Sequence record: NC_027356.1
Origin: Escherichia phage DT57C
DNA: 64,000 bases
Reading direction: 5' to 3' (one strand)
Shown here: piece after piece, positions 1-64,000 of the stretch
How the letters are laid out: each line of letters begins with the position of its first letter
Position numbering within the stretch: position 1 is the stretch's first letter
The notes under the pieces: model-generated
Database searches by the model: none
The model's input: only the letters and a program-made list of their open reading frames with translations
What the model was told of the DNA's origin: nothing
Translations under genes and position numbers: made by a program

Positions 1-8
1 AATAATTA

Positions 9-1835
9 ATGACAGAGAATGAATTAATTGAGAATTGCAAAGGTCTGCTCACTCTAACTGCGGATAAAGACTTACAACATAATAATGCTAATAAGCCTAG
101 TGAGATGTTCCATACTCAAAGAGACTTATTGGCCGGAGAAATCAACAAGTATCTAGTATCGCAGGAATTACCCAAACATCTATTAGACGCCCATAATCTA
201 GGTAAGATACACATTCATGATATGGATTACAGAGCGCAGGGGTACACTAACTGTTGCTTAGTAGACCTTGGTGGCATGCTGAAGAATGGTACTAAAATTG
301 GTAATGCAAATATTGAAACTCCTAAATCCATAACTACTGCGTGTGCAATCACTGCTCAGATTATTGCCCAAGTATCTGGTGCTCAGTATGGTGGCACTTC
401 TATTGATCGTATCGATGAGGTTCTAGCACCATATGTCAGAAAGTCTTACAATAAACACCTGGGTCGTGGTCTACGTTGGCTCAAGGATGAAAGAAAAGCT
501 GCTGTGTACGCTACTGAGCTTACTGAAAAAGAGTGTTATGATGCATTCCAAGCCCTAGAGTATGAAACTAATTCATTATTTAACTCTAACGGACAGACTC
601 CTTTTGTTACGCTTGGCTTTGGGCTAGGACAGGGGTGGGAGGAAAGGATGATTCAGAAAGCCATCCTCCAAAACCGTATTAAAGGTTTAGGTGCTGCTGA
701 GTCAACCCCTATCTTCCCTAAACTAGTATTCTCAGTTAAAGAAGGATTAAATAAAAATCCAGGCGATCCTAACTACGATATAAAACAGCTAGCACTTGAG
801 TGTTCTGCTACCCGTATGTACCCGGACTATTTAAGTTACGAGAAAGTTGTAGCTGTTACTGGTGATTTTAAAGCCCCTATGGGTTGTCGTAGTTTTTTAT
901 CTGCCATCCCCTCTGGAGAAACCGCAGGGCGTAATAATTTAGGTGTTGTGTCTATCAATCTACCTATGGTTGCTGCTGAGGCAGATGGAGTTTTTGAAGA
1001 TTTCTGGGATATTCTAGACAAATATGTGGATGAGGCTTTTGAAGCGCATGACTTCTTCTTAAACAGACTGAAGAAAGTTAAGGCTAAACAAGCCCCTATT
1101 CTTTATATGCACGGTGGTTTTGGTGTGCGTTTAGATGGGGAAGAGTATGTATGGCCTATTTTTGAAGGTAGATCTTCTGTATCTCTTGGGTACATTGGGG
1201 TCTATGAGATGTGCCAAATAATGTTTAGTCTACCACAAACTCATAGGGACTGTATTGAATTTACAGAGGAAGTTCTCACTCACCTAAAAAATCGTTGCGA
1301 AGTTAAAGCTAATGAGACTAATCTTGGGTTTAGCTTGTATGCTACTCCTAGTGAGTCTCTATGTAATCGCTTTAATAAACTACTGGAACGTAGATTCCCA
1401 GAGTATTCTTGGTTAACAGATAAAGGCTATCTTACTAATAGTCACCATTTGGACGTAAGAGAGAAGGTAGCTCCAGATACTAAATTTGAGTATGAAGCTC
1501 ATTTCACCAAAATAGCTAATGGTGGTAATATATCATTTGTGGAACTACCACAAATGAAAAAGTTCCATAAAGCTCTTGAATACGTAGTAGATAAGGGACT
1601 AGAATGTAGCCATTATATTGGTGTTAATATACCGATTGATGAGTGCTTCAACTGTGGGTATATGGGTGAATCTGTTGCCTCTGAACGTGGGTTTGTATGT
1701 CCGAGTTGTGGATCTGAAGAAATAGAGGTTACACGTAGGGTTTGCGGGTACCTGGGGTCCCCGGGCAGTAGGCCTTTCAATTCTGGGAAACAAAAAGAAG
1801 TGCTTGGTAGAGTAAAACACTTAAATCTTAAGTAA
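9..1835 (+). CDS. nrdD: anaerobic ribonucleoside-triphosphate reductase (class III RNR, NrdD)
   Basis: 608 aa; C-terminal glycine-radical motif RVCGYLG; Cys cluster CFNCGYMG...CPSCG; in-frame stop at 3-5 so the ORF starts inside the window. Confidence 0.9.
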   Translation: MTENELIENCKGLLTLTADKDLQHNNANKPSEMFHTQRDLLAGEINKYLVSQELPKHLLDAHNLGKIHIHDMDYRAQGYTNCCLVDLGGMLKNGTKIGNANIETPKSITTACAITAQIIAQVSGAQYGGTSIDRIDEVLAPYVRKSYNKHLGRGLRWLKDERKAAVYATELTEKECYDAFQALEYETNSLFNSNGQTPFVTLGFGLGQGWEERMIQKAILQNRIKGLGAAESTPIFPKLVFSVKEGLNKNPGDPNYDIKQLALECSATRMYPDYLSYEKVVAVTGDFKAPMGCRSFLSAIPSGETAGRNNLGVVSINLPMVAAEADGVFEDFWDILDKYVDEAFEAHDFFLNRLKKVKAKQAPILYMHGGFGVRLDGEEYVWPIFEGRSSVSLGYIGVYEMCQIMFSLPQTHRDCIEFTEEVLTHLKNRCEVKANETNLGFSLYATPSESLCNRFNKLLERRFPEYSWLTDKGYLTNSHHLDVREKVAPDTKFEYEAHFTKIANGGNISFVELPQMKKFHKALEYVVDKGLECSHYIGVNIPIDECFNCGYMGESVASERGFVCPSCGSEEIEVTRRVCGYLGSPGSRPFNSGKQKEVLGRVKHLNLK

Positions 1836-1843
1836 GCTAATCA

Positions 1844-1875
1844 GCCAGGTTGCTAGTCGACCTGGCTTTTATTTT
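1844..1875 (+). terminator. rho-independent terminator after nrdD
   Basis: 7-bp stem AGCCAGG/CCTGGCT followed by a T-run. Confidence 0.6.
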
Positions 1876-1877
1876 AT

Positions 1878-1906
1878 TTGCTTTCAGCCAAAAATTTATA
1901 TATAAT
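1878..1906 (+). promoter_or_regulatory. T5-type sigma70 early promoter
   Basis: TTGCTT, 17-bp spacer, TATAAT; AT-rich upstream; conserved downstream AAATTTGAGAGAGGAG. Confidence 0.65.
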
Positions 1907-1934
1907 AGATTTGTAAATTTGAGAGGAGAAAGCT

Positions 1935-2147
1935 ATGAGGATTCATAAGGTAGATAAAGATCGTATCTATTTTGTTATGGACTCCGGAGCATATGGATCT
2001 ATTCTAAGAGAAGATGTTACTAAATTTTGCTTAGTAAATACTTGGATGGATAAGGAGAAGATTGACCCTAGATCAGGCATATGCTTATCGGAACCAGCTC
2101 TTTTAATTGCAAATGCAGAAATTGAATTGTTTGAGGACATAGAATGA
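1935..2147 (+). CDS. hypothetical protein (70 aa)
   Basis: ORF directly downstream of early promoter; ATGA overlap with the next ORF. Confidence 0.4.
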   Translation: MRIHKVDKDRIYFVMDSGAYGSILREDVTKFCLVNTWMDKEKIDPRSGICLSEPALLIANAEIELFEDIE

Positions 2148-2374
2148 AAAACGTAAAACACCTTAAATATCGTTTAATCTATAACGGACGTATGGAAACT
2201 GAAGAGCTAGCTCAATTAGCTATTAACTCTAATGAGGTTATGGTGCGTGCGCTAGCAATTGAAAAGTTGCGGGCTTCTTATGAAAGTCATATTATGGAAC
2301 TAGAGGAGAAACTTTATGGACTTCTCGAAGCCGAAGCTAGAAGCAATCCAGAGGACAGGCCTACTAAGCAATAG
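2144..2374 (+). CDS. hypothetical protein (76 aa)
   Basis: translationally coupled ORF. Confidence 0.4.
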   Translation: MKNVKHLKYRLIYNGRMETEELAQLAINSNEVMVRALAIEKLRASYESHIMELEEKLYGLLEAEARSNPEDRPTKQ

Positions 2375-2427
2375 AAGGTATGTATATGGGGAGTAATTTT
2401 ACCTCAAAACATTATCGAAGGATTTAA

Positions 2428-2700
2428 GTGAGGGATTGTACAGTGTTTTTGACTGGTAATACCAGTCAAGATATGATTATTGTGGTTGGTTGCTCTAACC
2501 AAGTAATTAACTTCTACTGGGAATTATTCCCTGTTCTTAACCGTACTGCTGCGAAACTTATGGTAGTTAACTACTATGATGTATCAGTATCCAACGGTAG
2601 AACTGGAATAAATCTTCAAGATTTAAGAGCTGTTAGCTATATGCTAGAATTTAGTCCAGATCTTGAAATGTGTAAAGCCCTACAACAATTTAAGGTGTAA
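2428..2700 (+). CDS. hypothetical protein (90 aa)
   Basis: ORF in early operon. Confidence 0.4.
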   Translation: MRDCTVFLTGNTSQDMIIVVGCSNQVINFYWELFPVLNRTAAKLMVVNYYDVSVSNGRTGINLQDLRAVSYMLEFSPDLEMCKALQQFKV

Positions 2701-2702
2701 AT

Positions 2703-3131
2703 ATGTTTAATAATGTATTCTCTAAAGAAGCTAACCCAATATTGGTTAATTTTTGGCGTACTCTTCCAGACAACCTGTACAATGAGGCTATTAATGCTCT
2801 GAAAATATGGTGTGAGAATAATGAAATCTCCTTTGCTTTTAAGGGTGAGATTGAAGAAGCTCCCTGTATTGGTTTAATTGTGCAGGTAGAGGATGATCTG
2901 GAAGAGATTGTCGGATGGAAAGAGTTGGATGAAATGGGATTGGTTTTTGCATTAAACTATAAGCTGTTTATGCCTAATAAACACCGTATTGTTGTTAATT
3001 ATAAAACCAGTGAATCTCCGGGCTTTCAAGTTAATGAACATTACGGTTGGTCTTACTCACCGGAAGAAGTAAATGATGGTATCCAAAGACTTCGTCGTTT
3101 TGGTTATCAAATTCCGGGTTTAACCGCCTAA
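2703..3131 (+). CDS. hypothetical protein, tandem paralog 1 (142 aa)
   Basis: shares PC(I/V)G, W.EL.EMGL(V/I).ALN..LF.P and Q(I/V)PGL blocks with the adjacent ORF. Confidence 0.55.
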   Translation: MFNNVFSKEANPILVNFWRTLPDNLYNEAINALKIWCENNEISFAFKGEIEEAPCIGLIVQVEDDLEEIVGWKELDEMGLVFALNYKLFMPNKHRIVVNYKTSESPGFQVNEHYGWSYSPEEVNDGIQRLRRFGYQIPGLTA

Positions 3132-3140
3132 GGGGGCACA

Positions 3141-3533
3141 ATGGAACAAGTATATTGGCGTCAGATTGATCCTAGTTTGGTGAAGCGTGCGGAGAAGCTG
3201 CTACAACGTTGGTTGGGGGTAAGACAAGCCTCCTTCACTTTTCCGGAGCAGCAAATAGACGATCCCTGTGTTGGTGTTTTCCTATCAGGCTACGCTAGGG
3301 AAGTGGAATTGGATTGGAATGAATTGTCTGCTATGGGTTTAATTGTTGCACTAAATTTCTCTTTGTTCCATCCACGTGGCTTGGCCATAAGTCGTGTGCC
3401 TGATGACGGTTGTTCGCCCCATCTTTTACAGGTGGAAGATGATATTTGGGAGTACCCTCCAGATATTCTCAAAGAAGCTAAAGAACAATTAAATCGTGTT
3501 GGGATTTATGTTCTAGGCCTGAATGATGAATGA
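3141..3533 (+). CDS. hypothetical protein, tandem paralog 2 (130 aa)
   Basis: paralog of 2703..3131 (same conserved blocks). Confidence 0.55.
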   Translation: MEQVYWRQIDPSLVKRAEKLLQRWLGVRQASFTFPEQQIDDPCVGVFLSGYAREVELDWNELSAMGLIVALNFSLFHPRGLAISRVPDDGCSPHLLQVEDDIWEYPPDILKEAKEQLNRVGIYVLGLNDE

Positions 3534-3624
3534 TTTTTATTAGCTGAACTCTAATTACCGAGTCATTTTGGCTCGGTTTTCTCTATGTTCAAAGACACTG
3601 GTAGCAGCCCCTGGAAAAATTTAC

Positions 3625-3653
3625 TTGCTTGATGCTCAAAATCTTGATATAAT
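3625..3653 (+). promoter_or_regulatory. T5-type sigma70 early promoter
   Basis: TTGCTT (3625-3630), 17-bp spacer, TATAAT (3648-3653). Confidence 0.6.
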
Positions 3654-3671
3654 ATTTATATTGAATTGAGA

Positions 3672-4249
3672 GACATTAGTAAAAATTGATTTTGCTAATT
3701 TTTCTTAGTGAAGCTGACAAGGGATTTACGGCGAGAGGAATCGATGACCCGTAAATAGCTGCATAAGGTACGTTGCTAGAGCTTTACGAAAAAGTTTTTT
3801 CTTGTTTACAATCCGCGATACGGAACAGTTAGGCTGCCCCATTAAGGGTTGTTTTAACTGTTACGTGTTAGTTTTTAAACAAATAGTTAATAGAATACTT
3901 AGCGATCTACACCCCGTAGGAACCCTGGTAAGGCCTCGAAGCAACCTAGTGTGAGGTGGTTGTGAAGTGAGACGGGAAGAGTGAAAAACTCTGAGAAGTG
4001 ATGACGTAAGGTATACTGCATCTAGTATGAGCTAGTACATGAAGCATTAGGTGAGCAAATCTGGCTTAGCGGCCATCCTCAAGGATTTGTGCGGTATAGT
4101 GAAGCGGCAGTGTAGCGTGAAAGTGGAAGTTGCCACCCCACTTCAGTATTTGCGATTAATTTGTTGAGAAATTGACAGTAACAGTTGTTCTATTCTTTCT
4201 GAATAGTCCTAAAGAAAACTTATTTCATTTCCAACACAGGAGTATTGTT
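3672..4249 (+). other. long ORF-free leader; candidate structured RNA or origin-proximal region
   Basis: about 580 bp between a consensus promoter and the next CDS with no ORF of 60 aa or more in any frame; purine-rich GTGAAG-like repeats. Confidence 0.3.
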
Positions 4250-7039
4250 GTGTTTTCAATCCTACAAGGTCATGCAGGATTTCATCGCGATTTAGCCACA
4301 GGCAATTGGCGAGAAGTTAAAGCAGAAGATTATCTTTTTGCTAAAAGATTTTCCTCAAAGCATCCTGAAGGTAAACCAGCTTCAATGCCCTTCAAGTTTG
4401 ATGTAATTGATGAAGTTGATCCTCAAACCCTAGTAGAAATGCTCCCTCTTATGAGACGTTTAACGTCTGATCCTCATATCGTTGCGGTACGAGGTCGATG
4501 TCTTGCACCTAAAAATAATGTGCGGCGTAAGAAGGGCAACTTTAATGTATCTAATCCTAGTAGTATTATTGCTATGGACGTGGATGGTATTGTAGATACA
4601 GGTGGTTGTAACAAGTTTGATCTTGTTGGCATGGCTCGTCATATTATTAGGATGTTAAATAGTATTAGTGAGGATATGTTTCCTCTTGATGCAGGGTTTA
4701 TTGCTCATGCATCGTCTTCGGCTGGGCTAAAACCAGGTATCCGAATGCACTTAATACTAGAATCTAATGTTAAAGTAACTCAGGGTCAAATCAAGTTCTT
4801 ATTTACATCTATCAACGAAAGTAGTAGACAAAAGTATGGCTTTGATATTGCCGACTTAGCTTATTACTCTTCCGTACAGCTCCATTACTTTGCAGATCCT
4901 TTATTTACCGATGGTATAGTTGATCCGTTTAAAGCGGAGGGTGCTTCACGTCTGGTATTTGTTAAAGGCTCAAAAGTAAATTTACCTAATAATCTAGTTG
5001 ACTATGAAACAACTAGAGGGGAGTTTAAAGAGGAATTCTATTCTTTACTCGACCAAATTAAAGGTAAAAAAGCTGCTTCTGATAAAGTAGAGGAAACTAT
5101 CAGTGAGCTAGAAGAGGCTGATGATGGGGTATACTTACGTATTATTCCAAAGCTATATCACCGAGCGTTAGAGGATGGGGTAGATTTTGGTTGGCTAGAA
5201 AAAGAAATCCGCCCAGCTTTATCAGAATATATTGCAACTAAAGATAATAGCCGTAATATTCAAGACTACTTTAACAACGGTCGAAAACAGGCTCTGAAAG
5301 CATTTGTTAATAATTCTAAACGTGATATACCCGATGTTTTAAAAGGTATTCCGCTTAAAAAGCTAGAAACTAATTCACTAGAGACCGACAACTTCTTGAA
5401 ATTAAATACTGTACCACCAGAAGGCTATATGACTTTTGTAAAAGCAAGTCTAGGTACAGGTAAAACCACGGCTGTTGTGCGTTGGTTAGATTCAGGAGTT
5501 ATTAAAGGTAATTTCTTAGCAATTACCAACACTAGAGCACTGGTATCTTCAAATGCTAAGAAATTTAGTGCAGGACAATACGATAAGTCTGTAGATATGC
5601 TTAATTTTAAGCGTGGTGCTATTGACCGTATGTCCACAACCATTCACTCTTTGCATAAGTTTAAGAGTTTTATTGGTCAAATTGATGCAATCTTTATAGA
5701 CGAATGTGATGCAGTAATGAATGACCTATTATTCGCCCCCGTTGTTAAACAACGTCGTGAGTGTATTCAGGTTCTTCGTGATATTCTTGCAACTGCAAAA
5801 ATCATTATACTATCCGATGGTGACATTAGTTCTGAGACGATTGAAGCATATGGTTCTTTGATTGAGTTCGATAAACCAGTTGCATTCTATAATCACCACC
5901 GTAAAATGCTGTCAAAAGCTCATGCTTATGAGTTCCCTGATGAGTCCAGTATTTGGGTTGCACTTCAGACCTCTCTAGAGATGGGTGAGAAATCTATTCT
6001 AGTATCTGATTGTGGCCCAGATGAGCTGAATGAGAAGGGTATGGCACTACGTCGTAATACTGGTGCATTAGTTAAAGAAATCCATTCAAACTCCACTTCA
6101 GATGTGGATATTCGACGTATTCTGGATTATACAACTAATGAGCTAATTGATCAACAAATTGATTGCTTATTATGTAGTCCATCCGTAACGAGTGGAGTTG
6201 ACTTTAACTATTTTGATAACGTATTTGTTATTACTAGAACCAGTAATCAGGCGCCAAACATGCGTTTCCAAGCAATCAGGCGCGACCGTGGTGCTCAGAA
6301 TATCTATTATTTTATTGATAAATCCACTAGTGGATTCTCTGCAGGTTCTGAACAATATAATATTGATGAAGGTTGGCTGGAGTTAGCGCAGCAATTATAT
6401 GCACGTCGCAGGGAGCTGGAATCTAGAAACTATACTAGTACTTTACGTTATTACTTGCTTGATCAAGGTGCAACTATTGATATTTTCAGTGAAAGCTGGG
6501 GAACTATTGAAGGTGCTGGTAAAGAATACACAGAAGAGCGAATCAAAGCTATTCTGCACTCAACTCCTGATTATTGTGCTCCACGTCATGCGGATGCGTA
6601 TGAGGCTAAACTACTTATTGTTCGCTATTATCATCTTGAGTCTATTAAAGATGTAACAGTTGAGCATGTTGAACAATATATCAAAGATAAGCCGAATGAT
6701 CGAGCTGCATTCTTCCATAAGATGCACGAGATGTTCTGGGAAGATATTAAGAAGTGTTCAAATGTGACCATTAAACCATTCATAGAAGCTCTGAAAGGTA
6801 AGAAGAAAGATTTCTTCCTTAAAACGGGTCAGAGTGCTAACCCAAAATATGCTAGAATGTATCTTGGTATGATGGGTATTGGTAAAGATATGAACACGGA
6901 GAATATCGTAGACTGGTACAGAACCTATTGTAAAATCGAGTGTATGCCAATTCCTTTCAAATTTATGACAGAGGAAGAGAAGGCTATGGCAGAAGAAGCA
7001 ATGTCAGAGCTAGGTGCTAGAAATGACAGTGAAGAATAA
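4250..7039 (+). CDS. putative replication origin-binding protein / SF2-type helicase (P-loop NTPase)
   Basis: Walker A GTGKTT, Walker B FIDECD, motif VI-like QAIRRDRG; probable GTG start at 4250 with GGAG 7 nt upstream (track ORF opens at 4172). Confidence 0.65.
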   Translation: MFSILQGHAGFHRDLATGNWREVKAEDYLFAKRFSSKHPEGKPASMPFKFDVIDEVDPQTLVEMLPLMRRLTSDPHIVAVRGRCLAPKNNVRRKKGNFNVSNPSSIIAMDVDGIVDTGGCNKFDLVGMARHIIRMLNSISEDMFPLDAGFIAHASSSAGLKPGIRMHLILESNVKVTQGQIKFLFTSINESSRQKYGFDIADLAYYSSVQLHYFADPLFTDGIVDPFKAEGASRLVFVKGSKVNLPNNLVDYETTRGEFKEEFYSLLDQIKGKKAASDKVEETISELEEADDGVYLRIIPKLYHRALEDGVDFGWLEKEIRPALSEYIATKDNSRNIQDYFNNGRKQALKAFVNNSKRDIPDVLKGIPLKKLETNSLETDNFLKLNTVPPEGYMTFVKASLGTGKTTAVVRWLDSGVIKGNFLAITNTRALVSSNAKKFSAGQYDKSVDMLNFKRGAIDRMSTTIHSLHKFKSFIGQIDAIFIDECDAVMNDLLFAPVVKQRRECIQVLRDILATAKIIILSDGDISSETIEAYGSLIEFDKPVAFYNHHRKMLSKAHAYEFPDESSIWVALQTSLEMGEKSILVSDCGPDELNEKGMALRRNTGALVKEIHSNSTSDVDIRRILDYTTNELIDQQIDCLLCSPSVTSGVDFNYFDNVFVITRTSNQAPNMRFQAIRRDRGAQNIYYFIDKSTSGFSAGSEQYNIDEGWLELAQQLYARRRELESRNYTSTLRYYLLDQGATIDIFSESWGTIEGAGKEYTEERIKAILHSTPDYCAPRHADAYEAKLLIVRYYHLESIKDVTVEHVEQYIKDKPNDRAAFFHKMHEMFWEDIKKCSNVTIKPFIEALKGKKKDFFLKTGQSANPKYARMYLGMMGIGKDMNTENIVDWYRTYCKIECMPIPFKFMTEEEKAMAEEAMSELGARNDSEE

Positions 7040-7256
7040 AAAATGGGAAACAAGGAAGTTTCCAGTAAAAGAACGTAAAGTTCCTGTTTACGATACTTCG
7101 GAAAAGCTATGTAGGGTGGTACCACCTAGATTAGCTGGCATCCCTAACATATCCGAGTGGTTACTTAAACAACGGAGGACTAGCGTATCCCTTCGCATAG
7201 GGTTTGAGTTAGATAAAGTATATGCTGAACTTTCTTCTTTGCTCAAAGAATCATAA
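7014..7256 (+). CDS. hypothetical protein (80 aa)
   Basis: ORF overlapping the 3' end of the preceding gene. Confidence 0.3.
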   Translation: MLEMTVKNKKWETRKFPVKERKVPVYDTSEKLCRVVPPRLAGIPNISEWLLKQRRTSVSLRIGFELDKVYAELSSLLKES

Positions 7257-7265
7257 AAAATTTAT

Positions 7266-7294
7266 TTGCTTTCAGGAAAATTTTTCTGTATAAT
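7266..7294 (+). promoter_or_regulatory. T5-type sigma70 early promoter
   Basis: TTGCTT, 17 bp, TATAAT, then ATAAATTTGAGAGAGGAG. Confidence 0.65.
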
Positions 7295-7325
7295 AGATTC
7301 ATAAATTTGAGAGAGGAGTTTAAAT

Positions 7326-8030
7326 ATGGCTGGTTCTCGCAGAAAGAAACATATCCATGAAATCCCGGATGAAGTCTTTAAAAAGGTTATAGAGCATCTG
7401 GAGAACGGTGGTACTAAGAAAGCAGCATGTGAAATGCTCGGCGTATCATCCAATCCGACTATGGAAAGGATGATAGAAGAGTGGCAAGATCGCCAAATTC
7501 AAGTTGCCGAGATGAAGAAAAAGAAACGTGGCACACTCATTGAAGGCATCGAGTTAGCTAACGTTATTGAACAGTATTTATCTGGTGATTCTTTTGAAGA
7601 GATTGCCGATCGTAATTACCGCTCTGTAGCAATGGTTAAATCTGTTCTGGAACGATATGGTGCTCTACTTCGTTTAAACGATATTGTAGACCCGTTGAAT
7701 CCACCAATTATTCCTGATGATGCTGTAGCAGAAGAATTTGAAGTAGGTGAGCTAGTTTGGGTTCCTGGATACCAGTGTATCGGTGAAATCAAAAAAGCAA
7801 TGGATAATCCTGTTGGTTGTTACCGTGTATGGCTTCTATCAGAAGGCAAACAACAGAACGTTCATTATATGAATTACGAGCTGGCTTCTGTTAAACATCT
7901 GGAAAAGCTAGGGGTTGACGTAAAATCTCTGGGGTATAAATGGTCCCGGGAAGAAGTTATCACACTGATTAACGAAGCTGTTAAGGCTGCCTTGAAACTT
8001 GATAAAGAAAAAGGAAAACGCCGTGAGTAA
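7326..8030 (+). CDS. hypothetical protein with N-terminal helix-turn-helix-like segment
   Basis: 234 aa; GTKKAACEMLGVSSNPTMERMI resembles an HTH. Confidence 0.55.
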   Translation: MAGSRRKKHIHEIPDEVFKKVIEHLENGGTKKAACEMLGVSSNPTMERMIEEWQDRQIQVAEMKKKKRGTLIEGIELANVIEQYLSGDSFEEIADRNYRSVAMVKSVLERYGALLRLNDIVDPLNPPIIPDDAVAEEFEVGELVWVPGYQCIGEIKKAMDNPVGCYRVWLLSEGKQQNVHYMNYELASVKHLEKLGVDVKSLGYKWSREEVITLINEAVKAALKLDKEKGKRRE

Positions 8031-8274
8031 ACTAACTGATTTGCTTAAAGATGGGGAAGTAAAAACACTATATCGTAGAAGCTGGGATAACGATAATAAC
8101 GGCTTAGTGTTACTAACTTTAGATGCTGACTCGGATGTAGTTACTCAACATACTTGGGTAGCCGGTAACTATCCATATAGTGAGATTGTTTCATTAACAG
8201 TATGCGAAGCTGTTGCAGACGATTGGGAGATTGCCAGCATTGATGATATGCTCGCTGTTGGCCTGGTGGAGTAA
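8023..8274 (+). CDS. hypothetical protein
   Basis: probable GTG start overlapping the upstream stop; RBS AAGGAAAA; track ORF opens at 7999. Confidence 0.4.
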   Translation: MSKLTDLLKDGEVKTLYRRSWDNDNNGLVLLTLDADSDVVTQHTWVAGNYPYSEIVSLTVCEAVADDWEIASIDDMLAVGLVE

Positions 8275-8291
8275 CTACTTAAAAATTTCAG

Positions 8292-8320
8292 TTGCTTAAT
8301 CCTACAATTCTTGATATAAT
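8292..8320 (+). promoter_or_regulatory. T5-type sigma70 early promoter
   Basis: TTGCTT, 17 bp, TATAAT. Confidence 0.6.
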
Positions 8321-8377
8321 ATTCTCATAGTTTGAAAGAACTATTCTGTTTAATTCTTAATTAAGGAAATATAAAAT

Positions 8378-8788
8378 ATGACTACTCCAACTCAGTGGAC
8401 TGATGAACTGTTCGAAAAAATGTCTTCCGAATACGTTGCTCGTATGGAGCAATTCCCAGAGGATGAACGTCCGAGTGTTAGCATGGAAATTGTTAGTGAA
8501 ATTGCCCAGGAAAATGGTGTAACTCCGAACGGTTTTCGTATGAAGCTGACTAAAGCAGGTTTGTATATTAAGAAAGCTGCTGGCTCTGCTTCTAAATCTA
8601 GTGCATCTACTGGAGAAAAAGCTTCCGGTGGTTCTCGTACCTCCAAAGCCCAGGCTCATGCCGACCTTCGTTCAGCGTTCTCTGATGCTGGCTTAGCACC
8701 AGATTTTCTGGATGATGCAATTATCGACAAACTGACCGGTAAAGCGGCTGCTCATCTGGCAGAAGCAATCCGAGCTATCACTAAGTAA
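8378..8788 (+). CDS. abundant small protein with KL(T/R)K-G module; possible DNA-binding protein
   Basis: 136 aa; host-like high-expression codon usage (ctg, cgt, ggt, gaa); module EIAQENGVTPNGFRMKLTKAG shared with 11674..12441 and 59336..59752. Confidence 0.55.
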   Translation: MTTPTQWTDELFEKMSSEYVARMEQFPEDERPSVSMEIVSEIAQENGVTPNGFRMKLTKAGLYIKKAAGSASKSSASTGEKASGGSRTSKAQAHADLRSAFSDAGLAPDFLDDAIIDKLTGKAAAHLAEAIRAITK

Positions 8789-8802
8789 TAGGGAGATTAT
8801 AC

Positions 8803-9090
8803 ATGAATAAACAAGAAATTATCTCCGCATGTGAAGCCCATAATGAGTTCTACCTTCATTATGAGAAACTACGCCAAAAGGGTACTACATACCTTCAGGG
8901 TACTATGGATTTTTCTGATAAGTACCTAAGTAAACGTTTTGCTCAGGAGCGTATCCGTCAACCAAAAGATGACGAAATTCTAGTGTTTAGTCGCACTAAT
9001 GACAGCTTCCGATTTATTCCTGTTGCGAAAGTTCGTCGCATTACGAGCCTTCAGTCAGAGTTAGATCGTGCTTCTCCAGTAGGCCGATAA
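8803..9090 (+). CDS. hypothetical protein (95 aa)
   Basis: ORF with RBS GGGAGA. Confidence 0.45.
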   Translation: MNKQEIISACEAHNEFYLHYEKLRQKGTTYLQGTMDFSDKYLSKRFAQERIRQPKDDEILVFSRTNDSFRFIPVAKVRRITSLQSELDRASPVGR

Positions 9091-9140
9091 GAAACCAATT
9101 AGCCCCTATATGGGGCTTTTTGTGTATTTGAGAAACGTAA

Positions 9141-9449
9141 ATGAGCGATCAGGTAAACCAAAACTATGAAGGACACGTTGATGATCAGTCAATCCTTCTA
9201 TGGGAAAAAGAAGGGGAACAAGTAAGATTGACAGTATCTGAATTTCGTGGGAATCTATACATGGGAATTAGGTATTGGCTCCAGGATATTACTGGAGAAT
9301 GGTTTCCAACGAAATCCGGCTTCTCTTTTCCGTACACTCTAGAAACTACTTCGCAGCTATTCTATGCTTTTACGCAAATCCTTAGTGAATCTGAGGTTTT
9401 ACATGAAGTACAGAAACGAGCTGAAGAACTCAAAGCCAAGAATGCCTAG
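9141..9449 (+). CDS. hypothetical protein (102 aa)
   Basis: ORF bounded by terminators. Confidence 0.45.
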   Translation: MSDQVNQNYEGHVDDQSILLWEKEGEQVRLTVSEFRGNLYMGIRYWLQDITGEWFPTKSGFSFPYTLETTSQLFYAFTQILSESEVLHEVQKRAEELKAKNA

Positions 9450-9465
9450 TTCTTGGCTTTTTCTT
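9435..9465 (+). terminator. rho-independent terminator
   Basis: stem GCCAAGAA/TTCTTGGC followed by TTTTT. Confidence 0.6.
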
Positions 9466-9476
9466 TATAAATGTAT

Positions 9477-9505
9477 TTGCTTTCAACTCAGTTTTGATAT
9501 ATAAT
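9477..9505 (+). promoter_or_regulatory. T5-type sigma70 early promoter
   Basis: TTGCTT, 17 bp, TATAAT. Confidence 0.65.
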
Positions 9506-9519
9506 ATTTATATAAATTA

Positions 9520-9735
9520 ATGAGAGGATCAATCATGGCAATGACAGTAACACTTCCCAAGATTCAAGCAAAACTTAATCTGCTTTCCACAGCACGCATT
9601 AATTATCAAGATAACATAGGCACAGTAAATCAAAAGGCGTACAAAGATGCGTTTCTGAAAGAATCTGCTGATTTGATGGATATGGTTACACAATATAATA
9701 AAGAACTCAAGATGGAAATCGCCGATGATGAATAA
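9520..9735 (+). CDS. hypothetical protein (71 aa)
   Basis: ORF overlapping the ligase A start. Confidence 0.4.
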   Translation: MRGSIMAMTVTLPKIQAKLNLLSTARINYQDNIGTVNQKAYKDAFLKESADLMDMVTQYNKELKMEIADDE

Positions 9736-10699
9736 TGTAAAAGGCTTTATTAAGCGTTGTCAAGAAGCATATTATCAAGGCATGTCTTTAATCTCTGATG
9801 AAGAATATGATCGCCTAGTAAAACGCTTCCCGTTAGAGGAAGAGATCGGGCCTAAGGGTGATATTCCACATCTGTACCGTATGTATTCTTTACAGAAAGT
9901 TTATTATAATCGTGGAGATAAACCCCCATTTAACCCATTAGGTCAAGTAGAAACTGATAAGTTAGATGGTTGTGCAATTTCCTTATTATATATTAATGGC
10001 GAATTTGTTCAAGCATTAACTCGTGGTAACGGTATTCTAGGTAATGATGTCACAAGCAACGTAAGATTGCTGAACATCCCTAAAAAGATTTCTCAAAAAG
10101 TACCTACTCAAATCACTGGTGAAGTTCTAATTACAAAAGAAGTAGAAAATAAACGTAACTTTGCCTCTGGTGCTATTAACCTCAAAGATAGTGATGATTT
10201 CGTACAGCGTATCGGGGAAGGTGGTTTAATCTTCGTTGCATACGGTATCCAGTGTTCTGCTGAATCTGTAGGTATTACAGAAGCGTATTTAAAAGATATG
10301 CTTTGGCTAGAGAATGAGAACTTCTTAACAGTTGTTAATGTACGTTCCTTCTTTAAATGGATTCCAACGGACGGTAAAGTTGTTCGTATTAATGATAACA
10401 ACAAATTCTTCCGTGAAGGCTGGACTAATAAATTTCCTCGCGGTGCATTTGCTATTAAAGAGGATGAAGAAGGTGAGACTACAACTCTTACTAAAGTTGA
10501 ATGGAATGTAGGGGCTTCTGGTAAAGTAACTCCAGTCGGTTATTTTGAACCAGTAATTATTGATGATGCTACAATTGTTAAAGCGACTCTTAATAACGTT
10601 GATTATATTAACTCTCTCGATCTAGAGATCGGTTGCCAGATTCGAGTGATTCGTGCTGGTGGTGTAATCCCGTGCATAGTAGAGCGAGTTTACGATTAA
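9725..10699 (+). CDS. NAD-dependent DNA ligase, subunit A (adenylation domain)
   Basis: 324 aa; KxDG adenylation motif (DKLDGCA) and OB-fold region; stops before the Zn/HhH/BRCT half. Confidence 0.85.
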   Translation: MMNNVKGFIKRCQEAYYQGMSLISDEEYDRLVKRFPLEEEIGPKGDIPHLYRMYSLQKVYYNRGDKPPFNPLGQVETDKLDGCAISLLYINGEFVQALTRGNGILGNDVTSNVRLLNIPKKISQKVPTQITGEVLITKEVENKRNFASGAINLKDSDDFVQRIGEGGLIFVAYGIQCSAESVGITEAYLKDMLWLENENFLTVVNVRSFFKWIPTDGKVVRINDNNKFFREGWTNKFPRGAFAIKEDEEGETTTLTKVEWNVGASGKVTPVGYFEPVIIDDATIVKATLNNVDYINSLDLEIGCQIRVIRAGGVIPCIVERVYD

Positions 10700-10749
10700 T
10701 ACATAACCCTTTGCTACCCCTCTACCATATCGGAATTATAAAGTGGTTA

Positions 10750-10778
10750 TTGACATTTTCGCCGCTTAGGTATATACT
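10750..10778 (+). promoter_or_regulatory. sigma70 promoter inside the ligase intergenic region
   Basis: TTGACA, 17 bp, TATACT. Confidence 0.55.
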
Positions 10779-10842
10779 ATTATCATTCAGTTGAGGGATA
10801 GAAAGTTATGGCGAGGGTAAGCAAAGTTAGTTAAAATTGTAG

Positions 10843-10871
10843 TTGCTAAATGCTTAAATACTTGCTATAAT
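10843..10871 (+). promoter_or_regulatory. T5-type sigma70 promoter upstream of ligase subunit B
   Basis: TTGCTA, 17 bp, TATAAT. Confidence 0.6.
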
Positions 10872-10901
10872 ATTTATATAAATTGATAAGGAAGAAATTT
10901 G

Positions 10902-11681
10902 ATGAAAATCGAAATTCCAACACAATGTCCCTCTTGTGGTTCTAAGCTAGATCTTGTCAACGGACAATTATTCTGTCGTAATAAGTCCAACTGTCCAGCG
11001 CAATCAAGTAAGTTAATTGAGAACTTCTGTTCAAAAATGAAGTTAAAGGGCTTTGGCCCGAAAACTATTGAGAAGCTGGAGCTGACGAAGATTTCAGAAC
11101 TATTTTACCTAACCGAAGAAGATTTGGTTAGAGCCGTGGGTAGCAAGGTTGCCGCTAAGTTAATTAGCGAATTAAATACTAAAGTTCGCGGAGACATTGA
11201 CTTTGGTTCAGTTCTCGGTTCTTTAGGAATCCCTCTAATTGGAGAGGTTGCAGCAAAGAAATTATCCCAAAATTGCACTAGCTTCCACGATGTGAAGGCT
11301 GACGGCAAGGCTGGAGAAAACTATAAAGCCTGGCTAAATTCCCCACAAGGCAAGGATGTTATCGAATTACCGTGGAAATTCTCAAATGGTATTAAAGGTG
11401 CTAAAGCTGACATCATCATTACAGATGAATTAGTTGCCCCGCCAAATGGAATCACGGTGTGTATTACCGGATCTTTGCAAGATTTTGCAAATCGAACGGA
11501 TGCAACAAACTATCTAGAAGGTCTAGGGTATACTGTTAAAAAATCAGTTACCAAAGACGTTAAATACCTCATCTGTGAGGATGAATCTAAGCGTTCTTCC
11601 TCATCTTATAAGAAAGCCGAAACGAATGGGATAGAAATCCTGTCGATTAAAGAACTATTGGAGAAAAATAATAATGTCTAA
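10902..11681 (+). CDS. NAD-dependent DNA ligase, subunit B (Zn-finger, HhH, BRCT)
   Basis: CPSCGS...C..KSNCPAQ zinc finger; HhH-like GFGPKT; C-terminal BRCT-like region; ATG at 10902. Confidence 0.85.
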   Translation: MKIEIPTQCPSCGSKLDLVNGQLFCRNKSNCPAQSSKLIENFCSKMKLKGFGPKTIEKLELTKISELFYLTEEDLVRAVGSKVAAKLISELNTKVRGDIDFGSVLGSLGIPLIGEVAAKKLSQNCTSFHDVKADGKAGENYKAWLNSPQGKDVIELPWKFSNGIKGAKADIIITDELVAPPNGITVCITGSLQDFANRTDATNYLEGLGYTVKKSVTKDVKYLICEDESKRSSSSYKKAETNGIEILSIKELLEKNNNV

Positions 11682-12441
11682 ACTGAACTGGAACGTAGAA
11701 GGTGTAACCGAGTCTCTGAAAGCAAAAGCCACTGCTCTGGGTGTTGCTGTAATCTCTCAAGAACAAGTAGCTGCTATCGCTGCTGAACTGGCTGCTGAAA
11801 CTGGCAAAGACGTTACCGCTCGCTCTGTTGGCTCTAAGCTGCGTAAAGAAGGTTTCGAAGTACAGAAAGCTAACGAAGTACAGAAATCCCCGTGGACTCC
11901 TGAGCAGGAAGCTGAACTGGTTGATTTCCTGAACTCTCATGCTGGTCAGTATACTTATGCTGAAATCGCTGCTGCTGTAGCTGGTGGTCAGTTCGGTGCT
12001 AAACAGGTACAGGGTAAGATCCTGAGTCTGGAAATGACCGCCTCTGTTAAACCAACTGAAAAAGCTGCTGCTGTTCGTTCCTTCACTCCGGATGAAGAAA
12101 CTGATTTTGTTAATCAGGTTGTTGCTGGTGCTACTATTGAAGCTATCGCTGCCCACTTCGGTCGCAATATTAAGCAGATCCGTGGTAAAGCTCTGAGTCT
12201 GCTTCGTGAAGGTCGTATCGCCGCTATGCCGGTACAGGAAACTTCAAGTGCTAAAACTCGTGAAGATCTGCTAGAAGGTCTGGATCTGGCTAACATGACT
12301 GTTGCTGAGATCGCTGAGAAAACTGGTAAGTCTGAGCGCGGTGTTAAATCTATGCTGTCTCGTCGTGGTCTGGTTGCTAAGGACTATGATGGTGCCGCTA
12401 AGCGTGCTAAACTGGATGCAAAAGCTGCGGCTGCTGAATAA
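11674..12441 (+). CDS. D5-like repeat protein; putative DNA-binding replication protein
   Basis: 255 aa with four copies of an approx. 40-aa module; strongly host-like codon usage; sits between ligase and helicase-primase-polymerase, where T5 D5 lies (from memory). Confidence 0.55.
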   Translation: MSKLNWNVEGVTESLKAKATALGVAVISQEQVAAIAAELAAETGKDVTARSVGSKLRKEGFEVQKANEVQKSPWTPEQEAELVDFLNSHAGQYTYAEIAAAVAGGQFGAKQVQGKILSLEMTASVKPTEKAAAVRSFTPDEETDFVNQVVAGATIEAIAAHFGRNIKQIRGKALSLLREGRIAAMPVQETSSAKTREDLLEGLDLANMTVAEIAEKTGKSERGVKSMLSRRGLVAKDYDGAAKRAKLDAKAAAAE

Positions 12442-12460
12442 TCTGGTAAATTAAACCTAA

Positions 12461-12490
12461 GGGGAGGGGGCTATGCTCCTTCCCCTTTTT
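12461..12490 (+). terminator. rho-independent terminator
   Basis: GGGGAGGG/CCTTCCCC stem plus TTTTT. Confidence 0.55.
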
Positions 12491-12523
12491 GCATTTAGAA
12501 GGCACGAAAGCGTGCAAAGGAGA

Positions 12524-13996
12524 ATGACCTTGTTTAACGTGCAAGCTGTAGTGTTGAAGATGCTTCTAGCTTCCGAACAGAAGCAAATAGCATTGGAAAC
12601 ATTCTCAAAACTGCATAAAGATCATTTTAATGACGCTTTCTCCTCAATTTACCAAGCCGTCCAGAATTATTATAAAAAGTATAACACAATGCCGTCCATT
12701 GACGCACTGATGCTTGAGGCTAATAGGAACGCCCGCCTTTCTCAAGCTCTAGTCGTTTTAGCTAACACTCAAATTCCAGAAGTTAGCATGGAACAGGCAC
12801 TTGAAGTCCTAGAGGCCGAGTATACACAGGATTTATTCCTGAAGCTTCTAGAAACAGACGTGCTTCAAGATTTAACAATGCTGGATCAGGGAGAAATTCT
12901 TAACCGAGTTGCCTCCCTTCACTTAAAATTAGAAGAGAAAGTAACGAATACTGGAAAAGTATTCAACGCAGATAACATGCGTATTTTCCAGAGAGAAGAA
13001 GATACCAAACTGAACTTAATCGCTCTTGGTATTTGTAATGAGTTCGACGCTCAAATTGGTTTAGCTCGCACAGAAACGTTACTGCTTGGTGGTTGGCGTG
13101 GTACTGGTAAATCCATTATCTGTTCAAACATACAGGTTCAGCAATATTTGAATGGAGATATTGCTCCATACTTCTCAATTGAGATGAAAGAACATGAAGT
13201 ATTTAGACGTAATCTAGCTATGTTAGCTGGTGTATCAGCACTAGCAATGCGTAATAATACTCTAGAAGGTGCAGCTCTGTTGAGATTAGCCAGAACTAGA
13301 GCTAGGATGTTTAACGGTGGTGAAGAGCTTTTCGATAACTTCGTTAAACAGTATACAATGGCTAAGATGTGTGATTTCTACGATATGGAAAGTAAGCTAA
13401 TAGAAGGGTATGAGCTACATACTCCTATGATTATTGTTTATGATCCTGAGCTGTCTATTACAACAGTTGACGTAGAATTAAATAAATTAGTTGCTAGATA
13501 TGGGGATAAAGTTACAGTAGCTTTACTAGACTATATTAACCAAACCCGACTTCCAGACTCTAAAACCATTGATATGTATGACTGGAAAGAACAGATGGTT
13601 GTTAGCTCGTCTTTCAAATCTATCTGCCAGAAACATAACGTGGCTGGTGTAGCTCCTTACCAGATCGATCAAGATGGTAGAACACGTATGTCGAAGGGGA
13701 TTCTTGATTCCGCAGACATGGCTGCTAATCTTAATGCTGCAAAAGCTGATAATGGTCAAGGTGCTATTATGTTTGACTTCGTTAAGACTCGGTCTTCTGA
13801 TAGCGTGAAGTTTATGCCTAAAATGAACTGGGAAACCCTGCGGATGGATAACACTACCAACCTAGCAATGGAAGATATATCTCAAATGGAAGCTGAGTTC
13901 GTTATCCCTATTGAGAAGGATAAGCCGGCTCAATCTAAACGTGCTAAGAAAGACAAAGCTGAAAATTCAACAGGTGAACAGGCCAGCGATATATGA
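12524..13996 (+). CDS. replicative DNA helicase (DnaB-like)
   Basis: Walker A GWRGTGKS, SxEM-like FSIEM, Walker B LLDYIN; track ORF opens at 12473 inside the terminator hairpin, so start moved to the ATG at 12524 (start uncertain). Confidence 0.75.
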   Translation: MTLFNVQAVVLKMLLASEQKQIALETFSKLHKDHFNDAFSSIYQAVQNYYKKYNTMPSIDALMLEANRNARLSQALVVLANTQIPEVSMEQALEVLEAEYTQDLFLKLLETDVLQDLTMLDQGEILNRVASLHLKLEEKVTNTGKVFNADNMRIFQREEDTKLNLIALGICNEFDAQIGLARTETLLLGGWRGTGKSIICSNIQVQQYLNGDIAPYFSIEMKEHEVFRRNLAMLAGVSALAMRNNTLEGAALLRLARTRARMFNGGEELFDNFVKQYTMAKMCDFYDMESKLIEGYELHTPMIIVYDPELSITTVDVELNKLVARYGDKVTVALLDYINQTRLPDSKTIDMYDWKEQMVVSSSFKSICQKHNVAGVAPYQIDQDGRTRMSKGILDSADMAANLNAAKADNGQGAIMFDFVKTRSSDSVKFMPKMNWETLRMDNTTNLAMEDISQMEAEFVIPIEKDKPAQSKRAKKDKAENSTGEQASDI

Positions 13997-14883
13997 GTAG
14001 AATAACAGAACTACTTGATCTGAAAGGCATTGAGTATAAAGACACAGGTGGGGACATCCTCATCTGTTGTCTCAACCCAGATCATGACGATAAACACCCA
14101 AGTTTGCGTATTGACCCTGAAACAGGTATTATGCACTGCTTGAGTTGTGGCTTCGGTAAAGGTATACCGAGCATTTACCATTATTTTAATGAGACTCAGT
14201 ACCGACAGTCCCCAAGACTATCCCAAGTACGTAAAAAGATTTCAGAGATTAGAAATGGATCTACAAATCTTGCAATCCCAGAATCTGCTTTTCTTTTTGA
14301 AGGTGATTTCCGGGGTATCAGTTCTAAGACCTTAAAGAAATATTTTGCTTTCCAACACCAAGAGGACTGGGAGGGCAGAATTGTATTCCCAATCACAGAT
14401 GCTGTTGGACGCAATATCCTATTTTTGGGTCGTTCTATAAACAGTTCTGCCCCTCCTAAATACTTAGTAAAACCAAAACAAGTTTCACCACCAATTTTCC
14501 CTGTACGATATAATACTCCAGTTCTTATTCTAGTTGAAGGCATCTTTGATATGCTGAAGCTAGAGGATAATGGTATAGACTATGCTTCCTGCTGCTTTGG
14601 TACACATCAGTTTACTTCTGATAACATTGCAGATAAGTTCAGTCCTTATATTATTGCCGGCGTAAAAGTTGTTGTTATCTTACTAGATAATGATGCTTCT
14701 GGTAATAAAGCTGCACAAGCACTGGCCAAGCTAATTCGTACAAAAACACGTTTAACACCTGTAGTTGCTAACTTTCTTCTGCCTGAAGGTAAAGACCCTG
14801 GTGACTTAAATAAAGAAGAAGTCGATACGTTAGCAAAACGTATTGAAATTTTAGTTGCTGAATCACTTAAAGATTTGGTATAA
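13993..14883 (+). CDS. DNA primase (DnaG-like: zinc finger + TOPRIM)
   Basis: CHC2-type zinc finger CC..H...H....HCLSCG; TOPRIM LVEGIFDMLKLED and LLDNDASG. Confidence 0.8.
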   Translation: MSRITELLDLKGIEYKDTGGDILICCLNPDHDDKHPSLRIDPETGIMHCLSCGFGKGIPSIYHYFNETQYRQSPRLSQVRKKISEIRNGSTNLAIPESAFLFEGDFRGISSKTLKKYFAFQHQEDWEGRIVFPITDAVGRNILFLGRSINSSAPPKYLVKPKQVSPPIFPVRYNTPVLILVEGIFDMLKLEDNGIDYASCCFGTHQFTSDNIADKFSPYIIAGVKVVVILLDNDASGNKAAQALAKLIRTKTRLTPVVANFLLPEGKDPGDLNKEEVDTLAKRIEILVAESLKDLV

Positions 14884-14945
14884 TATATTGGTAAGTTAGA
14901 GAAGAAACACTGAAGTTATACTTACTTACCAAGAGGAGATTAAAT

Positions 14946-17513
14946 TTGAAAATCGCAGTAGTTGATAAAGCTCTAAACAACACTCGTTACGATAAACATT
15001 TCCAGCTATACGGCGAGGAAGTTGATGTATTCCATATGTGTAACGAGAAGTTGTCCGGTCGTTTGCTCAAAAAGCATATTACTATCGGGACCCCGGAAAA
15101 CCCATTTGACCCGAATGATTATGATTTTGTTATACTGGTAGGTGCCGAACCTTTCCTGTACTTTGCGGGTAAGAAAGGTATTGGTGATTATACTGGTAAA
15201 CGTGTAGAGTATAATGGATATGCTAACTGGATTGCTAGTATCAGCCCAGCCCAGCTACACTTTAAACCTGAAATGAAACCAGTTTTTGATGCAACAGTAG
15301 AGAATATCCACGATATTATCAATGGTCGTGAGAAGATTGCAAAAGCTGGTGATTACCGTCCTATTACTGACCCTGACAAGGCAGAAGAATATATCAAGAT
15401 GGTGTATAATATGGTTATCGGACCTGTCGCATTCGACTCCGAAACCTCAGCACTATACTGTCGAGATGGTTATCTGCTTGGTGTTTCTATGTCTCACCAA
15501 GAGTATCAGGGTGTATATATCGATTCTGATTGTCTCACAGAAGTTGCAGTATATTATCTCCAGAAAATTCTGGATAGTGAAAACCATACTATTGTTTTTC
15601 ACAACTTGAAGTTTGATATGCACTTTTATAAGTACCATCTGGGACTTACTTTTGATAAAGCACATAAAGAACACAGGCTCCATGATACCATGTTGCAGCA
15701 TTATGTTCTAGATGAACGTCGTGGTACTCATGGCTTGAAATCTCTAGCAATGAAGTATACCGATATGGGTGACTATGACTTCGAACTAGATAAGTTCAAA
15801 GATGATTACTGCAAAGCACATAAAATCAAGAAAGAAGATTTCACCTATGATTTGATTCCATTTGATATTATGTGGCCTTACGCTGCAAAGGATACAGATG
15901 CTACCCTACGTTTACACAACTTCTTTTTACCAAAAATTGAGAAGAATGAAAAACTTTGCAGTCTGTATTACGATGTTCTAATGCCTGGTTGTGTATTCCT
16001 ACAGCGTGTCGAAGATCGTGGCGCACCTATCTCTATTGATCGTTTGAAAGAAGCTCAGTATCAATTGACTCATAATTTGAATAAAGCCCGTGAGAAACTG
16101 TACACTTATCCAGAAGTTAAACAGCTAGAACAAGATCAGAATGAAGCATTTAACCCGAACTCTGTTAAACAACTTCGTGTTCTTCTATTCGATTATGTTG
16201 GTTTGACTCCAACTGGTAAGTTAACGGATACTGGTGCAGATTCTACAAACGCAGAAGCTCTGAATGAACTGGCAACCCAGCATCCGATTGCTAAAACTCT
16301 TCTAGAGATTCGTAAGCTGACTAAGCTGATCTCTACTTATGTTGAGAAGATTCTACTGAGTATTGATGCAGATGGTTGCATTCGTACTGGTTTCCATGAA
16401 CATATGACTACTTCTGGTCGTCTGAGTTCTTCTGGTAAACTGAACCTGCAACAGTTACCACGTGATGAATCTATCATTAAGGGTTGTGTAGTTGCACCAC
16501 CTGGATACCGTGTAATCGCATGGGACTTAACAACTGCGGAAGTTTATTATGCTGCTGTTCTATCTGGTGATAGAAATATGCAACAAGTATTTATTAATAT
16601 GAGAAATGAACCTGATAAATACCCTGACTTCCACTCTAACATCGCTCACATGGTATTTAAATTGCAATGTGAACCTCGTGATGTTAAAAAGTTATTCCCA
16701 GCTCTGCGTCAAGCAGCTAAGGCAATTACCTTTGGTATTTTGTACGGTTCTGGCCCGGCTAAAGTAGCACATTCTGTTAACGAAGCATTGCTAGAACAAG
16801 CAGCCAAAACTGGGGAACCATTTGTTGAATGTACTGTTGCAGATGCTAAAGAGTACATTGAGACTTACTTTGGTCAATTCCCACAGCTTAAGCGTTGGAT
16901 TGATAAGTGCCACGATCAGATCAAGAATCATGGATTTATCTATAGTCACTTTGGTCGTAAACGTCGTCTGCATAATATCCACTCCGAAGACCGTGGTGTT
17001 CAGGGTGAAGAAATCCGTTCTGGATTTAACGCAATCATTCAGTCTGCTTCTTCTGATAGTCTCCTTTTAGGTGCTGTAGATGCAGATAATGAGATCATTT
17101 CTCTTGGCCTAGAACAAGAGATGAAGATTGTTATGCTGGTTCATGACTCCGTAGTTGCTATTGTTCGTGAAGACTTGATTGATCAATACAATGAAATCCT
17201 GATTCGTAATATTCAGAAAGACCGTGGTATCAGTATTCCTGGCTGTCCGATTGGTATTGATTCAGATTCTGAAGCTGGAGGTTCTCGTGACTATTCTTGT
17301 GGTAAGATGAAGAAACAGCACCCATCAATCGCTTGTATTGATGATGACGAATATACTCGTTACGTTAAAGAAATGCTTCTTGATTCTGAATTCGAGTATA
17401 AGAAATTAGCTGCAATGGATAAAGAGCATCCAGACCACAGCAAGTACAAGGATGATAAGTTTATTGCTGTATGTAAAGATCTGGATAACGTGAAAAGGGT
17501 TCTCGGTGCTTAA
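14946..17513 (+). CDS. DNA polymerase (family A, T5-type, with 3'-5' exonuclease domain)
   Basis: 855 aa; exo motif FDSETSAL; pol motifs RQAAKAITFGILYG and VHDSV; TTG start with RBS AAGAGGAGA. Confidence 0.9.
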   Translation: MKIAVVDKALNNTRYDKHFQLYGEEVDVFHMCNEKLSGRLLKKHITIGTPENPFDPNDYDFVILVGAEPFLYFAGKKGIGDYTGKRVEYNGYANWIASISPAQLHFKPEMKPVFDATVENIHDIINGREKIAKAGDYRPITDPDKAEEYIKMVYNMVIGPVAFDSETSALYCRDGYLLGVSMSHQEYQGVYIDSDCLTEVAVYYLQKILDSENHTIVFHNLKFDMHFYKYHLGLTFDKAHKEHRLHDTMLQHYVLDERRGTHGLKSLAMKYTDMGDYDFELDKFKDDYCKAHKIKKEDFTYDLIPFDIMWPYAAKDTDATLRLHNFFLPKIEKNEKLCSLYYDVLMPGCVFLQRVEDRGAPISIDRLKEAQYQLTHNLNKAREKLYTYPEVKQLEQDQNEAFNPNSVKQLRVLLFDYVGLTPTGKLTDTGADSTNAEALNELATQHPIAKTLLEIRKLTKLISTYVEKILLSIDADGCIRTGFHEHMTTSGRLSSSGKLNLQQLPRDESIIKGCVVAPPGYRVIAWDLTTAEVYYAAVLSGDRNMQQVFINMRNEPDKYPDFHSNIAHMVFKLQCEPRDVKKLFPALRQAAKAITFGILYGSGPAKVAHSVNEALLEQAAKTGEPFVECTVADAKEYIETYFGQFPQLKRWIDKCHDQIKNHGFIYSHFGRKRRLHNIHSEDRGVQGEEIRSGFNAIIQSASSDSLLLGAVDADNEIISLGLEQEMKIVMLVHDSVVAIVREDLIDQYNEILIRNIQKDRGISIPGCPIGIDSDSEAGGSRDYSCGKMKKQHPSIACIDDDEYTRYVKEMLLDSEFEYKKLAAMDKEHPDHSKYKDDKFIAVCKDLDNVKRVLGA

Positions 17514-18003
17514 TTTCAAATTGCCCGTCTATGCGTTACGGGCGTTTGTATCAATTGAGCAAGAAGGTGATTATTCCGTAATTACAACAAGATATAATAA
17601 ATATGTGCTAGATAACAGGAAGTTGCCTGGCACGTTTTCTCAACGTAGGCTTATTCTATTTGAGAAACGGAAAGAATTACCATATAAGCTCTATCCTATT
17701 AGAGGTAGAATATCAATGTTGTCTCAATTAGTTGGGTCAAAGCGTAACCAATTTGTAGATTCTGATGGAAATCTTATTAATTGGAAGAAAACTACGTTCT
17801 ATGATGTTGTCACCTCTAAAGTTTTGCATTCAGCTAGAATTTACAATGGAAAATACCAATGCTATGTGGCTAAAGTCCCTTATCCATTTGTATTATCCTA
17901 TGTTCCAGCTTATATAAGCTATATTCTGGTAAATAATAGCCCTGTTATTTATCAAGTCCATCAAGAGGAGCCTGAAATTCCTAGACTTAGAATAAAATTA
18001 TGA
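17506..18003 (+). CDS. hypothetical protein (165 aa)
   Basis: ORF between polymerase and helicase; GTG start; ATGA coupling to the next gene. Confidence 0.4.
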   Translation: MLNFKLPVYALRAFVSIEQEGDYSVITTRYNKYVLDNRKLPGTFSQRRLILFEKRKELPYKLYPIRGRISMLSQLVGSKRNQFVDSDGNLINWKKTTFYDVVTSKVLHSARIYNGKYQCYVAKVPYPFVLSYVPAYISYILVNNSPVIYQVHQEEPEIPRLRIKL

Positions 18004-19352
18004 AGGTTGTTATATCTAATAAAGCCTATTTCAAGCCCGATGATGAACTTTGGGATTATTGTAGTAAGCAAACCACTTACCACATAGAGACAATGACTAG
18101 TAAATACCCTATTATGTATAAGAATAGTGGTGTTGTTGCCAAAGAGATTAAGTGGATTCCTATTACACGTCTGGATTTACTAGATGCTAAAGGAATAAAA
18201 TACGAATTAGTTGATAAACGCACGTTAGCTCCGGTAGATATACCAAAACCGTCGTTTAAACTGCGTGAAGAAGATCAGCTTCCAATATATGAAGAATGCG
18301 ATGATACCTGCATTATTAATGGTAAGCCTGGGTTTGGTAAAACTATCCTAGCCCTTGCACTTGCGTATAAATTTGGCCAGAAAACTTTGGTAATCTGTAC
18401 GAATACATCCATTCGTGAAATGTGGGCAGCAGAAGTTCGTAAATGGTTTGGGTTTGAACCGGGCATCATAGGTTCTGGGAAATACAATATCGATCCACCA
18501 ATTGTAGTCAGTAATATTCAAACAGTGAATAAACATGCGAATAATCTTTCTAAAGTATTCGGTACTGTTATAGTTGATGAAGTTCACCATTGTGTGGCTA
18601 CAACTTTCACTAACTTCCTAGAAATATCATGTGCTCGCTATAAAATTGGACTATCTGGTACGTTAAAACGTAAGGATGGCTTGCAAGTTATGTTCAAAGA
18701 TTTCTTTGGATATAAAATATTTAGCCCGCCGGTTAATAATACTGTTGCACCTACAATCCATAGGTACTCCGTACCAGTTGAATTGTCTGGAAACCAAAAC
18801 GTACCGTGGGCATTACGTGCTAACGATGTGTATAACCACCCTGAATATCGAGGAGCTATTATAAACCTAGCACATTTATATGTGAATATGGGACATAAAG
18901 TACTCATTGTAAGTGATAGAACAGAGTTAATCCAAACAGTACTAGAAGCTCTTACGCAGCGGGGTGTCACAACATATGAAATTATAGGGGCAACCCACTT
19001 AGATGACCGATTAAAAATTCAGGAAGATATAGCAAAAGGTGGGCCTTGTGTACTTGCAGCAGCTCAAAGTATCTTCTCTGAGGGTATTTCCCTTAATGAG
19101 CTATCTTGTTTAATAATGGGAAGCCTCATTAATAATGAATCTCTCATTGAACAGCTTGCAGGCCGTGTTCAACGTATTGTCGAGGGTAAACTCGACCCTA
19201 TTGTTGTAGATCTAATTATGAAGGGTGGCACTGGGCTAAGACAGGCTTCTGGACGTATGGCAGTATATCGTAACAACGGGTGGAAAACTATTACTATGAC
19301 TCCAGAGAAAGCAGTTCAATTAGCTAAAATTGCATTTGGCAACAGCTCATAA
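18000..19352 (+). CDS. SF2 DNA helicase (D10-like)
   Basis: Walker A GKPGFGKT; DEVH box VDEVHH; helicase C-terminal motifs. Confidence 0.8.
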   Translation: MKVVISNKAYFKPDDELWDYCSKQTTYHIETMTSKYPIMYKNSGVVAKEIKWIPITRLDLLDAKGIKYELVDKRTLAPVDIPKPSFKLREEDQLPIYEECDDTCIINGKPGFGKTILALALAYKFGQKTLVICTNTSIREMWAAEVRKWFGFEPGIIGSGKYNIDPPIVVSNIQTVNKHANNLSKVFGTVIVDEVHHCVATTFTNFLEISCARYKIGLSGTLKRKDGLQVMFKDFFGYKIFSPPVNNTVAPTIHRYSVPVELSGNQNVPWALRANDVYNHPEYRGAIINLAHLYVNMGHKVLIVSDRTELIQTVLEALTQRGVTTYEIIGATHLDDRLKIQEDIAKGGPCVLAAAQSIFSEGISLNELSCLIMGSLINNESLIEQLAGRVQRIVEGKLDPIVVDLIMKGGTGLRQASGRMAVYRNNGWKTITMTPEKAVQLAKIAFGNSS

Positions 19353-19364
19353 ATGATGTATAAT
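19336..19364 (+). promoter_or_regulatory. sigma70 promoter (first of tandem pair)
   Basis: TTGGCA, 17 bp, TATAAT; followed by hairpin TTCGGA...TCCGAA at about 19392-19415. Confidence 0.5.
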
Positions 19365-19435
19365 ATATACATAAATTTGAGAGAGAAAGTTTCGGATTGA
19401 TAAGAAAGTCCGAAGCAGAAAAATAAAAATTTTAG

Positions 19436-19465
19436 TTGCTAAATTCTCTCGAAATCTAGTATAAT
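19436..19465 (+). promoter_or_regulatory. T5-type sigma70 promoter (second of tandem pair)
   Basis: TTGCTA, 18 bp, TATAAT, ATAAATTCGAGGAG. Confidence 0.55.
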
Positions 19466-19572
19466 ATATACATAAATTCGAGGAGAAAACAAAAATTAAA
19501 TTCTTCGATTATGAAAGGCTATATTTACTAGCTAGAGGAAATTCCGACCTAATTATTAAGCTATTCAAAAGA

Positions 19573-19857
19573 ATGCTTACAGAGCCTGATGCTCACCAAT
19601 TATTGGTCGGTTCCTCATTCATTTTGAATGAATCAACAATAGTTGATAATCCAAATAAATTGTCTAATAGACAACTGGCAGAATATCTAGGAATTTTAAG
19701 TCTACGAAATTATGCCGAATACAAGTTTACAAACGATCCTAGTTTGGACATACAATATGTTCCAGTATGGATACCACGTTTAGTAATCGACACTAACCCA
19801 CTAATCGCAATTAACAAATCGAAATTAATCTTTAAAGAGGAAATAAAATATGGCTAA
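19573..19857 (+). CDS. hypothetical protein (94 aa)
   Basis: ORF only; start uncertain. Confidence 0.3.
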   Translation: MLTEPDAHQLLVGSSFILNESTIVDNPNKLSNRQLAEYLGILSLRNYAEYKFTNDPSLDIQYVPVWIPRLVIDTNPLIAINKSKLIFKEEIKYG

Positions 19858-20623
19858 GTCTTGGGGCGAAACTACTGGCGGTTCTAACGATAAAATCGAA
19901 TTCCTGAAGTTCAACAACGGTATCACTCGTGTTCGTATCGTTTCTGGTGTTCTTCCACGTTATGTCTATTGGCTGACTAATAAAGAGGGTGGCGTAGCTC
20001 CTTTCGAATGTCTCCGTTTTAACCGTGACAAAGAGAGTTTTGTTCGTGGTAAAGCTGATCCGGTTCATGAGATGGGCTTCTTTGAGAAAGAGCTGGATAA
20101 AGATGGTAATCGTGTTCCACTGAAACCGAAGAAAAACTATATCGCTTTTGTTATCGACCGTTCTGATAACAAACTGAAAGTAATGGAAGTCAAAGCTACT
20201 ATTCTGAAAGGCATCCAGTCTATCATGAAGCAGTTGAATCTGGCAACCCCGTTTGATATTGATATTTCTATCGAGAAAAAAGGCAAGGGTTTCGATACTG
20301 AGTATGATGTACAGCAGATTGCTGCTATGCAGTTCCAGATTAAGCTGCAAGATCCTAACAGTGCAGAATCTAAGCAATATGCTGCGGATGTAGATCTGAT
20401 TGGTGAAGCTATGTGTGATGAAGATGGCGACATCATTAAGTTCGAAAAAGTTCCTTCCCTGGAACAAACCTATCCGGTTCCTACCTATGAAGAGCAGAAA
20501 GAAGCAATTCAAGCCTTCATGGAAGGTCGTGAGAATAAAGATGATGATGCCAAATCTGGTAACAGCAATGCTGGTTCCCAGAAAGGTATTGACCAAGAAG
20601 CTGCAAGCGATCTGGACGACTAA
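19850..20623 (+). CDS. D11-like protein; possible ssDNA-binding protein
   Basis: 257 aa; host-like high-expression codon usage; acidic C-terminal tail (...SDLDD) typical of SSBs; function inferred. Confidence 0.5.
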   Translation: MAKSWGETTGGSNDKIEFLKFNNGITRVRIVSGVLPRYVYWLTNKEGGVAPFECLRFNRDKESFVRGKADPVHEMGFFEKELDKDGNRVPLKPKKNYIAFVIDRSDNKLKVMEVKATILKGIQSIMKQLNLATPFDIDISIEKKGKGFDTEYDVQQIAAMQFQIKLQDPNSAESKQYAADVDLIGEAMCDEDGDIIKFEKVPSLEQTYPVPTYEEQKEAIQAFMEGRENKDDDAKSGNSNAGSQKGIDQEAASDLDD

Positions 20624-20628
20624 TAAAT

Positions 20629-20656
20629 AGAGGGGCTTCGGCCCCTTTCTTTTTAA
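20629..20656 (+). terminator. rho-independent terminator
   Basis: AGGGGC-TTCG-GCCCCT hairpin plus T-run. Confidence 0.7.
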
Positions 20657-20659
20657 CTT

Positions 20660-21637
20660 ATGAGAATATTATTTAGTGCTGATCATCATATCAAACTAGG
20701 GCAAGATAAAATCCCCAAAGAATGGCAGAAGCGTCGCTTCCTGATGCTAGGAGAACGGTTAAATGATATATTCCATAATCATAACTGTGATTTGCATATT
20801 ATTGGTGGTGATTTATTTGATCATTCCGACCCGTCGTCAGAAGAAATAGAACTGCTTGAACAGTTTATGTCAAGACTTGACCATCCCGGCAAAATCTTTA
20901 CTGGAAATCATGAAATGTTAACTAAAACCATTTCGTGTCTATATCATTATGCGGGAGTTATTAATAAAGTAACTAGTGGGAAGTGGGAAGTAATTACCAA
21001 ACCATATCGTTCCCCTGAATTTGATATTGTTCCATATGATGAGATTCATAAACCCAAGTGGAAACCTGCTGAATCAAAACTATGTTTCACGCATGTTCGT
21101 GGTGAAATCCCTCCACATGTAAAACCAGAAATTGATCTAACTAAGTACAACTGTTATGATACTGTAATTGCTGGCGATTTACACTCTTATACTAATAGCC
21201 AGACTATCGGATCTACCAGACTTCTCTACCCAGGGTCTCCATTAACTACATCGTTCCATAGAGAACGCACAAAAGGTACAAATGGTTGCTTTATCATTGA
21301 TACCGACACATTAAAAGTAGAATGGATTGAACTAGGTGATTTACCACAACTGATTCGTAAAACAATCGGAGCAGGTGAAGAGATGGAACCTAGTGATTAT
21401 GATCGTGTAGTCTACGAAGTTACTGGTGACGTTGTTCAATTAAAGTCTATCAAAGACTCTGATTTATTAGATAAGAAGATTAACCATCGAGTTACTAAAG
21501 ACGCTAAGTTAAATCTTGTTGATCTTGATATGTTAGGTGAACTTGAACTTTACTTCCGTGAAGTCGAGAAGCTATCTCAAGGCGACATTGATAGAATCTT
21601 GGCTAGAGCTGCGAAATATGTCAAAGATTACAATTAA
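20660..21637 (+). CDS. SbcD/Mre11-like nuclease (D12-like)
   Basis: metallophosphatase motifs DHH, GDLFDH, GNHE. Confidence 0.8.
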   Translation: MRILFSADHHIKLGQDKIPKEWQKRRFLMLGERLNDIFHNHNCDLHIIGGDLFDHSDPSSEEIELLEQFMSRLDHPGKIFTGNHEMLTKTISCLYHYAGVINKVTSGKWEVITKPYRSPEFDIVPYDEIHKPKWKPAESKLCFTHVRGEIPPHVKPEIDLTKYNCYDTVIAGDLHSYTNSQTIGSTRLLYPGSPLTTSFHRERTKGTNGCFIIDTDTLKVEWIELGDLPQLIRKTIGAGEEMEPSDYDRVVYEVTGDVVQLKSIKDSDLLDKKINHRVTKDAKLNLVDLDMLGELELYFREVEKLSQGDIDRILARAAKYVKDYN

Positions 21638-23456
21638 GACACTAAAATTTAGTAACGTTATGTCTTACGGTAAGGGCATCGTAATTCATTTCGATAAGAA
21701 TCCAGTTACTCAACTAATTGGCGGCAATGGACTAGGGAAATCCACCATCGCTACGGTTATAGAAGAGCTATTCTATAATAAAAATTCTCGAGGTATCAAG
21801 AAGGATGCATTGTTCTCTTGGAATGCCCCTAGGAAAGAATACGATATGCACGCTTATTTCTCGAAAGATGATGATGAGTATGAGCTGCATAAAGTTGTCA
21901 AGTCAACTGCTAAAGTAACGTTGATTAAGAATGGGGAAGATATTAGTGGACATACGGCAACCCAAACATACAAGATGATTGAAGAGATTATGGGTGGTGA
22001 TTTTCAAACATTCACCAAACTAATTTATCAATCAGTGGGTTCCAACCTAGATTTTCTAAAAGCAACGGATGCAACACGTAAGGCTTTTCTTGTTAACCTG
22101 TTTAACCAGGAACAATACAAAGAAATGTCGGAAACTATTAAGGCTGACCGCAAAGAAATAGCAAATACCTTAAATAATTTGCAGGGCCAAATGGCTGTAA
22201 TTACGAAAATCCTTAATGGAAAAAATAATCTAGGAACCTTGCAGGAACCTGTAGAAGTACCGGAGTTTGATGAAGAACCATTAGCACAAGAACTTACTGA
22301 ATCGAAAATTAAGGCGGCATTAGCCAAGTCACAAGAGGCTAATATTACTAAGTTGCGTAATTTGGACAAAGCTGTACAAGTTGCCGAACAATCTTTCGAA
22401 CCTTTCAAAAATTTGCCCGCGCCCACCGACCAAAATGAAGAGATCTCGAGTGTTACGCGTGACCTAACGATTGTGACCTCACGTGCGAGCGAAGTTAAGA
22501 AACGTTATCAGAAGTTCAAGCAAGAGGCTTCAAATACTGAATGCCCTACTTGCGGTACTCATCTGGATACAACTGCTGCTCAAAAAGCAATGGATATGGC
22601 TAGAACAGAATATGATCCTCTGTTCAAAGAGAAGCAATCTCTTGAAGCTAAGCTAGAACAGTTGAAGAAAGAACAACTTGAGTACGTTGCGTATACTAGA
22701 GCAAAGGATGCTTTGGATAAAGCAGTGGTAGCTAGAGACGAGTTCAAAAATTCAATGAGTGATGCTTCTTTTGAAGAACTCAATGTGCAAATCCTACAGG
22801 TGCAAATCCGACAATTAGAACAGGAAATCGCTGATGGCCGCTCTAAGGTTGCAATTGCCAAAGAGCATAATGCAAATGTCGAATTAGCCAATGCAAAATA
22901 TAAAGCAAAGCTAGAACAGATTGAGAAAGCTGAAGCAGAAATGTCTGAGATTACTTCCAAACTTGATGGAGTAGCCGAAGCTGTAGCTGATCTCGATATT
23001 CTAATTGCTGCATTGAAAAATCTGGTGGGATATAAACTAGAACATAGTGTGAAAGTATTTGAAGAACTAATTAATAAATACCTTTCCATTATGACTGGCG
23101 GTAAATTCGCACTTGGATTTGAACTTGATGAAACAAAATTACAAGTAGTAATCTTCAATGATGGAAACCGTACCAGTATGGAGAACTGCTCTACTGGTCA
23201 GCAAAGTCGAATTAATCTAGCAACCCTGCTAGCTATTCGGATGCTGTTAACCTCTATTAGTAAAGTTAATATTAATCTTCTATTCCTTGATGAAGTAATT
23301 AGCTTTATTGATACGAAAGGACTTGATACTCTCGTTGAACTATTAAATGAGGAAGAAAGTCTAAATTCTATCATTGTTTCTCACGGGCATACGCATCCAT
23401 TGGCTCATAAGATTACTGTCAAGAAAGATGCAGAAGGATTTTCCTACTTAGAATAA
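21618..23456 (+). CDS. SbcC/Rad50-like ATPase (D13-like)
   Basis: Walker A GGNGLGKST, long coiled coil, CPTCG zinc hook, signature STGQQSR, Walker B LLFLDE; ATG at 21618 (track ORF opens at 21537). Confidence 0.8.
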   Translation: MSKITIKTLKFSNVMSYGKGIVIHFDKNPVTQLIGGNGLGKSTIATVIEELFYNKNSRGIKKDALFSWNAPRKEYDMHAYFSKDDDEYELHKVVKSTAKVTLIKNGEDISGHTATQTYKMIEEIMGGDFQTFTKLIYQSVGSNLDFLKATDATRKAFLVNLFNQEQYKEMSETIKADRKEIANTLNNLQGQMAVITKILNGKNNLGTLQEPVEVPEFDEEPLAQELTESKIKAALAKSQEANITKLRNLDKAVQVAEQSFEPFKNLPAPTDQNEEISSVTRDLTIVTSRASEVKKRYQKFKQEASNTECPTCGTHLDTTAAQKAMDMARTEYDPLFKEKQSLEAKLEQLKKEQLEYVAYTRAKDALDKAVVARDEFKNSMSDASFEELNVQILQVQIRQLEQEIADGRSKVAIAKEHNANVELANAKYKAKLEQIEKAEAEMSEITSKLDGVAEAVADLDILIAALKNLVGYKLEHSVKVFEELINKYLSIMTGGKFALGFELDETKLQVVIFNDGNRTSMENCSTGQQSRINLATLLAIRMLLTSISKVNINLLFLDEVISFIDTKGLDTLVELLNEEESLNSIIVSHGHTHPLAHKITVKKDAEGFSYLE

Positions 23457-23459
23457 AAC

Positions 23460-23942
23460 ATGGCCGTAGATAGTAGAGAGAAAGGCAAACGTGGTGAATA
23501 TCAGGTAAGAGATATTCTACGTGAGCGTACTGGTCTTGAGTGGGAACGTGTTCCAGGCTCTGGTGCTTTTGGCCAGAGCCACGGACTGAAAGGTGACATT
23601 TACCTTCCCCCACAAAGTGGACATATTAGTAAATACTGCTTCGAAGTTAAGTGGTATAAAGACGACGCATTATCAAGTAATTTATTTAATGTTGGTGAAT
23701 CCACTCTAGAGAAGTGGTGGCAGCAGTGCTCACGTGAAGGTGAGCAGATGAACTCCAAGCCCGCATTAATATTCAAAAAAGACAGAGGACAGTGGTTAAT
23801 AGCTTTGGATAGCTCGGACCCGATGGTTGACAACTTAATGAGTCGTACCCATATGGTGTTAAATAAGAAAGATATGGAAATTGTAATAGGGTTGTTTGAA
23901 CCGTGGCTACATCATGCATCTGTTGAGGACTTAATTAAATAA
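23460..23942 (+). CDS. PD-(D/E)xK nuclease; putative Holliday-junction resolvase (D14-like)
   Basis: E...D...EVK catalytic pattern (GEYQVRD, GDIY, FEVK), reminiscent of Hjc-type resolvases. Confidence 0.5.
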   Translation: MAVDSREKGKRGEYQVRDILRERTGLEWERVPGSGAFGQSHGLKGDIYLPPQSGHISKYCFEVKWYKDDALSSNLFNVGESTLEKWWQQCSREGEQMNSKPALIFKKDRGQWLIALDSSDPMVDNLMSRTHMVLNKKDMEIVIGLFEPWLHHASVEDLIK

Positions 23943-24817
23943 TGAGTAAATCCTGGGGAAAATTTATTGAAGAAGAGGAAGCTGAAATGGCTTCCCGTCG
24001 TAACCTAATGATTGTCGATGGAACTAACTTAGGCTTTCGCTTCAAACATAATAATAGTAAGAAACCATTTGCCTCAAGTTATGTTTCCACTATTCAGTCT
24101 CTGGCAAAGTCTTATTCTGCTAGAACTACAATAGTTTTAGGGGATAAGGGGAAATCTGTATTTCGTCTAGAACATCTACCAGAGTATAAAGGTAATCGTG
24201 ATGAAAAGTACGCACAACGTACAGAAGAAGAGAAAGCGCTAGATGAGCAGTTCTTTGAATATTTGAAAGATGCTTTCGAGTTGTGTGAAACTACATTCCC
24301 AACCTTCACTATTCGTGGTGTAGAAGCTGATGATATGGCAGCTTATATTGTTAAGCTCATCGGGCATCTTTATGATCACGTTTGGTTGATTTCTACCGAT
24401 GGTGACTGGGACACTTTATTAACAGATAAAGTTTCTCGTTTTTCTTTCACAACACGTCGTGAATATCATCTTCGTGATATGTATGAGCATCATAATGTTG
24501 ACGATGTAGAGCAGTTTATTTCCCTGAAAGCAATTATGGGAGATCTAGGGGATAATATCCGGGGTGTTGAAGGTATTGGGGCAAAACGCGGGTATAACAT
24601 TATTCGTGAATTCGGTAATGTTCTGGATATTATTGATCAGCTTCCACTACCTGGAAAACAGAAATATATACAGAATTTAAATGCTTCGGAAGAATTGCTC
24701 TACCGAAACCTAATTCTAGTTGATTTACCTACCTACTGTGTGGATGCTATTGCTGCTGTGGGTCAAGACGTATTAGATAAGTTTACAAAAGATATTTTGG
24801 AGATTGCAGAACAATGA
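23942..24817 (+). CDS. D15: flap endonuclease / 5'-3' exonuclease (T5 D15-type)
   Basis: 291 aa, the size of T5 exonuclease; acidic catalytic clusters (VDGTNL, GDKG, STDGDWD); helix-3-turn-helix region GVEGIGAKRG. Confidence 0.85.
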   Translation: MSKSWGKFIEEEEAEMASRRNLMIVDGTNLGFRFKHNNSKKPFASSYVSTIQSLAKSYSARTTIVLGDKGKSVFRLEHLPEYKGNRDEKYAQRTEEEKALDEQFFEYLKDAFELCETTFPTFTIRGVEADDMAAYIVKLIGHLYDHVWLISTDGDWDTLLTDKVSRFSFTTRREYHLRDMYEHHNVDDVEQFISLKAIMGDLGDNIRGVEGIGAKRGYNIIREFGNVLDIIDQLPLPGKQKYIQNLNASEELLYRNLILVDLPTYCVDAIAAVGQDVLDKFTKDILEIAEQ

Positions 24818-25260
24818 TTAAAATTAAGTTAACTCATCCAGATTGTATGCCTAAGATTGGCTCTGAAGATGCCGCAGGCATGGATCTGCGAGCATTCTTT
24901 GGTACTAACCCTGCTGCAGATTTACGTGCTATTGCACCAGGCAAATCCTTAATGATTGACACCGGTGTCGCGGTAGAAATTCCGCGAGGTTGGTTCGGTT
25001 TGGTGGTTCCGCGTAGTTCTTTAGGAAAGCGTCATCTGATGATTGCAAATACCGCGGGGGTGATTGATTCAGACTATCGTGGTACTATTAAGATGAACCT
25101 TTATAACTACGGTTCTGAAATTCAAACTCTGGAGAATTTTGAAAGACTTTGCCAGTTAGTGGTACTACCGCACTACTCAACCCATAATTTTAAAATCGTT
25201 GACAAACTAGAGGAGACTGATCGTGGAGAAGGTGGATTTGGAAGCTCAGGAAGTAAGTAA
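24814..25260 (+). CDS. dut: dUTPase
   Basis: dUTPase motifs AAGMDL, GVIDSDYRG, RGEGGFGSSG. Confidence 0.85.
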   Translation: MIKIKLTHPDCMPKIGSEDAAGMDLRAFFGTNPAADLRAIAPGKSLMIDTGVAVEIPRGWFGLVVPRSSLGKRHLMIANTAGVIDSDYRGTIKMNLYNYGSEIQTLENFERLCQLVVLPHYSTHNFKIVDKLEETDRGEGGFGSSGSK

Positions 25261-25495
25261 TTTTACTGATCCTAATGGGGTAGACTTAGACTTAGCTGAA
25301 CCTACTAATTTCTATCATGTGGCTGTTGCTCAGCCTGATCTTAACAAAATTGTACTTAAAGTCGATATGTTTGGTAATGTGGAACATTGGGATGAGGAAG
25401 GATTCTTGAACTTATGTAATGAGTCTCAAGACCCAACTCTCAAAGCCCTGTTAGCCGTATACAATTTAGGTATTATCAAAGGAAGTAAAGATTAA
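25223..25495 (+). CDS. hypothetical protein (90 aa)
   Basis: last ORF of the early operon before the bidirectional terminator. Confidence 0.4.
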   Translation: MEKVDLEAQEVSNFTDPNGVDLDLAEPTNFYHVAVAQPDLNKIVLKVDMFGNVEHWDEEGFLNLCNESQDPTLKALLAVYNLGIIKGSKD

Positions 25496-25496
25496 T

Positions 25497-25540
25497 AAAA
25501 AACCCCCAGTGGACAATCCACTGGGGGTTTTTTATTTATT
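25497..25540. terminator. bidirectional terminator between early (+) and late (-) modules
   Basis: 11-bp perfect stem CCCCCAGTGGA/TCCACTGGGGG flanked by an A-run and a T-run. Confidence 0.75.
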
Positions 25541-25717
25541 TACCTACCTTTAACTCAGCAATCTCGGCTTACGTTGCCTAGATATTCGGTATCAACGTTT
25601 ACACAGTGTGCGTCGTATTCCACAGCATGAGATGTGTATAGAGTTCCTTCTGCTCCAGTAAGTACCACCTGGCTAACACCCGCATACTTACCGGAGCCTT
25701 TCAGCGCCTTGAGTGAA

Positions 25718-28084
25718 TTATTTCGCTGCCTTCAGCGCGGCTATCTCTGCCTTCAAATCCTCGATTTGCTTATTGAGATACTGCACACAACCCATCAAAT
25801 CCATAACGATCGGGTTTACATCCACCGACGGCCTGTCGCGGGTCTTACCACCGATAATAGCGTTAGTCTCTGGGTCCACCTCCACATCGTACGTCTCTTC
25901 TCGATGTTTGATGTATTGAGGTGCAATCGCTTCAGCCTCCTCGGCAATTATGCCGAAGCGGACGCGCTCCTGCACATCGTCCTTATACACGTAGTTCACC
26001 ATGCGCATTTGTTCAATACGTGCAACCGCTTCTGTAACGTCTGCATTGACAATATCTTTCTTAAAGTCCCGCCCCGATGTGCCTTGCAAGGCAAGAACAC
26101 CACCAGATGAAGGCCAGTTGATTGTAATGCCAGTGCCGTTTCCCTTCTCAAAATATTTATAGATCTGGTTACTATTGATATTAACCGAATCCCACATCGT
26201 GCGGAAATTACCAGCCGGGACTGAATCTTTTGCGTTGTGTAGAACGAAAGACTTCACCGGACCGTCGGTAGTCGGGCGAATGGTTATATCACGGGCCCAC
26301 ACTACTCCGCCTGTTCCCGCTCCGGGGATCTCCACGACGGTATCTCGGTACGCGCCCGACGCGTCATATGATTGCAACTTAAAATTGCCCGAAGCGTCGT
26401 TAATCCCCATACGCCAGCGTACTTTATCGGCGGAATCCGCCCAACATACACCGTCAAAATCGGAGTTCACCGAGTTCACAACTATACTATTCGGTATAGT
26501 TAGTTTACCTGTTTCGTCAAAATCCAGATTCGCGCTTCTTTGTGTGGTACTGTTCGTTACGGAAATACGAGCAGAATAGTTACCGCCGATATCGGCACGG
26601 GCACAGAAACTAGCTTCAGCCTCATTGGCGCCACTAATCTTGTACAATGAGAATATGTTACCACCTTGAGCAATTGTGCCGTTAGCTGGACGTGTCGCAT
26701 CACCATTGATCACACTCCAAGACGTATTCGCCGCCACGAACCCGCCTGACGCTCGAATAACCCACACACCCATGAAGTTATTTGGACGCAACTCCGTTAC
26801 GGTCCGACCATAGATCGCGCTGACCCTCGAGGCGTCCAGGTTAATGATGCCGTAGGAGACCGCGCCGCTACTAACAGTTAGGTTGCTTGGCGTCCGATAT
26901 TGCGAATCCGCGCCACCAGACCCATGGAACGCGCCACTTTCACCGTTGATAATACTTGCGGACCCGCCGCCGTGTAATTCGACGCGGCCTGTGATGTTAG
27001 GTGCTCCTGATTCGTAGATATACCCATCGTTGCCACTTTGCCCGCCGTCCCCCCGGCAGAACAAGCCGAATATTGACCCAGGCTGAACACCATTACGGTC
27101 TGGCACTCGGAAGGTCGTTGTGCCGTCACCAGTAGAATACTTGCCGCGCTGATTTGGGTTAGCCAGCCAGGTAGCGTCACTAATTGGCGATAGCATTTGC
27201 GCATACGCCCAGAGTTCGGGCCAGTCAGCACGATTCAACAACTGACCATCACTCACCACCTCGTACGGCTGAATGTATGCGCGACTATCCCGCAGGTGAA
27301 AGTCACCTACCCCATAGTTCATAACGCCATTCATGGTAGGTCCAACTGTACCAGTGTTAATCTTATTCTCTACCCAACGTTTGGTTACAGCATCGTAGTC
27401 CCCCACAGGGTCCCCCGCAAGAGGGGTGGACCCTTGTGGTCTTACAACGTCCCATAAAGCTTCTCTATTATTTACCCCGGTACCCCCTTGTTCAACCGGG
27501 AGTGCTAACCACTCATTCTCTGTATCACTATAAACTCCCCAAGTACCATTATTTTGAATAGTTAATCTAGAATTCTTATCACCACTGTAGATTATGGTTT
27601 CTGTTTCGGACTCCTGACTAAATCTATCGAGTTCCAGTGCGGTTTTAGCCCCCTCTAGTGTAGAAGAACCAGTACCACCTTGAGCAATCGTAATAGCCTT
27701 AGTAAGCGCATTTAATTCTGTAATATCATTATTAGCACCTTTAGCAGCTTTAGCTTCGAGACTGGTATCAACTTCATCTAGCTTAGTATTAATACCTTCA
27801 ATAGAGGTATTAATGCCGCCTAAAGCGGTATTAATATTACCAACAGACTCGTTAATACTGCCAATAGATGTATCGATTCCATCAATACGAGTATCAATTC
27901 CAGTTAAACGAGTATTTAATTCTTCTTTATCTATAGTGTAGTTAGATATTTGAAGATACTTGGAGGTTAGTGCAACAGCACCAGCCTCCCCATCAACAGA
28001 GAAAACGCCTGCAACCGCAGCATCTCTGTTAACTACAACGTATGGCGCCATTGCGCCGGATTTAGGCATTAATGGTCTAGACAT
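25718..28084 (-). CDS. ltfB: L-shaped tail fibre protein B with C-terminal intramolecular chaperone domain
   Basis: 788 aa; tail-collar-type receptor-binding module; C-terminal chaperone/autoproteolysis domain (VRFGIIAEEAEAIAPQYIKH...VDVNPIVMDLMGC); shares long modules with LtfA. Confidence 0.75.
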   Translation of the reverse strand: MSRPLMPKSGAMAPYVVVNRDAAVAGVFSVDGEAGAVALTSKYLQISNYTIDKEELNTRLTGIDTRIDGIDTSIGSINESVGNINTALGGINTSIEGINTKLDEVDTSLEAKAAKGANNDITELNALTKAITIAQGGTGSSTLEGAKTALELDRFSQESETETIIYSGDKNSRLTIQNNGTWGVYSDTENEWLALPVEQGGTGVNNREALWDVVRPQGSTPLAGDPVGDYDAVTKRWVENKINTGTVGPTMNGVMNYGVGDFHLRDSRAYIQPYEVVSDGQLLNRADWPELWAYAQMLSPISDATWLANPNQRGKYSTGDGTTTFRVPDRNGVQPGSIFGLFCRGDGGQSGNDGYIYESGAPNITGRVELHGGGSASIINGESGAFHGSGGADSQYRTPSNLTVSSGAVSYGIINLDASRVSAIYGRTVTELRPNNFMGVWVIRASGGFVAANTSWSVINGDATRPANGTIAQGGNIFSLYKISGANEAEASFCARADIGGNYSARISVTNSTTQRSANLDFDETGKLTIPNSIVVNSVNSDFDGVCWADSADKVRWRMGINDASGNFKLQSYDASGAYRDTVVEIPGAGTGGVVWARDITIRPTTDGPVKSFVLHNAKDSVPAGNFRTMWDSVNINSNQIYKYFEKGNGTGITINWPSSGGVLALQGTSGRDFKKDIVNADVTEAVARIEQMRMVNYVYKDDVQERVRFGIIAEEAEAIAPQYIKHREETYDVEVDPETNAIIGGKTRDRPSVDVNPIVMDLMGCVQYLNKQIEDLKAEIAALKAAK

Positions 28085-28122
28085 TTTATTACCTTGTAGG
28101 AGGGCCGAAGCCCCTTTCTTTT

Positions 28123-31100
28123 TTATTCCTTAGATTCTAGTTCTGCAATACGCGCTTCCAGAGCCGCTATTTTTGCATTAAGCGCCTGAACACACCCCAT
28201 CAGGTCCATGACGATTGGGTTGACGTCGACGGAAGGTCTGTCCCTTGTCTTCTCGCCAATCTTATTCCCTTCTTCGTCAAGAATGTCCTCGTAAGATACC
28301 TGATTATGTTTGATGTATTGCGGAGCGATCAACTCTGCTTCTTCAGCAATCACACCGAATCGAACACGTTCTTGTTCATCATCTTTGTAGACGAAGTTTA
28401 CAAGGCGTTGCCCGTTAATTCGGTCCATAGCCTCTTGGGCATCAGCGTCTGTAACATCCTTTTTGTACTCAATGCCCGACGTACCTTGTAGCGCGATGGC
28501 CCCGCCGGTGGTTGGGAACGAGACGATGATCTGCCCCGCTTGGTTGCCATCCCCGCGTCGCCTGATAAGGTTAACGCCAGACACATTCCCATCTGTACCA
28601 GATACCTCAATAATCGTACTCCCGCCGATCTGCGTAGCAGGTGTGTTATACCGATTTGATTTAAAGTTTATGCCAGGCCATCCCTGGTTCTGGATAGTAA
28701 GATTACCATCGGAGTAAATTGCTCCCTTAGAGTGCAGGTTTTCCGCTGAGAAAGTGCCTAGATCATTAAAGTCGTAAACGGCGGTGCGGTTGGCGGTGGC
28801 GTTATAAACGTTCAAACGTGCGTAGTGTTCAGCCCCGATCTGCGCTCGTATACGCCAGCTCATTTGCGCTTCTCTAACGCCGTTAACGTTATAACGTGAA
28901 ATGATTTCGCCGCCGTCAGCAGTTGTACCGTCAGCTGGACGCGTCGCATCACCGTTAATCACAGACCACGACGTATTCGCAGCAACAAATCCGCCCGATG
29001 CACGAATCACCCAAACGCCAGTGAATGCTTTGGGTCTGACTTCTGTTGAACCTCTACCATAGACTGGGCTTGAATTTGATGCGAAGAATTCAAACCCAGA
29101 AGGATACGTCGCTGCAGTACCGTCAGCTGCAGATATCTCTGACAACCTTTTATATTTTGCTTGTGATAAGACAGCAGAGAATGCACCTGTCCCTGTGTTG
29201 GCTTCATAAATAGTGCCTGTTGACGCGTAAACCAATCGGCCAAATGAGCCTGTAATGTTTGGTGCAGCACTGTCAAGAATGGTCCCACCAGTAGATGACG
29301 CCCCGCCATCACCACGCCCAAACAGTGCAGATATTGAACCTGTTTGAACGCCGTTTCTGTCGGGCACACGGAAAGTCGTTGAGCCATCGCCAAGAGAATA
29401 CTGACCGCGCTTTGTTGGGTCAGCAAGCCAATCAGCATCAGAAATAGGGGAAAGCATTTGAGCATAAGCCCACAACTCAGGCCAATCAGCCCTGTTAAGA
29501 AGCTGGCCATCAGAAACTACCTCATAAGGTTGAATATACGCACGGCTATCACGAAGGTGGAAATCACCTACACCATAGTTCATGACACCATTCATTGTTG
29601 GCCCTACTGTACCGGTGTTAATCTTATTCTCTACCCAACGCTTAGTAACAGCATCGTAGTCGCCAACAGGATCACCAGCCAGCGGCGTGGAGCCAATCGG
29701 ACGCACGTTAAGCCATGCGGCAGCACGATCTGCCAAATCCGAAAGGTTATTAGCTTTTAATAAGTAATCAGTATCTGACTGAGTTTTAGCGTCTGCTAAA
29801 GCAGAATCAACCTCCACCTTAGTATACGTGGTAGCAATATCAGCCTTATCTGCTAAAGCAGAATCAACTTCCGTCTTAGTATACGTGGTAGCAATATCAG
29901 CCTTATCTGCTAAAGCAGAATCAACCTCCGTAGTACTATATAACTCGAGGGCTATACGGGCGTCTTCTTTAGTTGTTGCACCAGTACCGCCTTGGTTAAT
30001 ACTAACAGTACCTTGTAGTGAGGTATCAATTTCAACGTTACCAGTTATAGCATCTGGAGAGATACCATTAACTGTCACAACATAAGGAATCTGATCTTTA
30101 ATAACGCCAGCATCTTCTTCGCCTTTAGTTGGTGCACGGAATGCCTGTCCTTGCATCATATCTGGTAGACGGAAGGTTGTGGAGCCATCACCCGTAGAGA
30201 AGTAAAGAGACGCACCGGCTTGCCATTCAGCTTCTGATACAGAAGGAATTAAGCCAGCCTCAATAGCCTCCCAAGTATCTGGATAGTCTACACGAAGAAC
30301 TTCACGGCCATCAGCAGGAAGAACACCAGGGTAGCCAACACCTGAATCTTTATCATAAGGGAACCAAGTAACTTCACCCAGCCATAAAGAGGGGTTACCA
30401 CCAGGAAGAGTAATCTGTACGTTACCTGCGTCATCTGCACGAACGTTGTTAACAGAAGTTAGCTTTTGCTCTGTTTCTACTAACTCTAATACTGGAGTCT
30501 CAGCAGTTCCAGCTACTTTGTACCACCCATATTTTGAGTTAGTTTGGTTCCAGACTAGAACCTTTTCGTCTAGCACACGGTTTACAACATCAGCATCAGC
30601 TTCTGCTTTAGTCTTATAAACTTTGATAAAACCAGAAATATCTACTTTATCAAGTTTACTATCAACAATCTGAGTTGCACGATCTGCCTCAGCTTTAGCA
30701 CGATCTGCCTCAGTAGTAGCATCGATAGCTTTATCACCGGCTTCAGTAGCAGAACCAGCAGCATTAGTTTCAGAAATCTTAGCGTTTAGTTCTGATTGCC
30801 TTGCAGCAGCAGCATGTTCGCCAGCAGTGGTAGCAGCAGCATCAGCCCCATCTTTAGCTGTTTCAGCACCAGTCTTAGCAGCTTCTGCAGCTGTTTGAGC
30901 TTGTTGCGCAGCTGTTTTAGCTTGTTCAGCTAGTAAACGACTTTGTTCAGCATTCTGCGCTGCCAATTCTGCAGAGTCTCTAAATCCCTCTGATTCTTGC
31001 GCAGAAGCTGCAGAATTATCTGCACTACCCTTAGATAAACCAGCTTGCCTTTCAGATTCAGCAGCAGAAGCCGCTGATTGAGAAGCAGATTCCTCAGAAG

Positions 31101-31353
31101 CTCCAGCAGAAATAGCAGCTTCATTTTCAGAATCCTTTGCATTTAGTTCAGATTCTTTTGCTGCTATTTCAGAACCTTTAGCAGCAGCAGCGGATCCTGC
31201 AGAGGCCTCTACAGCAGCAGTTAATTCACCAGCAGTAATAGAACTAATAGAATTACCTAAAACTACTGTATATTTAGGATACTTACTAGCAGTAGTTGTA
31301 GTGTCATCTATGTTCAGAATCTGCTGTACAATAATTTTAGTTTTAAGTGCCAT
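28123..31353 (-). CDS. ltfA: L-shaped tail fibre protein A with C-terminal intramolecular chaperone domain
   Basis: 1076 aa; Ala/Glu-rich coiled shaft; two tail-collar-like modules; same C-terminal chaperone domain; adjacent to collar gene. Confidence 0.8.
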   Translation of the reverse strand: MALKTKIIVQQILNIDDTTTTASKYPKYTVVLGNSISSITAGELTAAVEASAGSAAAAKGSEIAAKESELNAKDSENEAAISAGASEESASQSAASAAESERQAGLSKGSADNSAASAQESEGFRDSAELAAQNAEQSRLLAEQAKTAAQQAQTAAEAAKTGAETAKDGADAAATTAGEHAAAARQSELNAKISETNAAGSATEAGDKAIDATTEADRAKAEADRATQIVDSKLDKVDISGFIKVYKTKAEADADVVNRVLDEKVLVWNQTNSKYGWYKVAGTAETPVLELVETEQKLTSVNNVRADDAGNVQITLPGGNPSLWLGEVTWFPYDKDSGVGYPGVLPADGREVLRVDYPDTWEAIEAGLIPSVSEAEWQAGASLYFSTGDGSTTFRLPDMMQGQAFRAPTKGEEDAGVIKDQIPYVVTVNGISPDAITGNVEIDTSLQGTVSINQGGTGATTKEDARIALELYSTTEVDSALADKADIATTYTKTEVDSALADKADIATTYTKVEVDSALADAKTQSDTDYLLKANNLSDLADRAAAWLNVRPIGSTPLAGDPVGDYDAVTKRWVENKINTGTVGPTMNGVMNYGVGDFHLRDSRAYIQPYEVVSDGQLLNRADWPELWAYAQMLSPISDADWLADPTKRGQYSLGDGSTTFRVPDRNGVQTGSISALFGRGDGGASSTGGTILDSAAPNITGSFGRLVYASTGTIYEANTGTGAFSAVLSQAKYKRLSEISAADGTAATYPSGFEFFASNSSPVYGRGSTEVRPKAFTGVWVIRASGGFVAANTSWSVINGDATRPADGTTADGGEIISRYNVNGVREAQMSWRIRAQIGAEHYARLNVYNATANRTAVYDFNDLGTFSAENLHSKGAIYSDGNLTIQNQGWPGINFKSNRYNTPATQIGGSTIIEVSGTDGNVSGVNLIRRRGDGNQAGQIIVSFPTTGGAIALQGTSGIEYKKDVTDADAQEAMDRINGQRLVNFVYKDDEQERVRFGVIAEEAELIAPQYIKHNQVSYEDILDEEGNKIGEKTRDRPSVDVNPIVMDLMGCVQALNAKIAALEARIAELESKE
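29790..29934. repeat. 57-bp tandem repeat (about 2.5 copies) inside ltfA
   Basis: unit AGTATACGTGGTAGCAATATCAGCCTTATCTGCTAAAGCAGAATCAAC... encoding repeated TEVDSALADKADIATTYTK. Confidence 0.8.
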
Positions 31354-31775
31354 TATTGAGTTACTCCATCGCTGATGTATACTTTACCTTCCATAATACG
31401 GAAAGAACTGACTTCAGAGCCAATTACATCACGAGTCATTAGGATATCATAATAACCCGCAAAGCGTTGTCTTGGGTTATACTTATCACGTTCTTTAGAT
31501 GCTTTTTCACCAATATTAGTAACGTCTGCAACGGAAAGACTAATTGCAGCAGCACCTTGAGCAGCATCAATAATACTAGTAGTAAAAGATGCCAAAGTTT
31601 CCGCGTTCTCGTCTAAGCTAGACTTAATAGTTCCACGAAGTGAATAACCTGTTAGATTAACAGGTATTTCAGAAGGAGGGTATACACTATCATCAACATC
31701 CATAAATTGCATGATAAGACCATAAGGCACTTTCTCATCAACAACAATATCAATTACTCTATTTTCAGTACTCAT
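31353..31775 (-). CDS. tail collar protein (T5 p132-like)
   Basis: 140 aa; immediately upstream of and coupled to ltfA; size and position match T5 p132 (memory). Confidence 0.55.
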
Positions 31776-31779
31776 TATT

Positions 31780-33852
31780 TTACCTTATATGAATATATCC
31801 GTTTACTAGATCTATTTTCATCTTATATTGAGCTTCAGGATTTCCTGATAGTGCGGCAGCCCTATCATATATAGTATTAACACCTATTTGTGATAGAAAA
31901 GCATTTCCAGCTACTATTTTATCTGCTGTAATAGTACCATTAACTATCATATTACCATGAAGTACCATAGCTGGGTTAACCCAACCAGAACCGTTCCATT
32001 GTCTAGTAAACGCTGTTCCAGGTGCATCGCTTTTATACTCAGTCAATACATCATACTTAACAGGGGCACTACTGAAGTTAGATGTAAAGAAAGAATTAGC
32101 TTGTCCATCGTCCCAACCACCTAAACCTGCTATACCTACGGAATACATCCCAGGACCACGTTGCCCATCATGTCCGATAGTACCTTCAGTACCACTCCAC
32201 TGAACTACATCTGACCAGCTAGTACCCTCTAATAATCTATTAGTAACTGGATCAAGTGTACCCGTAGTCGCATAGATATTTTGTGTCATATCTGTGCGGT
32301 TAGGTGGAGTTTTTGACCAACCCGGAGGCGGATAATCTTGCTCTAGTGGTTTTGCTGGAAGTGAGGTTGCTAACTTATAAACAAATACTGTTTGCTTACC
32401 TTGCATACCAGTACCCAGATCTACATCGCCATTAGGAGTTCCAATAACTACTCCACTAGAAATACGTAGCACATCACCATCATAACGAATCCACTGTGTG
32501 GCATTACCAATGTCTAATTTAGCTTTGGCAGAGGTATTATCCATACCCATCCAAATACCTGAGTTATTATCCCCCCAAGATTTACCCTGAGTGTAAATTG
32601 CCGGATTATCCTCACCAGATAAGTTAGTCATGATAAAGTTCGCAGCATTAATATCTCTAGTAATTACTTTACCATCAACGTTAACAACACGGTTTATAGG
32701 GTCAAAAGAAATGGGTGCTTTTCCTTCTTCATCTAGCAGACCAATGTTAATAGCACCAGTAGCTGCGTCGATTAAGAATGTCTGTTTCCAGATTTCTCCC
32801 TCTTTCATGCTGCCCTTAATAAAGGCATAATTAACATCAATACCCGTCTCATTGACAAAACTGTTGTCTAGAGGAGTATCTTCATTCAATATAAATGTTG
32901 CAGGAGCTGATTCTGTTATATCTTGCCTATTTGGTCCCCAGGCAATTGATGATACCTTAAAAGTATGCTCAACTTTCCATGGGAATGATATAATCGTTGC
33001 AGCCCTAGCAGCCCCAACGTTTATCTTTTGAGCTTTAGCCCAACCAGTCCTAGCATATTCTTCAGAGTTTATATAAGTAACCAGAAATTCACGGACGTTA
33101 GCACCCGCCCCACGTTCCCAGTCCCATTCTATTCTAGCATCATAACGTTCCTTACCATCTGCAATTCGTGCAGCTTTAAAGGCAATGTTAGTAGGTGCAG
33201 TAGGCGGTACGAAATTATAAGCTACAGTGAAAACGCTAGGATATTCATAATAACCAGATGAGTCAACTGTAACACCATCTGGCATCGTAACTTGGCCAGA
33301 TATTCTGATCTTATAGTCACCAACAGGAACACCACCAAATTTGATAGTAGGTCCCAGTGCGCCTATATAATATTTAACCCATTCACTATCTTCTGATGCA
33401 GTACTTTTTAATTCAATAGTGCAGTAACTAGCTTCACCAGTTGTCTCTACAACAACTATGGGAGCACCAACACCAACGTCAACGGGTTCTGATTCAGATC
33501 TTGCTGCAACAATTATTGGCTTTTCCTTTGTTCTAAAGTTAGTTTCATTAGAGAGGTTGATACCAATCTTAGCTTCCAGTAACTCTGAGTCAATAATTGA
33601 GTCATAGAAAGCCCCCTGAATCTCATAGGAGGTAGAGGGGGTTAGATTATTAATCATTACGAAGAAAGTATCTACACCGGTGTAATCACGTCTATCTATA
33701 CTTTCTTCTACTTTTAACCAAAAAGATCTACCAATAACATCATAATCAGTATAAATGGAGTGCTGGACATAAGCCAAAGTATATCCAGTCATTATACTAT
33801 TTAAGACCATTTTGGCTGGTGCATTATTTGAAATCATTAAATGGATGCCCAC
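31780..33852 (-). CDS. baseplate/tail tip protein pb4-like
   Basis: 690 aa; position between collar and pb3 homologues; size matches T5 pb4. Confidence 0.65.
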
Positions 33853-36686
33853 TCCACAGACTGTTCTCCATCATCCCCTTCAGCTCTAATACGAAAATAC
33901 AATTTTCTATTTATACCTAGAGCATCACTGTTCTGGAGAGCAAAGTCTGCCTTATTATATGTTAATAAATAGTCATAAGTATACTGATTTTCAATACGTA
34001 CACTTCTTAACATCCTATTTTGTGGATCGTGTATTTCAAGGGTATAAAATATACTCTCTATTATATCTTCTTCAGGTATTCTATCCCAGGCTAGTTTCAC
34101 ATCTGGGCCAACAAACTCAGTTACATCTCCAGAGGCAGTATTAGTTACCCTAAAATTAGATACTACACTAAGGTTTTTAGCGGAGTTAAGTTCTATGGAC
34201 AGAGTCACCGGAGAACTTCTTCTACCGTTAATATCTACTGCCCTTATCTCAAATATAGCCAGACCTGCTGGTTCCCCAATTATTTCTTGGATCATACGTT
34301 CGTTAGGGTTGGTCTCTAACTGTTGTACTATGTAAGGTTCGGCATGGCCTGAGTGCACAATAGAGTAGTAAACTACATTATTGGTTAGACTCGGAAGCCA
34401 GGATAACTCACCATTTTTACCTATAGAGCCTACTAAACCGCCAGGAGTAGGAGTATATTTAAAGTCTCTAGGAGGAAGGACATTATTACTAATATCGGGG
34501 ATATCATTACCGCTATTATCAACCTGCCCAGAGTTGATGAATACATCTTCTCCATACTCCTGTAAGGTAACATTTATCTTACCTTCTCTAGAGTTTTCCA
34601 CTTCGTCTACTAGGAAGTACTTCCTATCCCACCCATAACGGTCATATGTGAATGCAATAGCATCGTTAGGTTCAATACCAATGAATTGATACGGCAATGA
34701 GAAAGAAAGTGTTCTTGAGTATCTGGATTTCTTAAGTTCTCTATCAGCAAAACTTCTTGCAGTATAGTAATTAGTAATATTAGCAAACGATAGTTGTAAT
34801 TTTTTATCTAGGTTCTTGTCCTGTTCCTTATAATTGGAGTTATAGAATGTAATGGAATTAGTTTTCCAGCTAAGGGCTGGATCTACTATAGATGCTTGAA
34901 CTGAGTTGAATTTATTTCTACCAGTAGTATCTGATAGCTCCAAATCGCCATAAGTATCTAGAAAATTAATCTCTAACGGAGTATTAGAGTATTTTTCTAC
35001 AGTAACCCTATACTGGCCAGATAAGTTGTTAATAGCCCCACCATAGGACTCTAATAAACCTTGCACATTTTTAAATACTGATTCAGATGTATCCAGAATA
35101 GTATTCATTTGTACTATTTGTCTATTTTCCGCTAATGGATTAGTCCACCCAACGTATCTCCAATATGGCTGCCAAGATACCTGATAGGATTCATCTATAA
35201 TATCTAAAATAGCTGCTTCCTGTATTAATTGCTGAAGGGGGAACTGATCAATGGTAATATTAGCGCCGTATCTATCAGAGGTTAAGTAATCAAGTGTTTG
35301 CCAAATACCATTTAAACTAGTACTATTAGCAGTTACTCTACCATCAGAATGATAGACTTTTACTTTTTTACCTTGAATTTCAGCACTAACTTCTGGAATC
35401 TCAGTTCTGTTTTCATTAATAGTAAAACGCACTACGGCATAAGCAGTATCTAGTAGCTTATATCTAGCATCCCAGTATTCAGGCCCATTGCCATTCATAT
35501 TTTGAAGATAGAACCCGCGGTTTCTAGCGATGTTCACTAGCACATCAGAGGCTGTTTGATTAGACTTTCCGTGGTAAGTCCAGATCCTTATATCACCATT
35601 TCCATCATTATACCTATACTCTTGACCATGAACGGATGGACTACTAGAGGAAATTCCAGATGCTATCCGCTGCATGGTATCTCCTACTATTTTTTTAGTA
35701 CCGAAGCAGGTTCTAGCGGAGCTATCATTAGCGTCTACACAGATCATAGGATTATCACCGAAGGAGAAATCAAGAAAACCATCAATCTCCCCCTCAGCAA
35801 AGGCGTATACGACATAAACTATGTTGGGATTATGTAGTTCTGTATCAGCAAAAATAGGTATTCCAGGAATTTTTTGAACTCCATAAACTACTGGTATATA
35901 TTTAGCAGCAAGGTTAAAATCTATATCTACTTCCTTAGTAACAGTTTCATAATACTTTTTAAGGCTGTAGCTTCTAGATAAGCCAAATAATTTTTTCTTT
36001 GATTTTAGCTTGTATCTTTCTTCTTGAACCTGATACTTTGCTAGTATAGATATACTTTTATTAGCATGAAAGAACCCATAGTCTTCTTGGTACTCAAGTC
36101 TTTTAGCACCGTTAGATGGTAATAGCTGTCCCGCTACAACTTCAAGCCCCCTATGAGAAGCGTCATCAGTATATCTACCATTAACTCTATCAAAGTCATA
36201 GAATTGGTTAGAACAATTCCAGGTAATTGTAGAGGTTCCTACTCCAGAGGTACTAATGTTATCTTTAATACCCCCTCCAGTAATCCTCCCCCTAAAGTAT
36301 AGTAAAGGACCATTTGTATCTGGGTCTACTGGCAGAATAGAACCATCTTCAGTAATAATTGCTTGATGAATTGATACGGTTCTATCTAAGAAGGATACAC
36401 CATTTTGTACTAGTTTTAGTACTTCATCTTGTGCTGTACCAGTAATAGTAAAAGATAGACTGCCAATAGATAAATCTCTGTTTTGTTTATGCGGGCTAAT
36501 AGACTTAACTTTACCTGCCTGGTATAGGATGCCATTATATATTACATCCCTAAAATAATCAGTTAAATAAATAAAAGCAGTACTAGTACCAGTAGAGCCA
36601 GGTAACTCTAGGGAAATTAGACTAGCAGTTTTTATTCTGCTATTATTTTTTAAGTAGTTTCTAGCACTATCTAGTATTTGTTTCAT
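33837..36686 (-). CDS. baseplate hub protein pb3-like
   Basis: 949 aa, the size of T5 pb3; between Dit-like and pb4-like genes. Confidence 0.7.
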   Translation of the reverse strand: MKQILDSARNYLKNNSRIKTASLISLELPGSTGTSTAFIYLTDYFRDVIYNGILYQAGKVKSISPHKQNRDLSIGSLSFTITGTAQDEVLKLVQNGVSFLDRTVSIHQAIITEDGSILPVDPDTNGPLLYFRGRITGGGIKDNISTSGVGTSTITWNCSNQFYDFDRVNGRYTDDASHRGLEVVAGQLLPSNGAKRLEYQEDYGFFHANKSISILAKYQVQEERYKLKSKKKLFGLSRSYSLKKYYETVTKEVDIDFNLAAKYIPVVYGVQKIPGIPIFADTELHNPNIVYVVYAFAEGEIDGFLDFSFGDNPMICVDANDSSARTCFGTKKIVGDTMQRIASGISSSSPSVHGQEYRYNDGNGDIRIWTYHGKSNQTASDVLVNIARNRGFYLQNMNGNGPEYWDARYKLLDTAYAVVRFTINENRTEIPEVSAEIQGKKVKVYHSDGRVTANSTSLNGIWQTLDYLTSDRYGANITIDQFPLQQLIQEAAILDIIDESYQVSWQPYWRYVGWTNPLAENRQIVQMNTILDTSESVFKNVQGLLESYGGAINNLSGQYRVTVEKYSNTPLEINFLDTYGDLELSDTTGRNKFNSVQASIVDPALSWKTNSITFYNSNYKEQDKNLDKKLQLSFANITNYYTARSFADRELKKSRYSRTLSFSLPYQFIGIEPNDAIAFTYDRYGWDRKYFLVDEVENSREGKINVTLQEYGEDVFINSGQVDNSGNDIPDISNNVLPPRDFKYTPTPGGLVGSIGKNGELSWLPSLTNNVVYYSIVHSGHAEPYIVQQLETNPNERMIQEIIGEPAGLAIFEIRAVDINGRRSSPVTLSIELNSAKNLSVVSNFRVTNTASGDVTEFVGPDVKLAWDRIPEEDIIESIFYTLEIHDPQNRMLRSVRIENQYTYDYLLTYNKADFALQNSDALGINRKLYFRIRAEGDDGEQSVEWASI

Positions 36687-37297
36687 AAACTTTCCCGTAA
36701 ATTTAATGAGATGCCGGAATATGTTCCGTTATTATTTAATGTAGATCCGAAAGCATCACCATTCATGAGTTTTGTTCTAAATAGTATCCCATTAAATACT
36801 GGTTTCTCAGCTCCAGTGGTGGTTATAAATAGGTCAGGGTATACGTTAATAGACCATGAATTGCCAGATCTATTAAATGATGTTATTTTATAAACTTTTG
36901 GGTGATTGGATAATTTAAATAAATCACCTGGTTTAGGGATACCAGTAAGAACACCTTGTGTATCCATAGTAATATTGGAACCTTTTTGTCCTGCTGGTAT
37001 ATTTACTAAGTTAGTATTGCCCCTAACCCTAAAAGCCTCATACTGAGGTAATATAACATCTATATAACCACCGGTCCTTTTGTACTCTAGAATAAAAGCA
37101 TCTAGAACACTATATTCATCTGGAAATAGTTCTGGGTAGGAAATATTTATACCCCAGTATTGAGCAGATACCTTAACTTCGTTAACTTTACCATTAGGTA
37201 ACTCATCACGAATTACTGGGTCATTATCAATCAGGTTAACACTTTCGAATCCTAATCCTGAAAGTTCTGGATTCGTGTATGGGTCTGGTAATCTCAT
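36683..37297 (-). CDS. distal tail protein (Dit, pb9-like)
   Basis: 204 aa; immediately downstream of the tape-measure gene. Confidence 0.65.
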   Translation of the reverse strand: MRLPDPYTNPELSGLGFESVNLIDNDPVIRDELPNGKVNEVKVSAQYWGINISYPELFPDEYSVLDAFILEYKRTGGYIDVILPQYEAFRVRGNTNLVNIPAGQKGSNITMDTQGVLTGIPKPGDLFKLSNHPKVYKITSFNRSGNSWSINVYPDLFITTTGAEKPVFNGILFRTKLMNGDAFGSTLNNNGTYSGISLNLRESL

Positions 37298-37324
37298 AGT
37301 TAATTTCTCCTCTTAGATACAATT

Positions 37325-37353
37325 ATTATAATAGTATTAGAAAATTTTATCAA
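37325..37353 (-). promoter_or_regulatory. sigma70-like promoter upstream of Dit gene
   Basis: minus strand reads TTGATA, 17 bp, TATAAT, followed by RBS GAGGAG. Confidence 0.4.
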
Positions 37354-37365
37354 GAAATTTTTATT

Positions 37366-37400
37366 TTTCCATAAAGAAAAGGAGGACTCAAAGTCCTCCT
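37366..37400 (-). terminator. terminator after tape-measure gene
   Basis: AGGAGGAC/GTCCTCCT stem followed by a T-run on the minus strand. Confidence 0.55.
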
Positions 37401-37406
37401 CCAGTT

Positions 37407-40400
37407 TTAAGAATTTCCTAGTGTTTTTAGGCTAGCACCATTTTCATTCAGAGCTAATTCTACTGCATCCCTCAGAGCACCGCTATTACTAGAGGCGAAC
37501 TCTCTAAAACTAGCAGCATCCATAGCACTAATATTCAGGATGATAGGTCTTCCTGCGGTTGAATTAGAGGAATTTTTTAACTCATCATTAGGTGTAGCTT
37601 TCATAGGAACCATAGGTGTAACTACTTCTGTACCGTGTTCTCCCATCTGATAGCTAACCCCTGGGTACATATTACCACCTTCGGCACGCGGAACAAAGGA
37701 GTTAGCATTACCAATACCTTTATCACCACGCACATAAGATAGTTCTCCAGCATTAGCAGACATAGATACATCAATGTTCTTCTGACGCTCTCCAAGAGTT
37801 AAATAACTAGCGGTATCAGCTCCAGAATCCCCTATACTAGACATGCCAGAGGCAGAAGATGCTTGAGCAAGCGCTAAGGCACCTGCTAAACCTGCCGCTA
37901 TCATCAGAGGAATAGAGAACGGGTATGGTACAGCTGTTGCTGCCTGCATAACTGCTACTGCGGTTTGGATGATAATCTGTTTCTTAGCTGCGTCTTGTTG
38001 AATCTTCAGCTTTTCAGCTTCCAGTTTCTTCAGTTTAGCTTTAGATGCCTCAGATTTACCATCACGTTTCTGTTCAGCGGCAATAGCCTGATCAATTGCA
38101 CTAACCTGCTGACTAGTACTATACTGAATCATGGAAGCCACAGTCTGCATACCAACTGCAATAGTAGAAGTGGTATCTAGAGATCCCTGGGAGAACTGAA
38201 TCATAGCATTGGCTAAGTTACCCATACTTTGTGCTACCGCAGTTGCTTCGGAGTTTAGCTCGGACAGCTTAGAGATTGCTTGGTCATAAGAAGCCAATTG
38301 ATTTCCCATATCTGCAAATTTCTTATCTTCTCCAGATAACCCAGTAGTAGGGGTGTATACAGCACCTAAAGAAGATCCAACAGAAGATTGCATTTGAGCA
38401 TTACGTTGTGCTGTTAAAGCAGACATTTGAGCCCTTGTCTTGGCTATTTCAGCATTCCAGCGCATCTGCTCATTAGCATTATCTTTAGTAAGCTCCTTCA
38501 TCTGAGTATAAAAATCTAGCTGCATTTCCATTTTCTGCATTTCCCCAGCCAGAGGGAACATGGAAGTTAGTGTATTTTCAAAGGCTTCTTGCCTTTTGCT
38601 GGTCATTTCAGCTTGCTGATCTTGGTGGAATTTCCAGATTTCACGCTCTATCTGTGCTTGAGCACGCCTAGATTGTTCAGCCTCTTTTTGTTTATCTGCC
38701 TGTTTTGTGTACCACTCATATTTTTCCTTTTCAATAGTCAGCTCTAGATTTAACTGCGCCAGACGATACTGAGTATCAGTCATAGTACGGTTATTCAAGA
38801 GAGCAATCTCACGATCAACACCAAGAATCTTATCTGTATAATCCTTGACCTTCTTCTGAGCTTCCATTCCCTGGTTAGTGAGTTTAATTTTCTCCAGCTG
38901 AATTTTTTCAATTTCTCTCTCAACAGCTTTATTCCCCTGGTTTGTTTGAAGAACACGGCGTAAAGCAGCTTCTTGCTCTTCTAACTGTTGGAGTTCTAAA
39001 CGCCTACCAGCTTCCTGTGCCTTTTCTTTATCCTTAGTTTGATTATATACATCAGCTATCTTCTGTTGAACTGCTAACTGATTTTTAGTTTCATTACCAG
39101 TTAGTTTAACATACTCAGATAGAGCCTGAGATGCAGTTTTCATTTCAGACAGGGTGTTATAACCCAGGTTAAGGTTTTTAACATACTCATCGGCACTCTT
39201 ACCAGTGCCTAAGGATAGAGATTCTATATTTTTTATAGCATCTGCTAGTGTAGCACTAGTTTTAGCAGCGGTATCTGTATTCTGAGCAACGTTCTGTATA
39301 TCATTAGCTAGGTCACTAGCAGTTTTCTTAGTCTGATTATATGCTTTTTGTTGTTCAGTTAGTCCTTTTAATACAGTAGAGTTAAAATCGTATACAGCAC
39401 CAGGATCAGTAGTATCCCTCTGTAGATTAATTTGTTTTTGGAATTCTGGATTAGCTTTTGCAGCAGCAGCACCTGCAGCTTGATAAGCTGACTTCCAAGC
39501 ATTAAGGTTCTCGGTGGAATCAGTAACTTCTTTATCCAAGCGTGCTACTTGTAGTCCCATAGCGGCAGTTTCTTCTACAAACTTTTTATTGGCTTCAGAA
39601 GCACCCGCGGTTGCAAGACCAGCAGGAATACCCTCACCAACTTGACGTATAGCTAGTTTTGTATAGAAATCTGCTTGCTCCATTCGTTTATCAAATTCGG
39701 ATTTTAGCTTATTACGCTTATCAAGAGATTCCTTATACATATCTAAGGCTTTATTGTACCCCTCTTCAGAGGCAGATAGACTTAAAGCAACAGCACCAAC
39801 GTTGGTAGGATCTATCTGTTTATTAGTTTGTTCTTGCGCCCTAGCTGCTTCAGCAGATATAGAAGCCTGAGAAGTATAAAATACTGTGTTGATAGCATCA
39901 ATTACTGGCCCTAAGTACTTAGCAGCAGCTTGTTGTATTGTTCTTAGTGCAGCATCTGCGTTAGCAGCAAACTGCTCCCACGGAGTAGCGCGCAGAACTT
40001 CATCTAGATACCCAAAACGTTTAGTAGACTCTGCTATAACAGCATTGGCATACGCTTGCTGTTTCTGGAAGGTAGTAAGGCTATTAATATTATATGTTAT
40101 ACCTGTGTTTGCAGCATTTAACTGTTTAACGTAATCAGCATAAGCATCATTAAGACGGATAGTAACACCAAGTTCATCCAGAAGTTCGATTTCCTGTTTA
40201 GATACACCCTTAATTACACGGTTAAGTGCATCAGTCATATCAACGCCAAGAACAGCAGCAGCACGACGAGCTACTAGACCAAACTTATTAAGTTGTTCAG
40301 CATCAAAACCGTATGCAGAAGCAGAGGATGCTTGTCTCATAGCTTCTTCAAAGGAAATAGCGTACCCGGCTGCTTCTTGTAGTGATCTAGCAAGGGACTG

Positions 40401-41090
40401 AACAGGAGTACCTGTCTGAGTACCTACTATAACACCAAATTCTTCTAGACGATTTAGCTGGTCACCTAGTTTAAGTTGTTCGAATGCAGATTGCAAAACG
40501 AAGATGTTAGAAGCAATAGCAGCGTACAGAAGAGGTAAACCACCACCAACTTTAGCCATTGCAGCAAAATCACGAGTTGCACCGCGTGCTGAACCAGAAG
40601 TATTACCAATAGCTCTAGAAGCTCTACCAGCGGCACCAGCAGTATCATTAAAACCTCTAGCTGTACCACCTAAAACTCTATTGGTATCGTACAATCTATC
40701 TTGAACTTTCTCTGTCGCAGCTGCAACATCATTACCCATTACTTTAACAGACCTAGATACTCCATCAAATCCAGCCTCTAGTTTGTCTGCTACTTCAATC
40801 ATTGCAATAGATAGATCATCCAGCTTAGCACCTATACTATCAATAGATTTAGTGATACCAGCCATACCCCTACTAGCCTGCATTTTAGTAAGACTTTTTG
40901 CTGCTCTATCTGCTGCCCTCTCAATGGAGTATAGAGTTTTGGGCATTTTACCTAGCTGTTCATTTGTCAGTTCGGAAGCAGCAGCAGCATTTTCTAATGC
41001 ATCAGATACGTTTTCAATAGACTTTGCAGTACGGGTTGCCCCCTTCTGTTTAACGTCTATTAGTAATTCTCGTATTAGCTTATCAGTCAT
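37407..41090 (-). CDS. tail tape-measure protein (pb2-like)
   Basis: 1227 aa; extended coiled-coil, Ala/Gln/Glu-rich; hydrophobic segment near the C-terminus; size and position match T5 pb2. Confidence 0.85.
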   Translation of the reverse strand: MTDKLIRELLIDVKQKGATRTAKSIENVSDALENAAAASELTNEQLGKMPKTLYSIERAADRAAKSLTKMQASRGMAGITKSIDSIGAKLDDLSIAMIEVADKLEAGFDGVSRSVKVMGNDVAAATEKVQDRLYDTNRVLGGTARGFNDTAGAAGRASRAIGNTSGSARGATRDFAAMAKVGGGLPLLYAAIASNIFVLQSAFEQLKLGDQLNRLEEFGVIVGTQTGTPVQSLARSLQEAAGYAISFEEAMRQASSASAYGFDAEQLNKFGLVARRAAAVLGVDMTDALNRVIKGVSKQEIELLDELGVTIRLNDAYADYVKQLNAANTGITYNINSLTTFQKQQAYANAVIAESTKRFGYLDEVLRATPWEQFAANADAALRTIQQAAAKYLGPVIDAINTVFYTSQASISAEAARAQEQTNKQIDPTNVGAVALSLSASEEGYNKALDMYKESLDKRNKLKSEFDKRMEQADFYTKLAIRQVGEGIPAGLATAGASEANKKFVEETAAMGLQVARLDKEVTDSTENLNAWKSAYQAAGAAAAKANPEFQKQINLQRDTTDPGAVYDFNSTVLKGLTEQQKAYNQTKKTASDLANDIQNVAQNTDTAAKTSATLADAIKNIESLSLGTGKSADEYVKNLNLGYNTLSEMKTASQALSEYVKLTGNETKNQLAVQQKIADVYNQTKDKEKAQEAGRRLELQQLEEQEAALRRVLQTNQGNKAVEREIEKIQLEKIKLTNQGMEAQKKVKDYTDKILGVDREIALLNNRTMTDTQYRLAQLNLELTIEKEKYEWYTKQADKQKEAEQSRRAQAQIEREIWKFHQDQQAEMTSKRQEAFENTLTSMFPLAGEMQKMEMQLDFYTQMKELTKDNANEQMRWNAEIAKTRAQMSALTAQRNAQMQSSVGSSLGAVYTPTTGLSGEDKKFADMGNQLASYDQAISKLSELNSEATAVAQSMGNLANAMIQFSQGSLDTTSTIAVGMQTVASMIQYSTSQQVSAIDQAIAAEQKRDGKSEASKAKLKKLEAEKLKIQQDAAKKQIIIQTAVAVMQAATAVPYPFSIPLMIAAGLAGALALAQASSASGMSSIGDSGADTASYLTLGERQKNIDVSMSANAGELSYVRGDKGIGNANSFVPRAEGGNMYPGVSYQMGEHGTEVVTPMVPMKATPNDELKNSSNSTAGRPIILNISAMDAASFREFASSNSGALRDAVELALNENGASLKTLGNS

Positions 41091-41104
41091 AATTTATTTT
41101 TCCC

Positions 41105-41140
41105 AATAAAAAAGGCTCTGGGCATATCACCCAGAGCCAA
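41105..41140 (-). terminator. hairpin terminator/attenuator upstream of tape-measure gene
   Basis: GGCTCTGGG/CCCAGAGCC stem with flanking T-run on the minus strand. Confidence 0.5.
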
Positions 41141-41174
41141 GCCTCATCGTGGAACGCCCCATTGGAGGAAACTT

Positions 41175-41666
41175 TTACCGTGCTCGAGATTTGGCATGTG
41201 GCTTAACGTTAGGTATTCTACCGTTTTGCGGCTTATGCTTCTCAGCACGTTTACGTGCAGCGTCTACAGCTTTAGCATCAAATATATTGATAATGTGTAG
41301 AACAAATTCTTTTTCTATAGGATCGGTAATCCCATAAATATCGAATAAAACACCTAAAGCAGCTTTGTCTTTGCCTATAAATATAGGAAAGTCACCCGGT
41401 ATGAAACAGTCAACTAGACTGTTATAGATATTCATACTAATAGCTACAATAGGTGGAAAGTCTTCAAGTTCAACAGGCATAGCCTTAGGATCAGGTTCTA
41501 TACCCATTGACTCACAAAGTATTAAATATTGTTGTTTAGTCATTTTAGATGCTGAGCTTTTAATACACTTATCTGCAAAATCAGCAACAGCATCTAGTAG
41601 TTCTTTACGCTTTTGAGCTACGAAAAGTATCGAGGTGGAACACTGTCTGGTTGATCCAAGAATCAA
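41175..41666 (-). CDS. tail assembly chaperone, probable frameshift-extension ORF
   Basis: 163-aa ORF in the +1 frame relative to and overlapping the upstream chaperone ORF, without a convincing own start. Confidence 0.45.
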   Translation of the reverse strand: MILGSTRQCSTSILFVAQKRKELLDAVADFADKCIKSSASKMTKQQYLILCESMGIEPDPKAMPVELEDFPPIVAISMNIYNSLVDCFIPGDFPIFIGKDKAALGVLFDIYGITDPIEKEFVLHIINIFDAKAVDAARKRAEKHKPQNGRIPNVKPHAKSRAR

Positions 41667-42024
41667 ACGCAGCAGAGTTCTGCATAAGCATTACAGCATT
41701 ATCACGACTAAAGGGAACTTCAGTAGTAGGATCAGCATCTGTTTCAATCAGCATCAGCTTTTCAACGTCGCCTACAGTCAAACCAGTCCAACCTTTAATT
41801 GCAGCATCAACGAAAGCTTCAATAAACTTATCGTCATCCTGTACTTGAATTAGGGTACCATTAACCCATTCATCACGTTTGGCAGAAGAGATAACACGCT
41901 TAGAAGTAGCACGAGACATATAGTTAAGCTCTAGCTTAAAGTTTGGCATACCTGGGTATGAAAGAGTAACAGTACGGGTATCAAGAGTAATATCTTTTAA
42001 GTTAATCATTTTTAATTTCTCCAA
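41605..42024 (-). CDS. tail assembly chaperone
   Basis: 139 aa; between tail tube and tape-measure genes; overlapped by an alternative-frame ORF. Confidence 0.55.
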   Translation of the reverse strand: MEKLKMINLKDITLDTRTVTLSYPGMPNFKLELNYMSRATSKRVISSAKRDEWVNGTLIQVQDDDKFIEAFVDAAIKGWTGLTVGDVEKLMLIETDADPTTEVPFSRDNAVMLMQNSAAFDSWINQTVFHLDTFRSSKA

Positions 42025-42904
42025 AGAAATCTATTCTCACAGGGTCTGAAGAAGCAGTAGGTATAATATCCCACTCAACTTTATACACATCTGAGAAATT
42101 TAGGCGTTTTGAAATACGTGCTAAAGGAAAATCTATAGAAATATTATTATTTCTTATATTTAAAGGTACATCGGTTTCTGGTTCAATATTGTAAACCATA
42201 TCTCCAGCAAAACGTTTTAAGTAGTATAGGGAAATGGTTGCTGAAGCATTCATTTCATTTACATAGGCTCTTTTATTATTATAGATTTTATTTATATCAA
42301 AAACACTCTTATCTTCTCTCCAGGAGCATTGCTGTTGAAAAGATAAAGAAGCGGAAATAAGACCAGGTAAAATGTTACCATTAGTAGAAACTATTACCGG
42401 GCTATAGGACATTGCTTCACCCTGTATAATAGAAGCTGCTTCTCTATATGTAGATACTTCGGAAAATTTCCCTGATTCGATACCAACGTTAAGAATTGGT
42501 ATATTCTTATCCAAAGAAAAATCTACAGTAGATACATAGCAGTTCTCAAAATATACACAGTTATTATCTTTATTTACTATATAGATATTAAACATAATAG
42601 GTTCAATATTGTTACTATATAGTGGTAGTAAGAAAGTATTACCTTTTCTATCAAAACCTAGCCATTCAAAAAAGTTAGCTTCAGTAAGTGTATTACTAAA
42701 ATTTATTGCTAGAGAGATAGAAGAAGGAGTTTGAGCATTTATAACAGAGTCTGCATAGTTAGTTCTACGATGAATAGTCCTACGAAGAGTCTTAAATTCT
42801 TCGTAGGAGGTTTGTACATCGTAGTTTGATAGGGCATCAAAATGAAATGCCCTACCATCATACTCAACTATAACCTTTGACTCTCGCATTAGAGAGTAGT
42901 ACAT
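42002..42904 (-). CDS. tail structural protein (T5 p140-like)
   Basis: 300 aa; directly downstream of the tail tube gene. Confidence 0.5.
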   Translation of the reverse strand: MYYSLMRESKVIVEYDGRAFHFDALSNYDVQTSYEEFKTLRRTIHRRTNYADSVINAQTPSSISLAINFSNTLTEANFFEWLGFDRKGNTFLLPLYSNNIEPIMFNIYIVNKDNNCVYFENCYVSTVDFSLDKNIPILNVGIESGKFSEVSTYREAASIIQGEAMSYSPVIVSTNGNILPGLISASLSFQQQCSWREDKSVFDINKIYNNKRAYVNEMNASATISLYYLKRFAGDMVYNIEPETDVPLNIRNNNISIDFPLARISKRLNFSDVYKVEWDIIPTASSDPVRIDFFGEIKND

Positions 42905-42908
42905 TTAT

Positions 42909-44315
42909 TTATTCACCAGCACTAACTGTGATAGTTTTAGTACCTTCTACACCAGAACCGTCTTTAGCTACAGCCTTCACAATAACTTCGCCCGTTTTAG
43001 AAACATCAGCAGTTAATAGTCCAGATTCGGCATCAATCGTAGCGGCATCACCACTAGAAATAGACCAAGTCACAGCCGTATTAGTAGCTTCTGGAGGGGT
43101 TACCTCAACAGACATCTGCAAAGTATCACTATTTGTTACAGAAGTAGCATCAGCAGCAGATTTAACTGTGATTGATTCGACCAGTATTGGTGGAGTTTCA
43201 GCACCATCCCCCGTAGCAATCAGATTAGCCACAGTAGTTTTTGTATACTTGTTAGAAAATCCAAGATAACCTTCGTCACCAGTATCCAAATCTGTAGGAA
43301 TAGCCTTAAACTCTACTGAAGTACCAAGTACATCATCAGTCTCAATAGTAGGAATGTTAACGTGCGCCTGTTTAGCAACTAACACAGCTGCCGGACGTTC
43401 ATCATCATATTCACCACCAAGGATAAGTGCAATCTCAAAACGGTTAACTACCTTAAGGGTTCTGACAAGATCTTTGTACAGTTCCATGGAACCAAGAGAC
43501 TTATCATTAAGGTATGCTGTCAAAGAACCCGTTAACTCAAACGCACCCGTAAATGAGCCGATTGGAATATTTACACGTGACATAATATTCGGGGTTAGGT
43601 ACGTGATGTTGTTATTAATGGTAAAAGTACCACCAGTAATAGGAATATCATATTCCTTATCAGAATCCATATCCTTAATTTTTAGGATAGTTAACTTGTT
43701 CTTAATGTAAGAACTCTGAATAGTCATATAGGTTTCATCATCAATACCTAGTGCATCTGGATCAAATGGTTGCTCATCCAGTGGGATTAGCTGATTACCA
43801 TTACCAGACCAAGTTACACGACCAATATCTTCAATATCAACGTTAACTTCTGCCTGGTTGATCTGGCAAGAGTCGATGTAACTCCACGCATTGTCAGTTA
43901 GAATGTAAATATGCAGCATAGCCAGTTCGTGATATGCGTTATCTTTGAAGTTAACCATGAAGTTAGTAGCATTATTATGTGCTCCAGTATCTCCATCAAG
44001 GTCAATAGCTTTACCACTAGAAAGTGCATGCCATAACATATAGTCAGGAACAATTTGTTTGCCAGTAGTTGTATCCTCGTATGGTAGGATATAGGTGGAA
44101 AAGCTCCACTCAGCCGCGTTCAAGGAATCGTTAAAACGTTTAGAACCACGAGTAGGACGCGGACCAGCTTCGTTAACAGTAATATCTGTTGAGTTACTGT
44201 CCTGACCCCAAGAAATATCATCCTGAACTAGAATCTCTTGCGTGTTGGTCGTATCGTGACCAGTCTTAACCGTAGACACGAAGATTCGAGTATTACGTAA
44301 TAGTTGTAAAGACAT
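42909..44315 (-). CDS. tail tube protein (pb6-like) with C-terminal Ig-like domain
   Basis: 468 aa; C-terminal Ig-like segment (TVKSAADATSVTNSDTLQMSVEVTPPEATNTAVTWSISSGDAATID). Confidence 0.75.
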   Translation of the reverse strand: MSLQLLRNTRIFVSTVKTGHDTTNTQEILVQDDISWGQDSNSTDITVNEAGPRPTRGSKRFNDSLNAAEWSFSTYILPYEDTTTGKQIVPDYMLWHALSSGKAIDLDGDTGAHNNATNFMVNFKDNAYHELAMLHIYILTDNAWSYIDSCQINQAEVNVDIEDIGRVTWSGNGNQLIPLDEQPFDPDALGIDDETYMTIQSSYIKNKLTILKIKDMDSDKEYDIPITGGTFTINNNITYLTPNIMSRVNIPIGSFTGAFELTGSLTAYLNDKSLGSMELYKDLVRTLKVVNRFEIALILGGEYDDERPAAVLVAKQAHVNIPTIETDDVLGTSVEFKAIPTDLDTGDEGYLGFSNKYTKTTVANLIATGDGAETPPILVESITVKSAADATSVTNSDTLQMSVEVTPPEATNTAVTWSISSGDAATIDAESGLLTADVSKTGEVIVKAVAKDGSGVEGTKTITVSAGE

Positions 44316-44341
44316 TTAATTATTTTCTCCTAATCTGTAAC

Positions 44342-44827
44342 TTATCTGCGAAGTGACCTACGTGGAGGCTGATACCTCACTGTTACATTTATTTCTGCTA
44401 AACCATATGGGGCCAGTAGACCCTCATCTGTACTAACTGATGTAATGCTCATATCAGTCGCCTCACATGGGAAGGTCGATCCATTAGGTTTACTAACAGT
44501 ATATTCTAAATTTCCACCTGTGTCAATAACGGTTTTTATATCCGCTACGAGTTTTTCAAGCTGCTCTTGAATGTCTGTTTTCTCTTTATCATAGACCAGA
44601 ATTGGAAGTTCTAAAAACATCCACTGTTGACCTGAAGGAAGATACTGCCCAGTTTCAGTTCCGATATGAACTGCAACATAAGGAAACTCTCGTATCTCCT
44701 CAAACTTATAAGTTTGACGTGAGACGTTTCCATACAAGTTATTAAAATATTCATCTGGTTGAGAGCCATCCATTTGTTGGGCTATTCGGTCAACCAGAGC
44801 TTGCGCTATACTTGTTCTGTGATCCAT
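44342..44827 (-). CDS. putative tail terminator / tail completion protein
   Basis: 161 aa; position between head-completion genes and tail tube gene. Confidence 0.45.
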   Translation of the reverse strand: MDHRTSIAQALVDRIAQQMDGSQPDEYFNNLYGNVSRQTYKFEEIREFPYVAVHIGTETGQYLPSGQQWMFLELPILVYDKEKTDIQEQLEKLVADIKTVIDTGGNLEYTVSKPNGSTFPCEATDMSITSVSTDEGLLAPYGLAEINVTVRYQPPRRSLRR

Positions 44828-44830
44828 TTA

Positions 44831-45598
44831 TTAGGTCCCTTGATTAACCTTAATTTTGTATCTGGAGTGAATTAAGTCTCTTGCAGCTTTAGCTATCGCC
44901 TCTCCAATTAGTCTTTGAGGGTTTCTAGCACCTGGGTAGGGTCGTAATGACAATCTTCGATATGTAGATACAGCAGGATTAAATACTGAATATGGACGTA
45001 CCATATAATTATATGTAACATTTAATTCAGGAGCACCTTTGCTAGTTCCAGCATCTCTAAGCATAACATCTTTAACTTTTAGAGAATTTGCAAAACGACC
45101 TGTTCTAAATTTAAGTGGAGCTCCTGCTTTTTTCATATCCTTTATTAAGTATTCTTTGGCAACCAACTCCAGAATAACCTTCATATTACTATTTGATACA
45201 AAACGACCAGAAGCCCCTGATACTGCACCTGAGTATCCATCCTCAACATCACTAGGATCACCAAAGTTTACCTGCACTCTACCAGTAGAGCGTTTTTTAC
45301 CTACAGAAGATTTCTTGCCTGCGGTTGATTGAATAAGGCTTTCTAAAGCCCCTAGATCTCCTGTCAGGTCTAAGCTAGAAGAAACTGCTTTTAGAATAGA
45401 GGCTGTCCTAACACTAAGGAGATCCTGTGATACCGGTTTTGAGAATTTAAAAGATACTTGAGCAACAGTACCATCTCTAGTAGGATCCTTTAATCCTGTT
45501 TCAACAGAATATACAACAGTATTCTTATTGTTCTCGGAACGCCCAACATTATCTAGCTGCTCTTTAATAATTCGTGTAGCTAAATCAGAAAGAGACAT
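44831..45598 (-). CDS. putative neck / head-tail joining protein
   Basis: 255 aa; synteny only. Confidence 0.4.
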   Translation of the reverse strand: MSLSDLATRIIKEQLDNVGRSENNKNTVVYSVETGLKDPTRDGTVAQVSFKFSKPVSQDLLSVRTASILKAVSSSLDLTGDLGALESLIQSTAGKKSSVGKKRSTGRVQVNFGDPSDVEDGYSGAVSGASGRFVSNSNMKVILELVAKEYLIKDMKKAGAPLKFRTGRFANSLKVKDVMLRDAGTSKGAPELNVTYNYMVRPYSVFNPAVSTYRRLSLRPYPGARNPQRLIGEAIAKAARDLIHSRYKIKVNQGT

Positions 45599-46110
45599 TA
45601 TACTCTCCTGTAAACTTCAATAATAGTACGAATATGCTCTGGAATACCAGACTTAGTATTATTAAAAGTAACTGTTTCTCCGCCAATTGTTTTAGCTTGA
45701 CGGTAATCCTGTTTATGCCAGTGATCTACTAACATACATGCTGCAAGTTTGAGATCTTCAGGAATTGGGTTAAATCCACCTTGTGTGTACTCTACATCCA
45801 TATAACCTTCTGGGGGACTAAATTTAAGAAGTATAACCCCATCAGAGTATAACTTATACTGTTCGGGATCTATCTCCTTATCATTAATAGTCATTTTAGT
45901 TACTGAAGTAGCTGAGGGAGAACTTAAAAAGTATTTTTTACGAGTAGGTTTTGTATTGATTAACTGGTCTACCGCATCAGCATCATCCATACCTAAAAGG
46001 CTAGTAATCAGCGCATTGGCAGCAGTAATCATCATCTCTACTCCAGATTCTAGTTCAGGTCGTTTTAAACCACCGTATAATCTATAGTCTTCAGCTGTGA
46101 TGATTTGCAT
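45598..46110 (-). CDS. putative head completion / adaptor protein
   Basis: 170 aa; synteny only. Confidence 0.4.
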   Translation of the reverse strand: MQIITAEDYRLYGGLKRPELESGVEMMITAANALITSLLGMDDADAVDQLINTKPTRKKYFLSSPSATSVTKMTINDKEIDPEQYKLYSDGVILLKFSPPEGYMDVEYTQGGFNPIPEDLKLAACMLVDHWHKQDYRQAKTIGGETVTFNNTKSGIPEHIRTIIEVYRRV

Positions 46111-46121
46111 TTATTTTTCCT

Positions 46122-46153
46122 AATAATAAAAAAAGGAGAGCCGAAGCTCTCCT
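46122..46153 (-). terminator. rho-independent terminator after major capsid gene
   Basis: AGGAGAG/CTCTCCT stem followed by a long T-run on the minus strand. Confidence 0.7.
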
Positions 46154-46173
46154 TATCGGCTGAAAAGCCTGTA

Positions 46174-47550
46174 TTAAGATGCAGCGTAAGCACCGGATAC
46201 AACGCCGTTCTCGAAGTAACGTTGCAGGTTAACACGCTGAGTAACGTAGTATGCGTCACGCTGTTTGCCAGCTTGGCGCTCACGTTCAACAGTAACAGCA
46301 CGCTGACGTGGCATCACGAAGTTATCTTTATAAACAATAACTGCGAACTCTTTACCAGCTGCTTTAGCTGGGAAGTACTCAGAAACTACAACCGGCAGAC
46401 CATAAATACGACCAACCTGACCCTGCAGTTTAACAGCATCATTACCAACCTGAGCAACATCCTGCCATTCTTCATCTTCCAGCAGATCGTAGTAAGCATC
46501 CATAGATACAATCAGTACCAGTTTGGACAGTTTCAGACCATGACGGCCCAGCTTACGACGCAGTTTAGAGATAGTTTTAGCAGTTACCAGAACAGAACCA
46601 TCAGCTTTAGCTTCGGTAGTAACTTTAGCACTATCTTCACTAGCAAGAGTCAGCAGACCTTTCGGCTTACCAGAACCATCACCAGTCATGAAGGCTTCTT
46701 CAATAGAAACAGCGTGTGCTTCAATTAGACGCTTACGAAGCAGTGGCAGCAGGGAGAAGATTGCATCTTCTTCAGTTTCATCAGTAATGAAGGATTTAGC
46801 AGCCAGTTTGTAAGTACTGAAGTGGATTTCTGTAAGAGCGCCTGTAACTTCGCTACCAGTAGTATTGTCACTACCATAAGCAGAAGCAGCAACCCAAGTA
46901 GCTCTACCAGCATCCGGTTCAACCAACATAGTAAGAATCTTACTGGACATCGGCAGTTCTTCGAACAGTGCGCCAACTACTAGCTCTTTCTGCAGGTCAC
47001 GGATAATACGCTGAGAGAAAATAGTTTCATAGCTTTCACTAGAAACTTCTACAGAAGAGGACTGATTCACTGCTTTCAGGTGTTTTTGACCGTGTTCGGT
47101 TTCGAATACGCCTTTTTCCATTACATAGGACAACAGAACCAGTTTTTCTACTTCGTCTTCAAAGGTTTCCTGAGTACCGTACAGTGCTTTAGCAACACTA
47201 TCACCAACGAAGGAACGACCTTCACGAGCTGTTAGCAGAGACTTAATTTCGTCCTGAAGACCAACAATAGTTTCCTGTTGTTTTTCTACAGTTTGTGCAA
47301 ACAGTTCTGCACTCTTCTTAGATTTCTCATCCAGAGACTTAACCAGTTCCAGAGCTTGTTCCAGTTTCTGACGATCTTCGCCAACTGCTTTAGAAACCAG
47401 GGCATTCATACGAGCCAGTTCTTTTTCTTCCTGCTCTTTACGCATACGTTCAGCTTCCTGAGCTTTCTGAGCAGCGGTCAGACCTTCCAGAGATTTAGCC
47501 AGATCACCCAGACCAAGTTCTTCTTTCAGCTTATTAATATCAATAGTCAT
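46174..47550 (-). CDS. major capsid protein (pb8-like, HK97 fold)
   Basis: 458 aa, the size of T5 pb8; high-expression codon usage; downstream of protease; strong terminator after it. Confidence 0.85.
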   Translation of the reverse strand: MTIDINKLKEELGLGDLAKSLEGLTAAQKAQEAERMRKEQEEKELARMNALVSKAVGEDRQKLEQALELVKSLDEKSKKSAELFAQTVEKQQETIVGLQDEIKSLLTAREGRSFVGDSVAKALYGTQETFEDEVEKLVLLSYVMEKGVFETEHGQKHLKAVNQSSSVEVSSESYETIFSQRIIRDLQKELVVGALFEELPMSSKILTMLVEPDAGRATWVAASAYGSDNTTGSEVTGALTEIHFSTYKLAAKSFITDETEEDAIFSLLPLLRKRLIEAHAVSIEEAFMTGDGSGKPKGLLTLASEDSAKVTTEAKADGSVLVTAKTISKLRRKLGRHGLKLSKLVLIVSMDAYYDLLEDEEWQDVAQVGNDAVKLQGQVGRIYGLPVVVSEYFPAKAAGKEFAVIVYKDNFVMPRQRAVTVERERQAGKQRDAYYVTQRVNLQRYFENGVVSGAYAAS

Positions 47551-47567
47551 TTTTAAATAATTCTCCG

Positions 47568-48200
47568 TTATTCTTTAACGTAGCCTAAAGCTATCGCAAG
47601 TTTTTCTAGTTCAGAAAGATTACGTTCTTGAGCTGGGACAGCTTTAGAACTTATTGCAGTAAAAGATTTACGCCATTCAGTATAATCATGACCATTCATG
47701 CTCTTAGCGAGATTGAATGTTGAGTCCTGATTACAAGGTACAGAAACTACCGAAACTTCGTATAGTTCTAAATCTTTAATAATAAATATATCAGTAGCTT
47801 CATCCCACTCTGCATCTAGGCAGCGGAATCCGATACTAAAAGTTTTCAGTACACCGTTTTTAATTAGTGAAAAGATAGCTGGGTCAGAACTTTCATAGAT
47901 CTCACATTCAATTTCGAGACCCATTTCAGTAGGGTTAAGATCAATACACTTACCGATTGGACGACGATGATCGTGTCCGAAAAGAATAATCGGGTTTTTC
48001 ATGTAGTTAGTAAGTGCATTAGACGTTTTCCATGCAGAAGCAGGAATTACATCGCCAGCGCGATCTTTACTAATTGTATTAGCGAATCCACGGATTTTTA
48101 CAACGCCCTCTTTGGATTCGCTATCAATAGATTTAATATAAGCATCTAAATGAACGGGTGCTGATTTTAACTTGTTATAGTCAATAGCAGCTTGTGTCAT
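47568..48200 (-). CDS. prohead protease (pb11-like, HK97-type)
   Basis: 210 aa; between portal and capsid genes; FGHDH and SIGF segments. Confidence 0.75.
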   Translation of the reverse strand: MTQAAIDYNKLKSAPVHLDAYIKSIDSESKEGVVKIRGFANTISKDRAGDVIPASAWKTSNALTNYMKNPIILFGHDHRRPIGKCIDLNPTEMGLEIECEIYESSDPAIFSLIKNGVLKTFSIGFRCLDAEWDEATDIFIIKDLELYEVSVVSVPCNQDSTFNLAKSMNGHDYTEWRKSFTAISSKAVPAQERNLSELEKLAIALGYVKE

Positions 48201-48203
48201 TTA

Positions 48204-48941
48204 TTATTCTCCAGGAACAGTAGGATTAACTGTCACAGCACATGTAGTAGAGTCCTTGCTTACTTGCTTACTATCTGTTACAGTTACTTTATAAGAGCCG
48301 GCATCCTCAGCTGCTGCTGCAGGCTTAGTATAGGTAGCTTCTGAAGCATCCGGAATAGGAGAACCATCTTTAGTCCATGCATAAGTATATGGACCAGTAC
48401 CACCAGTTGCAGTAACAGAAAGTGTTAATGCTGCTCCCTCTTCGACTGACATGCTAGCAGCTAAATCTGTAGAAAGAGTTAATGGTGGAATAACCGTAGT
48501 CACACACTCAACAGACGTTATACTAGCTTGTTTACTATCAGTAACTACTACTTTATAAGTACCAGCGTCTTCCGCAGCTGCTGTAGCTTTAGTAAAGTTA
48601 GGTCCTGATGCTTCTAGAGGAGAACCATCCTTAGTCCAAGCATACGTATATGGAGCTGTACCGCCACTAACTGTTACGCTTAGATTAATTGCCGCTCCAG
48701 TATCAACTGCCAGAGTGCTATCTAGATCCTTAGTAAAAGCCAGAGGAGGAAATGCTTTATCATAAGCCTCTACAAATTTCTTCCATACTTTACGGTTAGT
48801 ATGCGCAGATGAAAGTCCTAGTTCTCTACGCAGAAAAGCATAGCTAGGAACATATTCATGCGCAGCGACCGTAGCAAAGAAGATATGAGATTCTGGCAGT
48901 TTTTCACCAAAAATGGTCTTTAGACCATTATAATCAATCAT
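48204..48941 (-). CDS. Ig-like domain protein, probable capsid decoration protein (pb10-like) with duplicated Ig domain
   Basis: two copies of an Ig-like repeat (SVTVSGGTAPYTYAWTKDGSPL and SVTATGGTGPYTYAWTKDGSPI). Confidence 0.55.
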   Translation of the reverse strand: MIDYNGLKTIFGEKLPESHIFFATVAAHEYVPSYAFLRRELGLSSAHTNRKVWKKFVEAYDKAFPPLAFTKDLDSTLAVDTGAAINLSVTVSGGTAPYTYAWTKDGSPLEASGPNFTKATAAAEDAGTYKVVVTDSKQASITSVECVTTVIPPLTLSTDLAASMSVEEGAALTLSVTATGGTGPYTYAWTKDGSPIPDASEATYTKPAAAAEDAGSYKVTVTDSKQVSKDSTTCAVTVNPTVPGE

Positions 48942-50155
48942 TCTTTATCTCCCTCGGTGGAACCTTGAGGTCTACCACCTTCTTGACCAGATACACCTGT
49001 TGCAGAACCAGCAACGTTAGCAGGAATACGAATCCTATTCATCTGCTCATCATCTAAAGGTTCAAGGTTCAGCTCTAAACGAGCTTCGTTACCAGTCATA
49101 ATACCATTATTAACCAATGAGGTTAAATGTTTAGCCTCAGCTTCTTTATCTGGTGTTAATGCAGCTACCTCCTTAGTATTAGGGGTAATCTTATAACCAA
49201 AAAAGAAAGTAAGAGAACTAGTCAGTTTGTTCAGCATAGGAATGATAGTCATATAGTAGAACAATTCGATGTTTGGTCGAATATTCGCATTATTACCACC
49301 ATCAATCAGTACTTGCGGAACACCAAAGGCTAGACAGATAGATTTATTAAATCCTGCGATGTCTTCCTTAAAGTCTAGATCTTTAAAAGAGGATATTTGG
49401 GAGTACGGTTTAGCTTTCATACCACCATCTAGAATCAGGACAGAAGACTGACCCGTACTAGGATTATAATCGAGTTGTAATTCTTCTTGTTTACGCTCAC
49501 GCAATTTCTTGTTCAGGATTTCATCCGTTTCAAGAATAAGACCAATCACGGTTCCGTTATCTAGGAACTTCTCTTTAAAGTTAAGCATTTTAGAACGCTT
49601 CTCAAGAGAGTCAATAACAGTAGCAACACGAGATTGTCCAGAAATTTGAGAATTTGTGCCACACACGTAACTGTTATCCTTTATAAAGATAATCTCATCT
49701 ACGCGATAGTTTATCTGATTATTAAATATAAATTTTTTGATAAACTTATTGGCATCTGCCTCGACCTGCATGAGAGCGGCCGGGACATGGTAAAGCGATG
49801 TGCCATCCCAATAGATGTATGCACAACCCTCAAAAAGTAGGTCAGTGACTACAAGTCTACGGAATGTGCTTATATCCATGAATGGATTAGGTCGTACATT
49901 TAAGAGAGTGTCTAGAGTCTTTGTTTTGACGCCATTAGCGTACGTAACAATATTATATTTATCTCCGACAGTATAAGAACACTCCGCCGCACTATCTATA
50001 ACCATATTGGCAGTTCGATTGAGAATCTCAATCTTGCTATAGGCTTGTCCAGTGGTAAAAGGCTTACGGTTAGTGCGATGACTAACTGGTTCCATGTCTC
50101 TTATAATACGTTGACCCGGATTTAGCTTTTCAGTAATCCAGCTTTTAAAACCCAT
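48938..50155 (-). CDS. portal protein (pb7-like)
   Basis: 405 aa; adjacent to protease and capsid genes. Confidence 0.75.
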   Translation of the reverse strand: MGFKSWITEKLNPGQRIIRDMEPVSHRTNRKPFTTGQAYSKIEILNRTANMVIDSAAECSYTVGDKYNIVTYANGVKTKTLDTLLNVRPNPFMDISTFRRLVVTDLLFEGCAYIYWDGTSLYHVPAALMQVEADANKFIKKFIFNNQINYRVDEIIFIKDNSYVCGTNSQISGQSRVATVIDSLEKRSKMLNFKEKFLDNGTVIGLILETDEILNKKLRERKQEELQLDYNPSTGQSSVLILDGGMKAKPYSQISSFKDLDFKEDIAGFNKSICLAFGVPQVLIDGGNNANIRPNIELFYYMTIIPMLNKLTSSLTFFFGYKITPNTKEVAALTPDKEAEAKHLTSLVNNGIMTGNEARLELNLEPLDDEQMNRIRIPANVAGSATGVSGQEGGRPQGSTEGDKE

Positions 50156-50607
50156 TATAAGAACCTTGCGAATCCTGATTTTGTTTCAGTCTTGACTTGT
50201 GTCTTTTCTTGAGGATTCTGTAATTTGTCTTTCTGCTTTTGAACCCATGCTTTCTGTTTATCAGCAGAAAATAATGGAGGTTCTTTCGTGTAAACCTTAT
50301 GTAATAGTTGGTGATGGTGCTGGCACAATGTTACCACGTCCCTAACTAACTCATGCTCATATTTCTTGTAGAATGCTTCCCTATTTGAAAGGACGATATT
50401 CTCATCAGTGAAATCCAGCTGGAGTTCTTTAGCAAATTTTTTTATTAGCTGAGATATAGTATGATAATGGTGAAGTTCTAGGTCTTCACTACTACCACAT
50501 ATAGCACAGCAACCATCCTTACTATACCTAGATTTTATACCATCCCTCATTATAGAGATGGCATCACGTTTGTACTTAGTATTAGTGGCCATAATCCCCC
50601 AATCCAA
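50155..50607 (-). CDS. HNH-like endonuclease
   Basis: CCAICGSSEDLELHHYH...N...CQHHHQLLH fits a zinc-bound HNH fold; located beside terminase. Confidence 0.5.
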   Translation of the reverse strand: MDWGIMATNTKYKRDAISIMRDGIKSRYSKDGCCAICGSSEDLELHHYHTISQLIKKFAKELQLDFTDENIVLSNREAFYKKYEHELVRDVVTLCQHHHQLLHKVYTKEPPLFSADKQKAWVQKQKDKLQNPQEKTQVKTETKSGFARFL

Positions 50608-51110
50608 AGCTACTTAGAAAGATTACTATATCCTCTAGGGCAACATTGAGATTCCATCTAATGTGGTATAGCATATATGACCCTTATTGTGTTATAGATG
50701 TAGTTTTTATTATTATAGTTATTTAATAGCACATACTCTATTCTGGGTATTTTGGCTTTAATAGCTACATCTAGTGATATAGTGTAGAGGTGTAATGTGG
50801 TGTTGCTTCCCAAACGTGTGCTCTCTGGCATTTAAATACTGTTTTTGTACGTTGGTTTACATATTCACCGACAATTTGGATTCCACGATCAGCTAATCTA
50901 ATATTTATATCTTTTATTGTTAGCTTTTGTCGACCCGTAGAATCTCCTACACCTCATGTAGAGCATTAATTTTTTCTTGTTTACGTTCTATTATGGGAGA
51001 AGTTCTCCCGATCAATGAATATAGTATACATAATCGTATCGAATTTGTAAAGGGGATTTTAAAATACAGGAATGGGATACCAACTGAGTAGTATCCCATC
51101 CTATACTTAT

Positions 51111-52427
51111 TTATTTACCACGGGAAATAGAGTAAATTCCATAGCGGAGCGCATCACAAAGGTGAGAGTTAGCATCATGACGTGGTCTTTCACGTGATAA
51201 TTTCTCTTCGCCTTCTTGGAAATCCCACTTATAGTTCTGCAATGCATGAATTAAGGAGGAACATGAGGCATCCACAATAATTTTCCCTTGCTGGAATAAC
51301 GCTTGCAAACATGCTAGACCATCTAGGACAGATTTTTTAGCCGGAGCCGACGCGATTTCATGCTCATACGCTAAGTCCTGGCGGAACTGAGCTGCTGCAG
51401 AGTCAACAAAAATACGATCAACTTTATAACGATCTATACAGTGCTGAATATAAGCAGCATGCTGAGCTGTAGTTTTCTCCGCCTGCTGGTACTCTTCTAA
51501 CACATAGTAAGTATCCGTATCGTAATGATATTTAATAGTAAGAACTGCTGTAGGATCACGATAACCAACGTCAATACCAAGCAACGTTTCGAATGCTTCA
51601 TCATCTTTAAAGAAGTGGCGCATACCTTTGAGGTCTTTAACATGATCGATAGCATTGAAAGTATCAAATATCTGGCCTTCGAATACAGAGAAGTCAGCCT
51701 CGTATTCCTGACGGAAGTAGTTTTTACTAACTGTACGACGTGCTTCCTCAATGTCATGCAAGTCAGCACGTGGGTTATCACGATATGTACCATGAATGGA
51801 TACCCAGTTAGGCAACGTATCATCAAATCCGTAGGCGTAAAACTCTTTAAACCAGTTACCTCCACGAGGGGTGGAAATAAATAGAGCCTTAGAATTAGGT
51901 TTATCTAGAGTAGGACGCAGCTGAACCCTGAAGGCATCACCACCCACGTCGGAAATTGCCGCCTCGTCAAAGATGATAAAATCGTATGAACGTCCAACTG
52001 CGGAGTCAGCCTGAGCCGCGGAAGCTAGTTTAAATAGAGAACCATTAGCTAACTCAATCTCTTTATCTTTAGCGTTTTCACGTTCGGTTTGTAGGCCGTA
52101 CTTCTTAATAAGACCACGAATCTGAGACCATCCGATATTAGCCAGTGAATAGTTAGGGGCAACTACTAGCACCTTCACATTAGGTTCCAGCAACTTTAGG
52201 AACCCAAGTGTATATGCTATAAAGGACTTACCTACACGGCGTGATACACACGCCGTTACAAAACGATGTCTAGGGTCTTCTAGCGCATTGATAATAGCTA
52301 TTTGAGGGCCATTAGGTGTAATACCCTCTTGTGCTAGTATTCCGGAAACAGGTAGACGAAAGAAACGTTTATCTACCCCGAAATCAATAACATCTACTGT
52401 ATTAACATAGGGTCTTGATACTTCCAT
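51111..52427 (-). CDS. terminase large subunit
   Basis: 438 aa; Walker A-like VSRRVGKS; Walker B-like FIIFDE; C-terminal nuclease-like acidic residues. Confidence 0.85.
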   Translation of the reverse strand: MEVSRPYVNTVDVIDFGVDKRFFRLPVSGILAQEGITPNGPQIAIINALEDPRHRFVTACVSRRVGKSFIAYTLGFLKLLEPNVKVLVVAPNYSLANIGWSQIRGLIKKYGLQTERENAKDKEIELANGSLFKLASAAQADSAVGRSYDFIIFDEAAISDVGGDAFRVQLRPTLDKPNSKALFISTPRGGNWFKEFYAYGFDDTLPNWVSIHGTYRDNPRADLHDIEEARRTVSKNYFRQEYEADFSVFEGQIFDTFNAIDHVKDLKGMRHFFKDDEAFETLLGIDVGYRDPTAVLTIKYHYDTDTYYVLEEYQQAEKTTAQHAAYIQHCIDRYKVDRIFVDSAAAQFRQDLAYEHEIASAPAKKSVLDGLACLQALFQQGKIIVDASCSSLIHALQNYKWDFQEGEEKLSRERPRHDANSHLCDALRYGIYSISRGK

Positions 52428-52909
52428 TACTTCTTACCTCCAGTAGCTAGGGAAGTAATTAAGTCCATGTAGTTTTGGTCCCCAGCTCCAGCAATAATGT
52501 TATTCTGGATATTGGTCTGGTTAGCAGGAGCACGGACAGCAGCTTTAGCTTTTTCTAACTCTACCATCATCTTCATTTCTTCCATCTTCATCTTGTGTGC
52601 CTTCCAGAGAATATCCATAATATCCTGGTCAGAACCCATGCCAGTTTCTTCTAGCTCCTCTAGTTTACGTTTAATAACTTCGTCTAGAACACCAAACAAA
52701 CGATCCCTATTACGGAATCCACTCTCCATAAAAATATCGTTTAAGTAGTTCTTAACTTCACTACGATTCATAATATCTCGAAAAGCAATTTCAGACATTC
52801 CAAGACTACGTGCGGCAGAAGGCACATCGCTGCCGCACTGTAAATAAGCTTCAATCACATCCATCCCTTCAGGGGACATAAGATCTGGTACTAATACATC
52901 ATTTGCCAT
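52427..52909 (-). CDS. putative terminase small subunit
   Basis: 160 aa; N-terminal HTH-like segment; coupled to terminase large subunit. Confidence 0.45.
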
Positions 52910-52919
52910 ATTTCCTCCT

Positions 52920-54680
52920 TTAGGTAAGGCGTTGAACTGTTACTCGTAGTCTCGGTAAGAAAACTGCTGAACCTAAACTAACGTGTAGTATAACACCTAA
53001 TTCTGCATTACCATTACCAAGATTTTTTATTGTATATATAAAACTATTTCTACTAAAAGCTCCGCTGTCTGGAGTATATTTATAAGCAGAGGTAGTATGG
53101 AAAGGTACTAACTTTCCAGGAGGAAGAACTAAAATTTGGTGAAATATAGCATCTCCTCCTGTATAACTTTGTGATTTTCTTCCTTGCACCTGAAAAACAC
53201 TACCATTCCACGTATTTACTGGTAACCCAGCAACATTAAGGTTACCAGATAGTATTTCACTAGTTAATATAACAGTAGAGTTATTATTTGGCAGACCTAA
53301 TCCAACTGTTGCTAGGGATTTATAAACATTACCAGTGCCTGGGTATGTCGGAGTAATATCGTTACCAATATAGGCGCTAGCCACGTTACCAGATAATAGG
53401 CGTAAAGGTACTGATGAAGGCCCCCAGACAACACCATTCTCATTACCAATAGTATTATTATTAGAGTTTACGTACCAAGTCTTACCAGCAGAGAACTTAT
53501 AAATACTAAGTTGTGCTCTTGTACCACTATAGTTGACTGGTGCCCATATAGATCCTTTATTGGAACATACAAATTCACATCTTCCAGTAGTATCCCCAAA
53601 CACTCCATCATGAGCAGCGTTTACTCCAATATACTCCATATCAGCACGAGAAGTTAGGTTTCCTAAAGCATTCTGATTAATAAACTTCCAACTAGTAGTA
53701 GATAACTTAACTCCCTTAATAGTAAAGTTGGACGGAGAAATTATTATGTCAGAACCCGTGAAAGGGTTACTAGAAACAGACATACCACCGTTAGAATACC
53801 TTAGGTTCAGTACATACCATATAACTTTTGTAGGAGTTACTCCGTAGCCATCTTGAACTATTTTTGTATTAGCTGATTGACTTGCTAACTTAGTAGCAGA
53901 ACCTCTACAAACATACCTATTTCCACCATCACTAAAGTGCTGTACTATATTGCTAGGAATTGTTTGTTTGTACCCAACATACCCCCTAATGTTAGAATTA
54001 CATACATAAAACCATTCATGGCCACGTTTACCAGCCCCCATTGGAGCCATCCAGTTAGGATTCCAATAGTACGTATCACCTGAAGATATAGGAACGGAAG
54101 AACTTCCTATAGGATACCCTAGTTGTTTGAAGGTTTCAGCTACAGTAGCACCCACAGGTGCACCACCCCCCGGTCTTACAACACCATGGTAAGTACTATG
54201 TAGTACAGTACCACCTGTACCACTTCTAGCTATAGATTCTTCATGCCCCAGAGAACTATTATAAGAATAAGTACCTGAAGCTAGACTATTCCCAAAAGCA
54301 AATCCAGCAGTTTGACTTAAACTAGCAAACGATCTATAGGGGTCAGCCTGAGTAGAAGAAAGAAATTGTCCAACTTGGGATTGAGTACCATTCAAGAAAC
54401 CACGATGAGTACCATTAACTTCTATAGCTGTTAGTATAACCCTACCAGGATCATTGCTCTTTAGGTTAACTATATCAGAAGGCATTTGGCATACATAGAA
54501 ACCATTCCCAGCACTACTTAATGCACTCTCATAAGTGCTTTCTACTAATACGAAGGGCATATCAGAATGAAAAATAGTATTAGTACTAGGGTTTTTATGA
54601 GCATTAATATCTCCACCACTAGCAGTATTTAGTGACAATACAGTTTTACCATCACTATATTTTCCAGCGAAAAAACCCAT
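52920..54680 (-). CDS. receptor-binding protein (pb5-type tail tip RBP)
   Basis: 586 aa; divergently paired with a lipoprotein gene, as oad/llp are in T5. Confidence 0.65.
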
Positions 54681-54705
54681 ATAATCTCCTATTATAAAAA
54701 TGTAT

Positions 54706-54734
54706 TTGCTTTTATCTCTCTATTTTGCTATAAT
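54706..54734 (+). promoter_or_regulatory. T5-type sigma70 promoter for llp
   Basis: TTGCTT, 17 bp, TATAAT, downstream ATAAATTAGAAATGGAGAGA. Confidence 0.65.
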
Positions 54735-54765
54735 AGATTCATAAATTAGAAATGGAGAGATAAAT

Positions 54766-55032
54766 ATGAAAAAGTTTGTAATTGCACTAGTTGCCACAGT
54801 TATGTTATCTGGTTGTGCACCTGCTCCCAAACCATTTTGTACGGGATTTGTAAAATCTTTTGGTGGTGCGGGAGAGGAACATTACGGTCTCAAGGTTCAA
54901 AAAGTTCGTATTAAGGGAGATCGCTTTCCAGTAGTACAGCTCCGTACTAAGTTTGGGTGGTGGGATCTCAGTCAGTTTGACCTTAAATATGGTGATTGTA
55001 AATTTAAACTAGAGCAATCTAATTACCTGTAA
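54766..55032 (+). CDS. llp: lytic-conversion lipoprotein (Llp-like, receptor-blocking)
   Basis: 88 aa; signal peptide plus lipobox MLSGC; small Cys-containing mature part; divergent from the RBP gene. Confidence 0.7.
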   Translation: MKKFVIALVATVMLSGCAPAPKPFCTGFVKSFGGAGEEHYGLKVQKVRIKGDRFPVVQLRTKFGWWDLSQFDLKYGDCKFKLEQSNYL

Positions 55033-55208
55033 TTAGTATAAAACAAAAAGACATCCAAGTAAACTAAATTTTTTATTTCTTGGATGGTATATTGGCATAA
55101 ACCACTATGTAAGAAAAGTAGAAGTCCTTCTAGGAGTCCATAAGCACGGTTGGTTATGCACAAATTGTAGAATACTTTAAATATCACATTTATAGGAGCA
55201 TGAAAGAT

Positions 55209-55337
55209 ATGTCAAACAAGAGAAAAAGTAGACGCGGAGAAGTGTATGAGAGTTGGGTTAATAGTTTTGGACTTGGGACTATCCTATTTTTTATTTTCGT
55301 AGGTTTTTGGTTGGCAGCTATGGCGGGGTGGATTTAA
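55209..55337 (+). CDS. small membrane protein (42 aa)
   Basis: RBS AGGAG; basic N-terminus then one hydrophobic helix; TAATG coupling to the next ORF; below the ORF-track cutoff. Confidence 0.35.
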   Translation: MSNKRKSRRGEVYESWVNSFGLGTILFFIFVGFWLAAMAGWI

Positions 55338-55444
55338 TGGAATGGGTAATTGTTACATTGCTAGGGATTGTGATTATTGGGCAATGTATTTTAGATAATC
55401 ACTTAGCTAGAATTGAAACTTTACTAACGGAGAAACGTAAATGA
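55337..55444 (+). CDS. small membrane protein (35 aa)
   Basis: hydrophobic helix VIVTLLGIVIIG; ATGA coupling to the next ORF. Confidence 0.35.
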   Translation: MEWVIVTLLGIVIIGQCILDNHLARIETLLTEKRK

Positions 55445-55635
55445 TGGAAGTAGTAGCTACACTAATAGTAATACAAGTCTGGGCAACTTTCATTGTTTCT
55501 TATAACGCGTATGTTCGCCTAAAAACTCTAGAGGCTCAAGTAAAACAGCAACAAGTTACTCTAGAAAAGCTAGTACTACTGCAACGTTGTGATAGTACCC
55601 GCATTTTGCAAATTGAGAGGGAATTAGATGTTTAG
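55441..55635 (+). CDS. small membrane protein (64 aa)
   Basis: N-terminal hydrophobic helix followed by coiled-coil-like segment. Confidence 0.4.
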   Translation: MMEVVATLIVIQVWATFIVSYNAYVRLKTLEAQVKQQQVTLEKLVLLQRCDSTRILQIERELDV

Positions 55636-55873
55636 TATTATACTTGCTTTTATTATCGGGGTGCTTGCGGGAATTTTCGGAATGACTGCGGCTATTAACA
55701 AGCATCGCAAATATATCGCGGAAGTATCGCGGGAGATTGCGGAAAGGGAGCGGAAGTTTGACGAGAAACGTGCGGAGTTCGAACGGGAGTGGAGTGATGG
55801 TTCTCGGGCGTCGCGGAAGAGATTTCGTGAGTTTAGACCTGAACATCGGTTTGATGACCATTCTATGCGCTAA
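55628..55873 (+). CDS. small membrane protein (81 aa)
   Basis: N-terminal TM helix IILAFIIGVLAGIFG then highly charged Arg/Glu-rich tail. Confidence 0.4.
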   Translation: MFSIILAFIIGVLAGIFGMTAAINKHRKYIAEVSREIAERERKFDEKRAEFEREWSDGSRASRKRFREFRPEHRFDDHSMR

Positions 55874-55985
55874 TTGGGAAATCTCGAAATTTCATAAGAT
55901 TACACATGGAGGTGTGCTCACCGCCGGAGGCGAAAATACTTAGTCTGCTAACCGCCACCCCCCGTTACTATTACTCTGCTAACTA

Positions 55986-56018
55986 TTTCACCTTGCAACC
56001 ATTTTAATTGCAAGGTGA
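55986..56018. terminator. bidirectional hairpin terminator between convergent operons
   Basis: 12-bp perfect stem TTCACCTTGCAA/TTGCAAGGTGAA. Confidence 0.6.
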
Positions 56019-56038
56019 AACAAATTCAACTGTAATTA

Positions 56039-56773
56039 TTACGCTACTTTTAATTTCTCAATATATTGTTGTGGGCTGCAACTATATTCTGCGCGCTCCT
56101 CCTCGGTCATACCTTCCCAACATAATTGCAAGCGGTCGGCTAGGAACTGATAATCATTATCATCTTCAAGAGATTCATCAATAAAGGTTTCGCCGATCAA
56201 TGTGACGCCTATTGATAGAATATCGTTAACGGCTTGCGCGTCCAGCGTTTTAAATCCATATGCCGCCGCCGCTGATAATACGCCTTTATGATCATCAATC
56301 ATCGTGAAATCAGCGTTCGGATATAGCTGTTTGAATAGCTCAAAATAATGGCTTTTATATATAGCGTCTTTACTGTGGTATATTTCGCTAACCTTATCAG
56401 CCGTAAAATATTTGTGAAGTGTATCGCGGGAAAATACGCGGATATTGCTATTCCCACGCCCTCGCAGACCTTGTTTGCGCAAATAATAATAATCCGACTT
56501 ACTCATCAGGCGAGCGGTGCAAATAATGTTTAACGTGTTGGCGTCATTCATGCATTGGCGCATATAGGTAACGAGCGGCAAAAGCGTATCCTGCATTATT
56601 AACTCATGTTTGCACGCTTCATTTTTATACTTATTTAAATCTAAATCGCCTTCAATATCAAAGCAAGGCGCTACACGGTGGGCGGAGTTAATGATCGTGC
56701 CGTCCAGATCCCAAATCATTACGCGGGAAATATGCGGGTAATTGCGGGAAATATTCTTTTTATCTTGATTCAT
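56039..56773 (-). CDS. dmp: 5'-deoxyribonucleotidase (HAD family, T5 Dmp-like)
   Basis: 244 aa; HAD motif I DLDGTI; size and position match T5 dmp (memory). Confidence 0.7.
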   Translation of the reverse strand: MNQDKKNISRNYPHISRVMIWDLDGTIINSAHRVAPCFDIEGDLDLNKYKNEACKHELIMQDTLLPLVTYMRQCMNDANTLNIICTARLMSKSDYYYLRKQGLRGRGNSNIRVFSRDTLHKYFTADKVSEIYHSKDAIYKSHYFELFKQLYPNADFTMIDDHKGVLSAAAAYGFKTLDAQAVNDILSIGVTLIGETFIDESLEDDNDYQFLADRLQLCWEGMTEEERAEYSCSPQQYIEKLKVA

Positions 56774-56847
56774 TTTGTTACGTTCTCCATTAAAGGGATT
56801 AAGTTAATTTAATCCAGCCCATACAGTGGGCTGGAGTATTTCAGTCA

Positions 56848-57249
56848 TTAAAATACCAGACCATAAGCCAAAGCATCAGCGATAACAGTAATATCCTCGC
56901 CAGATACACCGGAACGAATACCGGCGCATGTAAATACCTTCGCGCTCATTAACTGATCATCAAGACAAGCGGGGCAAGGCGCGACAACTGCGAAAGCTAA
57001 ACCAGCTTTTGCGGCGTCAATAATAGTCGTTTCTTGTTTCATCGTATCAATGTAAACGCCTTTCGCCTTGATGCGGCTAGATAGCTTGCCCGTGGTGTAG
57101 GCGAAAGTAGTGATCTGTAGCGCCTCATTAAATTCGATTAAGTCATCAACAACGTGCCCCGCCTCGACGTGATAGCGCTCACCGGTAGAATAAACTAGGA
57201 CGATTGCAGACTGCGCGCGATCGAATGGGATACGGTTGTAAGTAGTCAT
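56848..57249 (-). CDS. pre-early hypothetical protein (133 aa)
   Basis: ORF with the conserved pre-early leader/RBS motif. Confidence 0.45.
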   Translation of the reverse strand: MTTYNRIPFDRAQSAIVLVYSTGERYHVEAGHVVDDLIEFNEALQITTFAYTTGKLSSRIKAKGVYIDTMKQETTIIDAAKAGLAFAVVAPCPACLDDQLMSAKVFTCAGIRSGVSGEDITVIADALAYGLVF

Positions 57250-57318
57250 GCGTATAACTCCAATTAATTTAATAAACTTTTATGGCGGCGGTATATTTCG
57301 CCCGCCCGCCTGATTTAT

Positions 57319-58983
57319 TTACGCGAAAAATTTGCCGTTTTTAAAGTCGATTAACGTGCGCTGCCCGTTTGCATATGTAATTACATGCGTTTGCGTCCAG
57401 CTTGATGCGCCGACGTTGTAGCCCATATCGAGGCTGCCCGATACGCCAGCAGTATATACGCCGCCGTAAATGCTGGCGGTATGGGTGTGCCCCGTGTTTA
57501 ATTTGCCCAACTTTTTAAATTGCTTCGGATTGCCGCGGCTCCCGTTGATGCCGTTGTGACCGTGTACGCCGCACTCAATGCCTGCAATCTTGAATGATTG
57601 ATCAGTCGTTAGGAATATGGCGTTAAACTCACAGCCTGCAACCTTGCGCAGCGCATAATCCAGCACGTTGAAAGTATCGTCATTTTCTGCAATAGCTCCA
57701 TAGATCGCGGCGTTGAGGCGGTGATATAGCTCTGCGTTTGCTGGATCGTCTTTAATGTTAGCGTTGCGATCATCCAGCCAACGGGATAACGCCAGATCGT
57801 GGTTTGACTCAACAATGATTGTTTGCGAGAAATCGCGCTCCATTGATTCCAATACACGCCCCGTGTCGATAAGATCATCTAAAACCTTATCACGTCCGGC
57901 GGCGTACTGTTTTGCTAGGAATACGCCAGATGCGCGATTGTGGTGGTTGCGTGATGTAAAGTCATGCACATCATGCACGAACTGATATTTAGGTTTAAGA
58001 ATATCAAGCAAACTATTTTCGCCCGCCCATGACGCTTCAGCACACGCCTTATCTAATTTTTCAGCGTGCACGTCGCCATACTGTAAACCTAAAACATGCC
58101 CCGATGTTTCATAACATCCGGCGGGAGTGGCGCAAATATTCAAATCATAAAAAACGCCGGTTTCATCCATCGTCTCAAGCTGGCGAACAAAAAATGCCCC
58201 GTCCTCGTCAAACTCGACAATCAGCGCGCCAAAGTTATGTAACGCTTCGGCCTTTTGCCCTGCTTTCTGCTGAATGTAGTTTTTTAGCGTTGCCGCTCCC
58301 GTTGAGTACATACGGCGCACTACTTCACCTTTGAGCGCTGGAACGCTTTCTGCGGTGATTTTAGCTGCTCCAATTGCCAAACCTTCAAGATCAAGCGCTG
58401 TTGCAGTCTCAGCGAATCCAGAAAGCGGGTAGTCTGCCGTTGGCAAAACATTAATCTCAGCCATGAAAGCAAAGCGGCGACTATTTAAAAACACGTTTTT
58501 ATTACAGATATATTTATCAAAAGCGGAATCATATTTGATCCCGTCCGCACCTTCTCCATTCTGGAATCCTTTTTTGTTATAAATGAACTTGCTAACCAGC
58601 AAATCAGCGCCGATAAATTGGGCGTAATGTTCAAGTGAGGCTAAAAAGTTTTTATGCGGGAACGTGTTGTTCTGGATTGATGTTATAATGAAGCGTTTGC
58701 CCTGCTTTACTTCCCACTGTTCAACCGTGCTAGAAATAATTCCCGCCGCCTCTGGGCGCTCGTCGTTTTTAACGGCTTTTGATGCTTTCGCCTCTTTTGG
58801 TTTCGCTGGTTTGTTTGCTTCCAGCCAATCACAAATTGCGGTCGAATGTTTTGCCGTATCGTACACCGCTTTTGATATATCGTCGCAGACTTCCAATCTA
58901 GTAGCGCGCAGACGTTTACCGTAAAAATTAAAATCAGCGGCCAGCTTCAGGATAACGGTTTGTTTTTCTGCGGAAATAACCAT
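57319..58983 (-). CDS. A1: A1-like pre-early protein (metallophosphatase-fold nuclease-like)
   Basis: 554 aa (T5 A1 is about 556 aa, memory); metallophosphoesterase-like motifs GDVHAE, GHNG, GHTH. Confidence 0.65.
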   Translation of the reverse strand: MVISAEKQTVILKLAADFNFYGKRLRATRLEVCDDISKAVYDTAKHSTAICDWLEANKPAKPKEAKASKAVKNDERPEAAGIISSTVEQWEVKQGKRFIITSIQNNTFPHKNFLASLEHYAQFIGADLLVSKFIYNKKGFQNGEGADGIKYDSAFDKYICNKNVFLNSRRFAFMAEINVLPTADYPLSGFAETATALDLEGLAIGAAKITAESVPALKGEVVRRMYSTGAATLKNYIQQKAGQKAEALHNFGALIVEFDEDGAFFVRQLETMDETGVFYDLNICATPAGCYETSGHVLGLQYGDVHAEKLDKACAEASWAGENSLLDILKPKYQFVHDVHDFTSRNHHNRASGVFLAKQYAAGRDKVLDDLIDTGRVLESMERDFSQTIIVESNHDLALSRWLDDRNANIKDDPANAELYHRLNAAIYGAIAENDDTFNVLDYALRKVAGCEFNAIFLTTDQSFKIAGIECGVHGHNGINGSRGNPKQFKKLGKLNTGHTHTASIYGGVYTAGVSGSLDMGYNVGASSWTQTHVITYANGQRTLIDFKNGKFFA

Positions 58984-59080
58984 AATATTAAAACTCCATT
59001 AAAGGGATTAAGAACGTTTGTTATTGGCAAATATTGCCAAATATAACGCTGCTTATTAACAGCGTTATAATTTGCAATAC

Positions 59081-59326
59081 TTAACTGATCGGCATCAGGC
59101 TAGAACTAACACCACAAACAACGGCGGTAATAAAACAAAATAAGCCTAAACGCTTTGCTAACTTTGATTTGCGTTTAAAGTAATATGAATCCAGATCATT
59201 CTGGAAATAAGCGAACAATAATGAGGCCGCTACAATAAATAAACCTAGAATTAACGATTCAGTGGGATAAAAGATCATTTTAATAATTCCAGTTAAAGGG
59301 AAATTATAGTGGGGAATATTCCCCAC
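59081..59326 (-). CDS. small membrane protein (81 aa, two TM helices)
   Basis: two hydrophobic segments. Confidence 0.45.
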   Translation of the reverse strand: MGNIPHYNFPLTGIIKMIFYPTESLILGLFIVAASLLFAYFQNDLDSYYFKRKSKLAKRLGLFCFITAVVCGVSSSLMPIS

Positions 59327-59335
59327 TAATTAAAT

Positions 59336-59752
59336 TTATTCACCTGCGGATTGTTTTACTTCATCTGCTACGCCTAGTAATTGCGCTACGGCGTCCAGCG
59401 TTTCTAATTTTGCGCTTTCCAGACTTGCCAGATCGTCGGCGTCTTTGATAATGCCGGAATCAATGGCATGTTTAGCAATAACGCGCACATAATGCGCCTT
59501 GCGGATTGAACTACCGCCGCCAACTTTGCGCGGTTTATCGCTTTTCTGATACGCTTTTGCGCTGGTCAATTTTGAGCGAACAGACACAGGGGAAGTAGCG
59601 CCCACTGTTTTGGCGATCTCTTTCAGGCCGTCGCTGTTTGCGAACTCTAAACCGTTTTCATTGATTAATTGCTGATACATAGAAACGGCTTTTTGGGTAT
59701 TTTCTTCATTCCATGCAAATTTTGCGGATTTTTCGGTTTTAACGTTAGTCAT
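59336..59752 (-). CDS. pre-early protein with KL(T/R)K-G module; possible A2-like DNA-binding protein
   Basis: 138 aa; module LKEIAKTVGATSPVSVRSKLTSAKAYQK related to repeats of 11674..12441 and 8378..8788. Confidence 0.45.
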   Translation of the reverse strand: MTNVKTEKSAKFAWNEENTQKAVSMYQQLINENGLEFANSDGLKEIAKTVGATSPVSVRSKLTSAKAYQKSDKPRKVGGGSSIRKAHYVRVIAKHAIDSGIIKDADDLASLESAKLETLDAVAQLLGVADEVKQSAGE

Positions 59753-59809
59753 GGTATAAACTCCAATTAATTTAATTTAAGGGATAAGATTAACATAATG
59801 TTAATCGTT

Positions 59810-59839
59810 ATATTTCCCCAATAGTTCGGGGAAATATAA
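59810..59839. promoter_or_regulatory. 11-bp-stem hairpin preceded by 15-bp palindrome TTAACATAATGTTAA
   Basis: TATATTTCCCC/GGGGAAATATA inverted repeat between two pre-early genes; palindrome at 59791-59805. Confidence 0.4.
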
Positions 59840-59852
59840 AGTTAACACTAAA

Positions 59853-60104
59853 CTATGCTACAGCTTCCAATTTTTCGTTACGTTGAACAACTTTTACAAC
59901 GTCGCCAGATTTAACGCGAACACTAAAAACGGTTTTTCCGTTGTTGCTACGTTCCGTTTCTGCATATACTGCATCAATTACATCGAACGGCATGAGCGCC
60001 GCGCCTTTGATGCGTTCGGCCTTTCCGGTTGCCTCGTCTGTTTTAGTAACGAAAGGGATGAAAACGGATTGACCAATTTTTGGCGCGGTGATAGCGTTTT
60101 TCAT
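59853..60104 (-). CDS. pre-early hypothetical protein (83 aa)
   Basis: ORF with conserved leader/RBS; promoter-like TTGACG, 17 bp, TAAAAT upstream on the minus strand near 60305-60335. Confidence 0.45.
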   Translation of the reverse strand: MKNAITAPKIGQSVFIPFVTKTDEATGKAERIKGAALMPFDVIDAVYAETERSNNGKTVFSVRVKSGDVVKVVQRNEKLEAVA

Positions 60105-60341
60105 GGTATAAACTCCAGTTATTTGATGGATTGTTCCGCATTACCTGCTAAAAAATAATAACAGGTAATAAGAAAAAATCCGCTCACCGTTAAAATCAAT
60201 TTAAGGAACTCCACACAGGCCGCTATATCCCGTTAGGGGGCGGGGCACATTATGGCAAGTACCGGCCGTCAAATTTTACCAAGTTATCGCTCTTGTTGAA
60301 TCGGGTACATTTTAAAGCCTATCGGCTAGGGCGTCAAATTA

Positions 60342-60509
60342 TTTTTCGTTTTCTTTTAAATTAGAATTCTCCCAACTGAATTGCATCTCGCAAAATATTT
60401 TCCCATCTTTATGATGGTAAGCGATCTCGCTCCCGTGGTTAGCACAGAAAGCGATCACTGCCTCAGCTTGTTCTACCGTGATATTGTTGGCCGTTTCTTT
60501 GATTTTCAT
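60342..60509 (-). CDS. small hypothetical protein (55 aa)
   Basis: translated codon by codon; strong RBS AAGGAGA 6 nt upstream of ATG; below the ORF-track cutoff. Confidence 0.4.
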
Positions 60510-61135
60510 ATCGTCGTCTCCTTATAAGGTTAATAAGTTTGCCGCCGATGGGCTTTAAAATGCACCTGATTTTTAAAGAGCGCGGCGGTAAACTTTCCGC
60601 CGTGTAGTTCGTCATTGCCGCCCTACGAGATAAATAATAGGGAATACCCAAAAAAGGTGCAACCTTAATTTTGTAAAGAAATGTAAAGAAAGCAAATACC
60701 CGCACCGCGTCCGGCGATCGCCCAAGTTTAAAGGAAACAGGCGCGCGGATACCATAAAACCGAGCTGATTGGCAAGTAATTTTTTCATTTTTATTTGCCT
60801 TGCCCTACTTGACAAAACTTAAAAAGCTCGTGGTGACGATAAACGGGCTATCCCTTTATGATGGGATACCTGAAAAATTTACCGCGTTGTAGGACGTTTT
60901 AGGCCGCTTATCTTCGATTTAACAAATATTTAACAAAAGCAAAATTGAAAAATAGTTTGAGAAGGTATTGACTTTTTAAAATCAAGACTAAACGAGTTAT
61001 TTTAAAAAATTAATTAATTGACTTTTATTTGTTGTTGTGTAGTAGAAAGATAGCAGACTAATAATTGCTAGAATGATAATCATGCTGGTGATTGTAACAG
61101 ACTGAACTATTAGCAGACTACTGATCCCGGAAAAT

Positions 61136-61175
61136 CTCATTAGCCAACTAACTATCTCATTAGCCAACTAACTAT
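61136..61175. repeat. 20-bp direct repeat, 2 copies
   Basis: CTCATTAGCCAACTAACTAT twice in tandem. Confidence 0.8.
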
Positions 61176-61185
61176 TTCATAAGTT

Positions 61186-61365
61186 ATAATAACTATAAAA
61201 ATAATCACCGTTAAAATAATCACTATAAAAATAATCACCATTAAAATAATAACTATAGAAATAATCACCATTATAATAATCACCATTAAAATAATCACTA
61301 TAAAAATAATCACCATTAAAATAATCACTATAAAAATAATCACCATTATTATAATCACTATAAGA
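61186..61365. repeat. 15-bp tandem iteron-like array, 12 units
   Basis: alternating ATAATCACCATTAAA and ATAATCACTATAAAA units. Confidence 0.9.
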
Positions 61366-61401
61366 AACTATCGGCTTAAGTGAGAACCACTATCATTTAA
61401 G

Positions 61402-61510
61402 TTATCCACAACGTTATCCACAGCACAAAATGATTTGACACGATAGGCGGCGATATAAAGATTTATCCACAGACTTATCCACAGGTTATCCTACTGTATA
61501 TTTATCCAGG
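61402..61510 (+). promoter_or_regulatory. DnaA-box cluster A (4 perfect TTATCCACA plus 2 degenerate)
   Basis: TTATCCACA at 61402, 61414, 61463, 61475; variants TTATCCTAC and TTATCCAGG. Confidence 0.7.
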
Positions 61511-61880
61511 GTAAAAAGATAGTGTTTACAACTGCAATCAATTTTGAGCGGCCTAAAACGCTTTCTAACGAGCTGATCGCTGTAGGGTAATATTAAAGTA
61601 AAGCCTTTACCCGTCGGCCTAGAGGCTTCGCCGTGTTTTGCTCTTTACTGCACCGCTGCGCGGTTAGCATAAAACTAGGTGTTAGGCAAGAAAAATAAAA
61701 AGTAAAGTAAACGTTGCCCCTAGAAAGAAAATAATTTTACCGGTAACATCGAAAGCGGGTAATAATTAACCTAATGTAAAGTTTTGTAAGGCCCGCCATA
61801 ATCAGCGGCCTTTTTTGTTATACTGCCCTTACACCGTTTAAGGACGGTTAAAAATTTCCCGAAAAATTTGGAGGCTTAAA

Positions 61881-62060
61881 ATGGTTATTTTTCGATCTAT
61901 TCTGGCGGGTATCTTGGGCGCTATTTTAACTCTATTTGCTACCGCTTACGGTATTCAAGATTCTTATTGCGGTTTAGTAAATACTAAACCTATGGTTATT
62001 ATTGGCGCGGGTATCGCTGTTTTTTCTTATTTGCTGGGCTGCATGAATAAAGGAGAATAA
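61881..62060 (+). CDS. small membrane protein (59 aa)
   Basis: RBS GGAGG; two hydrophobic segments; first ORF of a coupled small-gene cassette. Confidence 0.4.
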   Translation: MVIFRSILAGILGAILTLFATAYGIQDSYCGLVNTKPMVIIGAGIAVFSYLLGCMNKGE

Positions 62061-62062
62061 AA

Positions 62063-62275
62063 ATGATCCGCAACGTTTCTCTTGCTCGTTCCAAAGGTTT
62101 TAAGCTGGTGGATGTAAACACGTTCGAGCGTCCTGGTTGTAAAATCGAATATATAGCGCGGAATAAAAACGCTTTCCGCGTTACAGAAAAGAGATTCGAT
62201 AAACGCGGCAACGTGATAGCTGAAACGGTTAAATATTTTGCCACCTTTTACGCGGCCTTTCGTGGGGTATTATGA
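62063..62275 (+). CDS. hypothetical protein (70 aa)
   Basis: track ORF; RBS AAAGGAGAA upstream. Confidence 0.4.
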   Translation: MIRNVSLARSKGFKLVDVNTFERPGCKIEYIARNKNAFRVTEKRFDKRGNVIAETVKYFATFYAAFRGVL

Positions 62276-62397
62276 AGAGCGTTGTTATTGTTATCCTTGC
62301 AATGGTTGGCGGTTTTACCACCACCTTGTTTAGAAATGATCCTCTTTTGCTAGGGATCTTTATGCTTTTATCTGGTTATCTGATCGGGAGGTTATAA
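62272..62397 (+). CDS. small membrane protein (about 41 aa)
   Basis: ATGA overlap with the upstream ORF; hydrophobic; my manual reading of this stretch disagreed by 1 nt with the ORF track, so coordinates are approximate. Confidence 0.25.
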   Translation: MKSVVIVILAMVGGFTTTLFRNDPLLLGIFMLLSGYLIGRL

Positions 62398-62398
62398 A

Positions 62399-62743
62399 AT
62401 GGTGATTTATGAAGGTGATCGCCTTGTTGCTGATTGCCGTCCGGCATTGTTAGCAAACTACTTAAACCAGCTTTCGCCAGTATATAAAGGCGTTATAAAT
62501 ATTTATGAAGGCGGGGCGCATTATAAGATTAATGCGGTCGTTGCCCGTGAACTAGCGTTTCAATTTTTAACCTTTTCATCTTGCAATATTCAGGTCATGG
62601 GTGAGGCGTTAATTGCAGAAAATGAAGATGATTTTATTAATATCTTTCGCAAGATATGCACCGAGCGCCTGATAATGAAAGGGGCATATATTCAATCCAC
62701 TGCGGATAGTATTGAAACGGCTTTTCGAAAGGTGGCACAATGA
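62399..62743 (+). CDS. hypothetical protein (114 aa)
   Basis: track ORF; coupled start; no recognisable motif. Confidence 0.45.
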   Translation: MVIYEGDRLVADCRPALLANYLNQLSPVYKGVINIYEGGAHYKINAVVARELAFQFLTFSSCNIQVMGEALIAENEDDFINIFRKICTERLIMKGAYIQSTADSIETAFRKVAQ

Positions 62744-62881
62744 AGCTATATATTTTCGCGGGTAATGTTGAGGCTGCAAATGATTCCGCTGGTGGCGATA
62801 GCGTTCGCCATTATTGGCAAAATTATATTTACTAGGCGTAATGATCACGGGGCACAACTATCAGGGAGTGCCCCTGATTCT

Positions 62882-62904
62882 CAAATGAGAATGATTCTCA
62901 TTTG
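62882..62904. promoter_or_regulatory. perfect 23-bp palindrome, operator-like
   Basis: CAAATGAGAAT-G-ATTCTCATTTG; same AATGAGAAT core as the 23-bp tandem array. Confidence 0.6.
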
Positions 62905-63079
62905 ACCGCGCCCGCGATGGTTAGCACACTAATGATTAGGGTGTTACGTGTCGCCTTGTGTGATCGTTAGCGGGCTAACTAATTTTCAAGCCTCCTCCAG
63001 ATTTGCCCTTGTTTTAGTATCCCCATCAAAATAAAACGCGTTAGAAAGCGATTCAGGGCGTTTTAGGCCTATATTAGAA

Positions 63080-63208
63080 TTATCCACTGCGTAGGAATAC
63101 TGTATATTTATACAGTAGAATAACCTGGGGATAAGTCGGTGGATAACGCTTCAAAATGGCTAGAATTTTGTCAAGGCAAATCGTGCTGTTGATAAGTCTG
63201 TGGATAAC
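63080..63208 (-). promoter_or_regulatory. DnaA-box cluster B, inverted relative to cluster A
   Basis: TTATCCACT at 63080 (+); minus-strand TTATCCACC (63138-63146) and TTATCCACA (63199-63207); 17-mer TTATCCACAGACTTATC shared in inverted orientation with 61463-61479; 8-bp-arm inverted repeat at 63099-63116. Confidence 0.65.
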
Positions 63209-63230
63209 TTAAATAACAGTGTTTCTCACT

Positions 63231-63502
63231 TCCGTTTTTAAATGCGAATCATTATCATTTGCATTCCACTTCTTAAATGAGAATCATTTCACTTCTTGAA
63301 TAGTTCTCATTCCCTTTCTTAAATGAGAATCATTTCACTTCTTGAATAGTTCTCATTTCACTTCTTGAATAGTTCTCATTCCACTTCTTAAATGAGAATC
63401 ATTCCACTTCTTAAATGAGAATCATTCCACCTCTTAAATGAGAATGATTATCATTCGCATTCCACTTCTTAAATGCGAATGATAATCATTCTCATTCGCA
63501 TT
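63231..63502. repeat. 23-bp tandem array (8 units) with palindromic flanks
   Basis: units CCACTTCTTAAATGAGAATCATT and TCACTTCTTGAATAGTTCTCATT in order A-B-A-B-B-A-A-A at 63266-63449, flanked by AATGCGAAT...GCATT palindromic elements. Confidence 0.9.
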
Positions 63503-63510
63503 CCGGCGAG

Positions 63511-63526
63511 CAGGGCAATTGCCCTG
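63511..63526. repeat. 16-bp perfect palindrome
   Basis: CAGGGCAATTGCCCTG. Confidence 0.8.
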
Positions 63527-63530
63527 CGCT

Positions 63531-63755
63531 TATGTGCAAATCCGACAATTGCTCCAAGGGTTACGCGAGGGCATGTATGTGCAAATCCGACCCATTTTTT
63601 GGTAGTGTGCAAATCCGACCCCAAAAATTTATAAATTCGTGAGAGTGACAAATCTGTCTCCCAAAAACTCCAGCAATCACGAACTGCGTTCGAATCCTGT
63701 GGGGTATGTGCAAATCCGACACGGTTTTTCTAGGATTAAGATGTGCGAATCCGAT
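63531..63755 (+). repeat. dispersed direct repeats of a 13-16-bp motif (4 perfect plus 1 variant)
   Basis: (T)ATGTGCAAATCCGAC at 63534, 63579, 63607, 63708; variant GTGCGAATCCGAT at 63743; each followed by a short T- or A-run. Confidence 0.8.
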
Positions 63756-64000
63756 GAAATTTTTGTGACTTCGATGAGAGGGTGTGTGATTGTATAGGTT
63801 TGAGGAGAAGATGAGAGAGCGAGAAAAATTTTGGGGCTAGAAGTGTATGGGCGCAGGATTGGTGCGGAGCACCTGATTTGCGGGGGTTTTGGGGGATAGT
63901 GGAGATAATTTGGGGAAATTTGAGATAGGTGCAGAAAAAGTAAAATTTTATTAGCTAAAGGGGGCAATATAGCTTGACAATTGAAAATTCTTGTGGCTCT

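Follow-up and report, generated by a model that had tools for sequence, protein, structure and literature searches.

Comparison with related genomes demonstrates, on the evidence of aligned sequences, that a fold of about 420 nt (3796-4218) has constrained the evolution of the + strand within a noncoding interval of Escherichia phage DT57C (NC_027356.1; the 64,000 nt analysed are referred to below as the window), directly before the gene for the D2 helicase. We consider it very probable from these comparisons that a conserved structured RNA exists at this locus. Our preferred reading, to which we assign a probability of about 0.48, is that the interval is transcribed into a long 5' leader whose fold acts in cis on the D2 message (0.45-0.5 for action in cis on D2 expression alone). 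As judged from the genomes and family collections searched, the element is specific to T5-like phages, does not code for protein and lies outside the known RNA families; it is a new RNA family of a familiar general kind, made unusual by how large it is, by its occurrence in two isostructural versions and by an optional domain. The initial annotation had offered a structured regulatory leader, an unannotated noncoding RNA or a replication origin with iterons as explanations for the interval. The structural part of the first two proposals is what held up, as a multi-helix fold of the + strand with compensatory changes in independent lineages.

The noncoding interval, its promoter and the downstream helicase

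The window derives from a T5-like phage (Tequintavirus), its best DNA matches being Salmonella phages SP3 and NR01 and Escherichia phage Gostya9. The stretch of about 580 bp first noted, 3672-4249, was delimited correctly, and in none of its frames does an ORF reach 60 aa (the longest, over all frames, have 50, 40, 38, 38 and 33 aa); the noncoding interval is wider than this and comprises 3534-4249. It is the sole stretch above 225 nt left uncovered within the first 50 kb of the window. On its upstream side the last gene of the preceding operon (DUF7415) ends at 3533, and this operon is closed on the + strand by an intrinsic terminator found by terminator scan (9-bp GC-containing hairpin at 3557-3577 followed by a T-run, feature 3557..3585), the counterpart of which is an annotated terminator in the T5 record NC_005859. 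The window contains no tRNA or tmRNA genes.

A strong promoter of the T5 early class lies on the + strand at 3614..3653 and consists of an A/T-rich upstream tract, a -35 element TTGCTT (3625-3630), a 17-nt spacer and an extended -10 element TGATATAAT (3645-3653), from which transcription would start near 3660. The near-consensus T5-type promoter recognised earlier at 3625-3653 is confirmed by these elements; it is kept in all aligned relatives, and the T5 reference record annotates its counterpart as a promoter. Sites of the form TATAAT-N-TTGAGAG occur four times in the window, compared with 0.07 expected. The other three promoters of this class (1901, 7289, 19359) are without a comparable leader, and at two of the three the listed ATG (1935 and 7326) is found within about 35 nt, which makes the leader of about 590 nt at the present locus exceptional.

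The interval had also been described as somewhat GC-richer than its surroundings. This is correct for the 3' half (3901-4170, with 47% GC and 58% purine) and incorrect for the region as a whole, which has 40.5% GC compared with 40.0% for the window. The + strand of 3901-4170 is G-rich, with a GC skew of about +0.22. The GC skew does not switch here; its single switch is near 26 kb.

Directly 3' of the gap, as first noted, is the + strand gene of an SF2 helicase of 929 aa (4250..7039; T5.108, the "D2" bipolar helicase, annotated "replication origin binding protein"); the neighbour with the modest match to Herpes_ori_bp (PF02399) is the T5 D2 helicase. D2 was studied biochemically as a bipolar helicase by Wong et al. 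2013 and has been proposed as a replication initiator, and it carries the same PF02399 match at about residues 392-533 (PMC3632103). The translation-initiation region of the gene (4236..4252, + strand) includes ACAGGA (4236-4241), the Shine-Dalgarno sequence (SD) AGGAG (4238-4242) and the start codon GTG (4250-4252). The ORF listed from TTG 4172 is a mere in-frame upstream extension of the helicase, whose true start is GTG 4250. The helicase is 88% identical between genomes carrying the leader of the window type and those carrying the leader of the T5 type (see below), and the locus is situated at about 49% of the T5 genome.

Evidence for a conserved fold of the + strand

The position of the gap and its orientation 5' of the orthologous helicase are kept in every lineage of the Demerecviridae examined, namely Tequintavirus, Epseptimavirus, Sugarlandvirus (Klebsiella), Myunavirus-like Pectobacterium phages, Providencia phages, Proteus phages, Aeromonas phage TS3 (where the gap reaches 1.6 kb) and two lineages of Vibrio phages. 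A lack of conservation, which the initial annotation had named as one ground for refutation, was not observed; the region is conserved, and so is its structure.

Folding of single sequences was uninformative, giving z scores of about -2 for both strands. RNAalifold applied to 16 Tequintavirus and Epseptimavirus leaders predicted a nested structure of 86 pairs, in which 99.4% of the alignment cells were paired, compared with about 40% when partners were slid, and 21 pairs had double changes, compared with 0-4. An independent cross-genus set composed of window-type Tequintavirus, the Pectobacterium phages DU_PP_V and My1 and Klebsiella phage VAC51 regained the same long-range helices, with 91.5% of cells paired (38-48% with slid partners) and 49 double-change pairs (12-16). 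Comparative folding with relatives, which had been proposed as a check, recovered a conserved fold across genera.

Because the structures had been predicted from the very alignments on which they were counted, a control was taken through the identical procedure; it consisted of 457 nt of coding sequence from the neighbouring helicase gene in these genomes. The coding control also gave 88% paired cells and 18 double-change pairs, and the raw covariation counts are therefore inflated; its covariation term, however, was unfavourable (+1.6 versus -7.9 for the leader). A non-circular test was also run, in which the structure was derived from Tequintavirus and Epseptimavirus only and scored on the three other genomes. 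Double changes kept pairing in 33 of 53 cases in the leader (62%) and in 14 of 47 in the coding control (30%; Fisher p=0.0014); pairing was kept at any change in 48% of cases in the leader and 27% in the control (Fisher p=9e-5).

Among 34 distinct leaders of the Markadamsvirinae not one pair was broken in helices P3, P5, P8 and P9, which occur there in 3, 5, 4 and 2 versions, respectively. The covariation support is centred on these four core helices, together with P7, P12 and P16, and comes from about five independent lineages in alignments that were not structure-aware. Cells with G.U pairs greatly outnumbered those with A.C (208 to 4 and 94 to 9), so that the constraint is upon the single-stranded + strand rather than upon the minus strand or duplex DNA.

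Anatomy of the folded leader

The anatomy was drawn from an alignment of 13 Markadamsvirinae sequences, and all of its features are on the + strand. The leader begins with a 5'-terminal hairpin (3667..3706) formed by UUAGUAAAA (3676-3684) and UUUUGCUAA (3690-3698), possibly lengthened by GAGAGA/UUUCUU, and followed by a U-tract (3699-3706). This hairpin is invariant in the Markadamsvirinae and is compensated in DU_PP_V (UUAGACAAG/UUUGUCUAA) and in Providencia phage PR1 (UUAGGCG/CGCCUAA). It is annotated as a "terminator" in phage Shivani; its stem is A/U-rich and was not called by our terminator scan. The hairpin with its U-tract may possibly be an mRNA-stabilising stem or a weak attenuator.

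Next comes an optional inserted domain of 97 nt (3707..3803), closed by a stem of GUGAAGCU (3708-3715) with AGCUUUAC (3780-3787). Since TTTTTCTT occurs both at 3699-3706 and at 3796-3803, the ends of the insert can be placed only to within 8 nt. The insert is missing from most relatives and was found in 49 phage records, once per genome and always at this locus. In phage ende the closing stem reads AUGAAGCU/AGCUUUAU, a compensatory change from G:C to A:U. The insert is itself a folded module, the inner fold of which is a minimum-free-energy (MFE) prediction.

An invariant block of 70 nt (3796-3866) opens the main fold. Within it the P2 hairpin (3808..3852) has an apical stem of GGAACAGU (3822-3829) and GCUGCCCC (3833-3840), with a motif, GAACAGUnnGGCUGC, that is kept across genera. 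The 5' strand of a long, irregular rod follows (3855..3912), made up of P3 (3855-3864), segments 3878-3888 and 3893-3899, and P5 (3902-3912), and is partnered by 4110-4187. The 3' strand of the rod (4110..4187) contains in turn P5 (4110-4118), segments 4145-4151 and 4154-4165, and P3 (4178-4187). Compensatory changes were seen in the rod in five lineages, and no pair of it was broken in the 34 Markadamsvirinae leaders. P3 illustrates the extent of these changes: it is UAACUGUUAC/GUAACAGUUG in the window, UAACUAUUAC/GUAAUAGUUG in the majority of T5-type phages (T5 itself having a G.U intermediate), UGAUUAUUAU/AUAAUAAUUC in DU_PP_V and UGGUUAUUAU/AUAAUAACCC in My1.

Two arms are enclosed by the rod. 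Arm A (3913..3993) is closed by P7, CCCGU (3913-3917) with ACGGG (3972-3976), and then has a small hairpin, AGAGU-GAAAA-ACUCU (3978-3992), with a GNRA-like loop. P7 is exchanged for CCCAU/AUGGG within the clade, is of the type UUCGU/GCGAA in My1, and has GUACCCU/GGGGUGC at the same place in T5-type leaders. Arm B (4010..4100) is formed by P12 (4010-4019 with 4091-4100) around P8 (4055-4062 with 4083-4090) and P9; P8 has a distinct paired sequence in each lineage. The P9 hairpin, GGCU-UAGC-GGCC (4063-4074), carries the universal motif CUUAGCGG, and its stem beneath the UAGC loop is compensated in My1 (GACU/GGUC). P16, formed by GAAAGUGG (4119-4126) with CCACUUC (4138-4144), presents a conserved 11-nt loop, AAGUUGCCACC, and its stem varies from GAAGUGG/CCACUUC to GAAGGGG/CCCCUUC. 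Swaps of P7, P12 and P16 all occur inside the window-type clade.

A 3' hairpin, CUAUUC/GAAUAG (4190-4206, feature 4190..4218), terminates the fold, and beyond it the A-rich strand AAGAAAA (4212-4218) is able to pair with UUUUCUU (3797-3803) as P1. The 3' hairpin and the A-rich strand are invariant in the Markadamsvirinae and unconfirmed in the other genera; the invariant 3' block to which they belong reaches the SD.

Two versions of the centre

The central 300 nt or so of the leader exists in two versions, referred to as window-type and T5-type, which are 50-65% identical and agree in length to within 2 nt; invariant islands are common to both, e.g. GGCUUAGCGGCC (4063-4074). When the window-type (16 sequences) and T5-type (18 sequences) leaders were folded separately, nearly superimposable architectures were obtained: an outer stem, P2, the rod of about 35-45 bp, arm A with P7, a small hairpin (its GAAAA loop being that of the window type), arm B with P12 around P8 and P9, P16 and the 3' hairpin. 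Phage DT571/2 is a mosaic that joins the insert to a T5-type centre. No third version was encountered, the centres of S132, KPP2018, EC100 and ende all being T5-type.

Distribution of the element

A covariance-model scan, one of the checks proposed at the outset, gave no family from Rfam 15 and recovered related genera when a model of our own was used. With Rfam 15, positions 3400-4500 of the window returned at E<=1 nothing but a snoRNA match due to chance (E 0.25, 17 bits compared with 36), and nine homologous loci gave no match at gathering thresholds. Our covariance model of the CUUAGCGG module (R1) found the Sugarlandvirus and Pectobacterium phage copies at E<=1e-13, gave marginal matches only in Providencia phages, and had no match in Proteus, Aeromonas or Vibrio phages. 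The hairpin motif of this module recurs on the + strand in the Providencia, Proteus and Aeromonas gaps; the Vibrio-phage gaps were too diverged for alignment. Clear homology, as far as it can be read from sequence, is confined to the Markadamsvirinae, Sugarlandvirus and the Pectobacterium phages.

A pattern of 21 bases in two motifs, at a constant spacing of 218-227 nt, matched T5-like contigs only among metagenomes and nothing real among 185,579 species genomes; matches in four bacterial genomes and in five other metagenome sequences had no further similarity and were attributed to chance. An earlier form of search, a scan of IMG/VR with a 14-base motif, was set aside as too unspecific, most of its matches being due to chance. 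The motif-pattern searches placed the element nowhere away from the helicase gene and nowhere outside T5-like phages, and our literature searches yielded no description of it.

Possible role of the leader and alternative explanations

Rightward transcription would proceed from the strong early promoter, through the leader, and into the D2 gene. The leader would measure about 590 nt in this phage; in T5, where the 97-nt insert is missing, its length would be about 490 nt. In the Markadamsvirinae the only helicase promoter sits 5' of the fold and there is no terminator between the two, so that the fold is necessarily present in the sole D2 mRNA. We infer that the folded leader may act in cis, setting the helicase output from a very strong promoter. 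It could do so by occluding the initiation region, through processing of its rod (e.g., by RNase III), through the stabilising effect of the 5' hairpin, or by offering its conserved loops to a factor of phage or host. The 3' end of the fold lies about 30 nt before the SD. UCUUGU (3800-3805) is able to pair with ACAGGA (4236-4241) and is a possible partner for it, and alternative closing pairings exist; the position beside the SD in this putative closing helix is G:C, G.U, C:G, U:A and A:U in five lineages, and the SD partner obtained by thermodynamic folding differs between lineages.

Action in cis has precedents of a kind in the lambda N leader, with its RNase III site, and in the operators of T4 genes 32 and 43, which are likewise same-strand 5' UTR RNAs of an early or replication gene, abut the ribosome-binding site, and include long, possibly processed duplex. 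In contrast to these, the present element is multi-domain and of about 420 nt (versus tens to about 100 nt), has no known binding protein and no sequence relationship to them, and its regulatory role is one that we only infer. The translational operators known so far are much smaller than this fold of 420 nt, which counts against a role in cis.

The arrangement in Proteus phage Stubb also bears upon this question. There a perfect promoter is followed by about 700 nt of noncoding DNA and then by a second perfect promoter just before the helicase gene; with the second promoter the helicase need not carry the leader, and with two promoters the transcription of the block, or its RNA, may matter by itself.

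The uncoupling of the block from helicase expression in Stubb would suit a stable noncoding RNA that has an independent function (e.g., as a scaffold or sponge for a phage or host protein), processed from the leader and adjacent to the helicase gene for reasons of co-expression only. We hold this to be unlikely, albeit deserving of attention, since the size and multi-domain complexity of the fold, its optional domain, its GNRA-like and conserved loops and its very strong promoter resemble those of large noncoding RNAs more than those of operators, and RNase III might have a site in the rod of about 35-45 bp. With OLE, and with GOLLD and ROOL, which phages or prophages often carry, the element has in common a length of several hundred nucleotides, many covarying helices, optional domains and a place in phage genomes; it differs in being without an Rfam match, in being a leader directly 5' of one gene, and in its restriction to one phage family. 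GOLLD and ROOL are often near tRNA genes. Against a free RNA of this kind, the stretch from the fold to the helicase start contains neither a terminator nor a defined 3' end, the conserved loop has no complementary target within the window, and the element was never found apart from the helicase gene.

It also seems unlikely that the fold is either the RNA part of the primary T5 origin, as a structured primer or activator handing off to D2, or a processed large catalytic or scaffold RNA. The first of these ideas may be stated more fully: the transcript would be the primer or activator RNA of a transcription-dependent origin, at which D2 and the phage polymerase start replication, the structured, purine-rich transcript forming a persistent RNA-DNA hybrid or opening the A/T-rich stretch near 4150-4235. 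We judge this proposal quite improbable, although several features accord with it. The locus has a strong promoter and then about 0.5 kb of noncoding transcribed DNA beside the gene of the proposed initiator helicase; the G-rich, purine-rich composition of the + strand at 3901-4170 would fit such a transcript; and in Stubb the block keeps a promoter of its own while the helicase has another, so that the block would be transcribed independently of helicase expression. The position of the locus near the middle of the T5 genome may be set beside a report of multiple internal origins for T5 (Bourguignon 1976, as cited in PMC3632103).

A strong promoter with a noncoding transcript of about 0.5 kb beside replication functions is likewise characteristic of ColE1 RNA II and the promoter-dependent origins T7 phi1.1A/B and T4 oriF/oriG. 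ColE1 RNA II also needs a conserved fold, a likeness that extends to the transcript described here. This phage encodes a family A polymerase. The locus differs from all of these in that we identified no hybrid-forming pair of G/C tracts and in that the transcript continues into a protein gene. The origins of T5 are not known to have been located at the sequence level. Speaking against a primer, the locus has no DNA-level signature of an origin (neither iterons nor a skew switch), and the compact fold, with long-range helices closing both ends, argues against an extended hybrid. A weak RNase-like match in the helicase N-terminus, which would have fitted an R-loop model, was gone when the family profile was used.

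An origin of the iteron type, with repeated sites for the adjacent origin-binding helicase, had been suggested by the recurrence of GTGAAG-like motifs and by the proximity of the gap to the putative origin-binding helicase, which is UL9-like, and we now regard it as highly improbable. There is a mild local excess of GTGAAG (3 copies compared with about 0.35 expected), but the copies are irregularly spaced, one is in the optional insert, and the purine-rich motifs are missing from the T5-type version in spite of the 88% identity of the helicase. No array of repeats was found in the gap, where the repeats amount to two families of 9-10 nt, each in two copies and irregularly spaced; and the compensatory changes, together with the 208:4 preponderance of G.U over A.C, would not be expected of binding sites in duplex DNA. 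As in herpesvirus oriS with its UL9 protein, the neighbouring gene encodes a UL9 helicase core (PF02399); unlike oriS, the gap has no palindrome with flanking boxes and no repeated sites, and its constraint is upon + strand pairing.

That the gap holds one or more small or decayed protein-coding genes is scarcely credible and, from the sequences compared, not supported: + strand ORFs of 50 and 38 aa are present, the 38-aa GTG ORF lies at a similar place in both versions of the centre, and three tiny CDS are annotated in the gap in phage I14 and Klebsiella phage VAC51, but the 50-aa ORF is confined to one version, the 38-aa ORF has about 20 aa in Epseptimavirus and is missing from VAC51 and My1, the records of relatives are mostly empty here or else have inconsistent ORFs of 30-55 aa, and the search for a conserved gene of which this might be a decayed copy found no ORF common to the lineages compared and no match of the gap ORFs among the PHROG phage protein families.

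These results argue against annotating small ORFs in the gap, an interval of 0.5-0.7 kb that hundreds of genome records either leave empty or populate with spurious tiny CDS. Among model phages T5 is a classical one, and therapy and biocontrol have led to the wide isolation of its relatives. Few conserved RNA folds in bacteria and phages exceed 300-400 nt, and the ones understood so far carry out sophisticated tasks. Because the fold lies directly before the gene of the proposed initiator, it offers a concrete handle both on how the very efficient DNA replication of T5 is controlled and started and on the purpose of large phage RNAs. The fold also defines helices that are open to mutation with compensatory controls, and loops, among them CUUAGCGG and GUUGCCACC, that are open to mutation in the same way.

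Composition of the leader among relatives

We compared the leader, which lies between the early promoter (3625-3653) and the helicase gene and contains the conserved plus-strand RNA fold (3796-4218), among related phages. The centre of the leader (window 3867-4170) occurs in exactly two versions within Markadamsvirinae, a window-type and a T5-type, which are of nearly equal length and share 50-65% identity; the centres of the Pectobacterium and Klebsiella phages are closer to the window-type than to the T5-type. Comparison that included the loci of T5, DT571/2 and Shivani showed mosaic genomes, in which insert, centre and 3' leader are joined in differing combinations.

The insert is an optional domain of 97 nt (window 3707-3803) with an 8-nt direct repeat, TTTTTCTT, on both flanks. 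It was found in 49 phage records (including Gostya9, NR01, SP3, DT571/2, Yersinia phiR2-01 and ende), as a single copy per genome and never at another locus. In phage ende a compensatory change supports the stem that closes the insert.

Within the window-type centre, GGUGG at 3956-3960 in arm A (3913-3993) is complementary to CCACC at 4133-4137 in the conserved loop of hairpin P16 (4119-4144), the pair forming inverted repeat I2; the two segments might form a pseudoknot. At similar positions the T5-type carries GUUAU and AUAAC.

The gap upstream of the helicase in distant lineages

In Proteus phage Stubb a noncoding block of ~700 nt lies 5' of the helicase gene and is bracketed by two perfect consensus sigma-70 promoters (12/12), at 805-833 and 1535-1564 of its helicase locus (L037). 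Two hairpin-like CUUAGC(G/C)G motifs were also seen within the Stubb block. Aeromonas phage TS3 has 1.6 kb without genes (218-1809 of locus L009) between the divergent nrdD and the helicase gene; on the plus strand of this gap the motif CTTAGCGG occurs twice, and in a perfect hairpin, CCCGAAAA-GCTTAGCGG-TTTTTCGGG, one of these copies makes up the loop. A gap of 650-800 nt 5' of the helicase is retained in the Vibrio phages (L007, L225-L227, L008), where the gap centres could not be aligned even between phages whose helicases share 69-76% identity.

The helicase gene and its neighbours

Mechanical ORF calling began the helicase gene at TTG 4172; the true start is GTG 4250, with window 4172-4249 lying between. 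In the KPP2018 record the helicase start is annotated 135 nt downstream of the start in its relatives. Helicase residues 1-390 (window 4250-5419) gave no family match in Pfam or PDB. Twelve homologues spanning several genera were invariant in this N-terminal half at D110-x-D112, S155/S157/G159...G163-I-R-x-H167 and D202, a set of residues that we take to resemble motifs I-III of primases (AEP). With single-sequence AlphaFold the model obtained was unusable (pLDDT 34.5).

Wong et al. 2013 (PMC3632103) characterised a D2 helicase that has PF02399 over residues 392-532; this protein corresponds to T5.108, which lies 3' of the leader. The naming is in conflict: in the T5 reference record NC_005859 (region compared, 59545-62331 and 63122 onward) the "D2" label sits on T5.111.

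Some relatives have an inserted HNH homing endonuclease gene that separates the leader promoter from the DUF7415 gene (Shivani, L003 2016-2468; S132, L229 1-268), and in T5 the HNH gene hegI lies directly 3' of the helicase gene.

Early promoters and other regions of the window

TATAAT-N(12-13)-TTGAGAG, the signature of T5 early promoters, was present in four copies in the window (1901, 3648, 7289 and 19359) against 0.07 expected, and in the copies at 1901 and 7289 the GAGAG merges with the ribosome-binding site of the gene that follows. Further ORF-poor stretches of 300-725 nt are grouped toward the right end of the window (50608-51110, 55033-55555, 60159-63468). Within about 24000-30000 the sign of the GC skew switches close to 26 kb, and the 26-30 kb region is markedly GC-richer (48%, vs about 39% elsewhere). 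T5-like sequence was also present in PP892525.1, MG065692.1 and OR847565.1, labelled Felixounavirus (I14), Campylobacter phage C13 and Listeria phage LM 4-11-1; these entries are probably mislabelled or contaminated.

Follow-up and report, generated by a model that had tools for sequence, protein, structure and literature searches.

Genes D3, D5 and A2 of a T5-like coliphage are ancient paralogues built from one predicted helix-turn-helix module

Introduction

The closest described systems for the genes considered here are the DNA-binding proteins D5 and A2 of phage T5. D5 (T5.118), which belongs to PHROG 323 ("transcriptional regulator, D5-like"), is presented in the published passages available as a DNA-binding protein with an effect on replication and late expression, and a preprint describes it as a helix-turn-helix (HTH) protein that binds DNA, in wording that goes only as far as "a helix-turn-helix motif". 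D5 also triggers retron-Kva2, with T5 escape mutations that include G53D, W74* and G232D, and by mass spectrometry it was the sole non-structural protein among the major proteins of phiR2-01 virion preparations. A2 is an essential, dimeric protein that binds both double-stranded DNA (dsDNA) and A1, and it shares PHROG 1725 ("DNA binding protein") with D3. The published literature that we searched contained no function for D3, nor any statement that the module of A2 and D3 recurs four times in D5.

The window, that is, the whole stretch of 64,000 nucleotides analysed here, matches Escherichia phage DT571/2 (Tequintavirus) at 99-100% identity. A preliminary description had singled out three related ORFs, all of which lie exactly where it placed them (Table 1), and had taken the 255-aa member for D5 and the pre-early member for A2. 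Both identities agree with the DT571/2 annotation: A2 of the window is 100% identical to its DT571/2 counterpart, an annotated CDS in NC_047749, and lies downstream of A1, which adjoins it in the terminal repeat. That observation was right, and the genes are known: D3, D5 and A2 are already named genes of a T5-like coliphage. The D5 of the window is an orthologue of T5 D5 with no substantive difference, being of the same length, having the same neighbours, with ligB on one side and the DnaB-like helicase D6 on the other, and carrying a residue numbering that agrees with the published escape sites G53, W74, V149 and G232. A2 and D3 both match PHROG 1725 along their full length, and their grouping already exists in that family. 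Recognising D5 as a four-copy array of the A2/D3 module is a modest gain at the level of annotation; the rest is essentially known.

Results

Table 1. Coordinates of genes, modules and putative transcription signals in the window
Feature	Position	Strand	Details
Putative T5-type early promoter 5' of D3	8292..8320	+	TTGCTT-17 nt-TATAAT, A-rich upstream stretch; read by eye from the sequence; presumed function
D3	8378-8788	+	136 aa ORF; annotated CDS D3 in NC_047749; PHROG 1725 E 5.8e-50
D3 N-terminal HTH module	8387..8581	+	residues 4-68; hhalign
Terminator-like hairpin	9101..9117	+	6-bp stem, 5 GC pairs, then T run
Two promoter-like sites, ligA-ligB spacer	10750..10871	+	TTGACA-17-TATACT; TTGCTA-17-TG-TATAAT
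D5	11674-12441	+	255 aa, 27 kDa ORF; annotated CDS D5 in NC_047749; PHROG 323 E 1.7e-71
D5 repeat 1	11680..11871	+	residues 3-66; helices 11-22, 29-43, 49-58; AlphaFold2, hhalign
D5 repeat 2	11884..12051	+	residues 71-126; helices 76-88, 95-101, 109-118; AlphaFold2, hhalign
D5 repeat 3	12073..12231	+	residues 134-186; helices 139-150, 155-162, 166-178; AlphaFold2, hhalign
D5 repeat 4	12241..12393	+	residues 190-240; helices 210-217, 221-231; most canonical HTH
D5 C-terminal Lys/Ala-rich helix	12391..12435	+	residues 240-254; AlphaFold2; net charge +2
Strong terminator-like hairpin directly 3' of D5	12459..12487	+	13-bp stem, 8 GC pairs, then T run
A1	57319-58983		
A2, right-terminal-repeat copy	59336-59752	-	138 aa, 14.8 kDa ORF; PHROG 1725 E 7.8e-52
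A2 linker and helical C-terminal domain	59348..59536	-	linker PRKVGGGSSIRK; C-terminal domain residues 85-135
A2 N-terminal HTH module	59537..59722	-	residues 11-72; helices 16-33, 41-50, 55-64

As the preliminary description had it, a common pattern is present once in D3, once in A2 and four times in D5. In our six-module alignment it reads EIAQENGVTPNGFRMKLTKAG in D3, EIAKTVGATSPVSVRSKLTSAK in A2, and IAAELAAETGKDVTARSVGSKLRKEG, EIAAAVAGGQFGAKQVQGKILSLE, AIAAHFGRNIKQIRGKALSLLREG and EIAEKTGKSERGVKSMLSRRG in D5 repeats 1 to 4 (R1-R4). The module is, as modelled, a small three-helix HTH of the DNA-binding type: a Trp or Phe starts helix 1, "EIA" lies within helix 2, and the conserved basic residues, R/K-x-K-L ... 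G, sit in helix 3, which follows a Gly-containing turn. Helix 3 segments have a net charge of +1 to +5, and the residues invariant among 64 D5 homologues are mostly the basic ones of this helix (R50, K55, L56 and R57 in repeat 1; Q113, G114, K115 and L117 in repeat 2; G171 and K172 in repeat 3). Helix 3 is the likely DNA-contacting, or recognition, helix.

Structure prediction, proposed earlier as a check on the module, gave three-helix units in both proteins: four in tandem in D5 (AlphaFold2, mean pLDDT 94.2), and one in A2 as an N-domain followed by a helical C-domain (pLDDT 86.4). The pTM was only 0.56 and 0.48, so the relative placing of the modules is not fixed by the models. Foldseek against solved structures returned no significant match (best E 0.15 for D5 and 0.86 for A2), so that the HTH assignment is based on the predicted secondary structure together with Pfam and sequence matches; the weak best matches are all HTH arrays, namely the Timeless DNA-binding domain, Tc3/Mos1 transposases, CDC5L and sigma factors. 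On D5, Pfam places Sigma70_r4_2 above its cut-off in repeat 4 (residues 204-230, 29.7 bits vs a gathering cut-off of 25.7), with sub-threshold matches to HTH_23 (repeat 3, residues 151-184, E 1.7e-4), HTH_28 and Myb on the other repeats, and the D5 profile finds an engrailed homeodomain chain among PDB sequences (E 0.0013). The preliminary description did not recognise the module as a named domain, but it is not an unnamed one: it is a three-helix HTH, one copy passes a Pfam model, and both PHROG 1725 and PF26822 exist.

The modelled D5 and A2 modules share with homeodomain-like HTH domains the three helices and the turn between helices 2 and 3. The tandem arrangement of D5 recalls Myb repeats and the bipartite domains of Tc3 and paired, and Tc3/paired-type structures are among the top weak Foldseek matches. 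The three spaced tryptophans of Myb/SANT are absent from the module, which has one conserved aromatic residue only, at the start of helix 1, and D5 lacks region 2 of sigma-70.

The preliminary description proposed pairwise and profile-profile alignment as checks on the shared module. Pairwise BLASTP is marginal for D3-A2 (E 0.002) and D3-D5 (E 0.003) and gives no match for A2-D5, whereas profiles are significantly related: with wider alignments hhalign gives 99.0% probability for D3-A2 (E 3.6e-18, over 103 columns that take in the linker and the first helix of the C-terminal domain), 96.1% for A2-D5 (E 3.2e-9) and 89.9% for D3-D5 (E 1.7e-6), and the D5 profile aligned with itself recovers the repeat at E 3.7e-10. 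The six modules are joined by a network of significant links, with R2-R3 at 2.6e-9 and the N-terminal modules of D3 and A2 (D3N, A2N) at 2.7e-7; R1 is the D5 repeat nearest the A2 module (E 3.1e-9), and R4 that nearest the D3 module (E 3.1e-6).

Could this likeness be no more than what HTH domains have in common generally, or have arisen by convergence among short basic helices, with no common descent and no real family behind it? HTH motifs are very common, D5 has weak matches to over 15 Pfam HTH families, pairwise BLASTP E-values range from 0.002 to 10, and some module pairs (R2-D3N, R4-A2N and R2-R4) reach just 5-13% hhalign probability. We nevertheless consider such an origin very unlikely. 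The D5, D3 and A2 HMMs match only one another at E < 1e-3 among about 2,700 ORFs (286 from the window, 234 from the remainder of the phage and 2,227 from 80 environmental loci), despite the presence in that set of D2 and other HTH proteins, which went unmatched; the D3-A2 alignment runs beyond the module; likeness among the modules reaches past the HTH into helix 1 (K-x-W-T/N-x-E-x-T); and the precomputed Pfam annotation PF26822 falls on members of all three families, among them all homologues of A2 and some of those of D3. A phmmer search with the single A2 sequence of the window also matched D3-like ORFs in 9 environmental loci (E < 1e-5). With profile-profile statistics, exclusive cross-matches and a predicted secondary structure that agrees between the D5 and A2 modules, the paralogous family suggested earlier is borne out: D3, D5 and A2 form an ancient set of three paralogues built from one HTH module. 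At the DNA level no repeat of the module period is present in the sequence; the repeats are old and recognisable in the protein alone.

D3 and A2 share an architecture in which a single HTH module is joined by a basic linker, rich in Gly (Gly/Ser in D3), to a helical C-terminal domain. In A2 the linker carries a net charge of +5 and has low pLDDT at residues 76-79, and the C-terminal domain carries -5 and has no similarity to the HTH module; compared alone, the C-terminal halves of the two proteins show hardly any similarity (E 0.06). D3 and A2 are about 24% identical and fall into separate clades, of which that of D3 is marked by a C-terminal KLTGKAA motif, nearly invariant there and absent from A2. 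The same two clades are found among the 353 cluster representatives of a joint D3+A2 profile, the 148 newly returned ones splitting 106 vs 42. Two A2-like proteins, P0246 and P0251, have two tandem modules, which shows that the module duplicates. In D5, four modules on short linkers are followed by a C-terminal helix, and the positions of the escape mutations G53D, W74* and G232D are at least 90% conserved in the homologue alignment. To our knowledge, no other phage protein has four HTH copies in tandem.

Codon usage, measured with CAI weights and an optimal-codon set that follow the E. coli literature, sets these genes apart. CAI is 0.70 for D5 (rank 1 of 53, z 3.6), 0.53 for D3 (rank 4) and 0.43 for A2 (rank 6) against a mean of 0.30, and the fraction of optimal codons is 0.83, 0.69 and 0.62 (first, third and fifth of 48 ORFs) against a background of 0.50. 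D5 outranks the putative major capsid gene on both measures, and 17 of its 19 Leu codons are CTG (background 16%). D3 and D5 do therefore use codons typical of high expression, as had been noted, and the bias of D5, the strongest among the window ORFs, suggests that it is made in very large amounts. The accompanying idea of abundant nucleic-acid-binding proteins fits the published DNA binding of D5 and A2 and the abundance of D5 in phiR2-01 preparations.

Host-like codons might instead mark recent acquisition from an enterobacterial genome, and the G+C content of D5 (0.48) and D3 (0.46) does exceed the roughly 0.37-0.42 of many other window genes. We find this scarcely credible: GC3 is 0.33 and not raised, the extra G+C comes from an Ala/Gly-rich composition (17.6% Ala), and the preference for CTG, CGT, GGT, GCT, GTT and ACT is a signature of translational selection, with a like bias in the putative capsid gene. 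Moreover, the few bacteria-named matches are 98-100% identical to phage proteins, and both D3 and D5 belong to the syntenic core of distant T5-like viruses of marine and environmental origin, the order D2-D3-PC4-like-ligA-ligB-D5-DnaB being retained in environmental T5-like contigs.

Discussion

We think it quite probable that the three genes are HTH-module paralogues, with an abundant D5 that would coat dsDNA, a pre-early dimeric A2 and a presumed accessory, D3. The homology, four-fold repeat, predicted fold, codon bias and conserved gene order on which we draw are observed or computed. D5 would coat dsDNA largely irrespective of sequence, with every module holding its own stretch of the helix, and such coating would explain how a single protein can act on replication, early shut-off and late expression together. 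For a DNA-coating protein, D5 is unusual in having no net charge overall (pI 6.8). A2 is the pre-early version, and its C-terminal domain is proposed to mediate dimerisation; acting with A1, A2 would keep the incoming DNA in place and so allow second-step transfer to go ahead. To judge from its homology and position, D3 most probably serves the replication module as a dimeric DNA-binding accessory.

Perhaps D5 mainly targets host RNA polymerase (RNAP) instead of coating DNA, repeat 4 resembling sigma-70 region 4. Most D5 homologues have the same precomputed Sigma70_r4_2 match, a sigma-70 ECF model weakly matches D5 residues 200-230, and in the published passages available D5 affects late gene expression and the mechanism of T5 gene-class switching is still described as unknown. 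We judge this role unlikely, as the match spans just ~27 HTH residues and D5 reaches 15 bits with the NCBIfam sigma model, whose cut-off is 42.9. In the accessible part of their report, Klimuk et al. found gpT5.026 in RNAP purified from infected cells and D5 is not named. DNA binding by D5 is both predicted and published, and its extreme codon bias and mass-spectrometry abundance suit stoichiometric DNA binding better than a catalytic regulator.

D5 may be transcribed together with ligB. The start of D5 overlaps the end of ligB (11674 vs 11681), leaving D5 with no intergenic promoter of its own, and the ligA-ligB spacer contains a pair of promoter-like sites that could serve a ligB-D5 unit. 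D3 has a putative promoter 5' of it, which a consensus scan missed because TTGCTT matches TTGACA at 3/6 positions, and the terminator-like hairpin downstream would close a short D3 and T5.114 transcription unit.

Gene identities and genomic position

All three genes are annotated in Escherichia phage DT571/2 (NC_047749), a T5-like phage (Demerecviridae, Tequintavirus) that is 99.2% identical to the window over 8000-12600 and 100% identical over 57000-61000. As they are named there D3, D5 and A2, the preliminary description was right to guess, from the sequence alone, that the 255-aa gene is D5 and the pre-early gene A2. Indeed, A2 has the position of a pre-early gene, lying in the terminal repeat next to A1, and the A1/A2 region occurs at two places in the DT571/2 record. 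D5 lies between the genes for the NAD-dependent ligase small subunit and a DnaB-like helicase, and this order, ligB-D5-dnaB, is found in the window, in NC_047749 and in environmental loci.

Profile searches place D5 (residues 1-253) in the D5-like family PHROG 323 (E 1.7e-71), and both D3 (E 5.8e-50, profile positions 1-127 of 129) and A2 (E 7.8e-52, positions 1-128 of 129) in PHROG 1725, a "DNA binding protein" family that already unites these two and to which D5 had no match. In precomputed annotation, PF26822.1 covers all A2 homologues together with three D3 and five D5 homologues; A2 had no match at E <= 1 among the Pfam models searched, which did not include PF26822. The three genes, then, already carry names and annotations in a well-studied phage, and most of their relationship is covered by curated families.

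Positions of the genes, expression signals and predicted helices of the D3/D5/A2 family and its surroundings (nucleotide positions in the window; residues where stated)
Feature	Position	Strand	Description
D2	7326-8030	+	RefSeq "helicase", 234 aa
T5.112 homologue	8023-8274	+	83 aa, annotated "transcriptional regulator"
Putative promoter directly upstream of D3	TTGCTT at 8292; TATAAT 8315-8320	+	T5-type, 17-nt spacing, A-rich upstream stretch; read from sequence
Ribosome-binding site of D3			AAGGA
D3	8378-8788	+	136 aa, annotated in DT571/2
Predicted terminator after D3	9101-9117
PC4-like gene	9141-9449	+	PF02229
ligA/ligB	9725-11681	+	NAD-dependent ligase split in two genes
Promoter-like sites preceding D5	10750 and 10843
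D5	11674-12441	+	255 aa, annotated in DT571/2
D5 repeat 1 helices	residues 11-22/29-43/49-58		AlphaFold2
D5 repeat 2 helices	residues 76-88/95-101/109-118		AlphaFold2
D5 repeat 3 helices	residues 139-150/155-162/166-178		AlphaFold2
D5 repeat 4 helices	residues (205-207)/210-217/221-231		AlphaFold2
Strong predicted terminator directly after D5	12459-12487
257-aa ORF	19850-20623	+	no Pfam match
Putative major capsid gene	46174-47550
A1	57319-58983	-	adjoins A2 on the same strand
A2	59336-59752	-	138 aa, annotated in DT571/2; right-terminal-repeat copy
DUF7177 protein	59853-60104	-	83 aa, directly upstream of A2

One module, present once in D3 and A2 and four times in D5

D3 and A2 each contain the pattern EIA...G.(T/S)..(V/F)R(S/M)KL(T/R)K.G a single time, and D5 contains it four times. 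Pairwise BLASTP gave marginal matches for D3-A2 (E 0.002) and D3-D5 (E 0.003) and none for A2-D5; as this was too weak to decide, we turned to profiles built from homologues of each protein, and it is these, together with the pattern counts, that bear out the earlier claim of a shared module with four copies in D5. Aligned with itself, the D5 profile returns two shifted alignments of ~150 residues each (E 3.7e-10 and 8.1e-10), each matching three repeats to three, so that D5 has four in all (R1-R4). When these were compared with the N-terminal modules of D3 and A2 (D3N, A2N) in hhalign, the strongest pairs were R2-R3 (E 2.6e-9), R1-A2N (3.1e-9), D3N-A2N (2.7e-7) and R4-D3N (3.1e-6), and the others, at 1e-5 to 8e-3, leave all six modules linked. 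A combined D3 and A2 profile run against 1.84 billion representatives (E <= 1e-3) matched 353 clusters; with these distant relatives added, the hhalign scores rise, joining D3 to A2 at 99.0% probability (E 3.6e-18, 103 columns), A2 to D5 at 96.1% (E 3.2e-9) and D3 to D5 at 89.9% (E 1.7e-6).

Searched against 286 window ORFs, 234 from the remainder of DT571/2 and 2,227 from 80 environmental viral loci, the D5, D3 and A2 HMMs recovered nothing at E < 1e-3 beyond their respective orthologues and one another; as judged from these profile scores, the relation is specific and goes beyond generic helix-turn-helix (HTH) similarity. The same search of the window and the rest of DT571/2 returned no fourth family member in this phage. 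The closest candidate, D2, has a stretch, SFEEIADRNYRSVAMVKSVLERYG, that resembles the module, and a weak HTH_28 match as its only domain (residues 79-113, E 3.9e-4); we left it uncounted, its E-values with the family HMMs being as high as 0.17-0.6. The C-terminal domains of A2 and D3, considered as further copies, do not qualify (E 0.004 to 0.4). No repeat of the module period was found at the DNA level, and the duplications are therefore old. Outside the window, T5.032 ("putative protein 2C", 13560-13829 on the minus strand of locus L082) scores E 0.0037 with the HMM of D5 repeat 3 and E 0.038 with that of D5, too weakly to count as a member; it may be another small HTH protein.

A predicted three-helix fold

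Structure prediction returns the same three-helix unit four times in D5 and once in A2. The AlphaFold2 model of D5 (mean pLDDT 94.2) consists of four such units and a C-terminal helix (240-254), whilst that of A2 (pLDDT 86.4 overall, >90 in the HTH domain) has a single unit (16-33, 41-50, 55-64), followed by a basic, low-confidence linker, PRKVGGGSS, and a helical C-terminal domain (85-135); at pTM values of 0.56 (D5) and 0.48 (A2), the models do not indicate how the units are arranged with respect to one another. In every unit "EIA" lies in helix 2 and the basic R/K-x-K-L (RSKL) in helix 3, with a short Gly-containing turn between them, so that the module has, in the models, the helix-turn-helix layout of a three-helix, homeodomain-like domain. 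Across 64 homologues, the invariant residues of D5 are mainly the basic ones of helix 3 (R50, K55, R57, K115, K172, R231); the helix 3 segments carry a net charge of +1 to +5, and D5 as a whole is neutral.

Against PDB sequences, the D5 profile found an engrailed homeodomain chain (E 0.0013); that of D3 and A2 found only syntaxin (E 0.03), which looks spurious. Foldseek against the PDB returned no significant solved structure (best E 0.15 for D5 and 0.86 for A2), its top weak matches being HTH arrays: the Timeless DNA-binding domain, Tc3/Mos1 transposases, CDC5L Myb repeats and sigma factors. NCBIfam was uninformative, and in Pfam HTH_23, HTH_28, Myb and others remained sub-threshold on D5 repeats 1-3. 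Myb/SANT repeats differ from the module in having three regularly spaced aromatics, whereas the D5 modules have only one conserved aromatic (W6, W74, F137), and PF00249 reaches 18.0 bits on repeat 2 against a cut-off of 24.4. In BFVD, the A2 model found A2 orthologues from Vibrio T5-like phages and three unnamed proteins of 119-148 aa (15-22% identity), which may be D3-like.

One Pfam match did pass its threshold, Sigma70_r4_2 (PF08281) on D5 repeat 4 (29.7 bits against a cut-off of 25.7). It accords with the HTH layout, and is also the basis of the main rival explanation for D5, namely that it acts on RNA polymerase in the manner of sigma region 4. This match spans ~27 residues of region 4.2, whereas sigma-70 factors combine regions 2 and 4, and the NCBIfam sigma-70 model gives D5 15.2 bits against a cut-off of 42.9; we consider such an action improbable, and favour DNA binding by all four units.

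Codon usage and expression signals

D3 and D5 had been described as using codons typical of highly expressed E. coli genes, and the counts agree. With Sharp-Li weights for highly expressed E. coli genes, D5 ranks first of 53 ORFs (CAI 0.70, z 3.6, against a mean of 0.30), ahead of the putative major capsid gene (0.63); D3 is fourth (0.53) and A2 sixth (0.43). The fraction of classical optimal codons is 0.83 in D5, 0.69 in D3 and 0.62 in A2, against a background of 0.50. D5 encodes Leu by CTG 17 times out of 19 (background 16%), uses CGT/CGC for each of its 12 Arg codons and GGT/GGC for each of its 19 Gly codons, and has a single rare codon in 256; as GC3 is not raised (0.33), this reflects codon selection and not foreign base composition. 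Two further ORFs are unusually host-optimal: the 257-aa ORF (CAI 0.55, rank 3) and the one for the DUF7177 protein (CAI 0.50, rank 5).

The expression signals of D3 and D5 are listed in the table; the start of D5 overlaps the end of ligB, and the two strong promoter-like sites that precede it lie in the 200-nt spacer between ligA and ligB.

Possible function in DNA handling

D5 reportedly controls replication and late expression. Of the major species in virion mass spectrometry of phage phiR2-01, D5 alone was non-structural. A2, one of only two essential pre-early T5 genes, encodes a dimeric dsDNA binder that also binds A1 and is required for second-step transfer, by a mechanism that the literature calls unknown. 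Nowhere in the literature searched did we find D5 described as a four-fold version of the A2/D3 module, or the three proteins as paralogues.

Our analysis supplies the homology, the repeats and their predicted fold, the codon bias and the conserved gene order, and the literature adds DNA binding, A2 dimerisation and D5 abundance; from these we infer the remaining steps of the most likely mechanism. Abundant D5 would contact DNA through helix 3 of each of its four HTH units; the resulting multivalent binding, showing little preference for sequence, could block early promoters as well as organise the DNA being replicated. The C-terminal domain of A2 would mediate dimerisation, D3 would dimerise as A2 does, and each A2 or D3 dimer would thus present two HTH units. 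The observation of the preliminary description is real, and its interpretation, an abundant family of nucleic-acid-binding proteins, is essentially correct.

According to a 2026 preprint, D5, a 255-residue HTH protein, triggers the type IX retron-Kva2; one phage escaping this retron carries D5 G53D, W74*, V149I and G232D together with D2 E76Q, and another carries D3 E30Q and G85D. In our alignment of 64 D5 homologues G53, W74 and G232 show 90% conservation or more, and D3 G85 falls within a conserved GG-x-R-x-S-K linker motif. The T5 DRT4 trigger "ORF55" was checked as a relative and is unrelated to the family. Perhaps the three paralogues form one cooperating DNA-handling set, in which A2 grips the first-step DNA, D5 coats the replicating genome in a chromatin-like manner and D3 partners D5 on DNA via the shared module; we rate this as unlikely, but it would explain how mutations in D3 only can escape a retron triggered directly by D5, and, if true, would make the A2/D3/D5 module a general target sensed by bacterial immunity. 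What is gained is no new kind of system; rather, it is a testable D3-D5 link, with a rationale for testing the two together in retron escape, residues to mutate (the basic helix 3 positions), and a clear domain map for structural work, with D5 as four beads and A2 and D3 each as one bead and a C-terminal domain.

Distribution and gene neighbourhood

The profile search revealed a D3/A2 family much larger than word-based searches had indicated: of 148 newly returned representatives, 106 fall in a D3-like and 42 in an A2-like clade, and more than 576 IMG/VR loci encode D3-like proteins. A tblastn search of isolated phages with a distant D3-like protein found nothing. Two A2-like proteins (P0246, P0251) have two tandem modules before the C-terminal domain, which makes them a natural step between architectures with one module and with four. 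One D3-like protein (P0301) has an additional N-terminal region of ~170 aa, which may reflect either a genuine fusion or an error in gene calling. The most conserved feature of the D3-like proteins is not the HTH but a C-terminal (I/L)-x-K-L-T-G-K-A-A (residues 117-124 of the window D3), whose K, T, G, K, A and A each reach 90% conservation or more across 39 diverse sequences (alignment A3); A2 differs in lacking this KLTGKAA motif. Near-identical D5, D3 or A2 sequences (P0020, P0038, P0151, P0181, P0201, P0228) are filed under Enterococcus faecalis, Citrobacter freundii and Brucella melitensis, some of them on ~113-115 kb contigs; they look like T5-like phage genomes or contamination of bacterial assemblies.

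The gene order D2-D3-PC4-like-ligA-ligB-D5-DnaB is maintained across the 80 environmental loci, which makes D3 and D5 core members of the replication module of T5-like viruses. The T5.112 homologue has a Tad2-like (Thoeris anti-defence 2) Pfam match over nearly the whole profile, which is sub-threshold (E 0.008, 17 bits against a cut-off of 25). The gene at 9141-9449 encodes a PC4-like single-strand DNA-binding domain (E 1.5e-8), and such a gene lies between D3 and the ligase in 75 of the 80 environmental loci. In environmental relatives (loci L018-L069) ligA and ligB start anywhere from about 1.0 to 3.0 kb apart, which suggests variable insertions between the two halves.

Follow-up and report, generated by a model that had tools for sequence, protein, structure and literature searches.

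P31A and P31B, an annotated pair of tandem T5 early promoters between the D10 helicase gene and T5.125 in Escherichia phage DT57C

Strong promoters in tandem are known from phage T7 (A1-A2-A3) and from the E. coli rrn units (P1-P2), and at spacings of about 100–125 bp the polymerase footprints do not overlap. Other described systems couple the site of transcription initiation to translation, or use an unusual start codon. For the T4 genes e, soc, 49 and I-TevI, read-through RNAs fold so that the ribosome-binding site is buried in a hairpin, and translatable mRNA comes from a promoter that lies within it; E. coli infC is an AUU-initiated gene. Features resembling each of these were observed or predicted at one junction of Escherichia phage DT57C (NC_027356.1), of which 64,000 nucleotides were analyzed (here called the window; all positions refer to it unless stated). 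Two co-directional sigma-70 promoters, P31A and P31B, lie 101 bp apart where the D10 helicase gene gives way to T5.125, a small gene that precedes D11. As in T7 A1-A2-A3 and rrn P1-P2, strong co-directional sigma-70 promoters spaced by approximately 100–125 bp belong to one transcription unit. Unlike those examples, however, the P31 pair lies within a longer string of genes and not at the genome end, and the number of promoters at the junction ranges from one to three among related phages.

The tandem promoters themselves are already known: the T5 reference genome has both annotated, and they are members of the well-known promoter family that is the source of PN25. The window from about position 19000 onward corresponds to T5 record AY543070 from 56152 onward, and the promoters annotated there as P31A (window 19316–19390) and P31B (19417–19491) are exactly the sites observed here; neither entry carries an experimental qualifier. 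In AY587007, P31B is a putative early promoter and the -10 and leader of P31A are labeled "repeat c copy 7", and in AY692264 P31B is the sole promoter annotated of the pair, so that two of the three T5 records annotate P31B alone as a promoter. AY543070 also contains a second tandem pair in the same early region, P-K28b and P-K28a, 93 bp apart and upstream of ligB, which makes tandem early promoters an annotated, recurring feature of T5. P31A and P31B resemble that pair in being co-directional, about 100 bp apart and in the same early region, but P-K28b is of another type (TTGACA...TATACT), whereas P31A and P31B are identical to each other over 20 nt. A search of the accessible literature found neither start-site or transcript mapping data for P31A and P31B nor papers on T5 tandem promoters, and the two are unmentioned in the Klimuk 2020 paper and its supplement.

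The junction is found in a large number of phages. The segment 19200–19900 matched 439 phage records, with T5-type phages best at approximately 99% identity (the three T5 reference records included), and the P31A/P31B arrangement is present in 436 of the 439. According to the annotation of AY543070, the order of elements in the unit is pol promoter, pol, T5.123, D10, P31A and P31B, T5.125, D11 and terminator, and no terminator is annotated from the pol promoter to P31A/P31B. D10, identified from the list of open reading frames and from AY543070, occupies 18000–19352 on the plus strand and encodes a branch-migration helicase (PMC5180179); its final codons (KIAFGNSS*) overlap P31A in its upstream and -35 region. 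D11 (19850–20623, plus strand) is the gene for the single-strand DNA-binding protein (SSB), as indicated by its match to phrog_1607 (E 2e-106), the list of open reading frames and existing annotations. Its first 8 nt are shared with the end of T5.125, and it has its own ribosome-binding site. The unit is closed by an intrinsic terminator at 20629–20648 on the plus strand, with an 8-bp stem containing five G-C pairs and followed by a T-run, which was recovered by a terminator scan and is annotated in AY543070.

The initial annotation of this DNA had proposed two consensus-like promoters about 100 bp apart, and this is borne out by the two annotated cores. In P31A (19336–19364, plus strand), the -35 TTGGCA (19336–19341) is separated by a 17-nt spacer from the -10 TATAAT (19359–19364), with a predicted start at A19371; in P31B (19436–19465, plus strand), the -35 TTGCTA (19436–19441) is separated by 18 nt from the -10 TATAAT (19460–19465), with a predicted start at A19472. 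They match the sigma-70 consensus at 11 and 10 of 12 positions, respectively, and are the two top plus-strand promoter matches within 17000–22000. A generic sigma-70 scan showed no enrichment (21 sites against 17 ± 3.4 expected from a shuffled background), and the significance of both sites derives from their extended similarity to the T5 early-promoter family. The 20-mer shared by P31A and P31B, GTATAATATATACATAAATT, has six matches in the window at no more than three mismatches (0.06 expected), and the T5 consensus TTGCTW-N17/18-TATAATA has eight, P31B among them, all on the plus strand (0.05 expected in the window). The consensus published for T5-like promoters comprises TTGCTw and TATAATA, AAAAATT upstream of -43, and TAAATT (PMC3326045).

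When P31A and P31B were aligned with PN25, P-K28a and five further promoters of the window, both shared the -43 A/T block, the -35 and the -10, as well as the +1 region CATAAATT and a purine-rich downstream region, in agreement with this consensus. The A-rich block CAGAAAAATAAAAATTTTA at 19417–19435 (plus strand) is, by this alignment, the -43 (UP-type) block of P31B. With T5 early promoters of the PN25/P-K28a type, both sites therefore have in common an A/T block at -43, a -35 resembling TTGCTW, a spacer of 17–18 nt and TATAATA. P31B fits the T5-type -35, spacer and -10 exactly; P31A, in contrast, reads TTGGCA-17-TATAATA, lacking the family's TTGCTW, and its TTGGCA is embedded in the last codons of D10. 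The two sites are further related by a 31-nt direct repeat (19351–19381 and 19452–19482, at a spacing of 101) that includes the identical 20-mer, and from -10 to +7 they do not differ.

The region initially transcribed from P31A, ATAAATTTGAGAGAGAAA (19371–19388, plus strand), is nearly identical in the alignment to that downstream of PN25. It contains a degenerate Shine-Dalgarno sequence, and no conserved gene lies behind it; the sole open reading frame there has nine codons and a TTG start, and its start region is deleted in Klebsiella phages. Two micro-ORFs behind P31A (the nine-codon TTG frame and a 22-codon ATT frame) were considered as genes and rejected, with between-genus substitutions that are not codon-like and a start lost in Klebsiella phages. 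The PN25-like leader, the degenerate Shine-Dalgarno sequence and the nine-codon frame fit a promoter whose small gene is absent in T5. It could be argued from the last two of these features, and from the annotation of P31B alone in AY587007 and AY692264, that P31A is an inactive relic of the promoter of a lost gene and that only P31B fires, particularly as some relatives hold a genuine small open reading frame in this slot (84 aa in Providencia PR1 and 134 aa in Vibrio Ceto, each between both promoters).

We consider such a loss of function unlikely, because P31A is the site closer to the sigma-70 consensus, its sequence from -10 to +7 is that of P31B, and it is the better conserved of the two between genera. 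The segment 19283–19432, which comprises the end of D10, P31A, its leader, a hairpin and an A-tract, is 92–98% identical between T5-type phages and Epseptimavirus, against 87% overall and 68–73% for the region of P31B. A promoter-like site over the helicase stop codon is found in My1, Novosibvirus and Klebsiella phages (the same sequence in My1 only), and in My1 it is the sole one, P31A-like, with a ribosome-binding site and gene directly after it. In phiR2-01, the -10 of P31B abuts a TTG start as the result of a deletion; transcription predicted from P31B would begin after the start of the open reading frame, so that an upstream promoter is needed there.

Elsewhere the junction takes several forms. 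T5-type phages, Epseptimavirus, Novosibvirus and Vibrio phage 294E48.1 have two promoters about 100 bp apart and no open reading frame between them, and Klebsiella phages have three promoters, the -10 of the last ending 4 nt before the ATG. At precisely the boundary between D10 and P31A, some epseptimaviruses have an insertion of an HNH homing endonuclease, and the conservation of 19283–19432 may in part reflect a homing-endonuclease target site and a co-conversion tract overlapping the block. Judged by this comparison of junctions across related phages, P31A is an old and widespread promoter and the P31A–P31B interval is a variable slot. The helicase/SSB junction, with its one to three promoters and its small open reading frames or homing endonuclease, thereby helps to read promoter evolution in T5-like phages.

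The initial annotation had also placed a hairpin with a 6-bp stem between the promoters. The perfect 6-bp core TTCGGA/TCCGAA is indeed present (19391–19396 and 19409–19414), and in RNA it extends to a stem of 10 bp, two of them G.U pairs, closed by a loop of 8 nt (19389–19416, plus strand). The predicted stability of the plus-strand RNA is -14.0 kcal/mol (z -7.0), compared with only -5.3 kcal/mol for the minus strand. Next after the hairpin, whose end lies 19 nt from the -35 of P31B, comes the A-rich block of that promoter. The possibility that hairpin and A-tract form a dispersed repeat was rejected, as there is a single copy in the window and one per genome in 25 IMG/VR contigs.

A further suggestion had been that P31A yields a short attenuated RNA or that the hairpin acts as a transcriptional insulator. 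Stated for this site, P31A would give rise to an RNA of about 45–65 nt ending at or just after the hairpin, or the hairpin would insulate P31B from upstream transcription. A stable, G+C-containing stem-loop in a 5' leader is what intrinsic terminators and attenuators have in common with this locus, and the greater stability of the fold in plus- than in minus-strand RNA counts in favor as well. Its sequence is kept between genera, Klebsiella T5-like phages retain the stem despite a 9-nt deletion that leaves a 3-nt loop, Novosibvirus has a non-homologous 14-bp hairpin in the same interval, and a UUUU run occurs at 19430–19433. However, T is missing from the 8 nt directly 3' of the stem (CAGAAAAA), and the sequence that follows the stem, CAGAAAAATAAAAA, has no U-run and aligns with the -43 A/T block of P31B. 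Since an A-tract and not a U-tract follows the hairpin, it is not an intrinsic terminator. The terminator scan was blank at the hairpin and returned no plus-strand terminator-like site in 19352–20629, the first one downstream being that after D11; unlike in attenuators, no alternative antiterminator pairing was found. An Rfam scan of 18800–20100 at a permissive E-value gave chance-level matches, the best at 20.9 bits against a threshold of 40 and every one well short of its family's gathering score. Use of the hairpin as a terminator on the minus strand was rejected as well, given its weakness there (-5.3 kcal/mol) and a T-run on the wrong side.

The pattern of variation also speaks against a short RNA or insulator. 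Among 12 representative leaders analyzed with RNAalifold, none of the 10 pairs showed a compensatory change, the only differences being U-G to C-G and A-U to G-U. In 23 T5-type sequences, the 28-nt hairpin contains four singleton SNPs; three of these, found in three of the 22 IMG/VR-derived genomes, disrupt the stem. The density of SNPs is near that of the adjacent coding sequence, where variation is mostly synonymous. In My1 the hairpin is wholly absent. A short RNA or an insulator at this site is thus very unlikely: what stands of the initial interpretation is the pair of co-directional promoters in tandem, separated by a stem-loop, and the attenuated-RNA or insulator role finds no support in the sequence.

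Conservation of sequence with no covariation could also be expected if TTCGGA..TCCGAA were an operator in the DNA, bound by a dimeric protein of phage or host and regulating P31B from about -83 to -56 or blocking elongation from P31A. The two arms match perfectly as a 6-bp palindrome, and the pair has one occurrence in the window (0.04 expected) and one per genome. In Klebsiella phages, however, the distance between the half-sites is reduced from 12 to 3 nt with the arms kept, which a rigid dimer would not tolerate, and the extension of the stem through G.U pairs exists only in plus-strand RNA. This variable spacing and strand asymmetry argue against a DNA operator, and other promoters have no additional copies nearby that would point to a regulon; the probability of an operator is very low, in our estimation. 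Because the hairpin is conserved in sequence but lacks covariation, any function assigned to it is putative. It is most readily taken as a non-terminating leader structure, probably of modest function, and its role, if any, is probably in RNA stability or processing.

Taken together, the most probable reading, which we hold with some confidence, is that P31A and P31B are the tandem early sigma-70 promoters annotated in T5, placed inside the pol-D10-T5.125-D11 string, and that transcripts from both read through to the terminator at 20629–20648. The sequence motifs, their earlier annotation, the conservation, the lack of terminator features and the constraint on the 26 added codons of T5.125 are shown directly. 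We infer from the sequence that both start sites are used in vivo, that transcription reads through, and that the arrangement serves gene dosage. Both promoters would fire early, from the predicted starts A19371 and A19472, and at their spacing of 101 bp the polymerase footprints need not overlap. The hairpin at 19389–19416 would then be part of the 5' leader of the P31A transcript and would not terminate transcription, so that RNAs from P31A and P31B alike would cross T5.125 and D11. Their output would add to read-through from the pol promoter and may thus raise the supply of SSB, which is needed in bulk. In phiR2-01 and in Klebsiella phages the -10 of the downstream promoter abuts the start codon, so the division of labor between promoters differs between genera, and the dosage argument is one that we infer.

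T5.125 appears to begin earlier than annotated. In T5 it is annotated as a protein of 94 aa from ATG 19573, and the initial annotation had accordingly seen no open reading frame of at least 60 aa until 19573. This holds for ATG, GTG and TTG starts, from which alone open reading frames had been called; the frame itself is open from 19465, after the TAA at 19462, and has no ATG, GTG or TTG until 19573, but a conserved gene can be followed from ATT 19495. ATG 19573 has no Shine-Dalgarno sequence. ATT 19495, in contrast, is preceded at 9 nt by GAGGAG (19480–19485, plus strand), a Shine-Dalgarno sequence positioned as in other T5 promoter-leader modules. The codon is ATT in all 23 T5-type sequences and ATG in all six Epseptimavirus-type sequences, sister lineages carry ATG, GTG or TTG at this place, and the gene of phage Seabear is annotated from the ATG equivalent to ATT 19495.

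Selection on the upstream codons points the same way. For codons 2–26, pN/pS within the ATT clade was 0.06, and between clades it was 0.12, values like the 0.13 and 0.10, respectively, of the rest of the gene; by this measure, the 26 extra codons of T5.125 are under purifying selection. Homologues from Klebsiella, Pectobacterium, Proteus, Providencia and Vibrio phages have 117–124 aa and align from residue 1, with F3, D5, Y6, E7, Y10, L12, G15 and N16 invariant in the N-terminal part. The match to phrog_4258 covers 1–120 of its 120 profile positions, and 903 of 905 matching phage records cover 80% or more of the 120 aa used as the query. T5.125 is therefore likely a protein of 120 aa (19495–19857, plus strand) with predicted AUU initiation, and with a start at 19495 the leader of P31B has an ordinary length of 23 nt. 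As for what the protein does, there was no Pfam match, the PHROG family is one of unknown function, a PDB profile search returned designed repeat proteins only, and a single-sequence AlphaFold model was unusable (pLDDT 41).

Like infC, T5.125 has ATT at the start position and a strong Shine-Dalgarno sequence 9 nt before it; unlike infC, it gives no sign of IF3-linked autoregulation, and AUU initiation is deduced here from constraint acting on the codons before ATG 19573. With a start codon as weak as AUU, T5.125 would be made in smaller amounts than D11, which has its own ribosome-binding site. In more than 200 T5-type genomes, the annotation of T5.125 and its homologues as 94 aa is thus probably wrong, the likely start being an AUU 78 nt earlier. 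The annotation correction is small, but AUU is a rare and mechanistically interesting start codon, and we regard this as the most useful new point of the analysis.

A second hairpin is predicted across the -10 region of P31B (19444–19487, plus strand; -11.3 kcal/mol, z -4.45). Its arms are the promoter spacer UUCUCUCGAA and UUCGAGGAGAA, the latter including the Shine-Dalgarno sequence of T5.125. The predicted P31B start at 19472 lies inside this hairpin, so the fold is possible only in transcripts begun upstream of P31B. This recalls T4 e, soc, 49 and I-TevI, in that a spacer–Shine-Dalgarno pairing encloses the local promoter start. Unlike in those T4 genes, P31A and P31B are of one temporal class, and the fold is a prediction: an equivalent is found in Epseptimavirus (z -4.09) and none in Klebsiella phages, and the RNAalifold consensus of the 12 leaders contains the first hairpin (19389–19416) only and not that at 19444–19487.

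These elements could together form a post-transcriptional control module, in which the hairpins and the AUU start would determine how much T5.125 is made relative to SSB, depending on the promoter that had fired. The leader hairpin would stabilize or process P31A and read-through RNAs, the hairpin at 19444–19487 would hide the Shine-Dalgarno sequence of T5.125 in all transcripts begun upstream of P31B, and translation of T5.125 from AUU would be weak and IF3-sensitive. We regard such a module as improbable. Similar spacer/leader dyads occur in approximately half of the T5-type promoters of the window. If the control module were real, the spacer-CTC/leader-GAGAG dyad of several T5 early promoters would amount to a genome-wide device tying translation to the local promoter. 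The promoter-embedded dyad offers a testable idea, that of promoter-dependent translation.

Across the Demerecviridae, sequence comparison indicates that the junction between the D10 helicase gene and the small conserved gene T5.125 is a variable slot. In Providencia phage PR1 (L069 279-533) and Vibrio phage Ceto (L070 139-543), a small ORF lies between both promoters. Three tandem promoters are found in the Klebsiella phages (L007 700-960), and a single promoter is found in My1 (L008 820-885). In some epseptimaviruses, a gene for a 177-aa HNH homing endonuclease is located precisely between D10 and P31A, the first of the two tandem early promoters (L056 502-1035; also L062), and in L056 homology with the window resumes at 19325, past this insertion. 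The terminal D10 codons of the HNH-carrying phages are recoded (..RLAQEIFKT* versus ..QLAKIAFGNSS*), and the old D10 3' end remains as the P31A -35 region.

Window 19407-19453, which comprises the hairpin 3' arm, the A-tract, the -35 element of the second promoter, P31B, and the start of its spacer, was compared with a Klebsiella phage (L007) and an epseptimavirus (L057). By-eye counts give ~94% identity between T5 and the Klebsiella phages, but only ~83% between T5 and Epseptimavirus, whereas the flanking genes exhibit the reverse pattern (66% and 89%, respectively). These opposite relationships hint that promoter modules have been exchanged between phages.

In Yersinia phage phiR2-01 (HE956708; L006 940-975), the P31B leader has been lost by a ~29-nt deletion, such that the -10 element TATAAT is followed by one base and then by the TTG starting the conserved ORF. 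HE956708 leaves this ORF unannotated, and the ORF would contain the start site predicted for P31B. In the Klebsiella phages, the -10 element of the last promoter ends 4 nt ahead of the ATG of the T5.125 homologue (L007 940-960, L009 853-873), which suggests either that this homologue is translated from a leaderless mRNA or that it relies on the upstream promoters.

In T5 records, the annotation of T5.125 begins with the ATG at 19573 and covers 94 aa. The conserved protein, however, is predicted to have 120 aa and to begin at the ATT at 19495, with GAGGAG upstream. This start position is occupied by ATT in 23 of 23 T5-type sequences and by ATG in all six epseptimaviruses, and the 26 additional codons (window 19495-19572) are under purifying selection.

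Several T5-type early promoters contain a dyad whose two arms, CTC or CTCTC between the -35 and -10 elements and GAGAG in the leader, are complementary (window 19340-19392, 19440-19492, 54710-54762, 3629-3681 and 9481-9533). Hairpins are predicted at these dyads with z of -2.9 to -4.5 in four of nine promoters, and more weakly at 9481 (z -0.8); PN25, P-K28a and two others of the nine lack the dyad. In read-through RNA, the dyad would mask the Shine-Dalgarno sequence. The window position of PN25 (7266-7320) is shifted downstream by ~370 bp compared with T5 AY543070 (L072 6892-6966), indicating that the window differs from T5 by an insertion or deletion somewhere upstream of ~7 kb.

Follow-up and report, generated by a model that had tools for sequence, protein, structure and literature searches.

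The T5-like siphovirus Escherichia phage DT57C and its sister phage DT571/2 have a branched lateral tail fibre, and the chaperone domains of this fibre, the direct repeats that make it a recombination hot spot and actual ltfA-ltfB fusions have all been described (PMC4728585, Golomidova et al. 2016, Viruses 8:26; PMC10713586, Ayala et al. 2023, Nat Commun 14:8205). In the cryo-EM structure of the DT57C baseplate (PDB 8HQZ), a dodecameric LtfC ring holds nine LtfA N-termini and the LtfA helix begins at T40; the tail core carries no LtfB density, and the distal fibre is not visible in the map (PMC10713586). Docking of LtfB onto LtfA had been inferred earlier (PMC4728585, section 3.2.2), and the genetics of the mutants was reported in the same paper. 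In phage SU10 (PDB 7Z47), gp12 carries the distal protein gp13, the two forming one two-protein fibre (PMC9509320). Compared with Ltf of T5, LtfA shows an identity of 22% overall (PMC10713586) and of 63% in the first 80 residues (PMC4728585).

Here we analysed a window of 64,000 nucleotides from sequence record NC_027356.1. The finding that ltfA and ltfB share regions is real, yet already known, as the branched fibre, the shared regions and their tendency to recombine were published in 2016. What the present analysis adds is the saturation of synonymous sites in the shared sequence, the greater closeness of each copy to the DNA of other phages, and a crossover in the fusion derivative DT530(1) that is located within 5 nucleotides.

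The lateral tail-fibre locus

Three consecutive ORFs on the minus strand (31353-31775, 28123-31353 and 25718-28084) follow the same gene order as ltfC-ltfA-ltfB in DT571/2, and we are highly confident that they represent the lateral tail-fibre locus of DT57C, encoding the branched fibre. The products of the latter two are exact matches to LtfA (YP_009149889.1) and LtfB (YP_009149888.1) of DT57C, indicating that the window is DT57C itself. The original prediction, made from the letters alone, had proposed two L-shaped tail-fibre genes of 1,076 and 788 codons in a branched-fibre arrangement resembling DT57C-type phages; the coordinates and lengths are exactly as claimed, the arrangement is the published one, and the resemblance turned out to be identity. 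Furthermore, LtfA is identical to chain d of PDB 8HQZ over the ~957 aligned residues shown, the match being full-length (1-1076) by score. The backbone is 97.9% identical to that of DT571/2, and synteny with this phage places pb4/pb3 on one side of the locus and dut/D15/D14 on the other. A strong palindromic terminator at 25494-25536, recognised by a terminator scan and by reading of the sequence and given no strand, separates the converging early (plus-strand) and late tail-fibre (minus-strand) transcription units. Its 20-bp stem is flanked by A/T runs on both sides, and it is thus bidirectional.

The first gene of the locus, ltfC (31353-31775, minus strand; 140 aa), encodes the collar protein to which LtfA is anchored, by its N-terminus, at the tail tip. 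It matches Pfam PF23926 (LtfC) with 57 bits, is annotated under that name in DT571/2, and its stop codon overlaps the start codon of ltfA by one base.

Domain architecture of LtfA and LtfB

The gene for LtfA, the proximal or trunk protein of the fibre, occupies 28123-31353 on the minus strand, as do all features described below. Residues 1-230 (30664-31353) begin with the strands that bind LtfC (about aa 1-39) and continue as an Ala-rich trimeric coiled coil, in whose coding sequence 21-nt periodic repeats lie at 30673-30726, 30887-30926 and 31126-31185; PHROG families of T5-type fibres match this N-terminal part (aa 1-229/241/442). Residues 232-453 (29995-30660) are homologous to the proximal fibre proteins of Kuravirus (SU10 gp12/phiEco32 gp14) and are the proposed docking site for LtfB. 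They match residues 248-472 of the chain 7Z47_D sequence with a phmmer E-value of 4.9e-46, residues 1-90 being the only part of gp12 built in the structure (PMC9509320). Inside this region, at aa 342-400 (30154-30330), is the first collar-like motif, corresponding to the additional collar-like module that had been noticed in LtfA; it aligns with the module shared between LtfA and LtfB at 34% identity (E=2e-8). Further downstream, a 57-nt tandem repeat of 2.5 copies (29792-29931, aa ~475-521; TRF score 259, 95% matches), also found by a separate repeat search, codes for the 19-aa motif VDSALADKADIATTYTK(T/V)E, and its copy number differs among DT57C, DT571/2 and the ABF mutant (PMC4728585, section 3.8). 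The remainder of LtfA consists of a conserved scaffold block 1 with the second collar-like motif (aa 546-685; 29299-29718), a variable patch, VR1 (aa 686-775; 29029-29298), a conserved scaffold block 2 (aa 776-810; 28924-29028), a variable, beta-rich distal domain, VR2 (aa 811-958; 28480-28923), and a Peptidase_S74 intramolecular chaperone (aa 959-1076 and stop codon; 28123-28479).

LtfB, the branch protein (25718-28084), is identical to its DT571/2 counterpart at 751/788 residues, with the differences confined to aa ~62-110. Its N-terminal adaptor (aa 1-48; 27941-28084) is homologous to the N-terminus of Kuravirus distal-fibre proteins and is proposed to dock onto LtfA. A tblastn search returned 234 records, in which the adaptor is 82-98% identical to T5-like ltfB genes and 67-76% identical to the N-termini of Kuravirus fibre genes (EP335, IMEP8, Bas88 and others). 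The adaptor is followed by a segment with 7-residue periodicity (aa 61-120; 27725-27904; 21-nt periodic repeats at 27786-27836 and 27862-27915), which is probably a coiled coil. Block 1 (aa 210-349; 27038-27457), the partner of LtfA 546-685, VR1 (aa 350-435; 26780-27037), block 2 (aa 436-470; 26675-26779), VR2 (aa 471-669; 26078-26674), which is about 50 residues longer than that of LtfA, and the Peptidase_S74 chaperone (aa 670-788 and stop codon; 25718-26077) complete the protein. The C-terminal parts of LtfA and LtfB share one order, from the collar-like block 1 through VR1, block 2 and VR2 to the chaperone.

In the arrangement that we propose, the LtfC ring at the tail tip holds the N-termini of the LtfA trimers, as shown by cryo-EM, and LtfB trimers would dock via the adaptor of ~48 residues onto the middle of LtfA (about aa 223-471). 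We infer this docking step from the mutant phenotypes and because both partners are homologous to components of the Kuravirus two-protein fibre. LtfB would be joined to the virion by way of LtfA, in line with the published genetics and the absence of LtfB density on the tail core.

The chaperone domains match PF13884 at both C-termini, at LtfA 961-1012 (32.1 bits; model positions 3-55) and LtfB 671-724 (41.2 bits; model positions 2-56), against a curated cutoff of 22 bits. The two proteins had been predicted to end in the same chaperone domain; they do so at the level of the family, but the sequences are not the same (76/119 residues identical). From the start of the PF13884 match and the conserved motif, autocleavage is predicted directly N-terminal to Ser959 (LtfA) and Ser670 (LtfB), and a conserved cleavage motif was noted previously (PMC4728585). 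The chaperone would help the trimer to fold and would then be removed by this predicted cleavage. The scaffold is collar-like at the level of a motif, with a sub-threshold match: each module alone scores 20-20.5 bits against PF07484 (Collar; cutoff 24) and covers profile positions 38-54 of 57 only, while the 25 bits obtained for whole LtfA are a sum of weak stretches and no match was reported for whole LtfB. The monomer AlphaFold model is poor (mean pLDDT 60.7), with pLDDT 72-88 at LtfA ~615-675 and an all-beta VR2 at pLDDT 70-90; a Foldseek search of this model against PDB gave no fold match at E<=0.001 for either VR2 or the scaffold.

The shared module and receptor specificity

LtfA 445-1074 and LtfB 126-786 align with 340/689 identical residues (~49%; BLASTP, 558 bits, E=0), including a perfectly identical run of 86 residues (LtfA 555-640, LtfB 219-304), confirming the long internal module that had been noticed in both proteins. 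The example of 90 residues quoted for it is the LtfB version, from which LtfA differs at one residue (VRPIGS vs VRPQGS). Between the two proteins, 124/140 residues are identical in block 1 and 32/35 in block 2. At the DNA level, an identity of roughly 85% had been estimated by eye over 150 nucleotides. This is close to what we found for the core, 27310-27433 vs 29571-29694 in register (83.9%), but similarity ends at 27433 and the value across the claimed 150 nt is 76%. The whole 393-nt block (27041-27433 vs 29302-29694) is 76.3% identical and a second block (26661-26776 vs 28910-29025) is 79% identical.

Block 1 of LtfA is conserved at 73-98% across 32 diverse homologues, which belong to at least five groups of phages (T5-like, Dhillonvirus-like, Kuravirus, Wifcevirus/~68-kb and T7-like). 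In block 2, identity to homologues ranges from 55 to 97%; in bins of 10 residues it is 0.78-0.97 over aa 776-805 and 0.55 over aa 806-815. VR1 of LtfA is 7-35% identical to homologues except for two short conserved islands, and VR2 is 12-38% identical. The conserved blocks are protein-level scaffolds, common to many unrelated phages, that bracket exchangeable specificity cassettes.

The original prediction regarded the shared module as receptor-binding. We rejected the module as the specificity determinant, as the same module occurs in fibres recognising different O antigens: it is identical in LtfA of DT57C (O22-like), LtfA of DT571/2 (O87) and LtfB (O81), and thus cannot set specificity. The module is rather a near-invariant scaffold, and largely corresponds to the generic structural repeat without receptor-binding role against which the prediction had been set. 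Collar-type domains adjoin receptor-binding tips in some fibres, and the module carries a tail-collar-like motif. It also keeps 86/86 residues at saturated synonymous sites, which implies a strong constraint, possibly from a ligand or a partner; in addition, purified LPS inhibits adsorption only weakly. These observations would suit a module that itself binds one conserved ligand common to both fibres, for instance an element of the LPS core, with the variable patches providing fine-tuning only. We nevertheless consider such a role extremely unlikely, as (i) host ranges are different and all-or-nothing (O22-like, O87, O81) with an identical module, (ii) exchanging just part of the downstream divergent region switches the host range, (iii) conservation of the module is just as high in phages infecting Salmonella, Shigella and numerous E. 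coli serotypes, and (iv) the fibres are dispensable on rough strains.

Specificity would reside instead in the variable parts, with LtfA VR1 recognising the O22-like O antigen and LtfB recognising O81. VR1 of LtfA is identical at 31/90 residues to LtfA of DT571/2, and likewise at 31/90 to LtfB of DT57C, whereas 74/90 residues (82%) are shared with the fibre of phiKT, which infects the same host; in LtfA, this level of identity to the phiKT fibre is confined to aa 686-775. According to section 3.3 of PMC4728585, the experimentally mapped recognition site of LtfA has the same 82% identity to the phiKT fibre, and the reproduction of this figure is the reason why we assign VR1 as the mapped determinant. 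Exchanging the divergent part of ltfA by means of a plasmid is known to switch the host range (PMC4728585). Judging from the sequence comparison, VR1, lying between the two conserved blocks, is most likely the determinant of receptor specificity for the O22-like O antigen, and VR2 may contribute. By analogy, VR1 of LtfB is a candidate determinant for O81; the fibre of PGT2, a phage isolated on an O81 host, does not share it (37/86 residues identical). Recognition of two O antigens would allow the phage to get past the O-antigen shield on two types of host, after which the pb5-type protein binds BtuB.

Origin of the two copies and recombination

In 400-nt windows, GC content averages 0.393 (sd 0.037) outside the locus and 0.476 inside it, with a maximum of 0.568, the GC-rich parts being ltfB aa 215-788 and ltfA aa 551-955. 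The distal, module-bearing parts are thus GC-richer than the backbone, as had been supposed, and a mosaic origin is supported by the raised GC and GC3, by the affinities of the block 1 copies and by the saturation of four-fold degenerate sites. Block 1 DNA of ltfA is 80-81.5% identical to that of fp01, T5_ev219 and phiKT, and block 1 DNA of ltfB is 82.7-83.5% identical to that of the ~45-kb phages bob, JLBYU37, Envy and Sloth; both exceed the 76.3% between the two copies. In the run of 86 identical residues, 49/86 codons differ, and only 11 of the 42 four-fold degenerate sites are identical, which is the random level expected at saturation. Since both copies have nearer DNA relatives among the fibres of other phages than in one another, and the synonymous sites are saturated, the pair did not arise by recent duplication. 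A recent tandem duplication within the phage lineage, followed by divergence of the variable parts, would explain why the genes lie side by side on one strand and have in common their block order, their chaperone family and 86 residues identical in protein, the shared stretches being its remnants. We hold this to be highly improbable in the light of the saturated sites and DNA affinities above, the unequal GC3 of the two copies (0.40 vs 0.54) and the unrelated N-terminal halves (T5-type anchor and Kuravirus gp12-like region vs Kuravirus gp13-like adaptor).

One may also ask whether the purely synonymous divergence was itself selected, the DNA being kept different or the proteins identical, in a manner that protects the two-gene locus from being deleted through homologous recombination. 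No exact DNA match of ltfA with ltfB is longer than 26 nt, with 0/86 residues changed, most of 100 homologous modules differ from this protein sequence at 4-7 residues so that two exact-consensus copies in one genome are uncommon, and fusions are deleterious on O-antigen hosts. Even so, this scenario appears very unlikely: DNA identity within the genome (76-79%) is the same as that of random pairs from different phages (75-83%), with no extra divergence, the copies of an independent two-copy phage, Kenya-K38, are identical at only 53/86 residues, and strong purifying selection of the ordinary kind, acting on alleles acquired independently, accounts for the data. A broader proposal, that 86 identical residues with randomised synonymous sites reflect lineage-specific selection, either to keep the scaffold protein identical in both branches of one fibre, for instance to suit a folding or assembly partner that they share, or for DNA dissimilarity against deletion, is speculative and in our view improbable; if true, the two genes would be a phage example of a 'recoded' pair of paralogues.

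The duplicated stretches had been proposed as substrates for recombination between the two genes, and the fusions DT530(1) and DT571/2-ABF, deposited in GenBank and described in PMC4728585, demonstrate that they are. When the fused genes KU236381 and KU159289 were mapped onto the window, their junctions were located to block 2 and to the end of block 1. The crossover of DT530(1) in block 2 lies at 29009-29013 in ltfA and 26760-26764 in ltfB, an interval of only 5 shared nucleotides. Despite a DNA identity of only 76-81%, the conserved blocks would allow occasional crossovers between ltfA and ltfB that yield a single fused gene.

Comparison with known systems

The LtfA/LtfB fibres described for DT57C and DT571/2 are the same object as the one analysed here, with gene order, chaperones, 19-aa repeats, direct repeats and fusion derivatives all as published. 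Relative to DT571/2, LtfA of DT57C diverges from about aa 690 on, save aa 778-807, and the periodic segment of LtfB is 21 residues longer (alignment gaps of 7 and 14 aa).

Like the endosialidase-type chaperones of PF13884 (K1F endosialidase, GA-1 gp12 and T5 pb1), those of LtfA and LtfB start at the Ser of the conserved motif, although their autocleavage is a prediction based on that motif. The motif GDG(S/T)TTFR(L/V)PD of the tail collar domain (PF07484, T4 gp12 type) occurs three times, at LtfA ~385-400, LtfA ~651-668 and LtfB ~315-332, but the modules match the C-terminal third of the profile only.

T5 pb1 (Ltf), with its partner p132/LtfC, is similar to LtfA in the N-terminal anchor, the coiled coil, the LtfC partner and the C-terminal intramolecular chaperone. 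Nevertheless, T5 has one unbranched fibre gene where DT57C has two, and homology is limited to the N-terminal part; pb1 was absent from the PDB sequence matches for the C-terminal parts of LtfA and LtfB.

The two-protein long tail fibre of Kuravirus (phiEco32 gp14/gp15, SU10 gp12/gp13 and EP335 gp12/gp13) is comparable in both partners: LtfA 232-453 is homologous to the proximal protein, LtfB 1-48 has its homologue in the N-terminal end of the other protein, and the Kuravirus partner proteins also possess the scaffold module (63-70% identity) and a chaperone domain. The Kuravirus fibre, however, attaches to a podovirus adaptor rather than to a siphovirus tail tip, and that of SU10 has been described as proximal and distal segments with an elbow and no branch. 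Unlike the proximal protein of Kuravirus, LtfA runs past the docking region and has a receptor-binding end of its own.

Fibre locus of DT57C

The two lateral tail-fibre genes lie on the minus strand, ltfA at 28123-31353 (1076 aa) and ltfB at 25718-28084 (788 aa), and the ORFs and sizes given in the original prediction proved exact. The phage type named there from the raw sequence was also right: exact-sequence look-up returned LtfA as YP_009149889.1 and LtfB as YP_009149888.1, both from Escherichia phage DT57C. LtfA corresponds to chain d of PDB 8HQZ, the baseplate of phage DT57C (PMC10713586): all residues displayed are identical, and the score indicates a full-length match. In a phage BLAST collection lacking the DT57C record, the best match to the locus was the sister phage DT571/2 (78% coverage), which is 97.9% identical over the window's first 25 kb.

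Upstream of ltfA in the direction of transcription is a 140-aa ORF of the LtfC family (PF23926; 31353-31775), encoding the collar protein that anchors the N-terminus of LtfA at the tail tip, and beyond it lie large tail genes. Downstream of the fibre ORFs, a strong palindromic terminator (25494-25536) stands between them and a set of plus-strand genes running towards them, whose products are SbcC-like, resolvase, flap endonuclease and dUTPase proteins. This element lies ~180 nt beyond the stop codon of ltfB, between the converging early genes (plus strand) and the late tail-fibre operon (minus strand); as a perfect 20-bp GC-rich palindrome with A-runs and T-runs at its flanks, it resembles an intrinsic terminator acting in both directions. 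The 38-nt spacer between ltfA and ltfB (28085-28122) has a small tetraloop hairpin, GGGGC-UUCG-GCCCU, in the coding strand. No U-run follows it, and the hairpin may serve RNA stability or processing instead of termination.

Codon-position skew is extreme in the stretch of ltfA that encodes the Ala-rich coiled coil (aa 1-230; 30664-31353): GC content is 0.44 and GC3 only 0.15, against a GC3 of 0.27-0.60 in the other parts of the locus. The sole part of LtfB divergent between DT57C and DT571/2 is aa 61-120 (27725-27904), which has a 21-nt (7-aa) period and aligns to the sister phage with two gaps, one of 7 aa and one of 14 aa (21 aa together); the length change is probably due to repeat slippage in a coiled coil.

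Sequence shared by LtfA and LtfB

BLASTP aligned LtfA 445-1074 with LtfB 126-786 at 558 bits (E=0; 340/689 identities), including a run of 86 identical residues (LtfA 555-640 and LtfB 219-304, encoded at 29434-29691 and 27173-27430, respectively). The shared string quoted in the original prediction is present as such in LtfB and differs at one residue in LtfA. A Peptidase_S74 intramolecular chaperone lies at the C-terminus of either protein, as had been claimed; the domain scored above the Pfam cutoff in each, and 76/119 residues are identical between the two. At the DNA level, the identity of about 85% estimated by eye is fair for the in-register core (27310-27433 against 29571-29694; 83.9%), and the likeness of the two copies stops at 27433. 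Over the full DNA block (27041-27433 against 29302-29694), identity is 76.3%; a second block, pairing 26661-26776 with 28910-29025, reaches 79%.

The additional collar-like module ascribed to LtfA was found at aa ~342-400, with 34% identity in the alignment with the shared module. The label 'tail-collar' is weak, as each of the three modules scored 20-20.5 bits with the Pfam tail-collar profile (cutoff, 24 bits) and matched only its GDGxTTFRxPD end. The distal parts are indeed GC-richer, the rise being centred on ltfB aa 215-788 and ltfA aa 551-955: GC content inside the locus has a mean of 0.476 and a maximum of 0.568, against 0.393 (sd 0.037) elsewhere. Thus, the observation on the two fibre genes is confirmed. 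A second island of high GC in the window (57.2-58.4 kb; up to 0.515) was considered as an exchanged cassette and rejected. It corresponds to the conserved pre-early DNA-transfer gene A1 (ORF 57319-58983, minus strand) in the terminal-repeat region, is 100% identical to DT571/2, and is unrelated to the fibre cassettes.

Scaffold and probable specificity patch

One substantive correction to the original prediction is required: the long module common to both fibres is not itself the determinant of receptor binding, but a conserved scaffold that flanks the specificity cassette. LtfA 546-958 and the corresponding stretch of LtfB were placed in an alignment together with 32 diverse homologues, and identity was calculated in 10-residue bins. 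The alignment divided the region into scaffold block 1 (LtfA 546-685; 73-98% identity to the homologues), the variable patch VR1 (686-775; 7-35%, save two short conserved islands), block 2 (776-810; 55-97%) and the distal variable domain VR2 (811-958; 12-38%), followed by the chaperone (959-1076). The shared module, which had been taken to bind the receptor, falls in block 1. One and the same block 1 sequence occurs in three fibres with three O-antigen specificities, as well as in fibres of T5-like, ~45-kb siphovirus (bob, Envy and Sloth), Kuravirus, ~68-kb (ECO71P1, TH32 and Wifcevirus) and T7-like (phiKT and PGT2) phages, so that it cannot determine specificity. Judging from this distribution, block 1 behaves as a generic structural scaffold.

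VR1 of LtfA is 82% identical (74/90) to the fibre of phiKT, a podovirus infecting the same host, E. coli 4s, while only 42/148 residues of VR2 are shared. PMC4728585 gives 82% identity to phiKT for the experimentally mapped recognition site. Because the two figures match, the specificity determinant of LtfA is most likely VR1, an insert between two conserved blocks. The exchangeable determinant is most likely a patch of ~90 residues flanked by the two invariant blocks (LtfA 686-775 and, by analogy, LtfB 350-435), not the long shared module.

The fibre of PGT2, isolated on the O81 host 3-104, was considered as support for the LtfB determinant and rejected; it shares the scaffold (121/140) but neither the VR1 of LtfB (37/86) nor its VR2. 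E. coli 4s, a strain from a horse, is also the host on which Kuravirus LAMP (MG673519) was isolated. Gp15 of LAMP (889-3024 of the locus) combines an LtfB-type N-terminus with a chaperone identical at 100/118 residues to that of DT57C LtfA, and does not share the VR1 of LtfA (32/90). LAMP gp15 is another example of module shuffling inside one phage community.

Structure modelling and the fold search yielded nothing significant. An AlphaFold2 monomer of LtfA 546-958, built from a 34-sequence alignment, reached a mean pLDDT of 60.7, and Foldseek found no match to it in the PDB at E<=0.001; below significance, there was a weak likeness to T4 gp34 and Bdellovibrio fibre tips. A trimeric intertwined fibre is not modellable as a monomer. 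A PDB sequence search with the N-terminal 216 aa of LtfB returned only coiled-coil noise and the generic fibre motif 'GANSDIT..L..QGGTG'.

Age and constraint of the two block 1 copies

Of the 86 codons for the identical residues, 49 are not the same in the two copies, each change being synonymous, and third-position identity is 0.45; four-fold degenerate sites are identical at 11/42, which is the random level. GC3 also differs between the copies (0.40 and 0.54). The DNA of the ltfA copy is closer to fp01, T5_ev219 and phiKT (80-81.5%), and that of the ltfB copy to bob, JLBYU37 and Envy (82.7-83.5%), than the two are to each other (76.3%). Given synonymous saturation, the GC3 gap and the nearer DNA relatives in other phages, the copies are old, independently circulating alleles under very strong constraint at the protein level. 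A recent duplication is rejected on the same grounds, with synonymous sites at random and each copy nearer to the DNA of other phages, and comparison of the two block 1 copies gave no sign of gene conversion between them.

Among 100 homologous modules, most deviate from the DT57C protein at 4-7 of the 86 positions, yet both DT57C copies equal the exact consensus. Two module copies occur in only 12 of 230 module-bearing phage records. A general requirement for identity between the scaffold copies of a virion is rejected by Salmonella phage Kenya-K38, an independent two-copy phage of which the copies are identical at only 53/86 residues. We therefore treat the exact-consensus pair as a lineage-specific coincidence or a weak signal of co-selection. 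In Kenya-K38 (T5-like, OQ291035; locus 982-6422), the ltf region is annotated as several short CDSs, labelled 'long tail fiber', 'chaperone of endosialidase' and 'tail collar domain protein'; the split annotation suggests frameshifts or sequencing errors breaking ltfA and ltfB.

Recombination between ltfA and ltfB

The duplicated stretches had been proposed as recombination substrates, and the deposited ltfA-ltfB fusions map to the window as expected. In DT571/2-ABF, the junction lies at the end of the first conserved block. In DT530(1), ltfA is joined to ltfB within the second, and the crossover falls in a 5-nt shared interval, ACCCA, at 29009-29013 (ltfA) and 26760-26764 (ltfB), corresponding to 1043-1047 in the KU236381 locus. 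Uninterrupted DNA identity between ltfA and ltfB extends over at most 26 nt (29615-29640 and 27354-27379). The DT530(1) fusion was ascribed to recombination between identical sequences (PMC4728585), but the crossover interval is only 5 nt inside an 81%-identical DNA block, which argues against such an origin. The event would instead be homeologous or microhomology-mediated, provided that the DT530 parent has the DT57C sequence at this point (99.3-100% identity).

Published account and comparison with known systems

Every element of the original finding, the recombination idea included, is already published for DT57C. Golomidova et al. 2016 (PMC4728585) described the two genes, identified the pfam13884 chaperones with predicted cleavage sites, and proposed the branched-fibre model. 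They assigned O22-like, O87 and O81 specificities to DT57C LtfA, DT571/2 LtfA and LtfB, respectively, and reported that recombination within the divergent part of ltfA switches host range. The C-terminal halves were noted to be related at both protein and DNA levels, the direct repeats being expected to form a recombination hot spot, and two real fusions were presented: DT530(1), arising naturally during passage, and DT571/2-ABF, obtained by selection (PMC4728585). Cryo-EM showed the N-termini of nine LtfA chains woven into a dodecameric ring of LtfC, with LtfB density absent from the tail core (Ayala et al. 2023, PMC10713586).

The locus is the type example for a system that has already been described, and the finding brings no new biology; the gain is a sharper map for host-range engineering. 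It is a textbook case of host-range widening, in which two receptor-binding proteins sit on one branched fibre and small specificity cassettes are swapped within a conserved scaffold.

As for the branch itself, LtfA 223-471 is homologous to phiEco32 gp14, and LtfB 1-45 to phiEco32 gp15 (PMC4728585). LtfA 232-453 also matches gp12 of Kuravirus SU10 (PDB 7Z47_D; E=4.9e-46), which bears the second fibre protein gp13 (PMC9509320). LtfB 1-48 matched 234 records in all, comprising the N-termini of Kuravirus fibre genes (67-76% identity) and ltfB genes of many T5-like phages (82-98%). Since LtfA 232-453 and LtfB 1-48 both match Kuravirus fibre proteins, both halves of the proposed LtfA-LtfB interface are present in DT57C.
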